From positions 1,504,001 through 1,568,000 of the forward strand of contig OZ244587.1 of the NCBI GenBank assembly GCA_965218095.1: a stretch of 64,000 nucleotides of DNA. The letters are read 5' to 3'. Positions 1 to 64,000 of this stretch are shown piece after piece. The stretch's first letter is position 1, and every line of letters starts with the position of its first letter. The translations under genes were made by a program, and so were the position numbers. The DNA is from Candidatus Poribacteria bacterium (GTDB lineage: Bacteria; Poribacteria; WGA-4E; PCPOR2b). Below the pieces are notes generated by a model. That model was not told where the DNA came from and searched no databases. It was given only the letters and a program-made list of their open reading frames with translations.

Positions 1-102
1 CTTAGAAGAAACCGGTATATCTTATTCCATTGTTCATCAGGTAAGGTTATTGGCGTCATTCTTCTATTATGCCACAACCTTATACTCAAATGTCAACAGA
101 AC
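1..102 (-). mobile_element. Left end of IS5-family element (partial, cut by window edge), inserted at CTAG inside an IS701-like copy
   Basis: 1-106 is the reverse complement of the left end of the IS5 element starting at 10831; terminal IR AAATGTCAACAGAAC ends at 102, followed by CTAG at 103-106. Confidence 0.9.
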
Positions 103-532
103 CTAGATAACCGGGGCAATCAGCGGGTCTGCGAACTGGCTATTAGTGAGAGAGGAAGCATCGTTCATCTAAAGGGATATGGATTGATTAAGGTTTTCAA
201 GATAGTTTCCCCACACGGTGACATTGAATACTAGGCAACGAGCGACGCACTGTTTTGACTCAAGTATGACGAATGACGAACTGTCTTGGGCGATTGAACA
301 ATACCATCAAGGCATCAAGCAATTTGTCGGTGTTGAGAGGTGCATGGTTCGCAAGGAAGTTGCGCAACGCCATCATATTGGGCTGGCATTGCGAGCGTTT
401 CTACGCCTAGAGCGGCACTGTTTTTCGACCGGCATCAGTTGGTTTGAAGCGAAAGTCTCGCTTATCAGAGAAGCGGTTCGTGCCTATCTGGCTCAACCGC
501 TTTACACTTTAACACCAACTGCGTAATTCCTA
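103..532 (+). mobile_element. 3' half of defective IS701-family element (transposase pseudogene)
   Basis: Near-identical to the reverse complement of 14675-15095; right IR AACTGCGTAATTCCTA at 517-532; in-frame TAG/TGA and a 7-bp TGACGAA duplication. Confidence 0.85.
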
Positions 533-583
533 CAGGGTATCGTTCACGTCAGTATGTATAAGTGGTGGAGGTTCATCGAATGA

Positions 584-1471
584 TTACATTTCCGCCACTG
601 TAAAGAAATCAACGGCTTCCAATTGATTACGCAAACTGTTCCGTCTATCTTCAGGTAACGGAAGGTTGGGGAGACGGGGATTTCCACAGTCAAAGCCCAG
701 TATCCTCATAACTTCCCGGAGCGCACCCATGACACCAGCGGAAAGCACGACATGAGTCACCCGATTCGCGCGAACCTGGAGTTCCTGCCCTTGAGCAAGG
801 TCGCCCGCCTTGTAACTGTTGTGTATCTCCCGATATACCCCTGGAATAAAGTTCAGCGTTAAGCCAATGTTGCCGCAAGAGCCCTGCATGGCGGCATAGA
901 TGCATTGTTCGTCCATGCCAGAGAAAATCGTCCAATTCTCACGACGCAGCTCTACAACCTGCCTGAATTCATCCATATTTGGACCTGTGTACTTAGAGCC
1001 GGCAACATTGGGAATTTCCATCAGTTGGCGCATCAGCGCAACGGCATCTGTCGGCCCACCAAATATATAAGTCAGCAGAGGCCGGTTGGGCGCGGCTGCC
1101 CCAATCGTCGCAAAGTAGGTATATAGGCTCTGAGCGTTACCGTACAGCGGAGGAATTACGCTGCTGACTCCAGCGGCGCCGACCTGCCCTGCATGTTGTG
1201 CCAATTCCGCTGCATCGCGCACAACCATGCAGCCTACATGTACGATGACTGGGACACGTCCATCGACTTGCTCAATCGCGGTTTCAGTCACCAGTTTACG
1301 CTCATCCAGGGACATGAAGAGTCCGTCTCCGGTACCACCGCAGACGTAAAAACCTCCTACGCCCTTGCCGATCAGATACTCAACCAGGTCCTGTAACACC
1401 GACACATTGACTTTATCTTCTGCAGTAAAGGGTGTGACTAAAGCAGGCCACGCACCACTAAAACTGAACAT
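584..1471 (-). CDS. DapA/NanA-family class I aldolase (N-acetylneuraminate lyase-like)
   Basis: PALVTPF, GGTGDG, VPVIVHVG and catalytic Lys in 'GSKYT'; ATG at 1471 preceded by GGAGGGAG. Confidence 0.85.
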   Translation of the reverse strand: MFSFSGAWPALVTPFTAEDKVNVSVLQDLVEYLIGKGVGGFYVCGGTGDGLFMSLDERKLVTETAIEQVDGRVPVIVHVGCMVVRDAAELAQHAGQVGAAGVSSVIPPLYGNAQSLYTYFATIGAAAPNRPLLTYIFGGPTDAVALMRQLMEIPNVAGSKYTGPNMDEFRQVVELRRENWTIFSGMDEQCIYAAMQGSCGNIGLTLNFIPGVYREIHNSYKAGDLAQGQELQVRANRVTHVVLSAGVMGALREVMRILGFDCGNPRLPNLPLPEDRRNSLRNQLEAVDFFTVAEM

Positions 1472-1731
1472 AAGCTCCCTCCGTCTTTTATGCAAGTTCA
1501 CCTTGTGAAGGTTTGGAACCTTCGTAAGGTGCTTAGGTCAATTTCCGAGCTGAAGCCATTATATACCGGCCTTTCCAAATTGTCAAAAGGTATTCGTTCA
1601 AGGATAGGGTTTACCAGGACTTGTCCGATATGCTATAATACCGTTCCAATAACCTTCAGCAAATTCAGAGTGTCGAATTTATTGAACAACTCAAAACTTC
1701 AACCGTTTTCCGCATAGCATATAAGACCGCC

Positions 1732-2040
1732 ATGGGCCTACAATTTTTTATTGTGTTTGTACTCTCAATTGCTTTCTTATCTGTGGGCGTCACGGGATGG
1801 CGAGATTTTATCTCCATCACATGGGATAGTGGGCTGCCTAAGCTAGCATTTGAAGCGAACTATTTTGCCATCTTTCAATGTTCTCTTGGCTTTCTGCTAT
1901 TTTTCGTTAGTTTGTATCTGATGGGATTCTTCCTCTATCTCGAAGAGCGGGAGAGTGGTCGGATTATGAAGAACATTAAAAGTTTCGTGAAACTCCGAGA
2001 ATTTCTTGAACGGCGTCAAAAAGAGGAAATGAGAAAATAA
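1732..2040 (+). CDS. Hypothetical two-TM membrane protein
   Basis: Two hydrophobic segments and a charged C-tail; directly upstream of hemE. Confidence 0.6.
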   Translation: MGLQFFIVFVLSIAFLSVGVTGWRDFISITWDSGLPKLAFEANYFAIFQCSLGFLLFFVSLYLMGFFLYLEERESGRIMKNIKSFVKLREFLERRQKEEMRK

Positions 2041-2073
2041 TCCAATTTGCCTCAAAAAGGATAGACGACTCCT

Positions 2074-3216
2074 ATGCTTAAAAATGATCTTCTGCTTCGT
2101 GCAGCGCGTCGGCTTCCGGTGGAACGTGTACCTGTGTGGATGATGCGTCAGGCCGGGCGTTCAGATCCAGCCTACCGAGCACTCAGAGCAAAGATTAACC
2201 TCCCTTTAGAACGCTTATTTCGGACCGTCCCAAGTCCGTTCACTCCCGAAGAAATTGAATGGGCGATTGAAATTTCGCTCTTACCCAAACACATCGGGGT
2301 TGATGCCATTATTGTGTACATGGATATTCTCACCCCGCTTTGCCCGATGGGCGCACATTTTCGCTTTGCCCCAGGCCCTGTCCTAGAATCTCCCATTCGT
2401 ACGCGGAAACAGATTGAAGCGCTACACCCTCTTGATGACCCCCATGCACAGTTGGTGTTTACCGGAAAAGTGATCAGTGGTCTCCGTCAGGCATTAGATC
2501 GAGAATTGCCACTGGTCGGTTTTGCTGGATTACCGCTGACCCTTGCTTTTTTTATGGTCGCAGGGAAAAGCCCTATGGTAAAGGGAGGCGGCATTTCAGA
2601 TGCAGGCGAGATTGTTTTTCAGATGATGTACGAGGAACCGCACCTGTTTCACGAACTGTTGCGACGTCTGACCCGGCTGACGATTAATTATCTCGATTAC
2701 CAAATTTCAGAAGGCGCCCAAATCGTGCAACTCTTTGAATCTATCGCTAATCAGATTGACCGACCGACCTATGAAACTTTTGTTCAACCGTATCACGAAC
2801 AGATTTTTGCAGCGTTAAATCCGAGCGTACCGTCCATTCTGTTTGCCAAAGAGTGCCCTCACTTAGATCTCATGTTAAAAAGTGGCGCCAACGTTCTGAG
2901 TATTGGAAAATGTGTAGATCTGGCAAAAGCACAAGCAGAAGCAAAAGGCAGAGTCGCCTTTCAGGGCAACGTGGACAATGAGCTTTTACGAGATGGCGCT
3001 CGTGATGATATTACAGCAGCCGTCAATCGCTGCTTGCAGGGCGGCGGTAAGGTTGGGCATATTCTGAACCTGAGTCACGGGCTTTACCCTGATACGCCGT
3101 TTGAGAATGTGAAGCACTTTGTGAAAGTTGCAAAAGAATATGTTTGGGTAAGTAATGTATCGCGCCGAGTGGGCCGCCAGAGTCCTATATCCCCAGAGTT
3201 TTCTCAGAAAGTCTAG
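2074..3216 (+). CDS. hemE: Uroporphyrinogen decarboxylase
   Basis: PVWMMRQAGR signature, QGNVD, HILNLSHG. Confidence 0.95.
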   Translation: MLKNDLLLRAARRLPVERVPVWMMRQAGRSDPAYRALRAKINLPLERLFRTVPSPFTPEEIEWAIEISLLPKHIGVDAIIVYMDILTPLCPMGAHFRFAPGPVLESPIRTRKQIEALHPLDDPHAQLVFTGKVISGLRQALDRELPLVGFAGLPLTLAFFMVAGKSPMVKGGGISDAGEIVFQMMYEEPHLFHELLRRLTRLTINYLDYQISEGAQIVQLFESIANQIDRPTYETFVQPYHEQIFAALNPSVPSILFAKECPHLDLMLKSGANVLSIGKCVDLAKAQAEAKGRVAFQGNVDNELLRDGARDDITAAVNRCLQGGGKVGHILNLSHGLYPDTPFENVKHFVKVAKEYVWVSNVSRRVGRQSPISPEFSQKV

Positions 3217-3306
3217 GCGACCCCGTCCCTCCGTAGCCGAACTCGTGGTATCCGAATTCTCACGAATTCAACTACGGGCTCCTCCAGTCAAAGAAGGTAA
3301 CAGCTC

Positions 3307-4278
3307 ATGAAGAACGATACCAACGCATACGACAGCATTCTACTCGTCGGATTTGGGGGGCCAACACCTGGTTGCTGCAAGCAATACGATTCATGTCCCG
3401 GTGAGGCGTACTGTTTCGTCGAAGGGATTGTCGGCACGGCGCCGTTGCATGCCGAGCGGGTACAAGAAGTTGCGCACCACTATGTGGCGCTCGGTGGCTT
3501 TTCGTCGTTTAATGAACTAACGTTCAGACAAGCGGATGCACTCGAAACCACATTGAAAGATAGAGGTGTTGATGCCCCTATCTACGCGGGGATGCGAAAT
3601 TGGATGCCGTACCTGCACGAGACGCTTGCGCTGATGGTCGAGAAAGGACATCGCAACATACTTGGTATTATCATGTCCGCCTATCAGTCCAAATCCAGTT
3701 GGGAGCGTTATCAGAACGATGTCACGGCTGCAATCGAAAGGCTAAATGGAGTGACACCAAATGTCAGCTATTTAGAGGACGCGTGGCATATACGCTCTGG
3801 CTTTATTAACGCCATTGCGGATCAGATTCGTGTCGCGTGCGGAGAAATGGAGGATAATCGCTTCGAGAAAGCCGCTTTGATTTTTACAGCCCACGCAATC
3901 CCGCGACCCGCAGCGAAGTCTTCGCCATATACAAAGCAGTTTCGACAAACCGCGTCAGCCGTGGCGTCGGTTCTCGGGAAAGATTTCGGTATTGCTTACC
4001 AGAGTTCACCCGATAACCCAACGGCGCCGTGGACAGGTCCCGACATCAATAATCTGATTCAAGAAAAAAAGAAGGTGGGCATTCAAGACGTCATCGTCTC
4101 GCCGATTGGCTTCCTCTGCGATCACGTCGAAGTGCTATACGACCTCGACATGGAAGCAAGAGCAACAGCCGAAACGTGCGGCATGAGCTTTATTCGTGCT
4201 GGAACCGTCGGCGATCACCCGGAATTTATCGGCATGCTGGCAGATCTGGTTTGCGAGCGGTTCAAAACGTTGAATTAA
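3307..4278 (+). CDS. hemH: Ferrochelatase (probably coproporphyrin ferrochelatase CpfC type)
   Basis: GFGGP, GMRNWMPY, FTAHAIP, YQS, PIGFLCDHVEVLYDLD signature. Confidence 0.93.
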   Translation: MKNDTNAYDSILLVGFGGPTPGCCKQYDSCPGEAYCFVEGIVGTAPLHAERVQEVAHHYVALGGFSSFNELTFRQADALETTLKDRGVDAPIYAGMRNWMPYLHETLALMVEKGHRNILGIIMSAYQSKSSWERYQNDVTAAIERLNGVTPNVSYLEDAWHIRSGFINAIADQIRVACGEMEDNRFEKAALIFTAHAIPRPAAKSSPYTKQFRQTASAVASVLGKDFGIAYQSSPDNPTAPWTGPDINNLIQEKKKVGIQDVIVSPIGFLCDHVEVLYDLDMEARATAETCGMSFIRAGTVGDHPEFIGMLADLVCERFKTLN

Positions 4279-4311
4279 ACATCAGGAGAATTAAACATCA
4301 GGAGAAAGAAA

Positions 4312-4683
4312 ATGGCCAAGTCAAAATCAAAAGTGTTTCATGCAAAATTTCATGTCAGATAGGCAATTATAGAAAGTTTGATGGAGGATTTTAAGACGGA
4401 CGATGGCTGGGCCCCAGAAGCACCAAGATTTTACCACGAAGTTAAGAATGATGATGATTTGATTGAGGTCAGTTTTGATGTTGATGAAGAAGGACTTCAA
4501 CTTCTGATGAAAGATTTTGAGACAGACGACCCAATCACCGCGCTCCAATATACAATCGATTAGGTGACAGTAGCATACTTCACGTCACAAATCAGAGGAA
4601 AATTAAGACTTGATGGTTTTGATGATGAAGGCAACCCCAAAGTCTGGACCGATGAATCGTATAACCCCTCAAATTCTGATTGA
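4312..4683 (+). pseudogene. Acidic 123-codon hypothetical ORF with two in-frame TAG codons
   Basis: AGGAGA RBS, ATG 4312, TAG at 4360-4362 and 4561-4563, TGA stop 4681-4683; AT-rich relative to flanks. Confidence 0.55.
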
Positions 4684-4829
4684 TACCACGCTATCACTGA
4701 ATTTGTGAGAATCTGCACCAGGACTGGATCTGTAACTGAAACTAATATGAAGAGAAAACCCATTGAAAAATTAATCGCCATAGAAAAAAACTTGCTGATA
4801 AGAGAGGTAACACATTACAGGAGATTCCA

Positions 4830-6347
4830 GTGCCAAACACTTCAGAACCAAAACAAGTTAAGCCCCGATCTACAGATCGGGATAAACTGCGCGAAATCCC
4901 ACGCAGCGGGGCTATCGTCATCGGCGGGGGCATCACGGGACTGACAGCATGCTACCGCCTGATCACCGAGTCGGCCAGACGCGGCCTCCCGCTCGATGTC
5001 AAGTTGCTCGAAGCCAGCGATCGCGTTGGGGGTGTTATCCGCACGTCAGAGCAGGACGGCTTTATCATCGAGCACGGCCCCGATGTTTTTCTCTCTACGA
5101 AGCCGTGGGCAAAAGCTCTGTGCGAAAACTTAGGACTCACCGATCAGTTCATCAACACAAATGCAAAGGAACGGCGCAGTTTTGTCCTCCACAAAGGCTC
5201 ACTACACCCCGTCCCTGAAGGTTTTTACATGATGGCACCCGCTTCTTTTGGCCCATTTGTGAAGACGTCCATTTTCAGTTGGGCGGGGAAACTGAGAATG
5301 GGGTTAGATCTGGTCATACCGCGCCGCCGAAGCGGTGAAGATGAGTCGCTGGAAGATTTCGTCACACGTCGCTTGGGGAGAGAAGCGTTCACTCGGATAG
5401 CGCAGCCGATGCTCGGGGGCATCTACACTGCGGACGCGAAGGATTTAAGCCTGAAAGCCACAATGCCCCAATTCCTTGAGATGGAGCAGAAGTACGGCAG
5501 CATCATCAAGGCGCTAATCGTCCGTAAAAAACAATCGAAGCAGAGTTCTAGCGGCACAAGCGGCCCGCGTTACAGCCTGTTTTTGTCCTTCAAATCTGGG
5601 ATGCAAACCCTGATCGATACCCTCGCCGAGCGTTTGCCCGACGATTGTATACAGCTTGGTGCAAAAGTCAGTCGTGTGGATTACCGCAATGAACAGGAAA
5701 GGTGGCGTATTCATCTGGAGGATGGACAGCAAATGTGCGCCGATCTCGTCTGCGTTGCGCTTCCCGCACACCACGCCGCGAGACTCACCCAAACGGTTGC
5801 GCCGGAGTTGTCAGAACACCTTGCCGCCATTTCTTATGCCTCCTCCGCTACCGTAAACTTCGCTTTCCGTCGCGATGTCATTGAACACCCACTCAACGGC
5901 ATGGGCTTCGTTGTACCTGCCATTGAAGGACGGTCGATTCTTGGATGCACATTCAGCAGCGTCAAGTTTGAGGAACGGGCCCCCGCCGATCATGCCCTGT
6001 TGCGGACTTACGTGGGCGGGGCGGTGCAGAAAGATCATTTTCACCAATCGGAATCCGAGATAATCGAATCGGTCCTTAGAGAACTGCGTGAGTTGCTCGG
6101 GGTCAAGGGGGATCCAATACTGGTCGTTGTGAGCAAACACCCCAGCGCGATGGCGCAATATCATTTGGGACATCTGGACAAGGTGGAGGAAATCGAGGCG
6201 CAGGTGAAAAAACTCCCCGGATTTGCGCTTGCGGGTAACGCCTATCACGGAGTCGGCATTCCCGATTGTATCCACAGTGGGGAGAAGGCTGCATATCTTC
6301 TCTTGGACAACCTTGTTGGAAATAATGGCATAGAAAGAGCAAACTAG
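4830..6347 (+). CDS. hemY: Protoporphyrinogen/coproporphyrinogen oxidase, HemY family
   Basis: VIGGGITGL FAD motif, EASDRVGGVI, EHGPD, GNAYHGVGIPDCI. Confidence 0.93.
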   Translation: MPNTSEPKQVKPRSTDRDKLREIPRSGAIVIGGGITGLTACYRLITESARRGLPLDVKLLEASDRVGGVIRTSEQDGFIIEHGPDVFLSTKPWAKALCENLGLTDQFINTNAKERRSFVLHKGSLHPVPEGFYMMAPASFGPFVKTSIFSWAGKLRMGLDLVIPRRRSGEDESLEDFVTRRLGREAFTRIAQPMLGGIYTADAKDLSLKATMPQFLEMEQKYGSIIKALIVRKKQSKQSSSGTSGPRYSLFLSFKSGMQTLIDTLAERLPDDCIQLGAKVSRVDYRNEQERWRIHLEDGQQMCADLVCVALPAHHAARLTQTVAPELSEHLAAISYASSATVNFAFRRDVIEHPLNGMGFVVPAIEGRSILGCTFSSVKFEERAPADHALLRTYVGGAVQKDHFHQSESEIIESVLRELRELLGVKGDPILVVVSKHPSAMAQYHLGHLDKVEEIEAQVKKLPGFALAGNAYHGVGIPDCIHSGEKAAYLLLDNLVGNNGIERAN

Positions 6348-6702
6348 CCAAAAACGATGAATACAGCGGCAGGTTCGCCCCGTCCTCTTTTAGTGTCGGG
6401 GAAACCAATCATTCCGACCGGTGTCCGTGGGAAAGACGGTAGGTGGGCACACATCAAAGGAAGGCATTAAGATCAGTCCATTTTGAACGGGTAATATTTT
6501 CCACTCAGAATTTCCCACGGAACGTTTACAGTGTATTACAATGTCAAAGTACCACAAAAGGATTTCTTCTTTACGATTCGCTTTTTCCTGTGCCAGATTT
6601 ATGATCAAGTGGTTACAGAAAACGCGCAACTCACAGATCTCGCTTTGATTCGATTGTTGGTAGGATAGACTTATGAGATATGGAAATTGAAAGGATGGAA
6701 GA

Positions 6703-7797
6703 ATGGCAAGGGGAAAAGGACTCATTTCACGTTTCATGCTTGACATTTGTGAGACAAGATGGCGTCTTGCCTTATTCTGTTTAATACCAATCAGCTTAAT
6801 CGTTGTTCTCATTGCACAAGTGGGACCTCCCAATGAAATCGAGGGTGAAGAAGAACCTCCCTTTGAGCCCAGCTATCTTGGGTACGATGACATTTACCGA
6901 GAGTTCACAAAGCGGAAAAAGTGTAAAAGTTGTCATCCAGCGATCTGGCGGGAGTGGGAGAAATCGATGCACGGACAAGCGTGGAACGATCCAATCTTTC
7001 AAGAAGCGGCAAGTCAAGTCCCAGATCGCGAAAAAAGTTGTGACCCGTGCCACGCTCCCGAACCAATTCTGATCACCGGCATCGGCAAGATGCCGAAGCT
7101 GCGTGCGGCGGATCGGAAATTTGGCGTCTCCTGCCTCGTGTGTCATATTGATGCGCACGGTGCAATGCATGGGCCGCCCGCCAGCGTTGATGCGATGTAC
7201 CACGCAAACGTGACTTCCGAAACCCACATGAATCCAACTGAGTTGTGTGGCACCTGTCACGGACAGCCGAGCGTTCCTGAGCACAATCAACTTATCAGCT
7301 TCAAGACTGGTCCCGCGGCAGAATCGGGCAAAACCTGTGCAACCTGCCACATGCCCGGCATCAAGCGGGTGCAAAGCACCTTCAGTTACGAGGCAATCCC
7401 AGGCAGACGACACACATGGATTGGTAGTCGCAGTGTCCACATGCTCAAAAGTGCGGCGGATTTGAAGATTGTACTTACGGGAGGTAAAGCGATTATTCGT
7501 CTGACCAACAAAGCTGGGCATATCCTCCCCGGCGAAGCGTTACGCGCTGTCATCCTTGATGTGAAGATCTCAGATGCCAAGGGCGATGTCACCCGGCATG
7601 AGCAAGTTTTCATCTCCGCTTCATCGGGTGAGGAGGAAAGCGATAATCGTATACCCCCCGGCGACACATGGCAGTTTGCGTATGAGATCAGTGCAAAAGC
7701 GCAGGTCGAAGCGATAGTGCGCTATCGGTTGCTGCCGACGACGCCGGAAGCCGAATGGGTCACAATGGCAGAGGCAAGTCAAAAAATTGATAATTGA
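6703..7797 (+). CDS. Membrane-anchored/exported pentaheme cytochrome c
   Basis: Five CxxCH motifs (CKSCH, CDPCH, CLVCH, CGTCH, CATCH), WEKSMH motif, N-terminal hydrophobic segment. Confidence 0.9.
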   Translation: MARGKGLISRFMLDICETRWRLALFCLIPISLIVVLIAQVGPPNEIEGEEEPPFEPSYLGYDDIYREFTKRKKCKSCHPAIWREWEKSMHGQAWNDPIFQEAASQVPDREKSCDPCHAPEPILITGIGKMPKLRAADRKFGVSCLVCHIDAHGAMHGPPASVDAMYHANVTSETHMNPTELCGTCHGQPSVPEHNQLISFKTGPAAESGKTCATCHMPGIKRVQSTFSYEAIPGRRHTWIGSRSVHMLKSAADLKIVLTGGKAIIRLTNKAGHILPGEALRAVILDVKISDAKGDVTRHEQVFISASSGEEESDNRIPPGDTWQFAYEISAKAQVEAIVRYRLLPTTPEAEWVTMAEASQKIDN

Positions 7798-8068
7798 CAT
7801 ATGTGGACACAAATTTCTGCATATTTTTCGGCGGTAAGAAACCAAGTTTTCCGAAAAACTTGGTTTCTAAACATCCAAAAACTTATGTTCAGGCACTCAG
7901 TAGATTACACTTTTGAAAAAACAGGATTAATGCGGAAAAGCGGCCTGTTGGAAAACTGCACTATAGCTAGATTTGCATGGGCTGAATCATGCGAGAAATT
8001 TCCGCATTCAGAAAAGTATTACCGAATCTACCTATCCATACAATAACCCATTTTGAAAAGGTAAAACA

Positions 8069-9445
8069 ATGATGACAAATACCGAAAAAGAACTATCCAC
8101 ACAGGATTACCGAAAAATCGATCAGGCGCACGTCTGGCACCCACTCTTTCAGCATCAAACCTTGGATCAGACGGACCTGATTGTGTTCAAAGAAGCTCGC
8201 GGAACAACCGTCATCGACGCGGAGGGGCGCGAATATCTGGATGCCTACTCGGCGCTATGGAATGTCAACGTCGGATACGGACGACAGGAGATTGCTGATG
8301 CTGTCTATGAGCAGATCCAGACGTTGCCGTACTATCCGCATGCACAGATCAACATTCCCGCAACCCTGCTGGCTGAGAAACTCACCGAGATTTTGCCGGG
8401 GAATCTGAACCACGTTTTCTTCTGCAATGGTGGTTCTGAAGCCAATGACACCGCGATCAAAATTGCGCGACAGTACGGACGACAGAAATACCCCGGCGAT
8501 AATCGCTACAAGATCATCAGTCGCTATCGTGGGTATCACGGCTTCACTTATGGGGCAATGTCCGCAACGGGCCAAACCCGTCGGCGGAAAGCCTTTGAGC
8601 CACTTGTTCCCGGTTTCATCCACGCCCAGCCGCCTTACACCTATCGACATGCCGCGGGACGCAGCGAATCGGAGTTTGGACTCGTCTGCGCCGATGAAAT
8701 TGAACAGGTTATTCGGTGGGAAGGGCAGGAAACCGTCATCGCCGTTATTGCGGAACCGATCATCGGCGGCGGTGGGGTTATCGTGCCACCAGACAACTAT
8801 CTTCCGAGGGTAAGAGAAATCTGCGATAAGTACGGCATCCTGCTGATCCTTGACGAAGTGATCACCGGCTTCGGCAGGACTGGAAAGATGTTTGCCTGTG
8901 AGCAATGGGGCGTGCAGCCCGACATCATCAGCCTCGCCAAAGGGCTAACAAGTGGTTATCTTCCACTCGGCGCTTGTGTCGCAAGCGATGCAGTCTTTGA
9001 AGAATTCCTCGGCGAGCCTGATGAGCATCGAGAATTTGCACAAGTTTGCACCTACGGTGGACATCCCGTTGCTTGCGCGGCGGGCGTGGCAAACTTGAAG
9101 ATCCTCACAGAGGAGCGGTTATGGGAAAATGCCGAGCGCGTCGGAAGCTATCTGATTGAAAAACTGAATACGCTGCAAGATTTCCCGATTGTCGGAGACG
9201 TTAGGGGCAAAGGGCTGATGATCGGTGTTGAGTTGGTCAAGGATAACCACAAGACACCACTGGACACCGCTACAACGAAAAAGATCTGCGGGGCCATCCT
9301 GGAGAGAGGTATCATTGTTGGGCGAATTGGGCAGACCGTGGACGAGCCTGAAAATATCATTTTTATTGCTCCACCCTTGATTCTCACGGTTGCGGAGGCA
9401 GATCGAATTTTTGAAACGTTCCGGGAGGTACTTGGCCGCTTTTGA
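8069..9445 (+). CDS. Class III PLP-dependent aminotransferase (omega-amino acid transaminase-like)
   Basis: WHP, GSEAND, YHG, LILDEVITGFGRTG, SLAKGLTSGY. Confidence 0.93.
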   Translation: MMTNTEKELSTQDYRKIDQAHVWHPLFQHQTLDQTDLIVFKEARGTTVIDAEGREYLDAYSALWNVNVGYGRQEIADAVYEQIQTLPYYPHAQINIPATLLAEKLTEILPGNLNHVFFCNGGSEANDTAIKIARQYGRQKYPGDNRYKIISRYRGYHGFTYGAMSATGQTRRRKAFEPLVPGFIHAQPPYTYRHAAGRSESEFGLVCADEIEQVIRWEGQETVIAVIAEPIIGGGGVIVPPDNYLPRVREICDKYGILLILDEVITGFGRTGKMFACEQWGVQPDIISLAKGLTSGYLPLGACVASDAVFEEFLGEPDEHREFAQVCTYGGHPVACAAGVANLKILTEERLWENAERVGSYLIEKLNTLQDFPIVGDVRGKGLMIGVELVKDNHKTPLDTATTKKICGAILERGIIVGRIGQTVDEPENIIFIAPPLILTVAEADRIFETFREVLGRF

Positions 9446-9596
9446 ATCGGTAAGGACACCTATCCATAAATGTTATATTGAGCGCAACGAAAAATCTCGT
9501 TATAGAGACCCTCCGCTGCACCCAGAGAAAAGCAAAATTTTAGCGTTGCAACACCATCACTCTCATTTCGATGTATCTGTCGTTGGGTGTGCTAGC

Positions 9597-10271
9597 TCAT
9601 AATCGTCCGCCTGGTGAATCGCCGGTACCGACCTTGACGTGAGTTCCCTCCATCTGCTTCACAACATGCTGGATACACTCGTCAACCGTCTTGAACGGGG
9701 GATGCGGATACGTTTCCAGACTAAAATTCAAGTCATTCGCGCCAAACGCGAACATGTCAACGCCGGGTTTGCCAAGCTGGCGTGCGTTGGTGACCGCGTT
9801 GACAGATTCTAGTTGCAAGCAAAGGATGCCGTTGTTGTTCCACCATTCGGCGTACTCCAGGCGGTCACGACGTTCCTTGACCCCGTACCCTGAGCTGGGT
9901 CCCCAACTCCTTTTGCCGATTGGGGGATAGTAGAACGCATTGATCGCTTCATCAACCGTTGCTTCATCCTCAACCTGTGGCACCACAATAGCAAAAGGAC
10001 CCAGGTCGAGGTAGTTGCCGATGAGGTAAGCGTTCCGCGTGTGTTTGATGCGAAGCTGGACGGGTACCCCCAATTCCGCTGCTATGGCGCAAAACGCGAC
10101 CAGGTTCCTTTCACTGAACGCCGCGTGCTGGGCGTCAACGCCAACAAGATCGTAGGAATCCTGACTGAGGATGTCTTCAAGTTGACTTTTTGAGACATCC
10201 ATGGGCGCGTTTGCGACTTGAATAGTTTCCCTTTCGTGGATGCGTTGTTTCAACAATTTCTGATCTGACAT
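9597..10271 (-). CDS. HpcH/HpaI aldolase family protein
   Basis: VDAQH, YYPPIGKRSWG, LQLES, FGANDL motifs. Confidence 0.85.
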   Translation of the reverse strand: MSDQKLLKQRIHERETIQVANAPMDVSKSQLEDILSQDSYDLVGVDAQHAAFSERNLVAFCAIAAELGVPVQLRIKHTRNAYLIGNYLDLGPFAIVVPQVEDEATVDEAINAFYYPPIGKRSWGPSSGYGVKERRDRLEYAEWWNNNGILCLQLESVNAVTNARQLGKPGVDMFAFGANDLNFSLETYPHPPFKTVDECIQHVVKQMEGTHVKVGTGDSPGGRL

Positions 10272-10436
10272 ATCTAGTGCCTCCGTTAAACAATTATATC
10301 AATTCTGGTAATGCGAGATCTACTGATAAGAAAGTCTACCATGATTTCGTGTCAGGTTTCAATTCAGAATTGGTCACCAAATTTTCTACTTGATTCCTTC
10401 ACAGGTTTCTGCGAAAATAAAGCTATCCATTATTCA

Positions 10437-10834
10437 TGATCTGGCTGCTCACTCCCCGTGATTCTTCTGGTCATTAACACATTCATCTGGGGAGTTACCG
10501 CGTCACAGGTAGTTCAACAAAAATTTCCGTCCTTATCCGTTTCGGGGTTCAGTTGAACAGCGCCATTGTCGCTGGAGAGTATTGGCGACTTTTTAGCGGG
10601 ATGTTCCTGCATATTCGGATTGAACACTTCCTTTTTAACTGCCTGGCCCTCTTTTTTCTTGGAAAGGTATTGGAATCGCTGTATGGCAGATACAGGTTCC
10701 TGGCGATTTACCTCCTCACTGGATATTTTGGTAGCCTCCTGTTCCTCGCCTTTGGACCGCCGAATATCATATCAGTGGGTGCTTCCGGCACAGTATTCGG
10801 CATCATCGGCGCTCATATTAACCAATGGTGCTAG
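10437..10834 (+). pseudogene. Rhomboid family intramembrane serine protease, frameshifted and truncated at the IS5 insertion
   Basis: GEYWRL...FLH...H..FN and SVGASG motifs; ORF ends at the TAG of the CTAG target site; 5' boundary approximate. Confidence 0.8.
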
Positions 10835-11668
10835 GTTCTGTTGACATTTGAGTATAAGGTTGTGGCATAATAGAAGAATGACGCCAATAACCTTACCTGA
10901 TGAACAATGGAATAAGATATACCGGTTTCTTCTAAGCTGTCCCACCATCTATGTTGGCGACGAAGCTGCTACACGCCGCTTCGTCGAAGCCGTCCTGTGG
11001 GTGACTCGTAGCGGCGCTCAATGGAGACTTCTACCAGACACCTATGGCAAATCGAACACCCGCTACAAGCGGTTTGCTCGATGGTGCGACAAAGGTATCT
11101 TCACACAGATGCACCCCCACTTCGCCTCTGACCCCGATATCGAGTCGCTTATTGTGGACAGTACAATCTGCCGCGCTCACCCGTCTGCGGCGGGCACCTT
11201 AAAAAGCTGGCGCCTTAAAAAAAACGGTGGGACTGAAAACCAAGCATTAGGTTGCTCTCGGGGCGGTTTCAGTACAAAAAATCACATCACAGTTGACGGA
11301 CTAGGCAATCCCCTAAGAATTCATCTGACACCCGGTCAGAGACATGACATAACTGAGGCGGAAGGGTTGATAATCGGATATAACAGTGAATATGTGATTG
11401 GAGACAAGGGGTACGATTCGGACGCTTTTATCGCGGTTATTGAGGCGAATGGAGCGATTGCGGTGATACCACCAAAAAGTCATCGTGTTGACCAAAGAAC
11501 GTATGACAAACACTTATACAAAGAGAGACATCGGGTTGAATGTTTCATCAACAAGATAAAATGGTATCGTCGTATCTTCTCTCGGTTTGAGAAGCTAGCT
11601 GTCCGTTATTTTGGATTTCTCAGCTTTGTCGCCACTCTTATATGGCTCCCTTGAAATGTCAACAGAAC
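10835..11668 (+). mobile_element. IS5-family insertion sequence (IS427-like group)
   Basis: 15-bp terminal IRs GTTCTGTTGACATTT / AAATGTCAACAGAAC flanked by CTAG on both sides (10831-10834, 11669-11672). Confidence 0.92.
10878..11654 (+). CDS. IS5-family DDE transposase (single fused ORF)
   Basis: LPDEQW, RSGAQWRLLP, VDST, IGDKGYDSD, YKERHRVECFINKIK.YRRI..RFEK. Confidence 0.92.
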   Translation: MTPITLPDEQWNKIYRFLLSCPTIYVGDEAATRRFVEAVLWVTRSGAQWRLLPDTYGKSNTRYKRFARWCDKGIFTQMHPHFASDPDIESLIVDSTICRAHPSAAGTLKSWRLKKNGGTENQALGCSRGGFSTKNHITVDGLGNPLRIHLTPGQRHDITEAEGLIIGYNSEYVIGDKGYDSDAFIAVIEANGAIAVIPPKSHRVDQRTYDKHLYKERHRVECFINKIKWYRRIFSRFEKLAVRYFGFLSFVATLIWLP

Positions 11669-11764
11669 CTAGCTATAAATCTGTTAAGGTGTTTGTTTAT
11701 GAAGAATCTCTTTGGCTAGGATTTGGGCGACAAGGCGGCAGCCATCGTCTGATAGGTACCCTTC

Positions 11765-12616
11765 TCATTTTCCGATTGGTTGGCTTTCGCATTTGGTGCA
11801 TCGGAAGCCGATGTGGTAGTATGCCCCTGACAGGGCGTAAGCACGTGCAGCGCAGCGGAGGTCGAATATCGCATCAAACCAACTCCCGCCCCGAACGACA
11901 AACGGTCCCTTCGCAGGAAGCGTCAGACGATTCACATCACGCCTGCGATAATGCGGCAGATAGCTATCTGCACACCATTCCGCGACGTTGCCTCCCATGT
12001 CATAGAGGGTATAGCCGTTCAGTTGGAAGGCGCCGACAGGTTTCAGGTATCGCCGCATATTTTTAACCCCACCACTGCGGATGCTTCTCACATCGTAGTT
12101 TGCCGCCTCCTCGTCAACCTGGTTCCCCCACGGATAGAGCAGATTCGGCGTCCTACCCCGCGCTGCTTTCTCCCATTCCGCCTCCGATGGTAAACGTTTC
12201 CCACGCCATTTGCAATATGCCTGCGCCGCTTCATAGGTGACATACGTCACAGAATACCGCTCCATGCTAGGAGGAAAATCGTTTCCGTCCCAATGCTTGA
12301 GATAATCCCGAACCTTGATGGCTGACTTTTGCCATTGAGGATTTGCCAGAACGAACACCTGATAATCGGCGTTGGTGACTTCGTATCGGTCGATAGAGAA
12401 CGCATCCACTGATACTTGATGCACAGGCGTTTCATCGGGTCTGCCTTTATCACTTCCCATCTGGAATTGACCGGCAGAGATAAATATCATCTCTGATAAT
12501 GTTAGATCCTGGGAATGCCCGATTGAGTTAATGGATAGTAAAACGTAAAACGTGAAACGCAATGAGTGATGAGTGAGTGAGTGATTACGCATGAGTTTTT
12601 CTTCTTTAATACTCAA
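11765..12616 (-). CDS. Formylglycine-generating enzyme (SUMF1/FGE-sulfatase) family protein
   Basis: FQMGS, YEVTNA, RLPSEAEWEKAARG, DMGGNVAEW, RGGSW, IGFRC; exact start uncertain. Confidence 0.9.
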   Translation of the reverse strand: MSIKEEKLMRNHSLTHHSLRFTFYVLLSINSIGHSQDLTLSEMIFISAGQFQMGSDKGRPDETPVHQVSVDAFSIDRYEVTNADYQVFVLANPQWQKSAIKVRDYLKHWDGNDFPPSMERYSVTYVTYEAAQAYCKWRGKRLPSEAEWEKAARGRTPNLLYPWGNQVDEEAANYDVRSIRSGGVKNMRRYLKPVGAFQLNGYTLYDMGGNVAEWCADSYLPHYRRRDVNRLTLPAKGPFVVRGGSWFDAIFDLRCAARAYALSGAYYHIGFRCTKCESQPIGK

Positions 12617-14412
12617 TCATTAGCTTGGCTAAGTGCGCCCTCCGCAATCTCCTCTTCCGCTGCCGTGCGCGGTGGGGTTGACATTTCGAGCTTGAAGGCG
12701 AGCATGTACATCATCACCACACCCAAAGCCCACCAAACAATCTGCCACACCCAGAGTTTCGGCAGACCGAAAATAAATGCCTTTGCATCGCTGCCCAAAA
12801 CTACGCCAGGACCAATTGCGAAAATGAACCAGATTGGCGTTAGAATCCACATCAGCCTTTTGAGGCCCTGCTTTTCTGGCGGAACGCTTGCTGTCTCATG
12901 GAGATAGCCGTGAAACTCCGATATGCGTTTCAGATCTTCCGCTTTGGGCTGTGGGCCCAGATAGCTGACTAGCACCGCGATTGGCAGATTCAATAGAATG
13001 CCCCAACCAGCGCTGTGGATGGTCAACGGGTAGCGAAAACCTTGAATCATATACGTTACATTTACAGCAATGAGTCCGGCAATCAAACCGGCAACAATCC
13101 CTGGTCGCGTCAAGCGTTTCCAGAAAAGTGCACCGATTAATGCAGGATACATTTGAAATCCATAAGAAACAGCAAGTCCGCCAAGCAAGACCAGTTGATC
13201 ACCGGAAATGAAAGCCACAATAAAAGCAAGCATCGTAATACAGATGACGCTCAAACGTCCAAACCAGATCTGCGCGGTGTGACTGGTATCCGGCTTGATA
13301 TATCGCACAAACAGGTCACGGGTCACCATGCCGCCGCCTGTGGACATGTACGCCGCGCCTGTCGATTGCATCGCAGCCAGCGCAGCGATTGCCGTAAACA
13401 CCAGAAGTGGCGTTGGCAATGTCTTTTTCATCAAAGTTGGAACGAGCGCGTCAGTGGCTAACTTGCCGTCGGGTGTTCTCAGATTGATCTCGCCCGCTTG
13501 ATGCAAAATCTGTCCACCGAGTCCCTGGAATGCTGTGAAAAAGATGAGAACGGCGCCAACAATCAGTGATGAGGCAAAAACCTGTTGCCAGGGAAAAGGA
13601 CGTGTGTCTTTGTTGCTGAACGCCCACATGGAAAATGCCGGTGCAGCTTGGATGCCCATCAAGGCGAACATATACGTGAGCGTTTTGATGCCTGTCCACT
13701 CAGGACCTGGCGCTTTGAATTTCATGATGCCAGGGACTTCCAGGAATTTTGCGTCAAGTCCATGCAGTTTTGCCGTGAATGCTGACCAGCCGCCGATTGC
13801 AACGACTGTGGAAATCCCGATGATAACAATTCCAGCAATCAGTAAAAGGCATTGCAGGCAATCAACCCATGCCACAGACCTCAAGCCGCCTGCAGCAACA
13901 TAGAATACGACGACGGCTGAAAGTAAGATTGCGCCTCCGTATATCGGAAGGCCCGTCAGTCAGTTAAAGAGCAATCCGCACGCCTTCAACTGTACCGCCA
14001 GGTACGGGATGCTGAATACGAGCGCGACGATAACCGTCAAAATTCGCATGGCTTCACTACCATAGTAATATCGGAACATCTCTCCGGGGGTAATAAACTC
14101 ATATTTCTTGCCGACAAGCCATTGCCGTTTTAAGAAGAGCACGCCGGAAAACGGAATCGTAATCGCATAAAACGACGCAAAGGCATACGCCAACCCCGAT
14201 TTGAGAAGCGTCGCCGGATGTCCAACAAATGTCCAACCGCTGAACGATGTCGCTGTGGCAGCGAGGACAAACACCCAGAGCGGCAGTTGCCTACCTGCGA
14301 TGAAATAGTCAGAGGCGGTTCTGGTTCGACGGAATCCTTTGACGCCCCAGAAAATACAGTAGATCCAGTATAGGGTCACGCCAAACCATACCCAAAATAC
14401 TGCTTTTTCCAC
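12613..14412 (-). pseudogene. Sodium:solute symporter family, one in-frame TGA
   Basis: ORFs 13960-14469 and 12613-13884 are in the same frame, separated only by TGA at 13960-13962; SDYFIAGR, SFSGWTF, AAMQST motifs; GTG start 14412. Confidence 0.85.
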
Positions 14413-14490
14413 TTTTGTTCCCTTTCTCTTAAAGAATGCTTGTGATTTTTCTGATAGCCTTTGGGACAACTCACCCCAACACTCGCACGG

Positions 14491-14519
14491 AGTTTAGCAA
14501 AAAGGAGGGCGTTTGTCAA
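14491..14519 (-). promoter_or_regulatory. Sigma70-like promoter for the symporter/FGE operon
   Basis: TTGACA-17 bp-TAAACT on minus strand. Confidence 0.55.
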
Positions 14520-14674
14520 ATGGAAAATTGAGGGAAAAAATCGGAGAATTGCAGGAAGCAATCTGTGACATAATACCAAATACAGCTTAAAATGAGCTTT
14601 TTCAGATTTTCGTATCAAGCTGGTTGAGGTGCTCGACTTGAGATTGAAAACTATCATTTAAAACTGAAAACGGT

Positions 14675-15707
14675 TAGGAGTTACGCAGTTGGTGTTAAAG
14701 TGTAAAGCGGTTGAGCCAGATAGGCACGAACCGCTTCTCTGATAAGCGAGACTTTCGCTTCAAACCAACTGATGCCGGTCAAAAAACAGTGCCGCTCTAG
14801 GCATAGAAACGCTCGCAATGCCAGCCCAATATGATGGCGTTGCGCAACTTCCTTGCGAACCATGCACCTCTCAACACCGACAAATTCTTGATGCCTTGAT
14901 GGTATTGTTCAATTGCCCAAAACAGTTCGTCATACTTGAGTCAAAACAGTGCGTCGCTCGTTGCCTAGTATTCAATGTCACCGTGTGGGGAGACTATCTT
15001 GAAAACCTTAATCAATCCATATCCCTTTAGATGAACGATGCTTCCTCTCTCACTAATAGCCAGTTCGCAGACCCGCTGATTGCCCCGGTTATCTAGTTTG
15101 ACCCGTCGATTGGACTTCAATTGGGTGAGCCAATGCCATCGATAGTTCCGAATCGTCAAAAGATTCTTCAAACTGCTGTACCAACTGTCAAAGACCACAC
15201 ACTCCGGAGAAAAGCCTCTCGCATGAGCATTGGAGATTAGAGCTTGAAAGTGATTATTTTTGGTCAAGCTATCATTGCGTTTATTATAGAGGCGGTAATC
15301 GCAGGGAATGTGACTGTCGCCATCAGTCCACATCAGAGTAATGAGGTTAATCCCTGAGACCACTTTTTTGTGTTTGCCTGACCAATGGCGGGTCACCCGC
15401 TCTATTTTTTGTGCATAGGGTTTGTCAAGGGTTGAGTCGTCTATGACCAAAATCCCCCGGTCTTGGGTGACATAAGCCTGTGACTCTTGCCACAATTGTT
15501 GTGGATTGGGTGTAAGCCGATAGAGGAATCGATTCAGCGAGTCATGCGCTGCCGGGGTGTTCTGTTGAGGTTGGACTCTGGCAGCCTCGGTACAACTGTA
15601 GTATCTGGGAGTCGCAATTAGAAAGTTGATATAGTCATATTCATTGCATTGGGGTCGATTCATAGCCTTTATTATAATCTATTTTCTGTCCAAGTGCATA
15701 ACTCCTA
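14675..15707 (-). mobile_element. IS701-family element, full length (1033 bp) but with defective transposase
   Basis: IRs TAGGAGTTACGCAGTT / AAGTGCATAACTCCTA; 5-bp TSD ACGGT (14670-14674, 15708-15712); IDDSTLDKPY and VFDSWYSS DDE motifs; TAG, TGA and a 1-bp deletion in the 3' part. Confidence 0.9.
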
Positions 15708-15846
15708 ACGGTATAAGAGGCAATACACGTAACAATGCACAAATAAAAAAGGCTACTTCATAATGAGTAGCCCTATCATGGCTGATTTCTCCTGATGTCA
15801 AGAGGGTTATCTGTACGCCCGGTGGCAATTCTGTGAAAAGTGTTTT

Positions 15847-16254
15847 TTACTCTCTCAACCAATTTTCTACGGTGAGATCTTCAACCCATTGAAAATGCGA
15901 ATCATCTGGGACAAGAATCAAGTTTCGGGTCAGTGCCGTGGCAGCAATCAGGATATCTGCATCTGGTATGGGTCTCCCTCTCCGTCTCAGGTCTACATGG
16001 ATGTCCACCGCTTTATCGAAAACTTCCTGACCGTCCCAAAATAGCATTTGGAAATTTTGGCGGATTGCCTCAAAGTCCCTGAACTTTCTTGTGGCGTTTA
16101 CGGCTAAAAGGCCACGTTTAATCTCATAGTAGCTGACCGCACTCGTAGCATGAGGCCCCTTAGAAAAATTGGCTTCGTCCCATTTTGCAACTACCATTTC
16201 ATTCTTGTTGATTCGGGCGCTAATGATGTTCGTGTCAAGAAGATACAACATCAT
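15847..16254 (-). CDS. PIN-domain VapC-like toxin
   Basis: YLLDTNI, YYEIKRG, PIPDADILIAATAL, VENW. Confidence 0.85.
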   Translation of the reverse strand: MMLYLLDTNIISARINKNEMVVAKWDEANFSKGPHATSAVSYYEIKRGLLAVNATRKFRDFEAIRQNFQMLFWDGQEVFDKAVDIHVDLRRRGRPIPDADILIAATALTRNLILVPDDSHFQWVEDLTVENWLRE

Positions 16255-16256
16255 CT

Positions 16257-16377
16257 TAGGAATTACATAGTTGCCCCTAATTATTCCACTATTCCTACAT
16301 CTTGAATCTTGATCGGGATTCACGATGCAAGATTCAGGTACGGCAGGACTTGTTTAATATGAAGTGCGTAACTCCTA
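16257..16377. mobile_element. MITE with IS701-like ends
   Basis: Ends TAGGAATTACATAGTT / AAGTGCGTAACTCCTA resemble the IS at 14675; flanked by ATCATCT direct repeat. Confidence 0.7.
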
Positions 16378-16443
16378 ATCATCTATATTCTATCAGCAGA
16401 ATCAGGTTCTGTCAAATCCAAATGACGACAGACGTTTCACACC

Positions 16444-18183
16444 CTAAATCTTGAAAATCTCTCCCAAACGACTACCCAGCACGCGCCCAGAGGCAAGAAG
16501 GCACGCTGTTAAAATGAACATTCCCACGACGCCTAACGCACAGGCAACATACGCGCCGCCAACAGGACGTTGTGAGAGGCTCCAGATTGCCTTGGTAATT
16601 GGGTTGTACTGATCGCGCATCGCAAGGATTAAGCTATCACTCACTTCTAGCATGGAGAATGAGAACACGAGAATCGATCCGGCAATGATATTGGCAATCA
16701 CAAGGGGCAGCGTAATCTTATAGAGCGTCCGCACCGAATTTGCGCCGAGATTCTGTGAAGCTTCTTCGTAAGTAATGCTGGTCTGCTGAAGGCCTGCATA
16801 AATTGACCGGAGCATATACGGCAGACGCCTCACGGCATAGCTGATGATTAAGAGGGCAATTGGGTTTTGACGGGGATCTAAGACGGATACGATGGATTGG
16901 GGCAGATGACGAAGCAGCAGCGTCGTGTCCGCAAAGCTACCGACATAGCCAAAAGCGAGCGCGACGCCGGGGAGTGCTAAGGGCAGCATCGCGATTGCAT
17001 CAAGCAGATTCTTGAAGGGGATGCGCTTACGGGTGAGGAGATATGAGATAATAATCCCAAGGATGAGCCCGAGTAGCGTGCTGAAAACACTGTATAACAA
17101 ACTGTTTTTTATGCTCGGCCATGTGTCATCGTGGGTAAATACCGTCGCATAATGTTTCAATGTGTAGCTCTTGGGCAGCACACTCAACCGCCACTGACTT
17201 GCGTCAGGAGTGAGCGAAGTCAAGATAATGCTGATATGCGGCAACAGCGCCATGAAGATGATCGCTCCCACGAAAAAATAGATCGCGGCGCACATCCAGC
17301 GGCTTGCCTGAACCTCACGTGAACCAACATGTCCGCGTCCGAGCATCGCATACTGTTTCGTTCCAGCCCAACGCTTAGAGATGTAGAACGCAAGGGCTGT
17401 CAGCACAATAATCAGGACGACGAGCGCGTACCCCATCGGGTTGACGTTGGCGTCAGTAACTTGACGGAAAATCCGTACGGCGATGACTTCATTGTAATCG
17501 AATATCAGCGGCGTGCCCAGATCGGTGAATGCCCAGATGAAAACCAGGATTGCCCCAGCGAAATATCCGGGAAGCATGAGCGGTAATATCACCGTCCAGA
17601 AAAGTTTCAAGCGCGATGCCCCCATGTTTTCGGCGGCTTCCTCCAGACTCGGATCAACGTTTGCCAGCGCCGCGACAACGTTGAGATACATGATTGGGTA
17701 GAGGTGCAGGGTTGCCAGCAGGGCCACGCCCCAAAATCCGCTGCCGAACCAGTCGATCGGTTCTGCCAAATCCATGAGTCCAATCTTGTTCAGGAAGATG
17801 TTCACGCTGCCGTACAAGCCAAAAAGCTGCTTCATGCCAATTGCTCCGACAAAGGGTGGCATAATAATTGGGATGAGGATCACCCCCTGCAAGGCGCCAC
17901 GTCCGGGGAAGCAATAACGGGTGAGGAAATAGGCGAGCGGCAGGCTAACGAACGTCGTCATCAGTGTCACCACCACCCCGATCTTGAAGCTATTGATGAC
18001 GAGCTCACGGATACTCTCATCCGTAATCATCAGCTTGAAATACTCAATGCTCAGACGGTCGTTAATCCAGAAGGATTCTTTGAAAATGTACAGGAGTGGA
18101 TATATCAGAAATGCGAAGAAGAAGAAGATAATCGGCAGGAGAAGCAGCGGGACAGAGGGCGTTAAATCGTATTTTCTCAGCAT
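16444..18183 (-). CDS. Fe3+/thiamine-type ABC transporter permease (FbpB-like, two EAA domains)
   Basis: LEEAAENMGAS and YEEASQNLGA loops, many TM helices; ATG 18183. Confidence 0.9.
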   Translation of the reverse strand: MLRKYDLTPSVPLLLLPIIFFFFAFLIYPLLYIFKESFWINDRLSIEYFKLMITDESIRELVINSFKIGVVVTLMTTFVSLPLAYFLTRYCFPGRGALQGVILIPIIMPPFVGAIGMKQLFGLYGSVNIFLNKIGLMDLAEPIDWFGSGFWGVALLATLHLYPIMYLNVVAALANVDPSLEEAAENMGASRLKLFWTVILPLMLPGYFAGAILVFIWAFTDLGTPLIFDYNEVIAVRIFRQVTDANVNPMGYALVVLIIVLTALAFYISKRWAGTKQYAMLGRGHVGSREVQASRWMCAAIYFFVGAIIFMALLPHISIILTSLTPDASQWRLSVLPKSYTLKHYATVFTHDDTWPSIKNSLLYSVFSTLLGLILGIIISYLLTRKRIPFKNLLDAIAMLPLALPGVALAFGYVGSFADTTLLLRHLPQSIVSVLDPRQNPIALLIISYAVRRLPYMLRSIYAGLQQTSITYEEASQNLGANSVRTLYKITLPLVIANIIAGSILVFSFSMLEVSDSLILAMRDQYNPITKAIWSLSQRPVGGAYVACALGVVGMFILTACLLASGRVLGSRLGEIFKI

Positions 18184-18515
18184 AGATTCGATAGGTAATA
18201 CTCTGTAACATAAATTATGAGAGCTGAAGTCCAGTGAGCAGATGCTTGCTGACCCCCCCCGCCTGCGGGGGGAATAAAGGGGGGGGGAGGAAGAACGAGG
18301 CAAGAACGGGTCGTAAAACGTGACAGGTCAGAAGAACTCTCTTATGACGCATTACGTTTTACGCATTACGTTTCACGACCCCCTTTCTGACGCAGATTGT
18401 TGTACATGTCAAAACTTACTTTACAGTGTAGTAATTACCCGGAACTTTTAATTTGATAGATTTCTGGATATCCCTTCGCGTCGTTTCCCCTCGAACGCAG
18501 TACAGGGCTCTAGGG

Positions 18516-18568
18516 CAAGCGACGGCTTTAGCCGGTCGCTCTTTCGCAAAGACCCGGCTAAAGCCGCC
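18516..18568. repeat. REP-like palindrome
   Basis: CGGCTTTAGCCGG ... CCGGCTAAAGCCG inverted repeat, intergenic. Confidence 0.55.
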
Positions 18569-18688
18569 TGATAGATCGCCTGTCCCGATCCCATCAGGGG
18601 ATGCGAGGACCGGCATCCAAGGTAAGCATACGATTATCGAAATAATTATGTCCGGTTACTTATGACGTAGGGACATGAGAGCAATCCC

Positions 18689-20185
18689 CTACTTTTGCGC
18701 GATAGCGAGGTTTCGATGAAGGCCACACATGAGCTCTCGAGATTTGAAATTTGGCGAGAAATCGTACAGCCCGTAGTGAAGCAACCCATCATTTGCAACA
18801 ATCTCATCTTCAACAGGATCGAAAACCAGACGTTGCAAATATACATTCTTGTGCCCGATCCTTTGTACATCCATGTTCCGCCGTTTTGTAATTTGTACGG
18901 CTTCCTGAAGTTCAGGTGGGATCGGCTCGTGATTTCGACGCATCTGTAGATATTTCTTCATCACATGCCAACGCTTGGGACCGCCGTTATAAAAGCTATA
19001 ATCCGTCCAGTGATACGGATCTGGATCTTGCGCGAGGTTGAGTTCATCTTTGAGGATTTTGGCATTCTTGCTGTAAAAATCCAGACACTCATCGAAGCGA
19101 TAGGCCCCATCCCGCTTGATATGATAGGCCGCCAGGAAAGCACCAATGTGAGGGGCTTTCAGAAGATTGATGTAATATTGCCCGGTCGGATTTTCTTGGC
19201 GATTGTAGGTGCCCTTTAGCTCCTCTTCCAATCGGACGAGATAGTCCGCCCAGGTCAGTCGCGTCCCCGTCCAATCCTCGCCAGGGCTGAGAAACTCAAA
19301 AAAAGGACTATACACAGGCGTACTTGGATCTAAAATGTGGCGAATCAAGTTGGGTAAGACTGCAAGATTATTCTGAGCGATGCCAATATCATCGTTGCCA
19401 ATGGCATTCGTATTGCGGCCGACTGTGGTTTCATTGAAATCGGTCTCAATTTCAAAAATCTTCAATAGCCGCAACGGGTCTACGCCGGCAACCTGTCCCG
19501 CAATAAGCGCGAATGGAAAGTAACGTCGTCCCTCAAACAGCGTTCTGCTTAACGCCATCGTGGAATATCTCGGCACGTTTAATCGTTTTTGGTATACCAG
19601 TTCGTTCGTGGTAATCCCATATACTTTCTGCTCAGTTTCCGGATCAAAATTGTTATAGATACTATATGCTTGATCGATCGCTGGTTGAATCCGTTGATTA
19701 AAGATCATTTGGTAATCGGAGCGCACTTTCTGGTCGTAAACGATAACGTGCTGCCCATCCCAATCGCTTCGAGCATATCCGTCTATAGTGAGCTGAATCA
19801 ACTTCTCTTGGAAAGTTTGACCCGGTTTCGTGAGTTGCTCCAGAACATCATCAATTGCAGCGTCCTGTACTTTCTTCTGGTTTGTGAGCGTGAAGGTAAC
19901 GGTCTGATTGTTTTTAAGATAGTGCCAGAACGTCTCTCGCTCCCTCACCACGCGATAGGCTAGAAAGGCACCAAGCCCCAGCGGAAGCAGGAGGCAAATG
20001 GTGAGAGTAGCTCGGACAAACATCCGAAAAAAGTGCTTCGCCCGTGCGGTGAGAGAAGTTTCTGGAATATACGGCGGGAGAATTTCACTCAGACGTTCAT
20101 TTATTTCTTGCTGTTCAGAGGAATGTGTCTCAGTAGGATAAGACTCTAATGTCTTCGGTAATGTGTTCATGGTCCTCATCTCCAT
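18689..20185 (-). CDS. Membrane-anchored protein with divergent lytic transglycosylase (SLT/lysozyme-like) domain
   Basis: Single TM near aa 55-78; VDP....IFEIETDF (catalytic Glu), GIAQ, SFYNGG match SLT motifs I-III. Confidence 0.7.
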   Translation of the reverse strand: MEMRTMNTLPKTLESYPTETHSSEQQEINERLSEILPPYIPETSLTARAKHFFRMFVRATLTICLLLPLGLGAFLAYRVVRERETFWHYLKNNQTVTFTLTNQKKVQDAAIDDVLEQLTKPGQTFQEKLIQLTIDGYARSDWDGQHVIVYDQKVRSDYQMIFNQRIQPAIDQAYSIYNNFDPETEQKVYGITTNELVYQKRLNVPRYSTMALSRTLFEGRRYFPFALIAGQVAGVDPLRLLKIFEIETDFNETTVGRNTNAIGNDDIGIAQNNLAVLPNLIRHILDPSTPVYSPFFEFLSPGEDWTGTRLTWADYLVRLEEELKGTYNRQENPTGQYYINLLKAPHIGAFLAAYHIKRDGAYRFDECLDFYSKNAKILKDELNLAQDPDPYHWTDYSFYNGGPKRWHVMKKYLQMRRNHEPIPPELQEAVQITKRRNMDVQRIGHKNVYLQRLVFDPVEDEIVANDGLLHYGLYDFSPNFKSRELMCGLHRNLAIAQK

Positions 20186-20359
20186 TCATGGTCCTCATCT
20201 CCATAGGATAAAGTAAAGATTTCAGTGGTTTGGAGACCGGGCTGGTGTTCTATCATTAACCCCTTGAGGGCCCATGCTGTGACTCCATCCATGCGTGAAA
20301 CGTAAAACGTAAAAAATTGTCCGGCTTACGTTTCACACTTTAGGCCTCTTAGGTCGGTG

Positions 20360-22537
20360 TTAAGCGGTGCTCCTGAAGAAGTATTCCAACTGCTCAAGCG
20401 GGGTGTCCAACTGCATTGGCATCAACTCGTTAATAAGCGATCGAAGTTGATTTTCACGCCCTGGGACGCTCTGAAGTTGCAGATTTTGCGTGTTCAAGTA
20501 TTTCTTCAGTTGCTCTACGAGGAAGGTCTGCAACCCTTTCCCAGATTCGTGCAATTGTGCCGGCAGCAATGCGGGAACATTAATTCCGCTGATAAAGATC
20601 TCAATCAGCTCCAATTGGTAGTCAATCTGTTCGGCGATTTGCTCGTATTTCTCAATTGCAGACTCACGCACCTGATCATTGAACCCTGCGACATCACGAT
20701 GGACAAACTCCGTATAAGTAGTATTCCAATTATTTTCATTGAATTGCTCGTTAGCGGTGCAAAACTCTTCCAACTTTTTCGTAATCTTCGTTAGCCGATT
20801 CGATAAAGCCATGTTGATGTCGTCATGAAGGGTAGTGATCAGCGGGGCAAGTGTTCTAAGGAATTCAAGCTCAAATTCCTTATAATTCTCATCCGATTCC
20901 CGCTGCATCAGTTCAATCAGTTGATTAGAAATATCGCGCAAGTCGGGAAACTCCTTCAAATGAAGTTGAACTAAGATGTAAGCAGATTTTGCCAGACCAA
21001 AAGCAACATCAAGCGCGGAGTCGTTGGCTTGTTCTTGAATATGCTGAATGGCTTTTTGGACCTCCAGCAACCGCTCGTAAAAGCTCATTTGTCCCTCTGT
21101 TTTGTCAAGGGTGTAGGTGCGGGAGTTAGGCACTTCAAACGCTTTCTTCGTGAGGATCTCACGTCTGTCATTGATTTCACGATGGCGTTGCTTATCTTCC
21201 GCATCTTCAAGGGCTTGTGCAAGCGATTGGACAGGCTCTTGAAGCGCATCAACCTGGACGCGGATGGGCGGATAGTGGGTGTAGCGGAAATCTGTCGTAA
21301 TGTCGCGAATCCCCTCTAACAACTCGACAAGGATCTCTTCATACGCTTGATCTTCGAGAGGCGAGTACTCCACTTCTTCTTGTTCCACATCTTCTTCTTC
21401 GTCTAATAACCTTTGCACAAATTGATAGAGATATTCAAGTTGGTGCTCTTGTAGCAAAGAGGTCTCTGTATAGAAGCAGAGTTTATCCTTCAAAATTGCA
21501 CAACCATCAGTGACTGCCCCCCGGTCCAGGCTCAACGCTGCGAGGCTGATATGCATCAAATCCTCCTCAATTTCTGAGAAGTGTTTCTCAAAGACAAAGG
21601 CTAGCATCTCATACATTTCGTCCGGAACGGGTTCGGGGCGGGTTTGATCGAGGGTTGGACGCTGACCGGGGTGTCCCCCACGCGCGGGTTGACGTGCTTT
21701 TGTGATAATTAAGGGGCGCTCTTCATCTTCTGGAAAGCTGGTAGATCGGCGCATAGAAGTTCGTTGGTTGTATAGGTTGAGTGCCTCCTGGTAGTGTTGG
21801 AGCAGCTCCTCATTGCCGAGTTCGATCAGTAAGGACTCAATAGTATTCTTCGGATCGATGACGATACCTTCCTGGGCGAGTAATCGATTCGACAGGGCGG
21901 CAAACCCATCGGCCCCCAAATTCCGGAAGGGGCGCAGCAAATATGCCCGTTGACCGTCAATACAGATTTTATGTTGCCCGAGTGGAAAAAACTGTTCGAC
22001 AGGCTTCCGATCACTATCGAACCAGATCTCCAGCGGATAGGTCTTGTTATAAACCTGGAAATTGATCGCTCTGGTTTTGAGTTGATTAAACAGCCCCTGA
22101 TTGACGTGAGCCAGATCATTTGCATCAACAAGGATGGCAGAAGAATTGTCGTCCGTATAAAAGTTTGCTTCAATGATCCGGTCTTCTGGAAGAAAATGAC
22201 GTCGTTCGATGATATGTGTTCCTGTGGCGTTTTCATTCGTAATTGCAAGCCGCGGGATGTCATACGCATCGTAGTAGTAATAAGATTTCCAACTCAAGGA
22301 GCGCCGTCTCATTTTCTCAAACAACTGATACGACAAACGCTCCTTGACTTGCCTTTCACGTCGTGTTGCCGTTTCCTCATAGATGGCAATTTCCTCAGTG
22401 GCCTCAGGCGCTTGCAGGCTGAGTTGCGGGAGCGTCGAAGTCTTTTTCTTTCCTGAAAGGTGCGTGAGTGTGTTCTCAATATATTTACTCCAATTTGTCA
22501 TACTCATCTCCTTAGAATTTTGGCGTACGATCGCCAC
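20360..22537 (-). CDS. Hypothetical 725-aa acidic protein, helical C-terminal half
   Basis: Long uninterrupted ORF, E/L/Q-rich; no motif recognised; start may be ATG near 22501-22507. Confidence 0.75.
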   Translation of the reverse strand: MAIVRQNSKEMSMTNWSKYIENTLTHLSGKKKTSTLPQLSLQAPEATEEIAIYEETATRRERQVKERLSYQLFEKMRRRSLSWKSYYYYDAYDIPRLAITNENATGTHIIERRHFLPEDRIIEANFYTDDNSSAILVDANDLAHVNQGLFNQLKTRAINFQVYNKTYPLEIWFDSDRKPVEQFFPLGQHKICIDGQRAYLLRPFRNLGADGFAALSNRLLAQEGIVIDPKNTIESLLIELGNEELLQHYQEALNLYNQRTSMRRSTSFPEDEERPLIITKARQPARGGHPGQRPTLDQTRPEPVPDEMYEMLAFVFEKHFSEIEEDLMHISLAALSLDRGAVTDGCAILKDKLCFYTETSLLQEHQLEYLYQFVQRLLDEEEDVEQEEVEYSPLEDQAYEEILVELLEGIRDITTDFRYTHYPPIRVQVDALQEPVQSLAQALEDAEDKQRHREINDRREILTKKAFEVPNSRTYTLDKTEGQMSFYERLLEVQKAIQHIQEQANDSALDVAFGLAKSAYILVQLHLKEFPDLRDISNQLIELMQRESDENYKEFELEFLRTLAPLITTLHDDINMALSNRLTKITKKLEEFCTANEQFNENNWNTTYTEFVHRDVAGFNDQVRESAIEKYEQIAEQIDYQLELIEIFISGINVPALLPAQLHESGKGLQTFLVEQLKKYLNTQNLQLQSVPGRENQLRSLINELMPMQLDTPLEQLEYFFRSTA

Positions 22538-22713
22538 TAGTCTAATCTGTAGTCTATATCCACCACTATGTGGAACGCTTTTGCTGAAATAGTTGTTTCA
22601 TTTTTGAGCAATCTAGTGTATAATTTCCAAAAGTCCGAATTCATAATTACTTGTGAACTTATTGAATCCTCAGTTCTTTATCAGACAACTAATTTATTAT
22701 AGCACAACTTCTC

Positions 22714-23694
22714 ATGGAAGAAAAGAAGAATCTCACTACAGTGGAAAATCCTCAGCAACTAATGAAGCATGAGGCTTCAGCGGATCGTCTACCCTCAGAA
22801 TCCCTGAAACAGGTGTTGTTAGGGTTAGATTTATTGGTGGAGGACTTTGAAAAATCTGATAGTTTTGTGAATCAAATCGAACATTTTATTTCAGCCCCGC
22901 TGGCGTTTGATGTGCTTCAGAGAAAGGTCATACATCTCATCGAAAGCCTTAAAACCGTCACGGAGCGGTCAGTTGAAAATTACCAATATCTCGCCGACGT
23001 CCTCGAAGATATCTACCGACAGACAATTGAACTGGAAAATGCAATCGGTGAAACCCACGAAAGCCTTAACGCTCGCTTCACGTTCTGGCTGCACACATTT
23101 CAATCTGGAAATCGGAGTGAGGGAAAGACCTCACGCGAAATCCCAAACTTTTCGGAATTTCTCGATTTGCTCGCTGCAAGGCATGGTCGCTACGCTTACT
23201 TTTTAGCGCCATTCGAATCAAAACCGCTTCTCATTTGCCGGTATATCCCACTTGATTCCAGTGCAGCAAACTTTGCGGCCGATGCCCTGCAATTTTCCAC
23301 CTACGTTGCACCGCCGACCGGATCGTTTCGCGTCTTAAAAAGAGCATGGGATAAACTGTTCAAATCTCCCAATAAAAGTGTGTTACACCTTTTTCACCAT
23401 TCTCGCTCCAGGTCGTTACTTGGAACATTCAAGCGACGTTCATCGGTCTTGATGACCCCCTATCGCCCCTATCAACATAGCGAACTGGATCAACTTCCCA
23501 AAATCGTCTATGATTTCATCAATATCTACGGCATTTCCGGATGCTGTCACGTCCACCTGTTAAAGCGCGATGATCAATGTGCTGTGTTCGCAACACAGCG
23601 ACACGTCCAGTTTGACGGGCGTTCAGTTCAGTTGTCCGACGCGGATTGCCCCGGCGAATCACCGAAAGACCGTCATCGGCTAATCATTGAATAG
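22714..23694 (+). CDS. Hypothetical 326-aa protein with N-terminal coiled-coil-like region
   Basis: Long ORF divergent from 20360-22537; no motif recognised. Confidence 0.7.
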   Translation: MEEKKNLTTVENPQQLMKHEASADRLPSESLKQVLLGLDLLVEDFEKSDSFVNQIEHFISAPLAFDVLQRKVIHLIESLKTVTERSVENYQYLADVLEDIYRQTIELENAIGETHESLNARFTFWLHTFQSGNRSEGKTSREIPNFSEFLDLLAARHGRYAYFLAPFESKPLLICRYIPLDSSAANFAADALQFSTYVAPPTGSFRVLKRAWDKLFKSPNKSVLHLFHHSRSRSLLGTFKRRSSVLMTPYRPYQHSELDQLPKIVYDFINIYGISGCCHVHLLKRDDQCAVFATQRHVQFDGRSVQLSDADCPGESPKDRHRLIIE

Positions 23695-23751
23695 AGGCGT
23701 GAAACGTGAGGCGTGAAACGTGAGGCGTGAAACGTGAGGCGTGAAACGTGA
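23694..23751 (+). repeat. Tandem heptamer repeat (GGCGTGA/AACGTGA)n
   Basis: 14-bp unit GAGGCGTGAAACGT repeated about 4 times; degenerate copies dispersed elsewhere. Confidence 0.85.
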
Positions 23752-23853
23752 AGGGTTTCGTTAATTTGCTACTTTCTACTATACACTAAACTCAAAAATC
23801 TGTCAACACAAAACATTCAATTCAATCTAAAGAAAACTGAAATCATTTAAGTG

Positions 23854-23882
23854 TTGACAAGCCCAATCAGATTTGGTATGCT
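23854..23882 (+). promoter_or_regulatory. Sigma70-like promoter for the Mo-hydroxylase operon
   Basis: TTGACA-17 bp-TATGCT. Confidence 0.65.
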
Positions 23883-23954
23883 TTAACATTCAAGGAGATG
23901 TCAAATATCCTGCGGGGCACGGGAATGCCCCGTCCTTTCAGGGAGGTTTTAACA

Positions 23955-24821
23955 TTGAGAAATTTTGAGTTTTTTGAACCCACAACAATTGAAGAAGCGT
24001 CATCCCTGCTTACCCAATACAATGGTAAAGCTCAACTTTTAGCCGGCGGAACAGATCTTATTATCGCAATGAAAGATCGGGCGATGACGCCTGAATACGT
24101 TATCAGTTTGGAAAAAATTCCTGAATTAGATGGCGTCACATATGATGAGGGCAACGGTCTGCGAATCGGCGCCATGACAAAGATGCGGACATTGGAACTA
24201 GATCCAATCATCCGTGACCGGTACGCAGCCATTGCGGAAGGGGCGGAAGAGGTTGGTGGCATCCACATTCGCAACCTTGCAACGATAGGTGGTAACATCA
24301 GTCATGGGTCGCCTGCTGCAGATACTGCTGCGCCGTTGTTGGTATTCGGAACACAGGTCAACATTGCTAGCACAGATGGTGAGCGCACGGTGCCAATCGA
24401 AGAATTCTTCCTGGGACCGGGAGAAACTGTGCTAAAGACAGGGGAGATTGTTACGGCGTTTGAATGTCCGCCGCCTCAAGCAAATGAAGGTTCGCAGTAT
24501 ATCAAACAAAAAATCAGAGAAGTGATGGATCTCGCCTTCGTTGGCGTGGCAACATCTGTAAAACTGAATAATGGCGCCGTAGAAGATACGAAGATTGGGC
24601 TTGCAGCCGTGGCGCCCACTCCCATTCGAGCGACCGATGCCGAGGCGATCATTAATGGGCACTTCCTAACAGCGGATCTGTTGGAACAAGTGGCAGTTGC
24701 CGCCTCGGCTCAATCACGTCCAATTTCAGATCTGCGGTGTTCAGCCAAATATCGTCGAGAGATGGTCGGCGTCTTAACCCGGCGGACTATTCAGACCGCG
24801 ACTAACCGCGCACAAGGCTAG
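23955..24821 (+). CDS. Xanthine dehydrogenase/CoxM-family FAD-binding subunit
   Basis: LLAGGTDL, IRNLATIGGN, SPAAD, PISDLRCSAKYR; TTG start after GGGAGG. Confidence 0.92.
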   Translation: MRNFEFFEPTTIEEASSLLTQYNGKAQLLAGGTDLIIAMKDRAMTPEYVISLEKIPELDGVTYDEGNGLRIGAMTKMRTLELDPIIRDRYAAIAEGAEEVGGIHIRNLATIGGNISHGSPAADTAAPLLVFGTQVNIASTDGERTVPIEEFFLGPGETVLKTGEIVTAFECPPPQANEGSQYIKQKIREVMDLAFVGVATSVKLNNGAVEDTKIGLAAVAPTPIRATDAEAIINGHFLTADLLEQVAVAASAQSRPISDLRCSAKYRREMVGVLTRRTIQTATNRAQG

Positions 24822-24881
24822 TTCAATCTTCCAAAGGTTCAAAACCTTTGAAAGGTTAGAGATTAAACGAGGAGAAATCAG

Positions 24882-25361
24882 ATGAAGAAGTATCCAGTCA
24901 GTTTGACAGTCAACGATGATCAGTATGACCTGCTGATCGAACCTAGAAAAACACTGTTGGCGACCCTTCGTGATACGATTGGTTTAACGGGTACAAAGGA
25001 AGGCTGTAGCACTGGTGACTGTGGGGCTTGCACAGTTATTGTGGACGGGAAATCCGTGACATCTTGTATGGTGCTTGGTGTGAGCGCCAATGGCAAAGAG
25101 ATCACAACAATCGAAGGACTTGCGAGCCGCGATCAATTGCACCCCATCCAGCAAGCATTCATGGATAAAGGTGGGTATCAGTGTGGCTTCTGCACGCCGG
25201 GGTTCATCGTCGCGTCCAAAGCATACCTTGATGAAAACCTGAATGCAACAGAAGCCGAATTGAGACATGCACTCGGTAACAATATTTGCCGATGCACGGG
25301 GTATACGAAGATTATCGAAGCGGTGATGAGTGCGGCTGAAGTTATGCGTAGTAACGCGTGA
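24882..25361 (+). CDS. CoxS/XdhC-family (2Fe-2S) subunit
   Basis: GTKEGCSTGDCGACTV, QCGFCTPG, NICRCTGY. Confidence 0.95.
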   Translation: MKKYPVSLTVNDDQYDLLIEPRKTLLATLRDTIGLTGTKEGCSTGDCGACTVIVDGKSVTSCMVLGVSANGKEITTIEGLASRDQLHPIQQAFMDKGGYQCGFCTPGFIVASKAYLDENLNATEAELRHALGNNICRCTGYTKIIEAVMSAAEVMRSNA

Positions 25362-25601
25362 TGCGTATTACATTACATATTGCGTATTGTGGTGACCCTA
25401 CATTTTATACTGTGCAACGGCATAAACTATGTTTTTCTGTTGTCATTCTCAGCGAAGCGAAGGATTTTGTTATTCAGAGATCCTTTGTCAGGAAGCTACC
25501 CTGAGCGAGGCCGATAACCGAAAAGTGCAATTTAATGCGGTGTTGAGTATACTCATCACGCTTCACGTTTCATTCCAGAATTCGAAAAAGGAGTATTTTT
25601 C

Positions 25602-27899
25602 ATGTCAGAATATTCAGTGATTGGCAAAAGTCTACCTAGAGTTGATGCACTTGAAAAAGTGACGGGTGCGGCGCAGTACGGGGCAGATGTTCTACTGCCC
25701 GGTATGCTTTATGGGAAGTTTGTTCGCAGCAAACACCCCCATGCGAAGATTCTTCATATCAATACAAGTGAAGCGGAAAAGCTGCCTGGTGTGCGTGCTA
25801 TTATTACGCAGGAGGATGTCGAGAGTGGGCGACGGGTCTTTGCTACTGACAAAGTCCTGTACCTCGGTGAACCCATTGCGGCAGTTGCGGCAACCGATCC
25901 GGACATCGCAGAGGAAGCCATCGATCTCATCAAAGTCGAATATGAAGTGCTACCCGTCGTTCAGGACGTGATGGAAGCCATTAAGCCTTCGGCGCCGCAC
26001 TTGCACAGCGGTGATACAAAAGATGGTCCGACCCGCCGAGCGATTAAAGCGAAATTGAAAAAGTTCGAAGATGACAGTTCGCAAGATCACAGCACGGAGA
26101 TTGACGAGTTAAATGCGCAGTTGAAAGACCTTGAAGATGAGCTCTATTACAACATCTCCGCTGAAACACACTCTGCGGCTGGCGATATCGAACAAGGCTT
26201 CGCGGAATCAGATCTTGTTGTCGAAGACACATACATCATTCCCCGGGTCCATCAGACCTACATGGAGCCGCATGTCTCCGTTGCTGATGTCGAGTCCACC
26301 GGAAAAGTTACGGTGTGGGCAAGCACACAGGGCCCCTTTGCCATCCGATCCGGCATCGCTGGAACGCTTGGTATTCCGCTTAACCAGATTAACGTCATCC
26401 CGACAACAATGGGCGGTGGATTTGGTGGACGGTTCGGCGTTGTGCTCACGCATGTGCCTGCTGTCCTCCTTTCCCAGAAGACAGGACGTCCGGTGAAGAT
26501 TCAGATGACCCGCGAAGAGGAGTTTACCGATGGCCGTCCGGCGCCGGGATGTGTCATCAAGCTGAAGACCGGTGTGAAGAACGATGGCACAATCCTCGCT
26601 CGTGAAGGCCTTGCTTTCTGGGATTCCGGCTCCATATCTGGCGCCTCGATCGGTAGCACTATTCGCCTGCGTGGCGTCTATAAATTCCCGCACCTGAGGG
26701 TTGACGCGTACGGCGTTTACACCAACAAGTCTGGGACAGCCGCCTATCGCGCGCCGGGGACGCCGCAAGTCGCTTTCGCCGGCGAATCTCAGCTTGACGA
26801 GATCGCACGCAGACTCAACCTGGATCCAGTCGAATTCCGCCTCAAGAATATGCGGGTCGAAGGCGATCCGGTGCCTGCAGGCGCGAAAGAGCCGAAAGTC
26901 GGCTATAAGGAAACCCTGCAAGCTGTCGCTGATGCAGTTGACTGGAAGAATCGGACGAAAGGACCGAACCAAGGTTGGGGCGTAGCAATTGGCGATTGGA
27001 CAAATGGCTGTGGCCCCGGTGGGATGTACGTCTCTATCCACGAGGATGGCAGCGCCCGAATCTTCCACGGCTCGATAGACATCACCGGCACGGATACGGC
27101 ACTTGCCCAGATCGTTGCTGAAGTCTTGACCCTTCCTTATGATGAGGTCACCATCACTCGCGGCGACACCGATTCTGCGCCCTATGCAACCGGTTCTGGC
27201 GGCAGTGTCGTGACCTTTACGATGGGCAATACCGCCAAGCTCGCGGCTGAAGACACGCGACAACGTCTCCTTGAGCTCGCCGCTGAAAGGCTGAACATGT
27301 CGATTGATGACCTCGAACTCAAAGATGGAAAGGTTTCAACGGTTGTTGGAGATCCACCGAAATCTATTGGATTCGGTGAGTTGGCAGCCTACAGTCTTTC
27401 AACAACAGGGGGACCCATCATTGGCAAAGGTTCGTTTGCACGTAAGCCGAGCACGCCCGCTCTCGCTGCACAAATTGCAAAGGTCGAGGTCGATCCGGAC
27501 ACTGGTAGAATCAAGGTACTGAAGATGGCATCATCACAGGATGTCGGCTTTGCGATTAACCCAATGGCGGTTGAGGGGCAGATTGAAGGCGGAACAGTGC
27601 AGGGCTACGCCTGGGCGACCATGGAGGAGATGCAGTATAACGAGAACGGCAACGTGAATCCGGGCTTCGTCGATTACCGTGTGCCGACCACCGCAGACCT
27701 CCCCACGGTAGAGTCGGTTATTGTTGAGGTTGAATCACCCCATGGCCCCTTTGGCGCAAAGGGTGTCGGTGAACCGCCGATCACACCAACGCTGGCAACG
27801 ATGGCAAACGCCGTCGCCGATGCGGTTGACGTCCGGATTACAGAACTCCCGATGAAGCCGGAAAAGGTTGTCGAAACGTTGCATAGCAACGGGAAGTAA
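25602..27899 (+). CDS. Xanthine dehydrogenase family molybdopterin-binding large subunit
   Basis: KVTG, MEP, GGGFGG, AYRAPG, EGQIEGG, GAKGVGEP. Confidence 0.93.
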   Translation: MSEYSVIGKSLPRVDALEKVTGAAQYGADVLLPGMLYGKFVRSKHPHAKILHINTSEAEKLPGVRAIITQEDVESGRRVFATDKVLYLGEPIAAVAATDPDIAEEAIDLIKVEYEVLPVVQDVMEAIKPSAPHLHSGDTKDGPTRRAIKAKLKKFEDDSSQDHSTEIDELNAQLKDLEDELYYNISAETHSAAGDIEQGFAESDLVVEDTYIIPRVHQTYMEPHVSVADVESTGKVTVWASTQGPFAIRSGIAGTLGIPLNQINVIPTTMGGGFGGRFGVVLTHVPAVLLSQKTGRPVKIQMTREEEFTDGRPAPGCVIKLKTGVKNDGTILAREGLAFWDSGSISGASIGSTIRLRGVYKFPHLRVDAYGVYTNKSGTAAYRAPGTPQVAFAGESQLDEIARRLNLDPVEFRLKNMRVEGDPVPAGAKEPKVGYKETLQAVADAVDWKNRTKGPNQGWGVAIGDWTNGCGPGGMYVSIHEDGSARIFHGSIDITGTDTALAQIVAEVLTLPYDEVTITRGDTDSAPYATGSGGSVVTFTMGNTAKLAAEDTRQRLLELAAERLNMSIDDLELKDGKVSTVVGDPPKSIGFGELAAYSLSTTGGPIIGKGSFARKPSTPALAAQIAKVEVDPDTGRIKVLKMASSQDVGFAINPMAVEGQIEGGTVQGYAWATMEEMQYNENGNVNPGFVDYRVPTTADLPTVESVIVEVESPHGPFGAKGVGEPPITPTLATMANAVADAVDVRITELPMKPEKVVETLHSNGK

Positions 27900-27910
27900 C
27901 TCACGCTTTT

Positions 27911-27941
27911 CCCATCTCCTCCTCTATCGGGAGGGGATGGG
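27911..27941. terminator. Hairpin after Mo-hydroxylase operon
   Basis: CCCATCTCCTCC ... GGAGGGGATGGG inverted repeat; weak U tail. Confidence 0.45.
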
Positions 27942-28025
27942 ATTAGTGTATGCTCTCAATGAGAGCACACATTAAAGATCTATAAAAACAGATACGATTA
28001 GAAAAATCACATCGAGAAAAGGCAT

Positions 28026-28172
28026 GTGGAATTTGATCAGTTCATGAAAGAACTCGCCGTTGACTTTCTAGCGGAGATTGTTTCTCTTTTCTTGCCGGAC
28101 TTGGCACGGTGATTAGATTTCTCCCAGACAAAAGATCTTAACAAGATGCTTTACACTGCCTCTCCCAAAAGA
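28026..28172 (+). pseudogene. Remnant of Rpn/DUF4351-like (PD-(D/E)XK transposase-like) N-terminus
   Basis: FDQFMKEL...LFLPDLAR*LDFS...NKMLYT with an internal TGA. Confidence 0.4.
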
Positions 28173-28193
28173 GTGGCAGATAGAGAAACATCT

Positions 28194-28931
28194 ATGTTTG
28201 GCGAAATTAAAAACGCGCTTGGCGAACTGCTAGACTACAGCTTCCATACGGGTAAAGAAGAATCCAAAAACATTGTCGTCCTTGGTCACGGCGTGACCGG
28301 CAACAAAGACCGGCCTTTCATCGCGGCGTTGGCGGAAGGCTTGGCGGCGGCAGGCATTCCAGCCTTACGCATCTCCTTCTCCGGCAATGGCGACTCGGAG
28401 GGCAAATTTACCGATTCAACCATTTCCAAAGAGGTTGAGGATCTGGGAGCTGTACTCGACGCCGTGAACGGTTACACCGTCTGTTACGTCGGTCACAGCA
28501 TGGGTGGAGCTGTGGGTGTGCTTCGGGCAGGGGTAGACGATCGCATTAAGTTACTCGTTTCTTTGGCAGGCATGGTCCACACCAAGACTTTCGCGCAAAC
28601 TGAATTCGGCGATGTCACCCCCGGAGAAGGCTTCATGTGGGACGAACCCAATTGCCCGCTCTCGCAAGCCTACATGGATGATTTGACGCAGATTGACACG
28701 GTTGTTGAGCTCGCACCGCAGATCGCCGTGCCGTGGCTTTTCGTTCATGGCGCCGATGATGACGTTGTGCCGATTCAAGATTCCTACGACATCTTCGACG
28801 AGGCAAACGAGCCCAAACAATTCATTGAAATTAAAGGCGCAAACCACGTATTCAGTGATGAATTTACTCCCCTTATAGTCGAGAAGGTGGCCAACTGGAT
28901 AACAACTCAGTGGTTTCATAAGTCCGTATAG
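28194..28931 (+). CDS. Alpha/beta hydrolase
   Basis: GHG, FSGNGDSEG, GHSMGG nucleophile elbow, HGADDDVV, GANH. Confidence 0.9.
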   Translation: MFGEIKNALGELLDYSFHTGKEESKNIVVLGHGVTGNKDRPFIAALAEGLAAAGIPALRISFSGNGDSEGKFTDSTISKEVEDLGAVLDAVNGYTVCYVGHSMGGAVGVLRAGVDDRIKLLVSLAGMVHTKTFAQTEFGDVTPGEGFMWDEPNCPLSQAYMDDLTQIDTVVELAPQIAVPWLFVHGADDDVVPIQDSYDIFDEANEPKQFIEIKGANHVFSDEFTPLIVEKVANWITTQWFHKSV

Positions 28932-29049
28932 GGTTGACCTGACAGGTTTTTGAAACCTGTCAGGTCTGGGGGCAAACCCTATATGAATTTAAGAAATAGA
29001 CCACGCAGTTTGCCCAATTCGATCAGAAGACGAAAGCGTAGATCCGGGA

Positions 29050-29703
29050 ATGTGTCCACTTTGCTTCTCTGAACATCTTCATCAACTTGCCGCCGTTGAC
29101 ACCAAGACCTACTGGCGTTGCGACGTATGCTGCCTAACGTTTCTTTCGCCAGAACATCACCTTTCTCCAGAAGCTGAACTCGCCCAGTATCAGTTGCACG
29201 AAAACAACCCTGAAGATGCCCACTACCGCAAATTTCTCAGCCGACTGACCGACTATCTTGTACCCAAGCTCTTTCCGGGCGCAGAAGGTCTCGATTACGG
29301 CGCTGGTCCCGGACCGACACTCTCAGTGATGCTCGAAGAACAGGGGTTTCCCATGAGCATTTATGATCCCTTTTTTGCCCCGAACACAGACGTGCTTGAG
29401 CGGATGTATGATTTTATCACATGCACGGAAACCGTCGAGCACTTCTATCAGCCAGCCAAAGAATTTCAACGGCTGGATCACCTGCTCCGGCGCGGTGGGT
29501 GGTTGGGCAGCATGACGGAGATACTGGAATCGGACGAGGGTTTTCCCGGGTGGTATCATCGCGAGCCCACGCATGTGTGCTTCTATAAGCGAGAAACGAT
29601 GGCGTGGATCGCCGAGCGATATGCCTGGGAGGTCGAGTATCCGCGGAAGAACGTTACACTGTTTCACAAGCCTGAACAACATCTCAAACAAGGAGGAGAA
29701 TAA
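29050..29703 (+). CDS. Class I SAM methyltransferase with N-terminal Zn ribbon
   Basis: CPLC...CDVC, LDYGAGPG, YDPFF, ETVEH, PTHVCFY. Confidence 0.9.
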   Translation: MCPLCFSEHLHQLAAVDTKTYWRCDVCCLTFLSPEHHLSPEAELAQYQLHENNPEDAHYRKFLSRLTDYLVPKLFPGAEGLDYGAGPGPTLSVMLEEQGFPMSIYDPFFAPNTDVLERMYDFITCTETVEHFYQPAKEFQRLDHLLRRGGWLGSMTEILESDEGFPGWYHREPTHVCFYKRETMAWIAERYAWEVEYPRKNVTLFHKPEQHLKQGGE

Positions 29704-29704
29704 T

Positions 29705-30472
29705 ATGGCACGAATTAAACAATCCGCAACAGGATGGAGTTTCATTCGAGAGGACTTTACCCCCGAAGAGTTTATCAGGGGCGCAGCCAAAATCGGCTTA
29801 TCGGCAGTCGAACTGATTGATCAAAAGTATTGGCCGCTTGCGCAGGAATTGGGACTCAAGATTGCGACCTTTGGTGGACACGACACGCTGACCGATGGAC
29901 TCAACAAGCGCGAAAACCACGACCGTATCGAAAATGAACTTCTCGCAAGCATTGAACTTGCCATCGCTAATGACATCCCCGGCGTGATCGTCTTCTCCGG
30001 CAATCGTTATGAAGGCGTGTCCGATGAAGAAGGAATTGACATCACGGCGGAAGGGTTGAACCGAGTGACGAAAGCCGCAGAGGAGAAAGGAATTAATCTC
30101 TGCCTGGAGTTGCTCAACAGCAAGGTCGATCACCCCGATTATCAGTGTGATCACACCGCATGGGGAGTGGAGGTGTGTAAGCGCGTGAATTCGCCGCGTG
30201 TGAAACTGCTCTACGACATCTACCACATGCAAATTATGGAAGGCGACATCATCCGAACAATCCAGGAGAATATTGAATATATCGCACACTTTCACACCGG
30301 GGGCAATCCCGGTCGCCACGAGCTAGATGTAACGCAGGAGATCCTTTATCCACCTGTAATGCGAGCCATCGTGGAAACGGGCTACGAACTCTATGTTGGA
30401 CACGAATTTATCCCGAAAGGTGATCCGATTGAAGGGCTGCGAGCAGCGTTTCATCTGTGCGATGTTAGGTGA
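29705..30472 (+). CDS. Hydroxypyruvate isomerase family (xylose isomerase-like TIM barrel)
   Basis: LELLNSKVDHPDYQCD, LLYDIYHMQIMEGD, HFHTGGNPGRHE; GGAGGAG RBS. Confidence 0.9.
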   Translation: MARIKQSATGWSFIREDFTPEEFIRGAAKIGLSAVELIDQKYWPLAQELGLKIATFGGHDTLTDGLNKRENHDRIENELLASIELAIANDIPGVIVFSGNRYEGVSDEEGIDITAEGLNRVTKAAEEKGINLCLELLNSKVDHPDYQCDHTAWGVEVCKRVNSPRVKLLYDIYHMQIMEGDIIRTIQENIEYIAHFHTGGNPGRHELDVTQEILYPPVMRAIVETGYELYVGHEFIPKGDPIEGLRAAFHLCDVR

Positions 30473-30535
30473 ATCAGCAGACCTGTGAATCTACGCATTA
30501 CGTTTCACGTTTTACGCATAGGAAATGTTTTCAAG

Positions 30536-31123
30536 ATGGCATATCCAAAGTTACTAACGGCTATGAACCTCGTCTACTACTGCATGATTTTCCTTACGCT
30601 TTGTATCTTCGGCTGCGGAAACGGCGATGATGATTCCTTTGAATCAAAGCTTGATCCGGATTGGCAAATTCAGAGCAGCGCATTCGTAGAAGGAGGAGAG
30701 ATACCCCAGCGCTTTTCTTGCGAAGGTGAGGACATTTCACCGGCGCTTTCCTGGGCAGACTCACCTGCGCGGACCCAAAGCCTAGCGCTGCTGATGGACG
30801 ATCTCAACGCGGGCAATTTTACGCATTGGATTTTGTATAATCTTTCAACGGAGCTTCGCAAGCTCGACGAGAATATCCGGCAAGGACCAGCAGTCGATGA
30901 ACTTAACAGGGCGAATCAGGGCAAGACAGACTTTAGTCGTGACGAAGTCGGTTATGGTGGACCTTGCCCGCCGAGTGGTTCAAGGCACCGGTATCGCTTT
31001 CGCCTGTTTGCCCTTGATGCCAAACCCAATCTTCCGCCTGAGGCATCACGCACCGATTTTTTGGATGCCATCAACGACCACATTATCGCTTTTGCACAAC
31101 TGACGGGGGTATTTAGCCGATGA
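30536..31123 (+). CDS. YbhB/YbcL (PEBP family) lipoprotein
   Basis: Lipobox-like IFGC, ISPALSW, FTHW, YGGPCPP, HRYRFRLFALD; start uncertain. Confidence 0.85.
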   Translation: MAYPKLLTAMNLVYYCMIFLTLCIFGCGNGDDDSFESKLDPDWQIQSSAFVEGGEIPQRFSCEGEDISPALSWADSPARTQSLALLMDDLNAGNFTHWILYNLSTELRKLDENIRQGPAVDELNRANQGKTDFSRDEVGYGGPCPPSGSRHRYRFRLFALDAKPNLPPEASRTDFLDAINDHIIAFAQLTGVFSR

Positions 31124-31167
31124 TGGACTTTAACCTTTGAACGGTTTTGAACTTTTCAAAGGTTGGT

Positions 31168-32715
31168 TCACTGGAAATTCGGGAAGGTCAACGGCATATC
31201 AGTAAACACCTTTTCATCAATCGTCAAAACTCCCTCAACAATTGGTTTGAACCCCATCGCATTAAGGAGATCGCGCTCAATGTCGATCCCCGGTGCAACT
31301 TCCTTCAATACGATGCCCCGATCGATCAGTTGGAAAACAGCACGCTCAGTGACATATAGAACTTCCTGTCCCGTCTCACGAGCATATCTGCCGCTAAACG
31401 TAATCTGCTCAACCTGATTGACAAACTTCGAGGCAACGCCTTCCTTAACAACCCTAACCTGCCTATCTCGGATCTCGACCTCCGCCTTCACAGAAAGCGT
31501 ACCGCAGAAAACCACCTTCTTCGCGTTCTGCGAAATGTCGATGAAACCACCGCAGCCGGGGAGACGGTCCCCGAACTTGCTGACATTCACATTACCGTGC
31601 CGGTCCACCTGGGCATGCGACAGAAACGCAATGTCAATTCCCCCGCCCTGATACGAATCAAACTGGTACGGCTGATCCAAGATCGCCATCGGATAGTACA
31701 TCGCCCCGGAATCCAGCCTGCCCGCAGGGATACCGCCCAAACTTCCTTGCTCAATACTTAGGGTAATCTGATCTTTGATTCCGCTCTCCTCGGCGATCAT
31801 TCCAACCCCAAAGGGCATGCCAAACCCCAGATTCACAACGGAATCTGGATGTAATTCCTGTGCTGCCCGCTTGACAATGACTTTGCGCTCATCAAACGGA
31901 AGCGTGCCCATACTAAGGTCGCCTCCGCGGGCATCTCCGCACAGCGCCGGATCATAATCGATCTGATAAGTCTGCTTCTGATTCGGATCAAGGACAAGAG
32001 CATCAACGAAAATGCCGGGAATCTTCACCATCCGCGGGTCGATGCCGCGCTTACCAACCGTCCGCTTGACCTGCGCGATCACTTTTCCCCCGGAATTCCT
32101 CGCTGCCTGCGCCACCGACAACATCTCGAAATACGCAACCTCATCTTCCATCGAGATGGCGCCATCGGGGTCGGCAGTAGTACCACGGACAAAGGCAATG
32201 TTCACAGGAAAACTGTGATACAGGAGATATTCCTTCCCCCGTAGCGTAACCACTTCTACCAGATCTTCCGTCGTCCGTGCGTTGAGCTTGCCGCCCTCGA
32301 TTCGGGGATCCGCAAAGGTGTGTAAGCCAACATGCGTCACATAGCCCGGCGTGCCGGCGGCGATGCTCCGCATGAGGCAAGACAACGCACCTTGTGGGAG
32401 ATTGTACGCCTCGATCTTGTTCTCAATTGCGAGTTCTGCCATCGGCGGCGACATCCCCCAATGTCCACCGATGTCTCGCTTAATCAGGCGTGGATCGGCG
32501 AGGCGCCCCAGACCGAGTTTTCCCTGATTACCCATGCCGCTGATGTGAACGACCGTGAGGTCTCGCGGCTGAAGCGTTGACCGGAAGCGCCGCCCCAACG
32601 CTTCGATCAGCATTTCGGGGATGGCGTGTCCCGCGCCGCTCCCACCGATGACGAGGGTATCGCCATTTTGTACTATCTGCGCGGCTTCTTCTGCGGTGAT
32701 AATCGGTTTTGCCAT
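31168..32715 (-). CDS. Acyl-CoA:acetate/propionate CoA-transferase (YdiF/Pct-like)
   Basis: AYNLPQG, VGLHTFADPR, NLGFGMP, EQG, GCGGFIDISQNAKKVVFCG. Confidence 0.92.
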   Translation of the reverse strand: MAKPIITAEEAAQIVQNGDTLVIGGSGAGHAIPEMLIEALGRRFRSTLQPRDLTVVHISGMGNQGKLGLGRLADPRLIKRDIGGHWGMSPPMAELAIENKIEAYNLPQGALSCLMRSIAAGTPGYVTHVGLHTFADPRIEGGKLNARTTEDLVEVVTLRGKEYLLYHSFPVNIAFVRGTTADPDGAISMEDEVAYFEMLSVAQAARNSGGKVIAQVKRTVGKRGIDPRMVKIPGIFVDALVLDPNQKQTYQIDYDPALCGDARGGDLSMGTLPFDERKVIVKRAAQELHPDSVVNLGFGMPFGVGMIAEESGIKDQITLSIEQGSLGGIPAGRLDSGAMYYPMAILDQPYQFDSYQGGGIDIAFLSHAQVDRHGNVNVSKFGDRLPGCGGFIDISQNAKKVVFCGTLSVKAEVEIRDRQVRVVKEGVASKFVNQVEQITFSGRYARETGQEVLYVTERAVFQLIDRGIVLKEVAPGIDIERDLLNAMGFKPIVEGVLTIDEKVFTDMPLTFPNFQ

Positions 32716-32856
32716 GTAATGAACTCCGGAAAATCAAGACTCACTAACCTTCGGAAGGTTACAGGGTCGGCTGGCGAGGATTTTCGGCGTCAAATGTCCG
32801 TTTTTGTGTCGATGCCATTTTTCATGAACCCTGCGAAGGTTTCTTTGACTCCTGAG

Positions 32857-33855
32857 CTAATCCAGTGGGCTGCAGACCACTATGCCACCTTTGTTAAGCA
32901 CATGGGTATAGATCATCGTGGTACTCACAGCCTGATGACCAAGCAACTCCTGAACGGAGACTCGAAAGGTCACACCTTGTTTTGAGGATTGATGGACGAC
33001 CTTTCGAGTCTCGGATATCGTATCCACCTTCGATCAGATGCGTCGAAAACTGTGTTGGAATGTGTGACAATTGACAGGCTTGCTGATTCCAGCTAGATTC
33101 ACAGTTTTCTGCAAGCTACTCTCATTAATATGATGCCATCGCACTTCGCCGCTTCGCGGGTCTGTGGACAGGCTTTTCGCAGGAAAAACTACTGCCAGCC
33201 CCACTCTCGGTTCGCGCTCGGATACTTCCTTTCCAAAGCAAATGGCAGATAGACACAGTCATAGCCCTTTGCCAAATCGTCGTCATGGGTCAGTTTCACA
33301 CGGTTGAGGTGTTCCTGCAGGGGGGCTTTAAGGCTTCTGGTAAGGCGGTCACATGGTCTTCCATCCCCTTCGCATCACGAACAAGAATCTGGGCGCCCTC
33401 AAAATCGATGTCCTTGACGCGGAGTCGGACGCACTCGATTAACCTTAAACCATAGCCATAAAGTAACTTTGCCATCAACTGATGGGAACCGGACGTTGCA
33501 TCTAAAATCTAACGGACCTCGTCTTTCGTCAAGACCGTCGATAGATGTTTCGGATTTTTCGCTCACACCGCATCGATTGGATCATTGAGCGGCATTTTGA
33601 GCACCTCACGATACAGGAACAGCAACGCGATCAACGCTTGATTTTGTGTTGACGCAGTAACGTTTTCATTGACCGCCAGATGGGTGAGAAACGCTTCAAT
33701 TTCGTCGGGCCCCATCTCTCCCGGGTGCTGTTTATCATGAAACAGAATATATCGTCGAATCCAGTTAACGTAGGCTTCTTCGGTTCGGATTGAGTAATGC
33801 TTCAGTCGTTTTTTTGGCGGCCCCGATCAAGGAGTTTTTTGGGGCGTCGTTGCAC
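32857..33855 (-). pseudogene. intI: Integron integrase pseudogene
   Basis: [39 protein letters not shown], integron-specific [12 protein letters not shown]...WGWQ and TDPRSG insert, [18 protein letters not shown]; several frameshifts and stops. Confidence 0.9.
32958..33011. mobile_element. 54-bp miniature inverted-repeat insertion within intI
   Basis: Perfect 14-bp IR AGACTCGAAAGGTC / GACCTTTCGAGTCT, CGG on both sides. Confidence 0.65.
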
Positions 33856-34019
33856 TTTTTGCCTTCACAACTTTCCGTTGACTACGGTTTAGAAAGATTG
33901 TATAATTTCGTCAACCGTTTGATTTCTATTTTATCAGGTTTTGGAAATTGATTCAAGTGGGAAATTCTGGATAAATTTTTTATACGGAAAAAATTCTGGC
34001 ATAAAGGATTATACGGAAT

Positions 34020-34046
34020 TTTTTCCGTATAATCAAGAGTTAGCTG
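34020..34046 (+). other. Putative attI site
   Basis: AT-rich region upstream of divergent intI, ending in core GTTAGCT (34040-34046) just before the first gene. Confidence 0.55.
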
Positions 34047-34063
34047 TCAGTTCTGGGAGGACA

Positions 34064-34624
34064 TTGAGGATAGTCACAGGGAATCAGGCAAGAGATATCC
34101 AGAAGGCGATTCAGAGGAAGTACAAGGAGGTCTCCCATACGGCAGAAGACAAGTTCACGTATCCCACCGGACAGGAAGGTGCGGAGACCTTGGGTTATGA
34201 TTAGGCTTTGATATCCAGTGTCCTAAGTGACGTGCTCAAGTCGTTCTGTGGGGTTGGCAATCCCTTTGCATTCACAGCAGTTGGGAGGGGACGGACTGTC
34301 CTGGACGTAGGATGCGGCGCAGGATTTGACGTCTTCTTTGCCAGTCAGTTGGTTGGGCCATCGGGGCGGGTATACGGGATCGACCTTACGCCGGAAATGG
34401 TGAGGTGTGCACAGAAGAATCTGGCCAAGGCAGGCGTTGCAAACGCAGAGGTTCGCCAAGCAACGTCGGAGTCAATCCCATGTGAGAGTGCCACCTTCGG
34501 CATGGTTACTTCCAACGGCGTCCTGAATCTTTCACCTCGGAAGGATACATCATTCAGGGAGATTCTACAGGTGCTTCGACTAGGAGGGCGGACAGCCCAC
34601 ACAAGACGCTTTTGTCCTTCCTGA
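34064..34624 (+). pseudogene. ArsM-like SAM methyltransferase, first-cassette position, in-frame TAG and truncated 3' end
   Basis: KY..VS....KF.YPTG, SFCGVGNPF, LDVGCGAGFD, SNGVLNL; TAG at 34202-34204; start uncertain. Confidence 0.75.
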
Positions 34625-34664
34625 GATTGTGTGTGTGGGCCGCCGTTCACCGGGGGCGTTAGGA
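34588..34664 (-). other. Truncated attC-like site, minus orientation
   Basis: Minus strand TCCTAACGCCCCCGGTGAACGGCGGCCCACAC...GTGTGGGCTGTCCGC; right-hand GTTRRRY missing. Confidence 0.5.
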
Positions 34665-34927
34665 AGCGAGAGAAAAAACTGATTGTCTCTCATTGTTAAT
34701 CTGTGAGCCAAAAATCCGTTAGCCCGCCGATACGCAGAATCTGCCATCGGAAGAAATCCGTGAGGATCCTCCGATAGATCGGGGCAAGCTCTGAGCTTGT
34801 CGAAGGATTGCGGCCTGCCTTCGTTGTCACTACCTGAACGATTATGGGGATGATAACCACAACTGGAAGCGCTCCACGCCGTTCTGCAAAGAACGACTAC
34901 CCAAACGTACATCAAGAAAGGAGCACC

Positions 34928-35794
34928 ATGACCATCAGTCCAATTATCTCTGGCGAACCACTCAGCGAGGAAAAAACGCAGCCGATTGTTGAACAGTTCT
35001 ATCGCGATGGTTTCGTGCACATCCCGGGGGTGCTGACCTCCGAGGAAGTCACCGCCCTACGCGACAAAACCGACGAACTATTTGCTGACCCTATCCTCGC
35101 TGAAAGAACGAATCCGGAACTCGCCGACACAAGATACATCCAATTGAGGAAACATGAAGAATCCGGGGAAGAACTCCCGTTCATTTTGAGGAATACCATC
35201 GAACTCGATCGGATCTTTCGGGATATGCTCCTTCGGGAGCCGATTCTCAGTTTGGCTGAAGCGGTTGTAGGACAAGACTGTAAATTCTGCGGTCAAAACA
35301 TCCTGCGCAATCTTCCCGGTCTGGCAATTGAGCGATGGCACGTTGATGGGCAGGTTCATTTCCCATTGCCCGAGAATGTGGCTCGCCACGACCCACAGAT
35401 TCGGATGCCAGCTTTATGGCTTACCATACAGATGGCATTGACTGACATTGAGTCAATCGAGCAGGGCCCAACGCAGTACGTTCCTGGCAGTCATTATTCC
35501 GGTCGCAATCCGAACGATCAGGTCCACCCGGAGTTTGAAGGTCGCGGTCCCACGTCGGTTCTCTGCAAAGCCGGCGACATCTACTTGCAAGACCCCCAGT
35601 GCTGGCACCGGGGTGCCCCAAATAGATCCAATCGCACACGCTATCTTTTACAATCCCAGTACGCCGCCCAATGGGCATACTGGCGGTTTAGCTTGTGCAA
35701 CCGTGTTCCCGTTCCCGAACATGCACTCGAAACCACGAGCGATCGGCTCCTGAACCTGTTGGGTCGAAGCCGTCCGGACAGCTCCCACAATTGA
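34928..35794 (+). CDS. Phytanoyl-CoA dioxygenase (PhyH) family Fe(II)/2OG dioxygenase
   Basis: FYRDGF, WHVD, GPTQYVPGSH, WHRGAPN; AAGGAG RBS. Confidence 0.9.
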   Translation: MTISPIISGEPLSEEKTQPIVEQFYRDGFVHIPGVLTSEEVTALRDKTDELFADPILAERTNPELADTRYIQLRKHEESGEELPFILRNTIELDRIFRDMLLREPILSLAEAVVGQDCKFCGQNILRNLPGLAIERWHVDGQVHFPLPENVARHDPQIRMPALWLTIQMALTDIESIEQGPTQYVPGSHYSGRNPNDQVHPEFEGRGPTSVLCKAGDIYLQDPQCWHRGAPNRSNRTRYLLQSQYAAQWAYWRFSLCNRVPVPEHALETTSDRLLNLLGRSRPDSSHN

Positions 35795-36949
35795 TAGTTC
35801 AGGGGCGACAGTTTTTCCAAAATCAGACGTTAACCGCAATTGCCGCCTTGAACTATAGAAAGTTTCTCCGTGTTATGTCTTTCTGACTCATCACTTTGCT
35901 TCTTGCAACCTTCGTCGGGGGCAGCGAAACACGCGACTTCGTGTGGGGCTTGGGAATGTCCACAACTCTCTTTTCCAATCCGACTCAAAGCCTATCACCT
36001 GCCACAGCAAGTCTGCGTTTCACTGTGCGATGAGCACTTGCAAGCGAGTTGTCAGGTTGACAAAGCTCAGCCCGCAGCGAAGTAACGTCAATGACTCTCT
36101 GCTTGCAGATCTGAACCCAGTGTAAGCTGCGGCACATTGTCCATCAGAGATAGCTGAAGTCCCCTGCCGATTTCAATATCATTGCGATTCATTCGATTGT
36201 CATCCCAGTCCATAAATGACGCGTTGATACCAATACCCGGTTGCAGAAAGCGCTAAAATACTTTTCCTCTAGGAAGGTATGTTCCGCCGTAGGTGACGCC
36301 GGGTGCCGGTCCAAAATTGAAATCGTCAATCCCTTGGTTCTGATCCTCCCTCATCAACACCCGAGCGCCGGATGAACAGAATGGAGTCGGAGATCTGAAC
36401 TCAAAAGCCAAACGGCTTTGGCACCAACAGACGCTCAATTGACTCCTGCGTAGCGAGATTTGTCACGCGATAATACCATCATACTCGGGAGCATTGTTCG
36501 TTCTTCGGCAATCTTAGCAGATCGTGATACAGCGGTAGGGTTGAAGCCCGGGCAATGAACCAAAGTTTACCTCGTCGGTCGATTGAAAAACAGACAAAAC
36601 ATCACAAAGAACTTGAGAAAACTGCGCAATTTCCATACCGTCATGCTGAAATTCTTTCGTTCCCTCTCAAGGGTGGTATCAACCAACCCTTGCACACGGG
36701 GCCAAAGGCAACGCGGGAGACATTGACGGGTAACTTGGTACAGGCTCATGTTGCACACGCTGCGCATTCCAACGTATGCAGATAGTAACATGGGATAGAG
36801 TTTGTCTCCTTTTTAATTCTTGGACGAACCGTAATGCCTATTGGTTTGCAACGATTTTCTGTGCTACAAAATCCTTAAAGCCCGTGACATTCGATTCGGC
36901 TTCGTTCATAAACACGATTTTACACACTAACGGACATTTTTTAGATCTC

Positions 36950-38460
36950 CTATTTGACGGCGGACGATGAAGGCACCTTGGGGAGCTGGGAAAAGTCAAA
37001 TTCATTGCAACCTTCGGGGGTAGTAAAACGCCCGACTTCGTGTGGGACAGCGGCGTGCCCGCAACTCTGGAGGACTTCTCTCGCCCGCTCTTGTTTGGCA
37101 AAGTTTTCAAGCAAGGCTTCGGCAGACCATCGGGCGTGAATCTTCTGAAGACAGAATTTCACCACTTCCGCACAGTCCGGGTCATTTGCCCGGTCGTGCC
37201 GCTCGTCTGGGTCAACCTTGATGTTGAAGAGCTGACAGGATAAAAATTCGTGGTAGTAGTTCAGCTTCCATGGACCGGTGCGAATCATGCACGACGGTTG
37301 ATCGCCCCACAGACCGCAGTATTCGGCGAAGACCTCGTTAGACCAGTCTGGGATGTCCTCACCGGTAAGGAAGCCGGCGAAGCTTTTACCCGAAACGTCT
37401 GGCAAGGGAGCGGCAGAGGCGATATCCAACACAGTAGGCCCCACGTCAATGAGGCTGACGATTGAATTCTCCGTTTTGTTCTTCTGGAAATGCCCCGGCC
37501 ATGAGAAGATCAGCGGCACAGAAACTGACCCTTCGTAAAAACTGCTTTTCCACCACATACCATGTTCGCACGCCATATCGCCGTGGTCGGAGGTGTAGAT
37601 GATGACCGTGTTGTCGACTGAAGGCTGTGTTCTGATAGCCTTGATGATTCTCCCGACGTTGCGGTCCATTTCGGTGACGAGACCTGAGTAGGCTGCCAGC
37701 CCCCGGCGATTCTGTTCGGGAGTCAAATCATCCACGCCTCGACGCTGTCGCCACTTTTTCAGCGCCGGATGCAGGTTGTTGAGGTACTCCTGCGACTGCA
37801 GTTCCAACGGTGGAATCTGCTCCATGTAATACTCGAAGAGATCTTTGGCGCAAATCAGTGGGTTGTGCGGCAGTATTAATCCCACAACCAACGCATAGGG
37901 GCGGTCAGAATCACGTCGAGAGCGGATAAACTCGCATGCGGTATCCGTGACCGAATGGTCGAAAGCCTGATACCCTGTCTTCCCGTATCCCGACACCTCA
38001 ACAGCGTATTTCGTTTGCCCAGCGGTTTTGTAATAACCCGAACCAAGGATCTCGGGAGTCAGCATGTTTCCGCTCACATCTCCGTGGATGCACCGCTCGA
38101 ACCCGTGGAACGGGTCAGTCGTCCCGTCGTCCCAAAGTGCATTCTGCCGCAGAGGACCGCTTCGTATCCGGCTGCGCCGAGTGCATGGGCAAACGTCGGC
38201 GTCTGGGAACAGAAAAAGAAACTCCCAGCGTTGTCATAAACACCAATGTCGCTGGGATACTGCGCCGCCATAAACGCTGCTCTGGACGGCGCACACAGTA
38301 GGTAGGAACAGTAGGCGTTGGTGAAGCGAATGCCCCCCTCTACCAGCGCATCAAGGTGAGGCGTCTGCACGATGGAGTTGCCAGCGCAGCCCATGACAGC
38401 GGGGTTGTGCTGGTCAGACATGAGGAGGACGATGTTGGGACGTCGTGTGGATTCGCTCAT
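36950..38460 (-). pseudogene. Sulfatase (choline-sulfatase-like), frameshifted
   Basis: PNIVLLMSDQH, CAPSR, GRMHF, TSDHG, VPLI; 8-bp tandem duplication 38118-38133 shifts the frame. Confidence 0.88.
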
Positions 38461-38878
38461 GGAATTCCTTTCTAATTCGGTCTGTTTTTGGCAAAAGATG
38501 TATTGGTCGGAAAGATGGCAGACATTAAGTTTTCAACGCCTTGTGGGACGCGGCTTCTGGAGATCCTTGAATGCGAAAGGGGAAAGTGGAAACCCGCTTC
38601 CATGCTCCTCTGCCTGATATGGCTCGGATGAAAAGATCTGGGTAAAAGTAAGCGTGGGACGGGGGGATTGCCCAGCGAGTTATTCCGGTCAAGCGCTTTT
38701 TTTCTTTACGGTTGTGGGGGAGGAAGTCAGCTAGATTGAGGCGGCCCTCGCGAAACCCATGTCCCAGTTTGGAGCTTATCTCGGACAGGGGCTGGTAACA
38801 TAAGGTTGAGGGGTTTGTCGAATGACCCGAATGAGACGAAATGTGTCCACAAGGGAAAACTCTGTCATTACTGAGCGT

Positions 38879-39400
38879 TCAGGGAGCCCGTCCATAGATT
38901 CGCGTGTTTTCCACGGTGTCCGAAAATGGCCCCTGCTTATCTGTTTGTATTGTGACGGTGATAATGCCCATTTCTGTGTCTCGCTGCGGATCTTCGCTAA
39001 TCAGCGCATGTGGAATTTCTGCAAAAAGGATTCGCTTGTGGGTTCCTCCGATCACTCCCCAACTCAGATCTATGAGGCGCCCATCGTAGACTTTTGCGCT
39101 TTTGACACCTTGTCGCATCGAGTAGATTTTGGCGTTTGTGGTAAATTTGGATTCAGGGAGAAGACTTACACCGATTTGCGGGGTCAATATACTTTCGCTC
39201 AGGATCAATGGATTGCCCTTATTGTTAAGCAGAAGAATCCGGAAATCAAGACGGTTGGTCCGGAAATCTGATTCAACTTTAATCGCGGCGAAATTTTGTA
39301 TTTCACCGGTGCTACAACCCAATATCGCAATCAAGAATCCCCAGCCAAGCCAGTGAAAAAGCCTTTGTATTTTTCTGTTTCTGAAGGATGCCATGTTCAA
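38879..39400 (-). CDS. Hypothetical lipoprotein
   Basis: Signal-like N-terminus with ILGC lipobox; AGGAG RBS. Confidence 0.65.
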   Translation of the reverse strand: MNMASFRNRKIQRLFHWLGWGFLIAILGCSTGEIQNFAAIKVESDFRTNRLDFRILLLNNKGNPLILSESILTPQIGVSLLPESKFTTNAKIYSMRQGVKSAKVYDGRLIDLSWGVIGGTHKRILFAEIPHALISEDPQRDTEMGIITVTIQTDKQGPFSDTVENTRIYGRAP

Positions 39401-39547
39401 CTCCTGGCCGAATCAACACACACAATCTATTTTCATTAGTTGGAGAAATCTAACATTTGGAATTCGTAGGCTTCTGAAGTCTGACGAAGATTAAGAAAAT
39501 AATTCGGTAATAATCAAACCTTGAAAGGGTTTTAAACCTTTTCAAGG

Positions 39548-40375
39548 TTAACGGGAGTCTAATTCGCCGCTTTTCTCAAGCACTGATTTTGGCTTGTCGA
39601 GAAACTCGTTAGCGTCTGTGAATTTTTGAACATAATACCACCTTTTCGGCCGACATCGGTATATGGCTCTGCCTTTTGTCCCGCCAAGCTGAGTCACCGC
39701 AAAATACGTTTCCAGAAGTGGGCAGATTGGTTGACCTGTTCGGTAACAGATCAGCAGCGAAGATACGTTTGCTGCTTTTGCGGCTTGTTGGAGAAACGGT
39801 TCAAGGGGACCAAAATCAGCCGATTCGAGCCCACCCATCGGGTCCCAGTGGTCGTTGTGGGCGTATGGTGGATCTGCAATGAGGGCAACCTCGCCATCAA
39901 TCGAAGTCAGGATTTCATGAATCTGGGTCGCGTCGTGCTGGAATAATTCCACTTCGAGGTGAATCTGCTGCGCATGGTTGAACATCAACCGACACCGCTC
40001 TTGATAAACCGCCTTCAGACCATCATCCTCGGTCTTGTACGCCCTAATTGCTCGCAATCGTTCTGCAAGCGCGTTTTGGTCCTTCATCCACTGAAAATTT
40101 CGCCGTGCGGTATCCAGTACAAGTGGATCGATGTCTGACCCCAGCAGCTTTTTAATTTTCTGCGAGAAAAGGAGATACGCCGTGCAGAGGATGACCCCAT
40201 GACCGCAAAACGGGTCATAGAGCGTAATCACATCTTCCCGATCCTCAAACAGTAAGTTGAGCATCATGTGGGCAACGCGAGGTGGAAATCGCGGCGTCCG
40301 CGTTGACAGGGCTTGATAGAGTGTCTTTCCAACCTCGATATATTTATAAGTAACGGGACCTTGTGAACGGTGCAT
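39548..40375 (-). CDS. SAM-dependent methyltransferase, AviRa-like rRNA methyltransferase
   Basis: PRFPPRVA, TLYDPFCGHG, GSDID, ARRN, ADPPY...W. Confidence 0.7.
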   Translation of the reverse strand: MHRSQGPVTYKYIEVGKTLYQALSTRTPRFPPRVAHMMLNLLFEDREDVITLYDPFCGHGVILCTAYLLFSQKIKKLLGSDIDPLVLDTARRNFQWMKDQNALAERLRAIRAYKTEDDGLKAVYQERCRLMFNHAQQIHLEVELFQHDATQIHEILTSIDGEVALIADPPYAHNDHWDPMGGLESADFGPLEPFLQQAAKAANVSSLLICYRTGQPICPLLETYFAVTQLGGTKGRAIYRCRPKRWYYVQKFTDANEFLDKPKSVLEKSGELDSR

Positions 40376-40454
40376 AATGCGTGAGAGGTGGTGCGTATTG
40401 CGTAATGCGTAGAACGTAAAGCGTAAATGCTCCCCTGAACTCCTGAACCTTGGG

Positions 40455-41198
40455 TTATCTCCAAAAATCTGCGCTGAGGATCAGATATTCGCCCCAATCA
40501 TCACCTTCGTTGATTACTTGGTGCCAATCTCCCGGCAGCAGTTGTACAATATCCCCTTCGACGAGGGTGTGTTTCTCATCGTTGTGACGCAGTGTTACCT
40601 GTCCTTTGAGCATGTAGTAGATCTGCTCCATGTCCTCATGAACATGGTAGTCAGAGTGCTTACGCCCCTGCATAGCGTGCTTCGTGAACCCTGTCAACGT
40701 GCGCATACAAGCTACCTCGCCGTGACTGGTTTGCGTGCCTCGGGAGCGGTACACCGCCCAGATACTTGCGTTGTCGTGACCAATTAAAGGGCGCTGATCT
40801 CGCCAATTGCGTATCACGGCTTCGGAGGGGTTTGTATCATTAACCATACAACTGATAATCAAGAACTGCGCCCAATCCTCCGTGTTGTTGATAAATTGGT
40901 GTTTCACAGTGGGAGGAAGATAGATCACTTCACCCTCTCGCACTTCGTGTTCGACATCATCGATCCGCATAATTCCGGCTCCAGACAGGACGTAAAACAG
41001 TTGTTCCATGTCTTCATGCGCGTGGTAGTCGGACTGTTTGCGCCCCTGGATAGATTGTTTGGCAAGGGCTTCGATAGCTTTCAAAACAGAGGGCTCACCT
41101 CGCCAGCTTTCGTCGTAGTCAGCTGTCATCAGCATCCAAACAACTGCGCTTTCATGACCGACGTGAGGCGTTTGATCTCTCCAATTTCGTTTGAGCAT
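40455..41198 (-). CDS. Bicupin domain protein
   Basis: Two repeats of RNWRD...HxHEDMEQxxY...H. Confidence 0.85.
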   Translation of the reverse strand: MLKRNWRDQTPHVGHESAVVWMLMTADYDESWRGEPSVLKAIEALAKQSIQGRKQSDYHAHEDMEQLFYVLSGAGIMRIDDVEHEVREGEVIYLPPTVKHQFINNTEDWAQFLIISCMVNDTNPSEAVIRNWRDQRPLIGHDNASIWAVYRSRGTQTSHGEVACMRTLTGFTKHAMQGRKHSDYHVHEDMEQIYYMLKGQVTLRHNDEKHTLVEGDIVQLLPGDWHQVINEGDDWGEYLILSADFWR

Positions 41199-41437
41199 GT
41201 CAGTTTCTCCTTCGTGTTAGTTTTTGTACTTCATTCCTGTCTTTGAATCTCGTAAACAACCTCTTCGAGAAAATCGACAAATTGCCCTGAAAATTCAGTC
41301 GGGTGGAATTAATCTTTGGGATAACGATGTTTATGGTGGGGAAACGTCTTAACGTTGGTATGATGAGGGGCGTTGTTATACTTACAGATGATAGGACTAT
41401 ACCCAACGCTGCCTCAAATTACGTTTTGCTGTGTGAT

Positions 41438-41499
41438 TGTCATCCTGAGCGGAGCGAAGGATCTCTCGTCCTGAGATTCTTCGCTTCACTCAGAATGAC
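41438..41499. repeat. Palindromic repeat TGTCATCCTGAGCGGAGCGAAGGATCTC...GAGATTCTTCGCTTCACTCAGAATGAC
   Basis: Long imperfect hairpin; degenerate relatives near 25441 and 49586. Confidence 0.7.
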
Positions 41500-41639
41500 G
41501 GTTATAAAGCGCAGTCATGCCGTTGCTGAGTATATAATCACAGAATTCCTCAAACGAATTGAGTGTGACGCCATTGATCGTAATCGGTTTTTCTACAAAT
41601 TTCTTCATCGCATCTGGCCTCCATTTTAGGGGGTTTCTA

Positions 41640-42116
41640 TTAACTATTAACGGATGAGTCAGGCCTCCAAGCGATACAGTGTGCAACAAAACGTTTGAGC
41701 GCGCCACTCTTAACAATAATTGCTTCGGGTCGTAGCACCGTTGCGTACATCATGAGCAATGAAATCGTATCAAGCAGTGACCGGTAGCCAGACAAGCCTG
41801 ATATATCGATATAAATCTTGCTGAACGGTTCACCGAGCTCAAGTGCCGCCTTGACATCGAATCCGTCCATGACTTCAAAGTGCAGACCCGGATGCATTTC
41901 TCGTGCGCGATCAATACACTTAGGGCTAATGTCAGTACCAATGACCTCCTTACAATGCGGGGCAATCAAAGTGGTTGTTGTTCCCCACTCACATCCGATC
42001 TCTAGCACAACATCATCGGCATTCACCCAAACGGGGATGGTCTCGCGGTACTCCTTAACGCCGCGTGTGCTGATAAATTCTGTTTTGGTCTCAAATAGTT
42101 GGTTCTTGCTTGCCAT
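41640..42116 (-). CDS. Small class I SAM methyltransferase
   Basis: VLEIGCEWG, IGTDIS; GGAGG RBS. Confidence 0.8.
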   Translation of the reverse strand: MASKNQLFETKTEFISTRGVKEYRETIPVWVNADDVVLEIGCEWGTTTTLIAPHCKEVIGTDISPKCIDRAREMHPGLHFEVMDGFDVKAALELGEPFSKIYIDISGLSGYRSLLDTISLLMMYATVLRPEAIIVKSGALKRFVAHCIAWRPDSSVNS

Positions 42117-42162
42117 GGAACCTCCAAACCGATAGCTTGGGCACATCAATGCTTGGGAACGT

Positions 42163-43256
42163 TCATTCTTTATTTTCCGCTTCTGAATCCGTTGATTGAG
42201 TTGCTAACTGCTCAAGATCATTGATAAACTGCATCACGGACTGACACCACTTCTGGTATTCTGCCTCGATTGGCGTCGGTAAGGCGCGGTCATAAAAGAA
42301 GGGAATAAGTAGTTACTGGCTTAAATCAACCGCAGAGGCGCAGAGTTTTTTTAATTCTTCTCTGCGTTAAATAAGCGTGTTAGGACTTATTGCGAAATAT
42401 CAAGCCTTAATCTACTTATTGCGTAAAAGAAATCGACATGCAAGTTATTGATGATCTGTCGGAATTGTTCTTGATACGGTTCTAGCAGTTGGTGACGGAG
42501 TTGCCCCCAACGGGTTTGATCGGTATTCAGATACGCCATCGCTGCTAAATGGCATTCGAGATTCTTTGACACCTACAAAATCACAGTCTGTTTGGGGGGC
42601 ATTGTACCAAAAATCGGGGGTATTGTCCATCCTTTTTTGAACTGATTGACCAGTATTGGTAAGCATTTCAGCTTATTCTCCCCACAACCAACTTCAGAGG
42701 GGCTCCTGCTGATAAAGTGTAGACAAGATTCTCAAAATCGGGGGAGATAATCCTTAGTATCACTGCATTCTGTCAATTCTTGCCAATGATCAAGGTGTTA
42801 AATGCAGTACGATAATGTGCTTCACGGCGAAAATCGTGAGACTCACTCCGCCAATTTGACGTAATCATCAGCAATCTTTACTTCCTGATGTGCTTCTTCG
42901 TAAGTTGGTACTAGCATCTTCTTAGTGATCCTTTCGATAGTTTTTGCATTCCCATATAATAGCTGCCCCCACGTGACCACGCTTGCAGCAAGGTAGCCTC
43001 CGAGCGGACGGTCAATTGCACGAGGCACCACATCAATCGGCACGGGAAAATCGATGATGGCGTCGTCGTAGACATCGTATGCCTTACGATGGCGAGTCAA
43101 AATCAGCAGGTCTAGATCGCGGACAGACTCCAGCGCGTAGATCGAAGCCCCAAATTGGACAATGGCGAGGATGTCCGGGCCGGCTTTGAGAAGCGATTCA
43201 CAAATTTTAGGCAGAAACGGCGTAAAGTTTGGAACTTGATTGGGGCTGATAGACAT
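42163..43256 (-). pseudogene. Nucleotidyltransferase-like domain fused to helical (HEPN-like) domain, disrupted
   Basis: IVQFGAS...RDLDLLI, IDVV; C-terminal segments rejoin after removing inserts near 42550-42790 and 42301-42423. Confidence 0.6.
42301..42423. mobile_element. MITE with 8-bp TSD
   Basis: AATAAGTAG/CTACTTATT subterminal IR; TAAAAGAA at 42293-42300 and 42424-42431. Confidence 0.65.
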
Positions 43257-43291
43257 GCGATCACTCCTCGTGGCCTGTCTCGTAAGTTCAT

Positions 43292-43430
43292 CAGGACTTA
43301 CGCATTTTAAGGCGCAGGTTCGCCTCAAATCCTTGCTGTCTCTTGAATCTTGAATCCAACACTGACACAAGATACATGATGCCAGATACAGAAAACACGC
43401 AAATTTCTTATCGTAACTGCGTAAGTCCTA
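43292..43430. mobile_element. MITE with IS701-like ends
   Basis: CAGGACTTACGCA / TGCGTAAGTCCTA; 5-bp TSD TTCAT. Confidence 0.8.
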
Positions 43431-43575
43431 TTCATATCCTACATTGAGCAACCCTTATGTCAAAGAAATCTGATATATCTGGCATATTTTTTGCCCAAAC
43501 GGGAAAATCCAGGACTTCGGTGTAAAAAACCGATATTGGACCATTGTCTAATGAGAAAAATGTAGGTCATATCAT

Positions 43576-43620
43576 AAAAAAAGGGAAATTGGGATGAAGC
43601 CGATTCTCCCAATTTCCCTT
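43576..43620 (-). terminator. Rho-independent terminator of the OmpA-family gene
   Basis: AAGGGAAATTGGGA/TCCCAATTTCCCTT stem followed by U-run on minus strand. Confidence 0.75.
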
Positions 43621-43642
43621 AAAATGGATGCAATCCGAAAAG

Positions 43643-44515
43643 CTACATCATCGTGCCAGCAGGATAGATAATCACTTCAGCGCGCCGGTTTTTGGCGCGA
43701 CCCGCTGTTGTATTCACTGGAGCAATCGGTTCTGTGTGGCCAAGCGCACGAGACTCGATCATGTTCGCTACCCCTTTGTCTTTGAGATATTTTACAACCG
43801 ACTCCGCTCGGGCTTGGGAAAGATCCCAATTGCTGCGGTATCTTCCACCTAACACGGGGCTGCCATCCGCATGACCTTTAACAACTATCATTGCATCAGG
43901 CTGTTGTTGAACCGCTGTGACCGCTTTGTCCAGCTCTTCCTTTGCAGCCTGGCTCAGACCAGTTTTCCCGCCAGCGAACTGAACAGTAGCCGCTATCATT
44001 GGCTTGGCAGAGGCTGCGGCTTTTGTCGCAGTCACATCTGCTTTTGTATCCATGAGGGAAGTTTGCACCTTTGACAGGGTTTGCGCTTGACTTTGCGTCT
44101 GCTTTTCAAGTTGGTCGAGCTGGTCACGAAGTTTCTGATCGCCAGACATGGCAAAATCTTGCACTTTTTGACCAGCCATATTTGCGGTTTGAGTGAGATC
44201 TTCACGCAGTTGTGCATCTTCACTTTTAGCAAAATTTTTGGCGGTTTCGATGGTGTCGGCATCGCCTTGTTCACTCGTTGCCACGGCTTCCTCTTTCGCC
44301 GTAGAAATCCCTGTCCTCAAGGCATCACCCTGTGCATCTACTTTGCCGCTAACCTCAGAGACTTGGTTTCCCAACTTAGAGTGTTCGTTGGCACTTTCTT
44401 GAACATAACCGTCCCGCCACGTCTCGAAATCTTTTTTACCCAGTTTGCTGCAACCGCTTAGAACAATGCTGAAAACAAAAATGCTAACGATTGCCAGCCC
44501 TGCTACATTTTTCAT
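43643..44515 (-). CDS. OmpA/MotB-family peptidoglycan-binding lipoprotein with coiled-coil stalk
   Basis: LSGC lipobox, KGHAD, SNWDLSQARAESV, GRAKNRRAE. Confidence 0.9.
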   Translation of the reverse strand: MKNVAGLAIVSIFVFSIVLSGCSKLGKKDFETWRDGYVQESANEHSKLGNQVSEVSGKVDAQGDALRTGISTAKEEAVATSEQGDADTIETAKNFAKSEDAQLREDLTQTANMAGQKVQDFAMSGDQKLRDQLDQLEKQTQSQAQTLSKVQTSLMDTKADVTATKAAASAKPMIAATVQFAGGKTGLSQAAKEELDKAVTAVQQQPDAMIVVKGHADGSPVLGGRYRSNWDLSQARAESVVKYLKDKGVANMIESRALGHTEPIAPVNTTAGRAKNRRAEVIIYPAGTMM

Positions 44516-44775
44516 TGTTACCTCCTAAAAAAGAGGATTCATTCATTGAAAGTGAATGAATCCGGTTTATGGGCATCTGATACTCTCTCAGATTTCAGCA
44601 TATTGTAGCACAAACCGAATTTTTATACAAGAAAAATTCTCTTAGCAACCCGGTCTGCCATATCGAAATGTGTGTTTGCCGATTGGCAATTGTCCATTGT
44701 CAATTGTATAATATTGAGGAATAAAAAGCAGATAGGCGCAATCATTTTGTTCACACCGGCTATAGGGAATTAAAA

Positions 44776-45811
44776 ATGGGGAAAATTGGCATTGGTATTA
44801 TCGAGTTGGGGCTGGGTGAATTGATGTTGGGAATTCGGCAGATTTCCAATACCGATCTGGAGATTCGGGGGATTTGCGATACGAACGTGAATCGGCTTGA
44901 AAGCGTCCGCACACAATATCAACCCCCGTTTGCAACGACAGATTATCGGGAACTAATCCGGCAGGATGAAATCAACATCGTTGGCATCTACACGCCCGAT
45001 CCGTTGCATGCGCGGCACTGCCTCGACGCGCTTGACTGTGGTAAGCATGTTATCTGCACAAAAGGCTTTGTTGACAATCTCGACGATGCAATTCGTGTAT
45101 TACAACGGACGCGAGAGACCGGCTTGAAGCTGCTGGTTGGGCAGACTTGTCGCTTTGTCCCAGATTTTATGCACACCTATCGATCGACGGAATCCGGCAG
45201 GCTCGGGCACGTCGTCGCAGTCGAAGCCCATTATGTACATGATATGCGTAGTGTACTCACGGCGACGCCCTGGAGATTGGAGATACCAGATGCCTCAGAA
45301 ACTGCTCTACGGTGGACTGTGTCACCCAATAGATCTGGTCGTTTGGTTTCTCGGATTTCCCTGCGCGGTGCATGCAATCGCCCACGAAAGCGGGATCGAT
45401 GAGCGGTATCCTTCGGGCAAAGGACGTTTCAATGGCAACTGGATGGTCAATCTAATCTATGCGGATGGACGGCTTGGGGTGTATGGTCTTTGTCACCCGC
45501 CGATGCCAATGTTGGGACTGTCCGTTTACGGAACGACTGGCAGCGTTGTCAATGGGCAAGCTGTTTTCGATGACAACTATCACAAGATTATTCCTGTCAG
45601 CGAAGCCATTGGCTTGGATACCGATTACCTCGCCAACACTGGGCATGTTGGCGAGGTTGTGCGGTATATGCTCCATTTTGAAGATTGCCTCAAGCATGAT
45701 AAACAGCCACTAATCGATGCAGAGGTAGGTGCGAAAGTGATCGCTGTTTTAGATGTGTGCGAGCGATCCGCAAGGAGCGGGAAGGTCGAAAGTGTACGAT
45801 TAGAGTTGTAG
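44776..45811 (+). pseudogene. Gfo/Idh/MocA oxidoreductase, frameshifted
   Basis: IYTPDPLH, GKHVIC, VGQTCRF, GGLCHPID; 7-bp imperfect duplication 45281-45294; Rossmann Gly and EKP motifs also degenerate. Confidence 0.85.
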
Positions 45812-45891
45812 TCAAGTCGCTATTCCGTTCAAAAGTTCAAGAGTTCATTTACGCATTACGTTTCACGTCTTATCAAAGAAGGAGGGATGAG

Positions 45892-46485
45892 ATGGCAAGG
45901 CAACTGAGAATGGTTCGGCTAAATCTGGACGGATTACCAGAACTTGAAATCCCGCAAGGCTATGAGATCCGCACCTATCAGGAGGGCGACGATGTGCATT
46001 GGGCAAACGTAATCAATGCGTCGTTTGGGGGCGAGCGCACGGTTGAGGACACACACCGCGATATCATCGATCGCGACGTATTTGACCCGACAGGGCTCTA
46101 TTTTGCGACCTATCAAGGAATGCCGGTTGGCACGGCGTGCGCATGGAAAAATACGTCTGATGAGACAGCGGTTGGGATTGTCCACATGGTGGGCGTTGAT
46201 TCCGAACACACGGGACATAAGCTCGGAAAATGTGTGTCACTTTGTGTGTTGTTGCATCTACAAAAACATGGTTTCAAGTGCGTTATCCTCAATACCGACG
46301 AGTTTCGTTTGCCTGCGGTCAAGACATATCTGAATCTTGGTTTCTTACCGGTCTATGTTGATGCGGATCAACCAGAACGCTGGCGTCAGATCTTTGAGAA
46401 GTTGGGATTGCCGGTCATGCCAGATCAATCGGAGAAGATCAGGGCAGAACTCTCTGATGAAATGTGGGCGAAGGTTTGTGGATAG
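45892..46485 (+). CDS. GNAT family N-acetyltransferase
   Basis: VGTACAW, HMVGV...GHKLGK, AVKTYLNLGF; GGAGG RBS. Confidence 0.88.
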   Translation: MARQLRMVRLNLDGLPELEIPQGYEIRTYQEGDDVHWANVINASFGGERTVEDTHRDIIDRDVFDPTGLYFATYQGMPVGTACAWKNTSDETAVGIVHMVGVDSEHTGHKLGKCVSLCVLLHLQKHGFKCVILNTDEFRLPAVKTYLNLGFLPVYVDADQPERWRQIFEKLGLPVMPDQSEKIRAELSDEMWAKVCG

Positions 46486-46544
46486 TCTCAGATAATAAAG
46501 GTGAGTGAATAAAAATCATAAAATTTGGAGGACACAGAATCGCC

Positions 46545-47921
46545 ATGCATATCAACGATTCAATTACCGTCGAGCAACTCAAGCCGAAACTCCAACATCT
46601 CTTTAAAGTCTCTGGAAAGAAGATCCTGGCAATCGAAGACAGATGGGACCCCTCGAAGGGCACGCCCGTTTTCACCGCTGCCGGAAAGTACACCATGCGG
46701 GGATGGACAGAGTGGACACAGGGATTCCAATTCGGTTCCGCCCTTCTGCAATTCGACGCTGCCGATGATGAACAGTTCCTCGAAATCGGGCGGAAGAACA
46801 CAGTCGAAAAGATGGCGCCCCACCTGACACATATCGGTGTCCACGACCACGGGTTCAATAACGTATCCACCTACGGTAGCCTGCGGCGTTTAATACTTGA
46901 AGGGCGGATTCCACACAACGATTGGGAACTCCATTTCTGCCAACTTGCCCTGAAAGCCTCGGCGGGGGTTCAGGCGAGTCGCTGGTCGAAGATAAAGGAC
47001 GAGAAGGGCTACATCCCCTCCTTCAATGGCCCCCACTCACTTTTTGCGGACACTATACGCTCGTTGCGTGTACTGGCGTTGGGATACCGTTTAGGGCATG
47101 TGCTGATGGGCGAGAATGATCAGCCGATTTCTTTGCTGGAACGACTGCTGCATCACTCCGAGACCACCGCAGCTTACAATGTCTACTATGGCGAAGGGCG
47201 CGATGTGTTTGACGTGCGTGGACGAGTCGCGCACGAGTCGATCTTTAACATGAACGATGGGAACTACCGATGTCCAGGCACGCAGCAGGGCTATTCACCG
47301 TTCACGACGTGGACGCGAGGGCTCGCGTGGATTATCACGGGCTACGCTGAACAGCTTGAGTTCTTTGAAACGGTGACTGATGATGACCTCGCCCCTTACG
47401 GCGGGAAAGCGGGTGCAATTGCCCATATACTGAAAGCCGCGAAAGCGACATCCGATTTTTACATCGAGAACACAGCCAGCGATGGCATTCCGTATTGGGA
47501 CACCGGCGCGCCGGGGTTGACCAAACTTGGTCGGTATCTTGAAAGACCAGCGGAACCGTTCAACGACATCGAACCTGTGGATAGCTCTGCAGCAACAATC
47601 GCCGCGCAGGGACTGATTCGATTGGGGAATTACCTCAAAGAACAAGGCGATGCGGAAAATGGAGCGCAATACTATCAGGCAGGTTTAACGGTCGCCGATG
47701 CACTCTTTTCTGAACGGTATCTTTCGGAATCGGACGAACATCAGGGCTTGATTTTGCATTCGATCTACCACTGTCCAAACGGCTGGGATTATATCCCCGA
47801 AGGCAGAGCCATCCCCTGCGGTGAATCGTCGATGTGGGGAGATTACCATGCACGAGAGCTCGGACTGCTCTTGCTGCGGGAATCGGAGAAGAAGCCGTAT
47901 CTGACTTTTTGGGGAGGGTAA
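46545..47921 (+). CDS. Glycoside hydrolase family 88-like (unsaturated glucuronyl hydrolase-like)
   Basis: WTQGF, HDHGF, QQGYS...WTRGLAW, PYWD, DSSA, WGDY. Confidence 0.85.
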   Translation: MHINDSITVEQLKPKLQHLFKVSGKKILAIEDRWDPSKGTPVFTAAGKYTMRGWTEWTQGFQFGSALLQFDAADDEQFLEIGRKNTVEKMAPHLTHIGVHDHGFNNVSTYGSLRRLILEGRIPHNDWELHFCQLALKASAGVQASRWSKIKDEKGYIPSFNGPHSLFADTIRSLRVLALGYRLGHVLMGENDQPISLLERLLHHSETTAAYNVYYGEGRDVFDVRGRVAHESIFNMNDGNYRCPGTQQGYSPFTTWTRGLAWIITGYAEQLEFFETVTDDDLAPYGGKAGAIAHILKAAKATSDFYIENTASDGIPYWDTGAPGLTKLGRYLERPAEPFNDIEPVDSSAATIAAQGLIRLGNYLKEQGDAENGAQYYQAGLTVADALFSERYLSESDEHQGLILHSIYHCPNGWDYIPEGRAIPCGESSMWGDYHARELGLLLLRESEKKPYLTFWGG

Positions 47922-47974
47922 TCTCAGATTGAATTGGCGCTTGGCAAAACAGCCGGATTCTGTACAATTTTACT

Positions 47975-48140
47975 TGTTTTCAACGGGGTCAATAGCTGCA
48001 CCGCCCAAAATGGGGTCTCAAAGCCAGTCGTAGCAAGGTCTCCGGAGGCTGCCCCTTGCAGCACCCCTCCCCGACTGAAGGGGACTGAAGCACGGGTACA
48101 AAAAACGCCCGGCAGGAAAATTTCCCACTAGGCGTTTTAT
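47975..48140 (+). ncRNA. Candidate structured small RNA (family not recognised)
   Basis: TTGGCA-16-TACAAT upstream, GC-rich nested stems, terminal hairpin with U-run. Confidence 0.35.
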
Positions 48141-48209
48141 CCCGAAACCGAAAAAATATTGGAACAATCCAAAATATTGAACAATCCAGAGAAAGCCCAC
48201 AACCGACAC

Positions 48210-48238
48210 TTGACAACTATCCTTATTTATCGTATTAT
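48210..48238 (+). promoter_or_regulatory. Sigma70-like promoter
   Basis: TTGACA-17 bp-TATTAT upstream of 48315. Confidence 0.65.
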
Positions 48239-48314
48239 AGGGATGGTTTAAGCCGATGATTATGATCAGTCATAGGCTTTTCTTCTAATCCTCACTACAG
48301 GGAGGAAACCATCC

Positions 48315-49391
48315 ATGGAACGATTGATTTTCACCACACGCTTCACTGTTATTGTTTCCATCGTTATCTTACTATTTGGGTGTGGCGGAGATGATGAAGA
48401 TGATTTTGATCGGTTGGATCGCGACATCGACTCCTTAGAGAGCGATATAGATAGTATTAAAGGGGATTTAGAGCAGATAAATTCTGCCATTACCACTTTA
48501 ACTAATAGCATCAAGAACCCAGTACTTACTGGCGATAGACCCGAAACGCCTGTAAAGACGGAAGTTGTCGCCCCCGATTTCCCTATCCGCAATCCCGTCG
48601 TTCCTGATACTGGGGGGATAGTCGGTTCTTTAATCGCTTTTTCCAAGCGAGCGGATGATGCGGAAAATCTGTTCGTTATAGACGAACATGGCGGGTTCAT
48701 TACACAAATCACATTTAGCGATCGAGACTGTATGGAGCCTGCATGGTCGCCAGTAGAGGATAAATTGGCTTACTATTCTTCTCCTGACGCGAATGCGGGT
48801 GGCATCTATACAATGAGCTTGGATGGGGTTCACCAATCACGCCTTTTCCTTGACCAGAGTATACACGATATAGGCAACCCGTCTTGGTCACCTGATGGAA
48901 GAAGGATTGTTTTCCATACCCATCACGGTATCGTCGTCATGGATAGTAACGGCAGAAATTCCATTCTCATCCGTCGCGGCGGCATGCATCCCGATTGGTC
49001 GCCAGATGGTAGGCGTATCGCTTTCGTTGGAGGGCATGGTAATGATGACGATATTATGACCATGAGTCCCAGAGGCGACGCTCAAAAGTTATTGACTGGT
49101 CATTCTATAGGTAGCGATGAAAGACCAGATTGGTCCCCTGATAGCAGGCAGATCGCTTTTCAATCTCATCGCGACGGTCAGTGGGCGGTCTGTGTTATTG
49201 ATGCTGATGGTCAGAACGATATTGTCTTGACCCCTCAATTCGATAGTCGTAAACCAACGTGGTCGTCTGACGGCACTAAAATTGCCTTTACTTCTGAGGG
49301 CGATATTTTTACCATGAACGCCGATGGCACGAATGTCGTTAACATCACAAATACCCCAGACGTGGGGGAGAATTACCCTGAATGGCGTTAA
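48315..49391 (+). CDS. TolB-like (PD40 beta-propeller) lipoprotein
   Basis: LFGC lipobox, short coiled coil, repeated P.WSPDG..IAF units; GGAGG RBS. Confidence 0.88.
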   Translation: MERLIFTTRFTVIVSIVILLFGCGGDDEDDFDRLDRDIDSLESDIDSIKGDLEQINSAITTLTNSIKNPVLTGDRPETPVKTEVVAPDFPIRNPVVPDTGGIVGSLIAFSKRADDAENLFVIDEHGGFITQITFSDRDCMEPAWSPVEDKLAYYSSPDANAGGIYTMSLDGVHQSRLFLDQSIHDIGNPSWSPDGRRIVFHTHHGIVVMDSNGRNSILIRRGGMHPDWSPDGRRIAFVGGHGNDDDIMTMSPRGDAQKLLTGHSIGSDERPDWSPDSRQIAFQSHRDGQWAVCVIDADGQNDIVLTPQFDSRKPTWSSDGTKIAFTSEGDIFTMNADGTNVVNITNTPDVGENYPEWR

Positions 49392-49899
49392 AGTAGGGAT
49401 TTCAATCAGTATTGGCGACTGACGGAGGGGATTCCCAGAGGCATAACGGCAGGTTTGGGCTATCGGCTTGGGGACTTGCAATTCGACTACGGTTTCGTCG
49501 GTGGTTACTATCACTCCCAAACATCGCTATTTTCTGTGACGCTTTATTATTGAACTTATAGCGAGTAAAACGCGCGCTTCTCCCCTTATCCTCAACGAAA
49601 TGAAGGATCTCTTGCACCTTAACGAGGAGATTCTTCGCTGTGCTCTATTAGATTTCCAAGAAACTACCTGCAATGAGTTCATTGAACGTTGAACGAGCGA
49701 TTCTTATGTTTTACGTTTGTAAGCATTCAAAGGGAAGGAAGGTCTTGGACTCTCGGAGATCCCGACCTTCGGTCCAGGCCTCGGACTCTCGGTCGAAACT
49801 CCCGATGCTGTTCGTTTCGAGAATCGAAACATTACAGCATCGTGGAAGGAAGGAAGACAAAGGAGAGTATTTTACGCAGTACGCATCACGTATCACGTT

Positions 49900-50493
49900 A
49901 TTCTGCTTTCAACCTTAATTGGCTCGATAGGGCTGGCAGACGAAAAAGTGAGAATTGCCGGTATGGGAGGGGTCAAAATCGGTATGAACGTGCCGGATGC
50001 GGGGCTCTTTGGGAATCCTGCTGCTCTCCTTGACGTTGAGGCAAATAATTTGTCGATTGCTTTGTCAGTCGAAAATTACCGCTATGAAGAACTTCCCGAA
50101 ACACCTGCCATCCAGTTTGCCCTCCGCGTTGACTTTAGATTCCCATCCTTCAATCTACTACTCCAGAGCCTACGGTGAGTGGGGGTTCAGCATAGGATAT
50201 GCAGCGACGATAGAAAACGTCGCCGAATTTGAAGTTGAAGCAACGCGATCCGAATACATCGTGGACTTGACTTTGCCATCGGTTGGGAATTGCGCGACGC
50301 CTGGGAACGGAGATTCACCGGTTCCGCAGCTCTGCGGGGTGGACTCAGCCGTGTTGATACCGTAGAGACATTCTCAATCGGTGTCTCATTGGCGCTCGGT
50401 AGTTCGCATTGGAAATACACCATAAGCAAACGCTTTCGAGACCAACCATTGAGTCAAGCCACTCACCTTTTTGCTTCTACTGTGCGGTTCTGA
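49900..50493 (+). pseudogene. Fragmented outer-membrane beta-barrel-like gene (PorV/FadL-like N-terminus)
   Basis: RIAGMGG...GLFGNPAAL motif across frameshifted pieces; boundaries approximate. Confidence 0.4.
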
Positions 50494-50575
50494 AAATAAG
50501 CAAGTCAACGACTACGCATTACGTCTTACACTTACTCAGTCATCTTTTTGTAGGGTGAGCAACGCCACCAGGGCT

Positions 50576-51397
50576 TTATTCAAGTATTTGGCACCTGGTG
50601 AGCATCTGCCTGCCTCGCTCCGAGAGTTTGTCGAATTCTGCCTGAGTCATTTCGATAGGATTGCGCATCGCGAACCAGGGCAGGGAATAGCAAATCACCA
50701 ACTCCGGTCTAGGATGGTCCGCGCGGTTGGGCGTCCCACGGTGGAGCGTGCGTGGATCCTGAATCCACAGCATTCCTTTCTTCAGGTTGAGACGACGCCT
50801 AGTGGGAAAGTCACCCTTCTCCAGAACCTCGTCGTACCGCGCCTCCAACTCCGGGTCAGCAAGGTATTGAGTGGATGGCAATACCTCGAAGCTCCCATTT
50901 TCTTCAAAGGTGTCCACCAATGGGAATTTGACGCCGAAATGCGGACAGACCTCCAAGCCGACATGCGGAACTAAGCGTGAAACCCCACCATCTCGATGCC
51001 ACCGCTGGTACTCGCTGCCGGGGTACGGAGTGTTTGAATGATAGCAGGTAATCAGATAGTCGCTCCTGCCCCAATACCGGTCGAGAAACGCCAGCAACGC
51101 GGGATTCTCGTAAATCTCGGGATCGGCAAACGGCGGCTCCCAGGGGACGTACATCGTGTAACGATTGACCTGCCCCAAACGGCCTTCTACGACAAGACGG
51201 TCATCGCTGTGCCCATGCACCTTTACGCCGCTTGCGGGATCGCTGTGAGCCCTCACCGTTTCCAAAAATGGCAGAAAAGCTTCACGTATCCGATCGATTG
51301 TCTCAACAGGTATCAAGTCTTCAAAGGTAATGTAACCGTTGATCTTCAACTCGGCAAGTTTCAGATCCAGGTCATAGTTGGATAAAGCAGATGTCAT
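50576..51397 (-). CDS. PhyH family Fe(II)/2OG dioxygenase
   Basis: NGYITFEDLIP, QRWHRD, EENGS, LHRGTPNR; ATG 51397. Confidence 0.88.
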   Translation of the reverse strand: MTSALSNYDLDLKLAELKINGYITFEDLIPVETIDRIREAFLPFLETVRAHSDPASGVKVHGHSDDRLVVEGRLGQVNRYTMYVPWEPPFADPEIYENPALLAFLDRYWGRSDYLITCYHSNTPYPGSEYQRWHRDGGVSRLVPHVGLEVCPHFGVKFPLVDTFEENGSFEVLPSTQYLADPELEARYDEVLEKGDFPTRRRLNLKKGMLWIQDPRTLHRGTPNRADHPRPELVICYSLPWFAMRNPIEMTQAEFDKLSERGRQMLTRCQILE

Positions 51398-51406
51398 TGG
51401 TTCTTC

Positions 51407-51427
51407 CTTATCGGTATACAAGTATTT
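51407..51427 (+). repeat. 21-bp direct repeat, left copy
   Basis: CTTATCGGTATACAAGTATTT, identical at 58836-58856. Confidence 0.85.
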
Positions 51428-51431
51428 GATA

Positions 51432-51689
51432 TAGGGATTACGCACTTCATATTGAAAAAGTAACCCGCTACCTGAATCCCCAATGGATTGGGGCAGGTGT
51501 TTACATTCTGCGCAGCGGAGCACTGCATCTTGAATCCTGATCAAGATACAAGATACCGGATGCAGATTGGAGCGAAGTCCGATCAGATCCCGGTGAAGCA
51601 TTGAGGATTCAGAGCAATCAGACGAGCACGGAAATTCCAATCTATCAGAATGAATCGTGGACTCATTGAGACCCACTGCGTAACTTCCA
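51432..51689. mobile_element. MITE with IS701-like ends
   Basis: TAGGGATTACGCACTT / ACTGCGTAACTTCCA; 5-bp TSD TGATA. Confidence 0.7.
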
Positions 51690-51702
51690 TGATAATTGAA
51701 AT

Positions 51703-52485
51703 CTAATCTCCGATGAACGGTTGAGCCGTTAAGATGCCGCCATCAACAGGATAGGTGACGCCGGTCACCGCGGAGGCTCTTGAACTAGCAAGGAACAGAA
51801 TCACTTCCGCAACCTCCGCGGGTTGTTGTAACCGTCGAATCGGTATCCGGCTGCACCATTTCTCAATGGCGCCTTCCATATCACCAGTCGCCTCCGCAAA
51901 TCCACGCAGCAAGGGAGTATCGATATAGCCGGGTGCGACAGCGTTGATGCGGATATTTTTGGGGGCAAAATCCAGAGCCATGCTTCGTGTTAATGAGACG
52001 ATTCCCCCCTTCGCGGCGGCATACGCCGATGATCCGGGCATGTTAAAAAAACTCTGCATCGACGCTATATTGACGATGCAGCCGCCGCCCTGTTCGAGCA
52101 TGTAAGGAATGCAATATTTTGAACAGAGGTAGACGCTTGTGAGATTTACGTTCAGAACATGATACCATTCATCTTCGGGCAACTCAACGATATCGGCGAC
52201 CATGCCCTGAACGCCGGCTACATTGACAAGGACATTGATCTTTCCAAACGCTGCCACGGCTTGTTCCACCATATTGCGCACATCGCTGGAGTTTGACACA
52301 TCAGCCCTGACAAAACACGCTTTGCCGCCTTGACGCTGAATCTCCTGGACCGTCCCGTTGCCGCCAGTTTCTTGAATGTCCACCACAACAACAGACGCCC
52401 CTTCCCTTGAAAAACGCATGGCGGTTGCTTCGCCGATGCCTTGGCCACTCCCGGTGACGATGACGACTTGATCTTTCATTTCCAT
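51703..52485 (-). CDS. Short-chain dehydrogenase/reductase
   Basis: TGSGQGIG, NVAG, YAAAK, PGYIDT. Confidence 0.93.
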   Translation of the reverse strand: MEMKDQVVIVTGSGQGIGEATAMRFSREGASVVVVDIQETGGNGTVQEIQRQGGKACFVRADVSNSSDVRNMVEQAVAAFGKINVLVNVAGVQGMVADIVELPEDEWYHVLNVNLTSVYLCSKYCIPYMLEQGGGCIVNIASMQSFFNMPGSSAYAAAKGGIVSLTRSMALDFAPKNIRINAVAPGYIDTPLLRGFAEATGDMEGAIEKWCSRIPIRRLQQPAEVAEVILFLASSRASAVTGVTYPVDGGILTAQPFIGD

Positions 52486-52601
52486 TGTTATTCGCTCCTA
52501 TCAGAGGTTGGACTCTGGACAAATCCCGATTGTGAAAACGATTTGACGATAAAAAAGGTTGAAGATTGAGGCAGTTATGCAAGCTCACATATTGCTCCTG
52601 A

Positions 52602-53831
52602 TCAAAACACGACCGGCAGTGATTGGGGGCAACGTAAGACCATGTTTTCCCACCAAACCACGTCCTCGCTTCGAAGACGAATCTCAGGCAATCGATCCAG
52701 TATGGTTTTGACAGCAGTTTGAGCTTCAATGCACGCCAGCGGCGCACCCAGGCAGAAATGAATCCCCCAGCCAAACGCGAGGTGTTTATTGTTCTGTCTG
52801 CCCACATCGAGGCGGTCCGGATCAGGGAACTGGGCCGGGTCCCGGTTGGCCGCGGCGCGAACTATCATAACCGCCTGCCCCTTGTGGATGTGCCGTCCTC
52901 TCATCTCAATATCATCATTTGGCAGGCGGGTGTCAATCTGGATCGGGCTCTCGTAACGGAGAAACTCCTCAATGGCGGTTTCCATTAACGACGGATCACG
53001 CTTGAGCCTTTCTAGTTCACTCCGATTTTGCAGCAGCAATAGCATCCCGTTGGCAATCAGGCCCACCGTGGTCTCATGGCCTGCCACGAACAGGAACACC
53101 AACAAGCCCATCAACTCCTGCTCCGTCAGCCCTTCGTCCTTACCCTCAACAGCTGCCAACGCGCTGAGTAGGTCTTGACGCGGTTCCCGGCGACGCTGCA
53201 ACGTTAGTTCGCGGAACAAGCGGGTCAGTTCCTGCCGGCTCTTTTCGGCTTGATCGGCGACCCTCACGAGAGAAGGACCGACCCCACCCACAAACATTGT
53301 TATATCTTCCGTCCATCTTCTGAACTGTTCCTGGTTCTCCCCAGGAATTCCCAGGATCTCACAAATCACCGTGGCCGGCAGGGGATAGGCAAAATCGTTG
53401 ACCAGATCCATTTGCCCCTTTCTCTCGACCTTGTCGAGCAACGTGTCGACGATCTGCTGAATACGCTCGCGCATATCCTCGGCAAGCTTGGGGGTAAAGT
53501 CCTTCATCACCAGTTTACGCATGCGCGTATGTTTGGGGGGATCGGTAAATCCCAGCCAGTTTGACACGTGTTCGCCCAGTGTGCTGAACTTCGTTCGCTG
53601 CGGCTCAGGCAGGGCACTCATGTTCACCGAAGCCCGGTCCGATGCCATACGTGGGTCGCGACTAGCGGCAAGCACGTCGTCATAGCGGGTGAGCATCCAA
53701 CTGTTGAGCCGCTCATTCCAATGGACGGGGTCCTCCCGCCGAAGCCGATGAAAAAGCGGATACGGGTCTGCCAGTCGGCCGTTGCAAAACCGCTCGTATG
53801 CTTCGAGTGTTTGAAGGTCAGTTGTTGACAT
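52602..53831 (-). CDS. Cytochrome P450
   Basis: DPPKHTRMR, AGHETT, EFLR, FGWGIHFCLG. Confidence 0.95.
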   Translation of the reverse strand: MSTTDLQTLEAYERFCNGRLADPYPLFHRLRREDPVHWNERLNSWMLTRYDDVLAASRDPRMASDRASVNMSALPEPQRTKFSTLGEHVSNWLGFTDPPKHTRMRKLVMKDFTPKLAEDMRERIQQIVDTLLDKVERKGQMDLVNDFAYPLPATVICEILGIPGENQEQFRRWTEDITMFVGGVGPSLVRVADQAEKSRQELTRLFRELTLQRRREPRQDLLSALAAVEGKDEGLTEQELMGLLVFLFVAGHETTVGLIANGMLLLLQNRSELERLKRDPSLMETAIEEFLRYESPIQIDTRLPNDDIEMRGRHIHKGQAVMIVRAAANRDPAQFPDPDRLDVGRQNNKHLAFGWGIHFCLGAPLACIEAQTAVKTILDRLPEIRLRSEDVVWWENMVLRCPQSLPVVF

Positions 53832-53921
53832 TGGCTGTTCCTTTCTTCTTTCAATTCTTAACGATTACATCAACTAACAAATCCAAAGGCACGAAAATCA
53901 TCTCATCAAAGCAAAAGATGC

Positions 53922-54680
53922 CTATTGCTGGAGCGATAACCCGCCGTCGATCCGGAGAACGGCGCCGGTGATGTAGTCGGCTGCATCGGAGCAGAGGAAA
54001 GTGGCAGCCCGGCCGATGTCTTCTATGGTACCCAGCCGGCCCCAGGGCAGCTTATTGCCCCCTTCTCGGATTTCCTCCTCGGTAGCATATTGCCGTTCGC
54101 CGGGAGTGTCAGTCCATCCGGGTTGGATGGCATTGACGCGGATACGATCGGCAGTGAGCTCGTTAGCGATGGTGGCCGCCATGTGGTTGATGCCGGCCTT
54201 GGCTGTGTTGTAGGCGAGGGAGGTTGGAAAGGGGATGAAGGCATAGAGGGAACTGATGAAGACCATGCTGCCTCCTCGCCCTTGGGCGACCATCTGGCGG
54301 GCGGATGCCTGGGCAGCGTGGAAGGTCCCCCATAGGGTGACGTCCAAGGTGCGCTGCATCTCTTCGATGGACATCTCCAGAAATGGCTCCCGCTTGCTGT
54401 AGTAGGCATTGCAGACGAGGATGTCGAGGTGGCCGAAGCGTTCAATGGTTGCCGCCACCATCCGGTCCACGGCTGAACGATTGGAAACGTCGGCCTGGAC
54501 GACCAGAGCCTGCCGATGCAGGGCGCGAATTTCCTCTGCTACTGCCTCTGCCTCTTCTGCGTGGCTTCGGTAGTTGACGGTAATGTCTGCACCGGCACGT
54601 GCCATTTCGAGCGCACACCCCCGCCCGATACCGCGGGAGGAACCGGTGATGAGGGCCACTTTGCCTTTCAGATTGACCAT
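53922..54680 (-). CDS. Short-chain dehydrogenase/reductase
   Basis: TGSSRGIG, YNTAK, PGWTDTPGE. Confidence 0.93.
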   Translation of the reverse strand: MVNLKGKVALITGSSRGIGRGCALEMARAGADITVNYRSHAEEAEAVAEEIRALHRQALVVQADVSNRSAVDRMVAATIERFGHLDILVCNAYYSKREPFLEMSIEEMQRTLDVTLWGTFHAAQASARQMVAQGRGGSMVFISSLYAFIPFPTSLAYNTAKAGINHMAATIANELTADRIRVNAIQPGWTDTPGERQYATEEEIREGGNKLPWGRLGTIEDIGRAATFLCSDAADYITGAVLRIDGGLSLQQ

Positions 54681-54808
54681 GATTTTCCTCGCTTTCTAAC
54701 ATATGAGCCGGTACTCCGACGGAATTAATCCGTCTAAAGGCTCAATATCCAGAGAACAATTCACACCAAGCGTTTAACTTCCCTGAAAAATAAACTATCT
54801 CTTTATTT

Positions 54809-56032
54809 TCACAGTGAGGAATTGGTATTATAGAACCACTCCAAGGGGTAGATGCGCAGAATTTGCTCCTGCTTATTCAGGTTCTGTTCCGCGACGCCCA
54901 AGAGGAGACTTCCACGGAGATACATCAGGTATACTTTATCTCCCGCAAAGCGTACGTTGGCATAGTGAAAGTAAGCCCATCCTTCGGGCAGTTGGCCCAC
55001 ATCATCACAGGCACGAACCATCTTAATCAGATACTCTGGAGGGATATACTCGACCTCTGATAGTCCCTCGCTGACCTCAATGGTCTTAAAATGTTCCCAA
55101 GTCTCCCCGTTGTTTTGGGAGATTGCCACTGAGAGTCGCCCTCGCCGGTAGCCTCGATGTATTTCTTCCTTCGACACCTGATTCCACACACACATCAAGT
55201 CGCCGGTCTTGGGGATACGTCTCAACCGGGGTGGAGAGATGGAGTTCGCCAATTCTGTGGGCAGCACCGGCGACCAACTTTCGCCCCCATCGCTACTGTA
55301 GCTGTAGACAACCCGGTTCACCAAGGGGCGACCGAAGAGCAAAACGCGTCCATCTTTGGTTTCGGCTGCAGTGACTTCACCAAAACCGGTTACTCCTCGG
55401 TGCCCATCTGGAATGCCTTCTTCGTTGAACCAACCCATGAGGGCGTTAGGACGGCCAAAATTCCCTTCAGTTAGACGCCACGTCTTCCCTTCGTTGTCGG
55501 AGATGGCGATGTAGGTGACATAAATCTCGGGCACATGGCCGTGTCCTTCTACTTCAATGCACTCGCCTTTCCAAGTACCACAGGATAAAACCTCTTTGTA
55601 CTTCAACTCAGGGTGCATTCCCGAGAAGCTGACATAAGCGGGGTAGAGTAAACGCCCACTGTTGAGTTGAATCATCTCATCACCGAAATGATAAGGGCCG
55701 CCTACCATCTTAGGAAAGACCTCCACCGCTTCGCTCCAAGTCTTCCCCTCATCTTGGGACAGGCGAATATGGGAGCCGCTCGCTAAGGCCAATGCTCCAG
55801 ACTTGAGGCGCACCAGGCCGTTACCCGACATCCCCTCGCCCAAGGACTGAGGTTCGCTCTAGGTCACACCCCCATCGGTTGAGACGCGGCCATTGTTCGC
55901 CAACAGAGAGCCATCTTTCCGCTCCACCAGGGTGTTTATACCCAAGCCTACCACCTCAATCACGCCCCCCGGAGGCGGCTTGCAGAAGATTTCACCCTGG
56001 CCCTCCTGTGGTTTGCTAATCGGTGCAGACAT
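54809..56032 (-). pseudogene. Sialidase/BNR-repeat protein with one in-frame TAG
   Basis: Asp-boxes SQDEGKTW, SDNEGKTW, SSDGGESW, SQNNGETW; TAG at 55859-55861 replaces Trp of STDGGVT(W); GGAGG RBS before ATG 56032. Confidence 0.85.
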
Positions 56033-56107
56033 ACGACTTCAACCTCCTTTTCCGTTCTACAATCTGCGAATTTGCGATTGGAAGATTCTATTGGTTTTTA
56101 TTCCATA

Positions 56108-56252
56108 CAGGACTTACGCAATTGAATCGGATGATTAGACCGCCAACTGCCTGTGCATCTTGTATCGGATTCAGAGCCTGCCCCGATCCATTGGGGATTC
56201 AAGATGCACAGACGGTCAAATCGCAGTCTGCACATCGGCTGCGTAAGTCCTA
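56108..56252. mobile_element. MITE with IS701-like ends
   Basis: CAGGACTTACGCA / TGCGTAAGTCCTA; 5-bp TSD CCATA. Confidence 0.8.
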
Positions 56253-56266
56253 CCATACCTATTCGC

Positions 56267-56506
56267 CTATTCGCTGTACACACTTCTTGCAATGAAACGA
56301 ACGCCCTCGGCATCGTGGAAATAGTAGCGAGGTAGAGGCATGTCCATCTTCGTCGGTTCGTGAAAAGTGTGTCCGTTATCGTCAGAGCGAGTGAAGTAAA
56401 TCCCATCCATCACCGCAAAGCCGAGGGAGGTACGGTCACGCAAGTCCAGAACACGGTGCTTCTTTTCCAACTCCCGCACTTTGGCTTCTTCAGCGGGTGG
56501 GAACAT
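56267..56506 (-). pseudogene. Fragment of a second BNR/Asp-box protein
   Basis: YFTRSDDNGHTF Asp-box; no clear start. Confidence 0.45.
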
Positions 56507-56553
56507 CAGCCAACAGTGTGATCGAACAATTAGAAATCATTAATGCGCGACGC

Positions 56554-57366
56554 CTACCAGTGTGGCTTGAGCAGATGCATCAGGTTGCGATAGGCAGAAA
56601 TTGCAGCCTGGTCCACCTCGGGGATGGGGGGCCAGCCCCGATCGTCGAACTCGATCTCAACGCTCAAGGGACCGCGGTAGCCCCCGTCATCCAGAATGTT
56701 TAACACTCTCTCAAAATCAATCTCGCCCATCCCTATAGGTGGAAAGTTCCATACGCCTTTCCCGTCGATCTTATCCTTTAGATGAATATGCACCATCTCG
56801 GGCACAGCAACCTGCAAGTCTTCGTAGGGCAAAGTATCGCCGAAATACACGCAGTTAGCCGTATCATAGTTGATCTTCACATTGGGATGGTTGACCTTAC
56901 GAATCGTATCCAAAATGAGTCTGCCGTTGGCGGTGTGGTCGCCATGCACCTCAAGCCCGAGCGTCACACCTGCTTGCCTGGCATGCTCCGCCACCTCATT
57001 GATATTTGCCATAAACATGGACATATCTTCTTGATGGCTGGACCCGCCGATTGTGTTAACGACGATTCGCGCACCAAGCTTCGGCGCGAGGCTGATGGCC
57101 TTTTTTGCGAGCTCAGCGCCGGTTTTCGTCATCAGACCGGTGTTTGAGTTCATACCCGAGGCCTTGAGATTGTACTGGTCAAGCTTTGCCAGTAAGTCCT
57201 CGACTCCGGTGTCATCCATGTCGAGGGAAACGTGCTCAATCATACCTGGACAGGCTGCCAGTTCAACGTACTGGAACCCAGCCCCACTGATGCCTTTCAA
57301 TGCATCCTCCAGGCTATAATGATGGTAAGACACCGTGCCCATAGCAACAATCTTCGATAAACTCAC
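56554..57366 (-). CDS. Sugar phosphate isomerase/epimerase (xylose isomerase-like TIM barrel)
   Basis: LEVH, NYDTAN, HIHLKD, GEIDF, LSVEIE; GGAGG RBS. Confidence 0.9.
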   Translation of the reverse strand: MSLSKIVAMGTVSYHHYSLEDALKGISGAGFQYVELAACPGMIEHVSLDMDDTGVEDLLAKLDQYNLKASGMNSNTGLMTKTGAELAKKAISLAPKLGARIVVNTIGGSSHQEDMSMFMANINEVAEHARQAGVTLGLEVHGDHTANGRLILDTIRKVNHPNVKINYDTANCVYFGDTLPYEDLQVAVPEMVHIHLKDKIDGKGVWNFPPIGMGEIDFERVLNILDDGGYRGPLSVEIEFDDRGWPPIPEVDQAAISAYRNLMHLLKPHW

Positions 57367-57486
57367 GGTTTACCTCCTTTCCCTGCACTCAATTTTGGTA
57401 TCTTCGGTTCGCTTAATCTCTTGGATAGCTTCAACTTGCATTCTTCAAATATTTCCTCTTTTTCAATGATGATGGTTTCTTTTGGC

Positions 57487-57558
57487 GCCGAACGATCAAG
57501 CTCACCGGCGGCAATGGAGCGCAACGGAATTGCCGCCCGGTGCAGCGTTTTGTTAGCC
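57487..57558 (-). other. Integron attC site (72 bp)
   Basis: Minus strand GGCTAAC-AAAACGCTGCACCGGGCGGCAAT-TCCGTTGCGCTCC-ATTGCCGCCGGTGAGCTTGATC-GTTCGGC: inverse core, imperfect palindrome, core; 7 bp after the TPR gene stop. Confidence 0.85.
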
Positions 57559-58538
57559 ATTTGTATCACCGTTTTATCGCATCAATCTGAGCGGCACGCT
57601 TCTCTAGTTTTTTAGCTTTTTCGCTACGGTCCGTTGCTCTATAGAGTTCTGCAAGATTGTTGAGGCTTGTCGCCACATCGGGGTGGTCGTAGCCGAGTGC
57701 TTTTTCGTGTATTGAGAGGGAACGCTTGAGGAGTGGTTCGGCTTTGGCGTAATTGCCTTGGGTTTTATAGAGGAATGCAAGATTGTTGAGGCTTATAGCC
57801 ACATCGGGGTGGTCGGAGCCGAGTGCTTTTTCCCTTATTGAGAGGGAACGTTTGTAGAGCGGTTCGGCTTTGGCGTAATTGCCTTGGGTGTAATAGAGTG
57901 ATGCAAGATTGTTCAGGCTTGTCGCCACATTGGGATGGTCGGGACCGAGTGCTTTTTCGTGTATTGAGAGTGCACGCTTGAGGAGCGGTTCGGCTTTGGC
58001 GTAATTGCCTTGGGTTTTATAGAGTGATGCAAGATTGTTCAGGCTTGTCGCTACATCGGGGTGGTCGGAGCCGAGTGCTTTTTCCCAGATTGAGAGGGAA
58101 CGCTTGAGGAGTGGTTCGGCTTTGGTGTAATTGCCTTGGGTGTAATAGAGTAATGCAAGATTGTTCAGGCTTGTCGCCACATTGGGGTGGTTGGGACCGA
58201 GTGCTTTTTCCCTTATTGAGAGGGCACGCTTGTAGAGCGGTTCGGCTTTGGCGTAATTGCCTTGGGTTTTATAGAGTGATGCAAGAATGTTCAGGCTTGT
58301 CGCCACATCGGGGTGGTCGGGACCGACATTATTCTCAGCGACTTTGTAAGCTTCTTGAGCAACAATAACAGCACGCTCATATTTGCCTGCACGATAGAGT
58401 TTAACAGCTTCTTGGTTCAGAATATCCCATTCTATGCCAGCTCCCTGTGCAAATACATTTAATGCTCCAAGTTGTAAGAGCGAAAAAATCACTGTAACTA
58501 ATTTTACAATTTTCATATTTATATCCTTGTATGGCTAA
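57493..58538 (-). mobile_element. Integron gene cassette carrying the TPR gene
   Basis: 5' core G/TTAGCC at 58539-58533 is the exact complement of the attC inverse core GGCTAAC. Confidence 0.8.
57566..58516 (-). CDS. Secreted tetratricopeptide repeat protein (kinesin light chain-type 42-aa repeats)
   Basis: Signal peptide ending VFA; five full plus flanking partial HP(D/N)VATSLNNLA..Y..QG.Y..AEPL repeats. Confidence 0.93.
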   Translation of the reverse strand: MKIVKLVTVIFSLLQLGALNVFAQGAGIEWDILNQEAVKLYRAGKYERAVIVAQEAYKVAENNVGPDHPDVATSLNILASLYKTQGNYAKAEPLYKRALSIREKALGPNHPNVATSLNNLALLYYTQGNYTKAEPLLKRSLSIWEKALGSDHPDVATSLNNLASLYKTQGNYAKAEPLLKRALSIHEKALGPDHPNVATSLNNLASLYYTQGNYAKAEPLYKRSLSIREKALGSDHPDVAISLNNLAFLYKTQGNYAKAEPLLKRSLSIHEKALGYDHPDVATSLNNLAELYRATDRSEKAKKLEKRAAQIDAIKR

Positions 58539-58567
58539 CATAATATTAGCCAACACTTCTGTGCTTA

Positions 58568-58836
58568 GAACCTGTTTTAAAAACCCAAGTTGCTACTTGA
58601 AAAACACCGTTGAGAAATGCTCGGAAGTTGCATACTTTTCATACTTTTCCGAGGAAACGGGAGAATTTGATAGAGACAAAAAAGGGTGAGAACTCACGCT
58701 AGGACTCATTTTTGGGCGGTTTGCACAGGAAGGGTACTCGGAAAAGTACTCAGAAACCCAAGTTGCCACCTTAATCAGTTTTCAATATTAAATTTACACT
58801 ACTTTCATAGGAGAAGATGACTTTTCAAACAGGCTC
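58568..58836. mobile_element. MITE with IS5/IS1031-like ends
   Basis: GAACCTGTTTTAAAA / TTTTCAAACAGGCTC imperfect IR; TTA on both sides. Confidence 0.7.
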
Positions 58837-58856
58837 TTATCGGTATACAAGTATTT
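58836..58856 (+). repeat. 21-bp direct repeat, right copy
   Basis: CTTATCGGTATACAAGTATTT, identical at 51407-51427. Confidence 0.85.
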
Positions 58857-58867
58857 ATCGTTAGAGC

Positions 58868-59653
58868 CTAATCTTTCACGCGGTGCCATCGCAGCACCTG
58901 TCGGGCGTGTTCTGACAGGCTCTCCCAAAGATCTCGGGGGAAGTGCTTCTCGGTGTACTCATGCTGCCACCGGCTGAAGAGCCAGGGGCGACAAAACCCC
59001 ATACACAGTTCGTCACGCGGCTGATCTGACCGATTGGGGGTGCCGCGATGGAAGGGGCGCCCATCCTGCACCGAGAGCGAGCCTTTTTGGAGGTTGAGCC
59101 GAATGGGATAATACCGGCCGCGGCGGTTGGCCCCAGCGCCAAAGACGGTATCCAAATCAGTGAGTAAGTCCTTGTCGGCGATATATTGTGTACATGGAAT
59201 TATTTCGGTACTACCATTCTCTTCGCTCGTGTCAACCAGTGGAAATTTCACTCCTACGGCATAGGCCGGCGTTGGTACACCCGGGAACAGCGCGGCGCCG
59301 TCGTCCCGATGCCATTTCTGATAGTCCGTTCCCGGCAGTGGGATGTTTGAGTCAAAGTGTGACCAGATGTAGTCCGGTCCCAGCACTCGTTCAAAGAACT
59401 CGACCAGGGCAGGGTGCTCGAAGATCCCCGGATCGACAAACGGTTGCTCGAATGGCACCCGGACGTTATAGCGAAGACGGCCGCGGCTCGGATACTCCCC
59501 CTGCCGCTCGATGTCGCGGTCTCGAATCGGTATCCAGACCTCGCGAATCCGGTCAATCGTCTCCAACGGGATGAGGTCTTCAAAGACAACGAACCCGTTA
59601 ATCCGCCATTCCTGCATAAGTTGGTCAATGTCATACTTCGTAGCAAGACTCAT
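58868..59653 (-). CDS. PhyH family Fe(II)/2OG dioxygenase, paralog of 50576-51397
   Basis: NGFVVFEDLIP.ETIDRIRE, QKWHRD, GVKFPLVDT.EENGS, FHRGTPNR. Confidence 0.9.
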   Translation of the reverse strand: MSLATKYDIDQLMQEWRINGFVVFEDLIPLETIDRIREVWIPIRDRDIERQGEYPSRGRLRYNVRVPFEQPFVDPGIFEHPALVEFFERVLGPDYIWSHFDSNIPLPGTDYQKWHRDDGAALFPGVPTPAYAVGVKFPLVDTSEENGSTEIIPCTQYIADKDLLTDLDTVFGAGANRRGRYYPIRLNLQKGSLSVQDGRPFHRGTPNRSDQPRDELCMGFCRPWLFSRWQHEYTEKHFPRDLWESLSEHARQVLRWHRVKD

Positions 59654-59733
59654 AAAGATGCTCCTTTCTTCTTATTGAACGCTTACAAATTCAGGAAACA
59701 TGCGATAGAACCCGACGAGGCGCCTGGGTCAGG

Positions 59734-59915
59734 TTCAACGCTTTTTCACCACAACAACAATCATATCGTCATATTGTTCGGCTGAACCCACAAAATCAGT
59801 GGTATCACCCAAAAGGGTTTCAAGGATTCTCTCTGCATTCATCGTTGAATCGATGTGCATTACGGCGTGTTGAAGCCGTTCGGCCCCATACATCAGGACA
59901 AAATAGATGCCAAAG
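59734..59915 (-). pseudogene. C-terminal remnant of SpoIIE/PP2C-type phosphatase
   Basis: MYGAERL...FVGSAEQYDDMIVVVVK. Confidence 0.5.
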
Positions 59916-60435
59916 TTTATAAGCTATCAAACCAAAATTTAACCATTTTTTAAGCGTGGGGAATTTCCAGATTTTTAGAAAATCTGTTGACTTCTACTGA
60001 CCTTTCGCATTATTTCGGAACAATTTTTCTAATTTTTAGATTCAGTCGTAGCAGGAGTTCCCTCCCGATTCGATGGATTGCCACATCACCGCAAAGGTCG
60101 TGTTTCTCAAGTGAAACGGCTGATTATTAGATCCGTGCTACGTGCGGGTTCGGACTCCGAAATTAAAAAAACTTCCTCGGGATTACGCGAAAGGTAAGAA
60201 CAACTTTGCTTCCTAAAATTCATGCATGCCACCAATCTATTGACTGGAGGTTTTTGACGCTGCATCAAAAACAGGGAATCGATAAAGCGACACGTCAAAT
60301 CCGTGAGCAGCTCAGGCACCACTGGAAGGGCGAGTTCCTTCACTGTTTAAGCCTTCAGAAGTTTTGCGCATGGTTTGAATCGAAACGATCCTGCGGAAAA
60401 CTTCCGAAGTCTGGATTCGCTGCAAATGGTATGAT

Positions 60436-60800
60436 TTAGACGCTCACCACCCGGTCTACACCGACTGCCAGATCGGCGAAGTCCTTGGAGGTGATAAACT
60501 TAGCGTTCTTGCCCTGCAAATCTTCGTCTGAGACCCCACGGACCCTGCTGCAGAGTCCTCAGACATAAATGAGCACACCGTGGTCAATGAGCTGAGTCAG
60601 CAGATTCTTAAGAGGTGGCAAGCCTACTACCGCGAAAACCTGCTCGGCGACAACGTCTTTCATCAGATAGGCCGCTTAGCCTAGCAGGGAATTTGTAGTT
60701 GATGACCAGCCTCTATCGCCCCCTGCGCTGCCACGAAAGAGATGGTAGCCCGAGTAGGGTCGTCAGAACCAAAGGTATCGGCGTAGAGTGTCATAGACAT
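60436..60800 (-). pseudogene. DsrE-family protein with TGA in CxxC position (UGLC), plus frameshift and TAA
   Basis: TFGSDDPTRATISF, AYLMKD, IYV-TGA-GLC..RG; AAGGAGG RBS. Confidence 0.75.
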
Positions 60801-61087
60801 GAGAAACCTCCTTAAGGCGCGAAGACAATTTACGGTTAGGATGGTAGCGATTAGCTTCATACGGCTGCGCCGACTCCATTGACCGGATTTGAATCCCGAT
60901 CGCTACCCGTTGCCCATACGACTTCTTGCGCTTACGTTCGTGTAGATAGCGATATCTGGCTTCGTGCTCTCCACAATAGCAAATAGTTCCCCTTGATGGG
61001 GGGTCACGAATTTTCTATGAAAAAAGCCTGCATCACTGAGATGCGGGCCAAATCAAAACAATCGGTGCGCGTTACAATACGCCCCGA

Positions 61088-63589
61088 CTATTTGACAATG
61101 ACCATTCGTCGGGTGGCTTGGAAAGCGCCAGCCTTAAGCGTGTAGAAATAGATGCCACTCGAAACCGCCTCTCCGAATCGGTCTTTGCCATCCCAATACG
61201 CCGCGGTTTCTCGGCTGAGATAACTGCCCGCTTGTCGCAAACCGGGCGCTAACTGACGGACAAGTTGTCCTTGCACATCGTAGATACGAATGGTCACTTT
61301 GGCATCGGCGGCTAACACATACGGCATCCATGTTTCTGGATTAAACGGATTGGGGTAGTTTGGCAACAGTGCCGTTTCTTTCGGAGCCAACGCTACGAGA
61401 AGGTGTTCAAGGAAGATAATCCCTCTTTGCGAGCGGACATCCGTGAGGTGTAGTTGCTGTGCTTGAGTGAGCCAGCCCTCTACATCGGCAGGAGTGATCA
61501 TCGCCAGTGCCTGTGGATGCGCCGAAGGCGCGGCTGCCGCGTTGCCTATTGCGCTGGCAACCTGAACCAAGTCTGCAATATCCACAACGCCATCCCGGTT
61601 GACATCCGCCTCATTTTGTCCCATCTGTCCCAAACGCAATGCAACTAGGGCTAAATCCAAGATGTTCACCGCCCCATTCCTGTTGACATCCTCAGCGAGT
61701 GTCGGCGGTTTTTCCCCGGTGTCCGGTGGCGGTGCAATATCCCACAGAAGCACCGTGCCGTCCACACTCCCACTTGCGAGGGTCCTGCCATCGGAGCTGA
61801 AAGCAACGCTCTCGACACTAGAGGTATGCCCGACGAGGGTTTTCAACGCCTCACCTGTGGTAGCATCCCACAAGCCGATCGTATTGTCCCACCCCCCACT
61901 TGCGAGGGTCTTGCTATCGCGACTGAAAGCAACGCTTTCGACACCATACGTATCCCTGTGGATGGTTGTCACCTCCTCACCGGTGGTAACATCCCACAGG
62001 CGAATGGCATTATCCCACCCCCCACTTGCGAGGGTCTTGCCATCGCGACTGAAAGTAACGCTGAGGACATGACCCCTATGGCCGTCAAGGACTTTTAGGG
62101 GGGCCCCAGTGGCGACATCCCACAGGCGAATGGTATTGTCTCGACTCCCACTTGCGAGGGTCTTGCCATCTCGACTGAAAGCGATGCTCTCGACACCGGC
62201 CGCATGTCCGACGAGGGTTCTCAGGCGTGCCCCGGTGGCGACATCCCACAAGCGGATGTCATCATCCTCACTTCCACTCGCCAGCATGCTGCCATCGGGA
62301 CTGAAAGCAACGCTTATCAGATAAGCCCTATGCCCGACGAGGGTTTTCAGGTGCGCTCCGGTGTCAGCATTCCACAAGCGGACCGTATCGTCCTGACTTC
62401 CACTGGCGATTGTGCCCCCATCCGGGCTGAAAACAACGATGTCCACATCATCCGTATGCCCGACGAGGACGTGCTGGAGCTGTCCTGTGTCGGTGTTCCA
62501 CAGGCGGATGGTTTGGTCCCAGCTCCTACCAATGAGCGTGCGGCCATCCGGACTGAACGCAACGTTCAAGACAACATCCGCGAACCCGGTGACAGTTTCG
62601 ATGTGTTCACCCGTATCAACATCCCACAGGCGGAAGGTCGCATCCCACGCACCGCTTGCGACAGTGCGGCTATCCCGACTAAACGCAACTCTGTAGACAT
62701 CAGCCGTATGTCCGGTAAGGGTTTCGATGGGCTCGCCCGTGACAGCATCCCACAAGCGGATGGTATCGTCCTCACTCGCACTCGCCAGCGTGCGGCCATC
62801 CGGAGAAAAAGCGAGTTTGTAGACAATGGATGTATGCCCGGTAAGGGTTTCGATGGGCTCGCCGGTGTCAACATCCCACAGACGGATGGCCGCGTCGTAA
62901 TCCCCACTCACGAGTGTGCCCCCATCCGGGCTGAAAGCAACCGTCTGCACAAGAGACGTATGCCCGGTGATGGTCTTGATATTCTCACCCGTCTCAACAT
63001 CCCACAGACGGACGGTTTGGTCCCAACTCCCACTAGCGACAGTTTTTCTATCCGAGCTGAAAGCCACGCTAGTGACCCGATCCCCATGTTCGGTAAGGGT
63101 ATGGATGTTCTCGCCCGTCTCAACATCCCACAATCGGACGGTTCGGTCCCAACTTCCACTGACAAGTGTGCCTCCATCCGGGCTGAAAGCAAGGCTCCGG
63201 ACACCATTCCTATGCCCGGTGATGATCTTGATATTCTCACCCGTCTCAACATCCCACAATCGGATGGTTTGGTCCCAACTCCCACTGGCAAGCGTCTTTT
63301 CATCAGGGGAATACGCCATAGCAGAAATTGTTTCCGTATGCCCGGTGAGCAGGTCCATCTCTTGAAGGGTTTCCGCATCGTAGAGCCAAATACCGATGGC
63401 ACTGGCGACTGCGAGTTGAGTACCATCAAGTGAATACTCAAGTTCACCTATCCAGCCTTTACCGAATCGCGCAATGGCATCATCGGGTAACTGCCATTGG
63501 GGGTTATCTTGGGCGAAGCTGTTTGATAGAAATAGAGCAGAGACTAATAATAAAGTAAGGCTAAAAAATATCATCTTTTTCATTGACAT
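61088..63589 (-). CDS. Secreted WD40-repeat protein with dockerin-like and C-terminal FlgD/T9SS-like domain
   Basis: Signal peptide, ~14 GH...LASGS.D.T.RLWD repeats, DVNRNGAVNILDL/DVNRDGVVDIADL, TALLPNYPNPFNPETW...SGIYFY. Confidence 0.93.
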   Translation of the reverse strand: MSMKKMIFFSLTLLLVSALFLSNSFAQDNPQWQLPDDAIARFGKGWIGELEYSLDGTQLAVASAIGIWLYDAETLQEMDLLTGHTETISAMAYSPDEKTLASGSWDQTIRLWDVETGENIKIITGHRNGVRSLAFSPDGGTLVSGSWDRTVRLWDVETGENIHTLTEHGDRVTSVAFSSDRKTVASGSWDQTVRLWDVETGENIKTITGHTSLVQTVAFSPDGGTLVSGDYDAAIRLWDVDTGEPIETLTGHTSIVYKLAFSPDGRTLASASEDDTIRLWDAVTGEPIETLTGHTADVYRVAFSRDSRTVASGAWDATFRLWDVDTGEHIETVTGFADVVLNVAFSPDGRTLIGRSWDQTIRLWNTDTGQLQHVLVGHTDDVDIVVFSPDGGTIASGSQDDTVRLWNADTGAHLKTLVGHRAYLISVAFSPDGSMLASGSEDDDIRLWDVATGARLRTLVGHAAGVESIAFSRDGKTLASGSRDNTIRLWDVATGAPLKVLDGHRGHVLSVTFSRDGKTLASGGWDNAIRLWDVTTGEEVTTIHRDTYGVESVAFSRDSKTLASGGWDNTIGLWDATTGEALKTLVGHTSSVESVAFSSDGRTLASGSVDGTVLLWDIAPPPDTGEKPPTLAEDVNRNGAVNILDLALVALRLGQMGQNEADVNRDGVVDIADLVQVASAIGNAAAAPSAHPQALAMITPADVEGWLTQAQQLHLTDVRSQRGIIFLEHLLVALAPKETALLPNYPNPFNPETWMPYVLAADAKVTIRIYDVQGQLVRQLAPGLRQAGSYLSRETAAYWDGKDRFGEAVSSGIYFYTLKAGAFQATRRMVIVK

Positions 63590-63629
63590 TGATTCTCCTT
63601 TTTGAGTTGTCAGTTTTGCGGAGTTAGTG

Positions 63630-64000
63630 CTACTTGAGGATCACCATCCGTCGTAAGTCGGTATAATCCCCTGCTTGGAGTTGATAGAAATAGACTCCGC
63701 TTGCGACCGATTCCCCCCTATCGTTGCGTCCGTCCCAATAGGCTGCTTTCGTCCGGGTGGTATAGAATCCTGCGGGTTGATTCCCCAATTCTAATTGCCA
63801 CACCGGCGTCCCTTTTGTGTCGTAAACCGTGAGTGTGACATCGGCATCGTGAGCGAGTTGATAAGGAATCCACGTCTCCGGATTGAACGGATTTGGGTAG
63901 TTAGGCAACAGTGCCGTCTCTTTCGGAGCCAACGCTGCGAGAAGGTGTTCAAGGAAGATAATGCCCCTTTGCGAGCGTAGATCCGTCAGATCTAGGCCCT
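63630..64000 (-). CDS. C-terminal part of a paralogous secreted protein (partial at window edge)
   Basis: RGIIFLEHLL...ETALLPNYPNPFNPETWIPYQL...SGVYFY. Confidence 0.88.
   Translation of the reverse strand, partial: GLDLTDLRSQRGIIFLEHLLAALAPKETALLPNYPNPFNPETWIPYQLAHDADVTLTVYDTKGTPVWQLELGNQPAGFYTTRTKAAYWDGRNDRGESVASGVYFYQLQAGDYTDLRRMVILK

Follow-up and report, generated by a model that had tools for sequence, protein, structure and literature searches.

A probable TPR gene cassette behind an attI-like site in an integrase-less array remnant of a Candidatus Poribacteria chromosome

Introduction

Sedentary chromosomal integrons, such as the Vibrio superintegron, hold their cassettes in one large array. 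In mobile integrons, the attI simple site consists of two inverted IntI-binding boxes around the crossover point G|TT, and attC sites follow the consensus R'' RYYYAAC / R' GTTRRRY, the extrahelical bases of studied attC sites being G or T on the bottom strand. In the definitions that go with IntegronFinder, single and clustered attC sites without an integrase are distinguished as SALINs and CALINs, respectively (10.1101/2022.09.11.507474). Eukaryotic-like TPR proteins are known from mobile elements, their spread has been linked to phages and further mobile elements, and a TPR protein of this class changed a bacteria-sponge interaction (PMC13747020). Within the text available for the papers retrieved, a literature search returned only incidental matches and no paper on integrons in Poribacteria, and none linking integron cassettes with sponge symbionts or reporting a TPR gene carried on a cassette.

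Here we analyse a 64,000-nt stretch of a Candidatus Poribacteria chromosome (the window), in which a TPR gene and a 72-nt hairpin very probably form an integron cassette, lying first behind an attI-like double-stranded site in the remnant of an array devoid of an integrase.

Results

A TPR gene followed by an attC site

The cassette is made up of the following features (window coordinates):

57493-58538, minus strand: TPR gene cassette, 1,046 bp, bounded by the T that follows the crossover of G|TTAGCC and by the G of G|TTCGGC
57566-58516, minus strand: TPR ORF, 316 aa, from the ORF call, with six TPR repeats of 42 aa each
57487-57558, minus strand: attC site, 72 nt, from R'' GGCTAAC (beginning at 57558, 7 nt past the stop codon) to R' GTTCGGC

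The 316-aa ORF matches the Pfam families TPR_NPHP3 (1.9e-123), TPR_12 (2.1e-122, six stretches) and TPR_10 (5.5e-95, six stretches), and its N-terminus, MKIVKLVTVIFSLLQLGALNVFA|QG, reads by eye like a signal peptide, i.e., a predicted export signal. A scan for sigma-70-type promoters over 57300-58900 gave zero matches. Contigs of RNA libraries labelled as sponge metagenome match parts of the locus, with partial coverage of the stretch only, and are not taken as a sign of expression.

The attC site runs in the order R'' GGCTAAC, spacer AAAAC, L'' GCTGCACC, stem GGCGGCAAT / ATTGCCGCC, L' GGTGAGC, spacer TTGATC and R' GTTCGGC. Nine perfect pairs form the central stem (16 when the extension with two single-base bulges is counted) around a 13-nt loop, L'' GCTGCACC pairs with L' GGTGAGC with one bulge, and the spacers of 5 and 6 nt are unpaired. 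AAC and GTT are both present, and R'' and R' each depart from the consensus at one position. The earlier note had proposed folding the bottom strand in search of extrahelical bases, and the outcome is divided: bulged bases were found, although they are C (two extra G on the top strand) rather than G or T, but the folding energy of the 86-nt region is no better than that of shuffles (z -0.6 and -1.1). We regard as stronger evidence than folding the match to a covariance model (R1) trained on 15 of 16 metagenome contigs (L061 was left out as a duplicate of L056) and on zero sequences from the genome studied here (G000). This model matches 57487-57558 end to end on the minus strand (86.3 bits, E 1.6e-28), where the opposite strand scores 28.9 bits, and it matches the remaining two intact copies in the genome with 82.5 and 71.3 bits. 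Rfam gave no match over 57300-58800 at E up to 10. In the family alignment, 11 of the 16 inner pairs are invariant, nine of them because the core search pattern fixed them, and the R''/R' helix is 65% paired; covariation shows no excess over shuffles, with 88.3% of cells paired versus a shuffled mean of 88.0%.

The 16 metagenome contigs retrieved with the core pattern carry this element behind unrelated genes, with a near-identical inner part, variable R''/R' boxes and an R'' that differs from cassette to cassette. Two of them (L056 and L061) combine an integron integrase (TIGR02249, 461.8 bits, cut-off 265) with an attI junction and three or more cassettes, and the attC behind cassette 3 belongs to the window's family. 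As read from these contigs, the family has a member in a complete integron comprising intI, attI and cassettes, and is common to it and to other environmental metagenome contigs. With up to one mismatch, the family-A core matches six of the 159 genomes of the order, the family loop being confined to the three copies in G000. The other five matching genomes look unrelated.

One home-made attC scan (R''/R' plus L-box pairing) returned 254 and 250 matches against 313 in a reversed control and missed the true sites, and a second returned 228 and 233 against 759 and 677 in reversed controls, the two differing in whether folding was used; both were dropped.

Cassette boundaries are kept across four genomic contexts

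GTTAGCC lies at 58539-58533 on the minus strand, 16 nt ahead of the ATG, and complements GGCTAAC exactly. The 5' end of the cassette is found at four places in the genome, namely in the window and at 575.7, 2412.37 and 2754.72 kb, the ORF being cut after about 79 aa in the 2412.37 kb copy and after 7 codons in the 2754.72 kb copy. In all four, identity sets in at G|TTAGCCATACAAGG and the junction is constantly G|TTAGCC. The window copy has the attI-like block as its upstream partner, and the three others have an attC of a second family (type B; 19 blastn matches genome-wide, one about 1 kb from an intI remnant at 1055.8 kb), beyond which each of these copies (575.8, 2412.5 and 2754.8 kb) has different DNA upstream. 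The similarity of the two full copies extends at the 3' end through ..TCG|TT, after which they diverge; identity among the paralogous copies begins exactly at TTAGCC and stops at the G/GTT of R'.

The full-length paralogue belongs to an array of five cassettes (L009) whose cargo includes restriction-modification and toxin-antitoxin genes. On the minus strand, its attI-like block is followed by genes for an Eco57I-type methylase and a BsuBI/PstI endonuclease, an attC, a 164-aa gene, an attC, a DUF4258/DUF2283 pair, an attC, the TPR paralogue (526 aa, five 42-aa repeats more than the window ORF) and an attC. The four attC sites of L009 are placed at 8045-8115, 9720-9834, 10333-10430 and 11094-11164. 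Scored by eye in eight cassettes with a recognised R'', the complementarity of R'' to the 5' TTNNNN of its own cassette, as in a circular form, is 7/7 in six (window TPR, L009 TPR, L009 RM, L056 cassettes 1 and 3, and L039) and 6/7 in two (L009 164-aa cassette and L056 cassette 2); in a ninth, the L009 DUF4258/DUF2283 cassette, no R'' was recognised by eye.

A 671-nt contig from run X1 spans 57000-57578 with 0 differences and shows the junction to be real, with the caveat that this contig may stem from the source sample. In four contig runs none joins across the cassette, which, these being contigs only, is no evidence of absence; inside the TPR repeats, as across 58584-58816, the sides of contig joints are less than 30 nt. 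The expected form of the junction without the cassette is the attI-like block joined to TTCGGCGCC, and that of a circular cassette is ..TCG joined to TTAGCC.

Taken at the level of sequence, the boundaries and multiple contexts identify the TPR gene and hairpin as a genuine integron gene cassette. Every sequence statement in the earlier description of gene and palindrome (72 nt, 7 nt past the stop) was confirmed, including the 7/7 match of the inverse core GGCTAAC to the cassette's own 5' core GTTAGCC, and its reading of the two as an integron cassette is borne out by the boundaries, the four contexts and the R1 match. Orthologues in a fixed syntenic position without attC had been named as the pattern that would speak against this reading; this pattern is contradicted by the presence of the cassette's 5' end in four contexts and by a decayed attC-like element at the homologue of a relative.

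An attI-like block heads two arrays

Upstream and downstream of the cassette, the window contains:

58533-58551, no strand assigned: 19-bp inverted repeat GGCTAAT-ATTAT-GTTAGCC (GGCTAATATTATGTTAGCC), 90% complementary, with an L box, a 5-nt spacer and an R box
58539-58567, minus strand: attI-like left half-site, 29 nt, TAAGCACAGAAGTGTTGGCTAATATTATG, with the crossover between G 58539 and T 58538
58563-58788, no strand assigned: MITE-like repeat of about 220 bp, from blastn, abutting the attI-like block
58868-59653, minus strand: PhyH-family dioxygenase gene (Pfam PhyH, 3e-15), upstream flank
57396-57492, minus strand: second-cassette stub, 97 nt, comprising the 5' leader and roughly 16 initial codons of a DNA methyltransferase-like gene
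56554-57366, minus strand: xylose isomerase-like TIM barrel gene (AP_endonuc_2, 1.3e-38), downstream of the stub and outside the cassette
32854-33808, minus strand: broken intI, the nearest remnant (TIGR02249, 216.3 bits versus a cut-off of 265), with four TGA, two TAG and one TAA

The 33-nt block at 58535-58567 has only two genomic occurrences, the other being the array head at 579611-579643 (97% identity). Its 29-nt left part joins TTAGCC (TPR) in the window and TTAGGG (RM cassette) in L009, with the crossover at G|TT. The same layout is seen in intI-proximal sites, i.e., GTCTAAT-TAATA-GTTAGGT in G001:C62 and GTATAAT-CAAGA-GTTAGCT at about 34.03 kb of the window, and a similar one, with a 4-nt spacer, at 1056.0 kb of the genome (GTCTAAT-CAGA-GTTAGGC); unlike the intI-proximal sites of this family, the window block has no direct repeats. 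The resemblance of the upstream palindrome to an attI simple site, suggested earlier, therefore holds in layout, and the palindrome also heads the second, five-cassette array.

Cassettes headed by the 21-mer (A)GTGTTGNNTAATATTATG|TTAG are present in Poribacteria and in one contig of Ignavibacteriales (L039), where precisely one attC-bearing cassette follows the motif. Against GTDB contigs the 21-mer has 23 matches, versus about 9 expected from a uniform-composition estimate. The exact predicted R'' lies downstream in 1 of 26 rows scanned (the 23 GTDB matches together with three loci of relatives that duplicate three of them), which is L039, and near-matches to it in the same 26 rows are not above chance; the motif is therefore unproven beyond Poribacteria and L039. 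The attI-like 19-mer, allowed up to two mismatches, is found in 4 of 41 genomes versus 3 of 41 for a reversed control pattern, which places these matches near noise. The motif was not found in any long hairpin. No intI was found beside it in six cassette-linked loci (window, L009, L038, L039, L040 and L042), the upstream DNA being about 150 nt in L040 and L011; L015 and L012 were checked by ORF list only and L011 by sequence only.

The locus is probably a fragment of a decayed array

The stub has 90% identity over 94 nt to genome positions 5565581-5565671, which lie behind a type-B attC (..GGTCG|TTAGGCGCC..) and run into a long ORF, and its far end joins the upstream region of the isomerase gene. 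On the other side, the MITE-like repeat recurs at 10 other genomic places, two at 98.6% identity (2713 kb and 4661 kb), and its homology begins where that to the other array head ends. Given the 97-nt remainder of a second cassette behind the TPR cassette and a MITE-like repeat bordering on the attI-like block, the locus is better described as a fragment of a decayed array than as the clean, orphan insertion first proposed.

An empty site in relatives, which the earlier note had suggested looking for, was not identified among the five relatives because local synteny is not kept: PhyH orthologues are present in three of the five (85%, 76% and 75% identity) with different neighbours that map elsewhere in G000, and a search for the isomerase homologue at E 1e-40 found it in 0 of 5.

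The nearest intI is indeed a pseudogene, as had been noted, with seven stops and 23.7 kb from the attC element; an attI-like site belonging to this remnant lies near 34.03 kb and faces the plus strand. A TIGR02249 search of the genome gave no match at the cut-off, the best remnant being the one with seven stops and the others partial over the model. In the window, no functional intI adjoining an attI and an array, as in a complete integron, was found.

Discussion

The preferred history of the locus begins with excision of the cassette by an integron integrase as a circle, in which R' (G+TTAGCC) would pair with R'' (GGCTAAC). A recombination at G|TT between the folded bottom strand of attC and the attI-like site, presumably through the action of IntI, would then have placed the TPR gene first, before the DNA methyltransferase cassette. 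A later deletion may have trimmed this second cassette to 97 nt, a MITE-like element may have inserted itself 25 nt upstream of the crossover, and the integrase genes of the genome would finally have decayed. With such decay, the cassette would now be fixed, barring an integrase acting in trans. We infer the order of these events and the recombination by IntI, as we do secretion of the protein and any host-related function.

Three other explanations were weighed against this history. It is barely conceivable that the hairpin is nothing but a terminator of TPR gene transcription or a REP-like palindrome, with core-site matches due to chance. It does lie 7 nt past the stop codon, its fold z-scores are unremarkable and its GC-rich 9-bp stem would stall transcription on either strand, but no T-run follows the stem on the gene strand and a terminator scan gave no call; moreover, in 16 metagenome contigs the element stands behind unrelated genes, with an R'' that varies by cassette, a family member sits in an array beside an integron integrase, and homology between copies stops exactly at G|TT. 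Spread of the TPR copies by segmental duplication (IS/MITE activity or homologous recombination), with attC as a passive passenger, is very unlikely. The genome is repeat-rich, with one IS-like end present 27 times and the MITE-like repeat at 10 other places, two copies are truncated within the ORF, and three of the four share a type-B attC as upstream partner, which could mean a larger duplicated block. However, the sequence upstream of this attC differs among the 575.8, 2412.5 and 2754.8 kb copies, the window partner is another one, the attI-like block, with the switch exactly at G|TT, and the window junction is beyond what duplication can explain.

More weight attaches to the possibility, unlikely as we judge it, that a genuine cassette was inserted directly at a genomic secondary site (attG-type, giving a SALIN), the 21-mer being a preferred landing site and not an attI. 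Six cassette-linked loci without intI beside the motif, the single attC-bearing cassette headed by it in L039 and its position outside any long hairpin are consistent with this, and a preprint reports insertion outside att sites and proposes that SALINs and small CALINs arise in this way (10.1101/2022.09.11.507474). On the other hand, the attG consensus given there for IntI1 is GWT only, not a 21-mer, and the arrangement of L box, spacer and R box matches intI-proximal sites of this family. A truncated second cassette follows the window cassette and the same block heads a five-cassette array, so a repeatedly used attI fits better than a one-off insertion. We therefore retain the reading of a cassette placed first behind an attI-like site in an array that has since decayed.

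We consider it doubtful that the attI-like 21-mer is a stand-alone landing pad for cassettes, lacking an integrase of its own, relying on a remote or transient one acting in trans, and present at several chromosomal sites in Poribacteria and in other phyla (L039). If this were true, cassettes, candidate host-interaction genes of the TPR type among them, could be captured and expressed at dispersed loci without an integron platform.

Judging from the copies compared, the TPR cassette has resided at four or more positions of a single Poribacteria chromosome. The proposal of the earlier note that integrons move candidate effectors in this lineage is consequently supported as regards past movement of this cassette but not for the present: no intact integrase was found in the genome, and the evidence for mobility therefore concerns the past only. 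For the spread of eukaryotic-like repeat proteins among sponge symbionts, an integron cassette becomes a concrete candidate vehicle, and the cassette, the attI-like site and an intact IntI of a relative, such as that of G006:C646, are all defined at base resolution. The co-occurrence of scattered cassettes with broken or partial integrases in one genome also bears on the origin of CALINs and SALINs.

Comparison with known systems

As in SALINs and CALINs, the window holds one attC cassette with no intact intI nearby, and the L009 paralogue is part of a group of four clustered attC sites that has no intI; the window locus differs in keeping an attI-like half-site and the stub of a second cassette, the class being set here by our own criteria and not by IntegronFinder. 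With sedentary chromosomal integrons the genome shares a chromosomal location, toxin-antitoxin and restriction-modification cassettes, a dominant attC family (type B) and duplicated cassettes, whereas its cassettes form small scattered groups instead of a single large array, at least two attC families stand side by side and the integrase remnants are broken or partial. The window's GGCTAAT-ATTAT-G|TTAGCC has the 7-5-7 arrangement of the attI simple site of mobile integrons, with a crossover backed by the comparison of two arrays, but the block does not adjoin an intI, and its boxes are putative IntI-binding sites. Finally, the window protein has the TPR_12/TPR_10 repeats of the eukaryotic-like TPR proteins of sponge symbionts and comes from the phylum Poribacteria; the TPR domains are clear, the signal peptide is a by-eye reading, and the protein is a candidate effector.

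The TPR gene as an integron gene cassette

The TPR gene, flanked by genes for a dioxygenase of the PhyH family and a TIM-barrel protein resembling xylose isomerase (Pfam), is followed directly by a palindromic element:

57566..58516, minus strand: TPR ORF, 316 aa
57487-57558, minus strand: attC element, 72 nt, from GGCTAAC, 7 bases past the TPR stop, to GTTCGGC at 57487

Read along the gene strand, the attC element consists of GGCTAAC, AAAAC, GCTGCACC, the stem arm GGCGGCAAT, a 13-nt loop, the arm ATTGCCGCC, GGTGAGC, TTGATC and GTTCGGC; the two arms pair perfectly over 9 bp around the loop, and the 5' arm has two additional G. The sequence GTTAGCC, located 16 bases 5' of the TPR ATG as the right arm of an inverted repeat (GGCTAATATTATGTTAGCC), complements the GGCTAAC of the attC exactly. 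The description in the earlier note, which read the gene as an integron cassette, proved accurate to the base on re-reading of the ORF, element, GTTAGCC and inverted repeat. By fold energy, the element does not stand out among its shuffles (z -0.6 and -1.1), and an Rfam search at the element gave no match. The protein matches TPR_NPHP3, TPR_12 and TPR_10 in Pfam, with six 42-aa repeats, and its N-terminus (MKIVKLVTVIFSLLQLGALNVFA, then QG) is, as judged by eye, a putative Sec signal peptide. The G+C content is 47.9% for the gene and 50% for the genome, a single contig of 6.35 Mb.

A blastn search of the source genome (G000) identified a copy of the attC element at 574.05-574.14 kb (93% identity) and another, partial one at 577.11 kb. 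The former sits behind a paralogue of the TPR gene (526 aa), whose product is alike over the first 62 residues (98%) and has five more 42-aa repeats, within an array (L009) ordered as follows, with a slash at the crossover point here and below:

Minus strand: head block, AAGCACAGAAGTATTGGCTAATATTATG/TTAGGG
Minus strand: Eco57I-type methylase and BsuBI/PstI endonuclease, followed by an attC of the window element's family (71 nt, R'' CCCTAAC)
Minus strand: 164-aa gene, then a 98-nt attC
Minus strand: DUF4258/DUF2283 pair, then an attC with the end ..TTTTTCG/TTAGCC
Minus strand: TPR gene, then its own attC with the end ..GGTCG/TTTGGA
Minus strand: 172-aa gene

The identity shared by the window and L009 starts precisely at TTAGCC and stops at the GTT of R'. 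Extra copies of the cassette 5' end lie at 2412.37 kb (ORF truncated past ~79 aa) and 2754.72 kb (past 7 codons), each preceded by an attC of a second family in this genome (type B), with the junction G/TTAGCC. Because one unit occurs in several contexts with core-site junctions, it is a cassette by defining behaviour. Among eight cassettes with a recognisable R'', the comparison of their own 5' TTNNNN with R'' gives 7/7 in six and 6/7 in two; no R'' was recognised in one further (ninth) cassette. A type-B match also lies at L009 2255-2389 (568.25-568.39 kb), ~5.7 kb past the last L009 attC (that behind the 526-aa TPR gene) and separated from it by 172-aa, 621-aa and 410-aa genes; the array may be longer than listed, or interrupted.

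The attC family in metagenomes

An IUPAC pattern of the window attC stem and loop retrieved 16 metagenome contigs, whose inner parts are near-identical to the window element and whose R'' and R' vary from contig to contig. Two of the 16 copies (L054 665-736 and L065 684-755) have the 13-nt loop in the opposite orientation with respect to the L and R boxes around it, with both stem arms unaltered, as if the loop had flipped between the perfect 9-bp arms. Contigs L056 and L061, duplicates of one another across the compared part, encode an integron integrase of 350 aa (TIGR02249 461.8 bits, cut-off 265) with 62% identity to the intact IntI of the relative G006, and carry the junction ..GTCGAATACATAG/TTAGGC and at least three cassettes on the opposite strand, the third ending in a member of the window's attC family (family A).

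A covariance model (R1) was built from 15 of the 16 contigs, omitting the duplicate L061 and including no sequence of the source genome, with the canonical attC pairing imposed. As a point against it, nine inner pairs of the family-A alignment are invariant through the design of the search pattern, and pair counts indicate covariation no higher than in shuffles. R1 matches 57487-57558 on the minus strand at full length with 86.3 bits (E 1.6e-28, a rough value) and the opposite strand with 28.9 bits, and finds two copies in L009 (82.5 and 71.3 bits). R1, a family-specific model distinct from that of IntegronFinder, serves here as a substitute for the attC-model search proposed in the earlier note. 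The several contexts, the core-site junctions and the R1 match strongly support, at the sequence level, the view that the TPR gene and its attC form an integron gene cassette. R1 further detects a decayed solitary family-A attC at 231.45 kb (L019 5447-5516; 28.6 bits), with IS remnants on one side and a 370-aa membrane protein gene on the other.

A probable fragment of a decayed array

Homology on both sides of the cassette, which the earlier note had called an orphan, leads to a different picture. Downstream, the first 97 nt past the crossover (57492-57396) match, at 90% identity across 94 nt, the beginning of another cassette, which lies at 5565.58 kb behind a type-B attC (..GGTCG/TTAGGCGCC..) and leads into a long ORF resembling a DNA methyltransferase; the homology in the window ends past ~16 codons, immediately 5' of the isomerase-gene ribosome-binding site. 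Upstream, a 33-nt block (58535-58567) has its sole other genomic copy at the head of the L009 array, and the homology stops at the start of a repeat:

58563-58788: MITE-like repeat, ~220 bp, at 10 other places in the genome, two of them at 98.6% identity

Because of this downstream stub and the upstream block with its MITE-like repeat, the locus is most plausibly a fragment of a decayed array, comprising an attI-like site, the TPR cassette and a second, truncated cassette. A contig of 671 nt from run X1, possibly the source sample, spans 57000-57578 with zero differences, and the junction is therefore not specific to the G000 assembly. The MITE-like repeat contains an IS-end-like motif (CCCAAGTTGC) in two direct copies, and an IS-like sequence starting with TGATTAACAAACTGCTTCCACG appears 27 times among the genome matches listed (14 plus, 13 minus; e.g. 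557378, 877533 and 1134938).

The attI-like block and the integrases

The upstream block has the layout GGCTAAT, 5 nt, G/TTAGCC, in agreement with sites beside intI remnants in the same bacterial family:

Relative G001, contig C62: GTCTAAT-TAATA-G/TTAGGT
Window 34.03 kb: GTATAAT-CAAGA-G/TTAGCT
G000 1056.0 kb: GTCTAAT-CAGA-G/TTAGGC

It takes part in no long hairpin, and an attC end is for this reason ruled out. One-mismatch variants occur 5' of small genes in the relatives G006 and G027, and a stricter 21-mer has 23 matches in GTDB contigs, 3 of them in Poribacteria records, with ~9 expected by chance overall by our own estimate. On an Ignavibacteriales contig (L039 3540-4375), the 21-mer is followed by a single membrane-protein cassette with a clear attC (GCCTAAC...GTTAAGG), R'' being GCCTAAC as predicted, and the 3.5 kb upstream contain no intI. 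An intI was found beside the motif in none of six cassette-linked loci, one of them covered for only ~150 nt upstream. The block might accordingly be a free-standing landing site rather than a true attI whose integrase was lost several times; given a layout shared with intI-adjacent sites, we regard a free-standing site as rather unlikely at the TPR locus.

No match to the integron-integrase model TIGR02249 reaches the cut-off in the source genome, where the following remnants were identified:

Window 32854-33808, minus strand: best integrase remnant (TIGR02249), 7 stops
G000 1055.4-1055.8 kb, 1226.0 kb and 2745.0 kb: partial TIGR02249 matches without internal stops, each covering part of the model only

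The window remnant has its own attI-like site at ~34.03 kb, facing the plus strand; since neither R1 nor type-B matches lie between this remnant and the TPR locus, the cassette is outside that remnant's array. Type B has 19 blastn matches dispersed across the genome, one of them ~1 kb away from the remnant at 1055.8 kb and oriented as expected. As no TIGR02249 match reaches the cut-off and type-B matches are this numerous, the genome appears to hold many dispersed cassettes and only dead integrases.

Behind the broken intI of the window, the first cassette slot (34208-34624) holds a methyltransferase-like ORF, apparently disrupted, with GTTAGGA at ~34658 and GTTAGCC at ~34718 past it. The sole intact IntI found among 40 relatives (G006:C646; 505.8 bits) has no recognisable cassette behind it (L016 2443-2700), and the next gene encodes a repeat protein on the opposite strand. 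Repeated palindromes, ACGGAAAnnTTyCGT then (C/A)TAAT, lie between intI remnants and first cassettes in the window (33809-34040), at 1225.8-1226.0 kb and on G001:C62 (L017), and may be integrase-binding repeats of attI in this bacterial family; the window and 1226-kb regions are near-identical across ~150 nt.

Relatives, habitat and known systems

A search with the first 70 residues of the TPR protein across 28 other genomes of the family gave a homologue in one, G002 (80% identity, 499-aa ORF); behind it lies a decayed attC-like element with the end GTTAGCG. No empty site was definable in relatives, because the PhyH orthologues, present in three of five, have different neighbours that map elsewhere in the source genome. 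In four RNA libraries from a single study with the label sponge metagenome, 17-24% of the sampled words of 57000-59000 are present. Contigs from the two libraries compared agree with parts of this region, differing at 0-9 positions, and one of 360 nt corresponds to 57146-57504 (isomerase start, stub and first 18 nt of the attC); they fit a sponge-associated close relative and are uninformative on transcription either way.

Among titles and abstract openings, no paper was found that treats integrons in Poribacteria or eukaryotic-like TPR proteins carried by integron cassettes. Such proteins of sponge symbionts, also on mobile elements, are discussed in PMC13747020. Single or clustered attC sites without integrase (SALIN, CALIN) and cassette insertion outside att sites are described in the preprint 10.1101/2022.09.11.507474, and the TPR locus belongs to this known kind.
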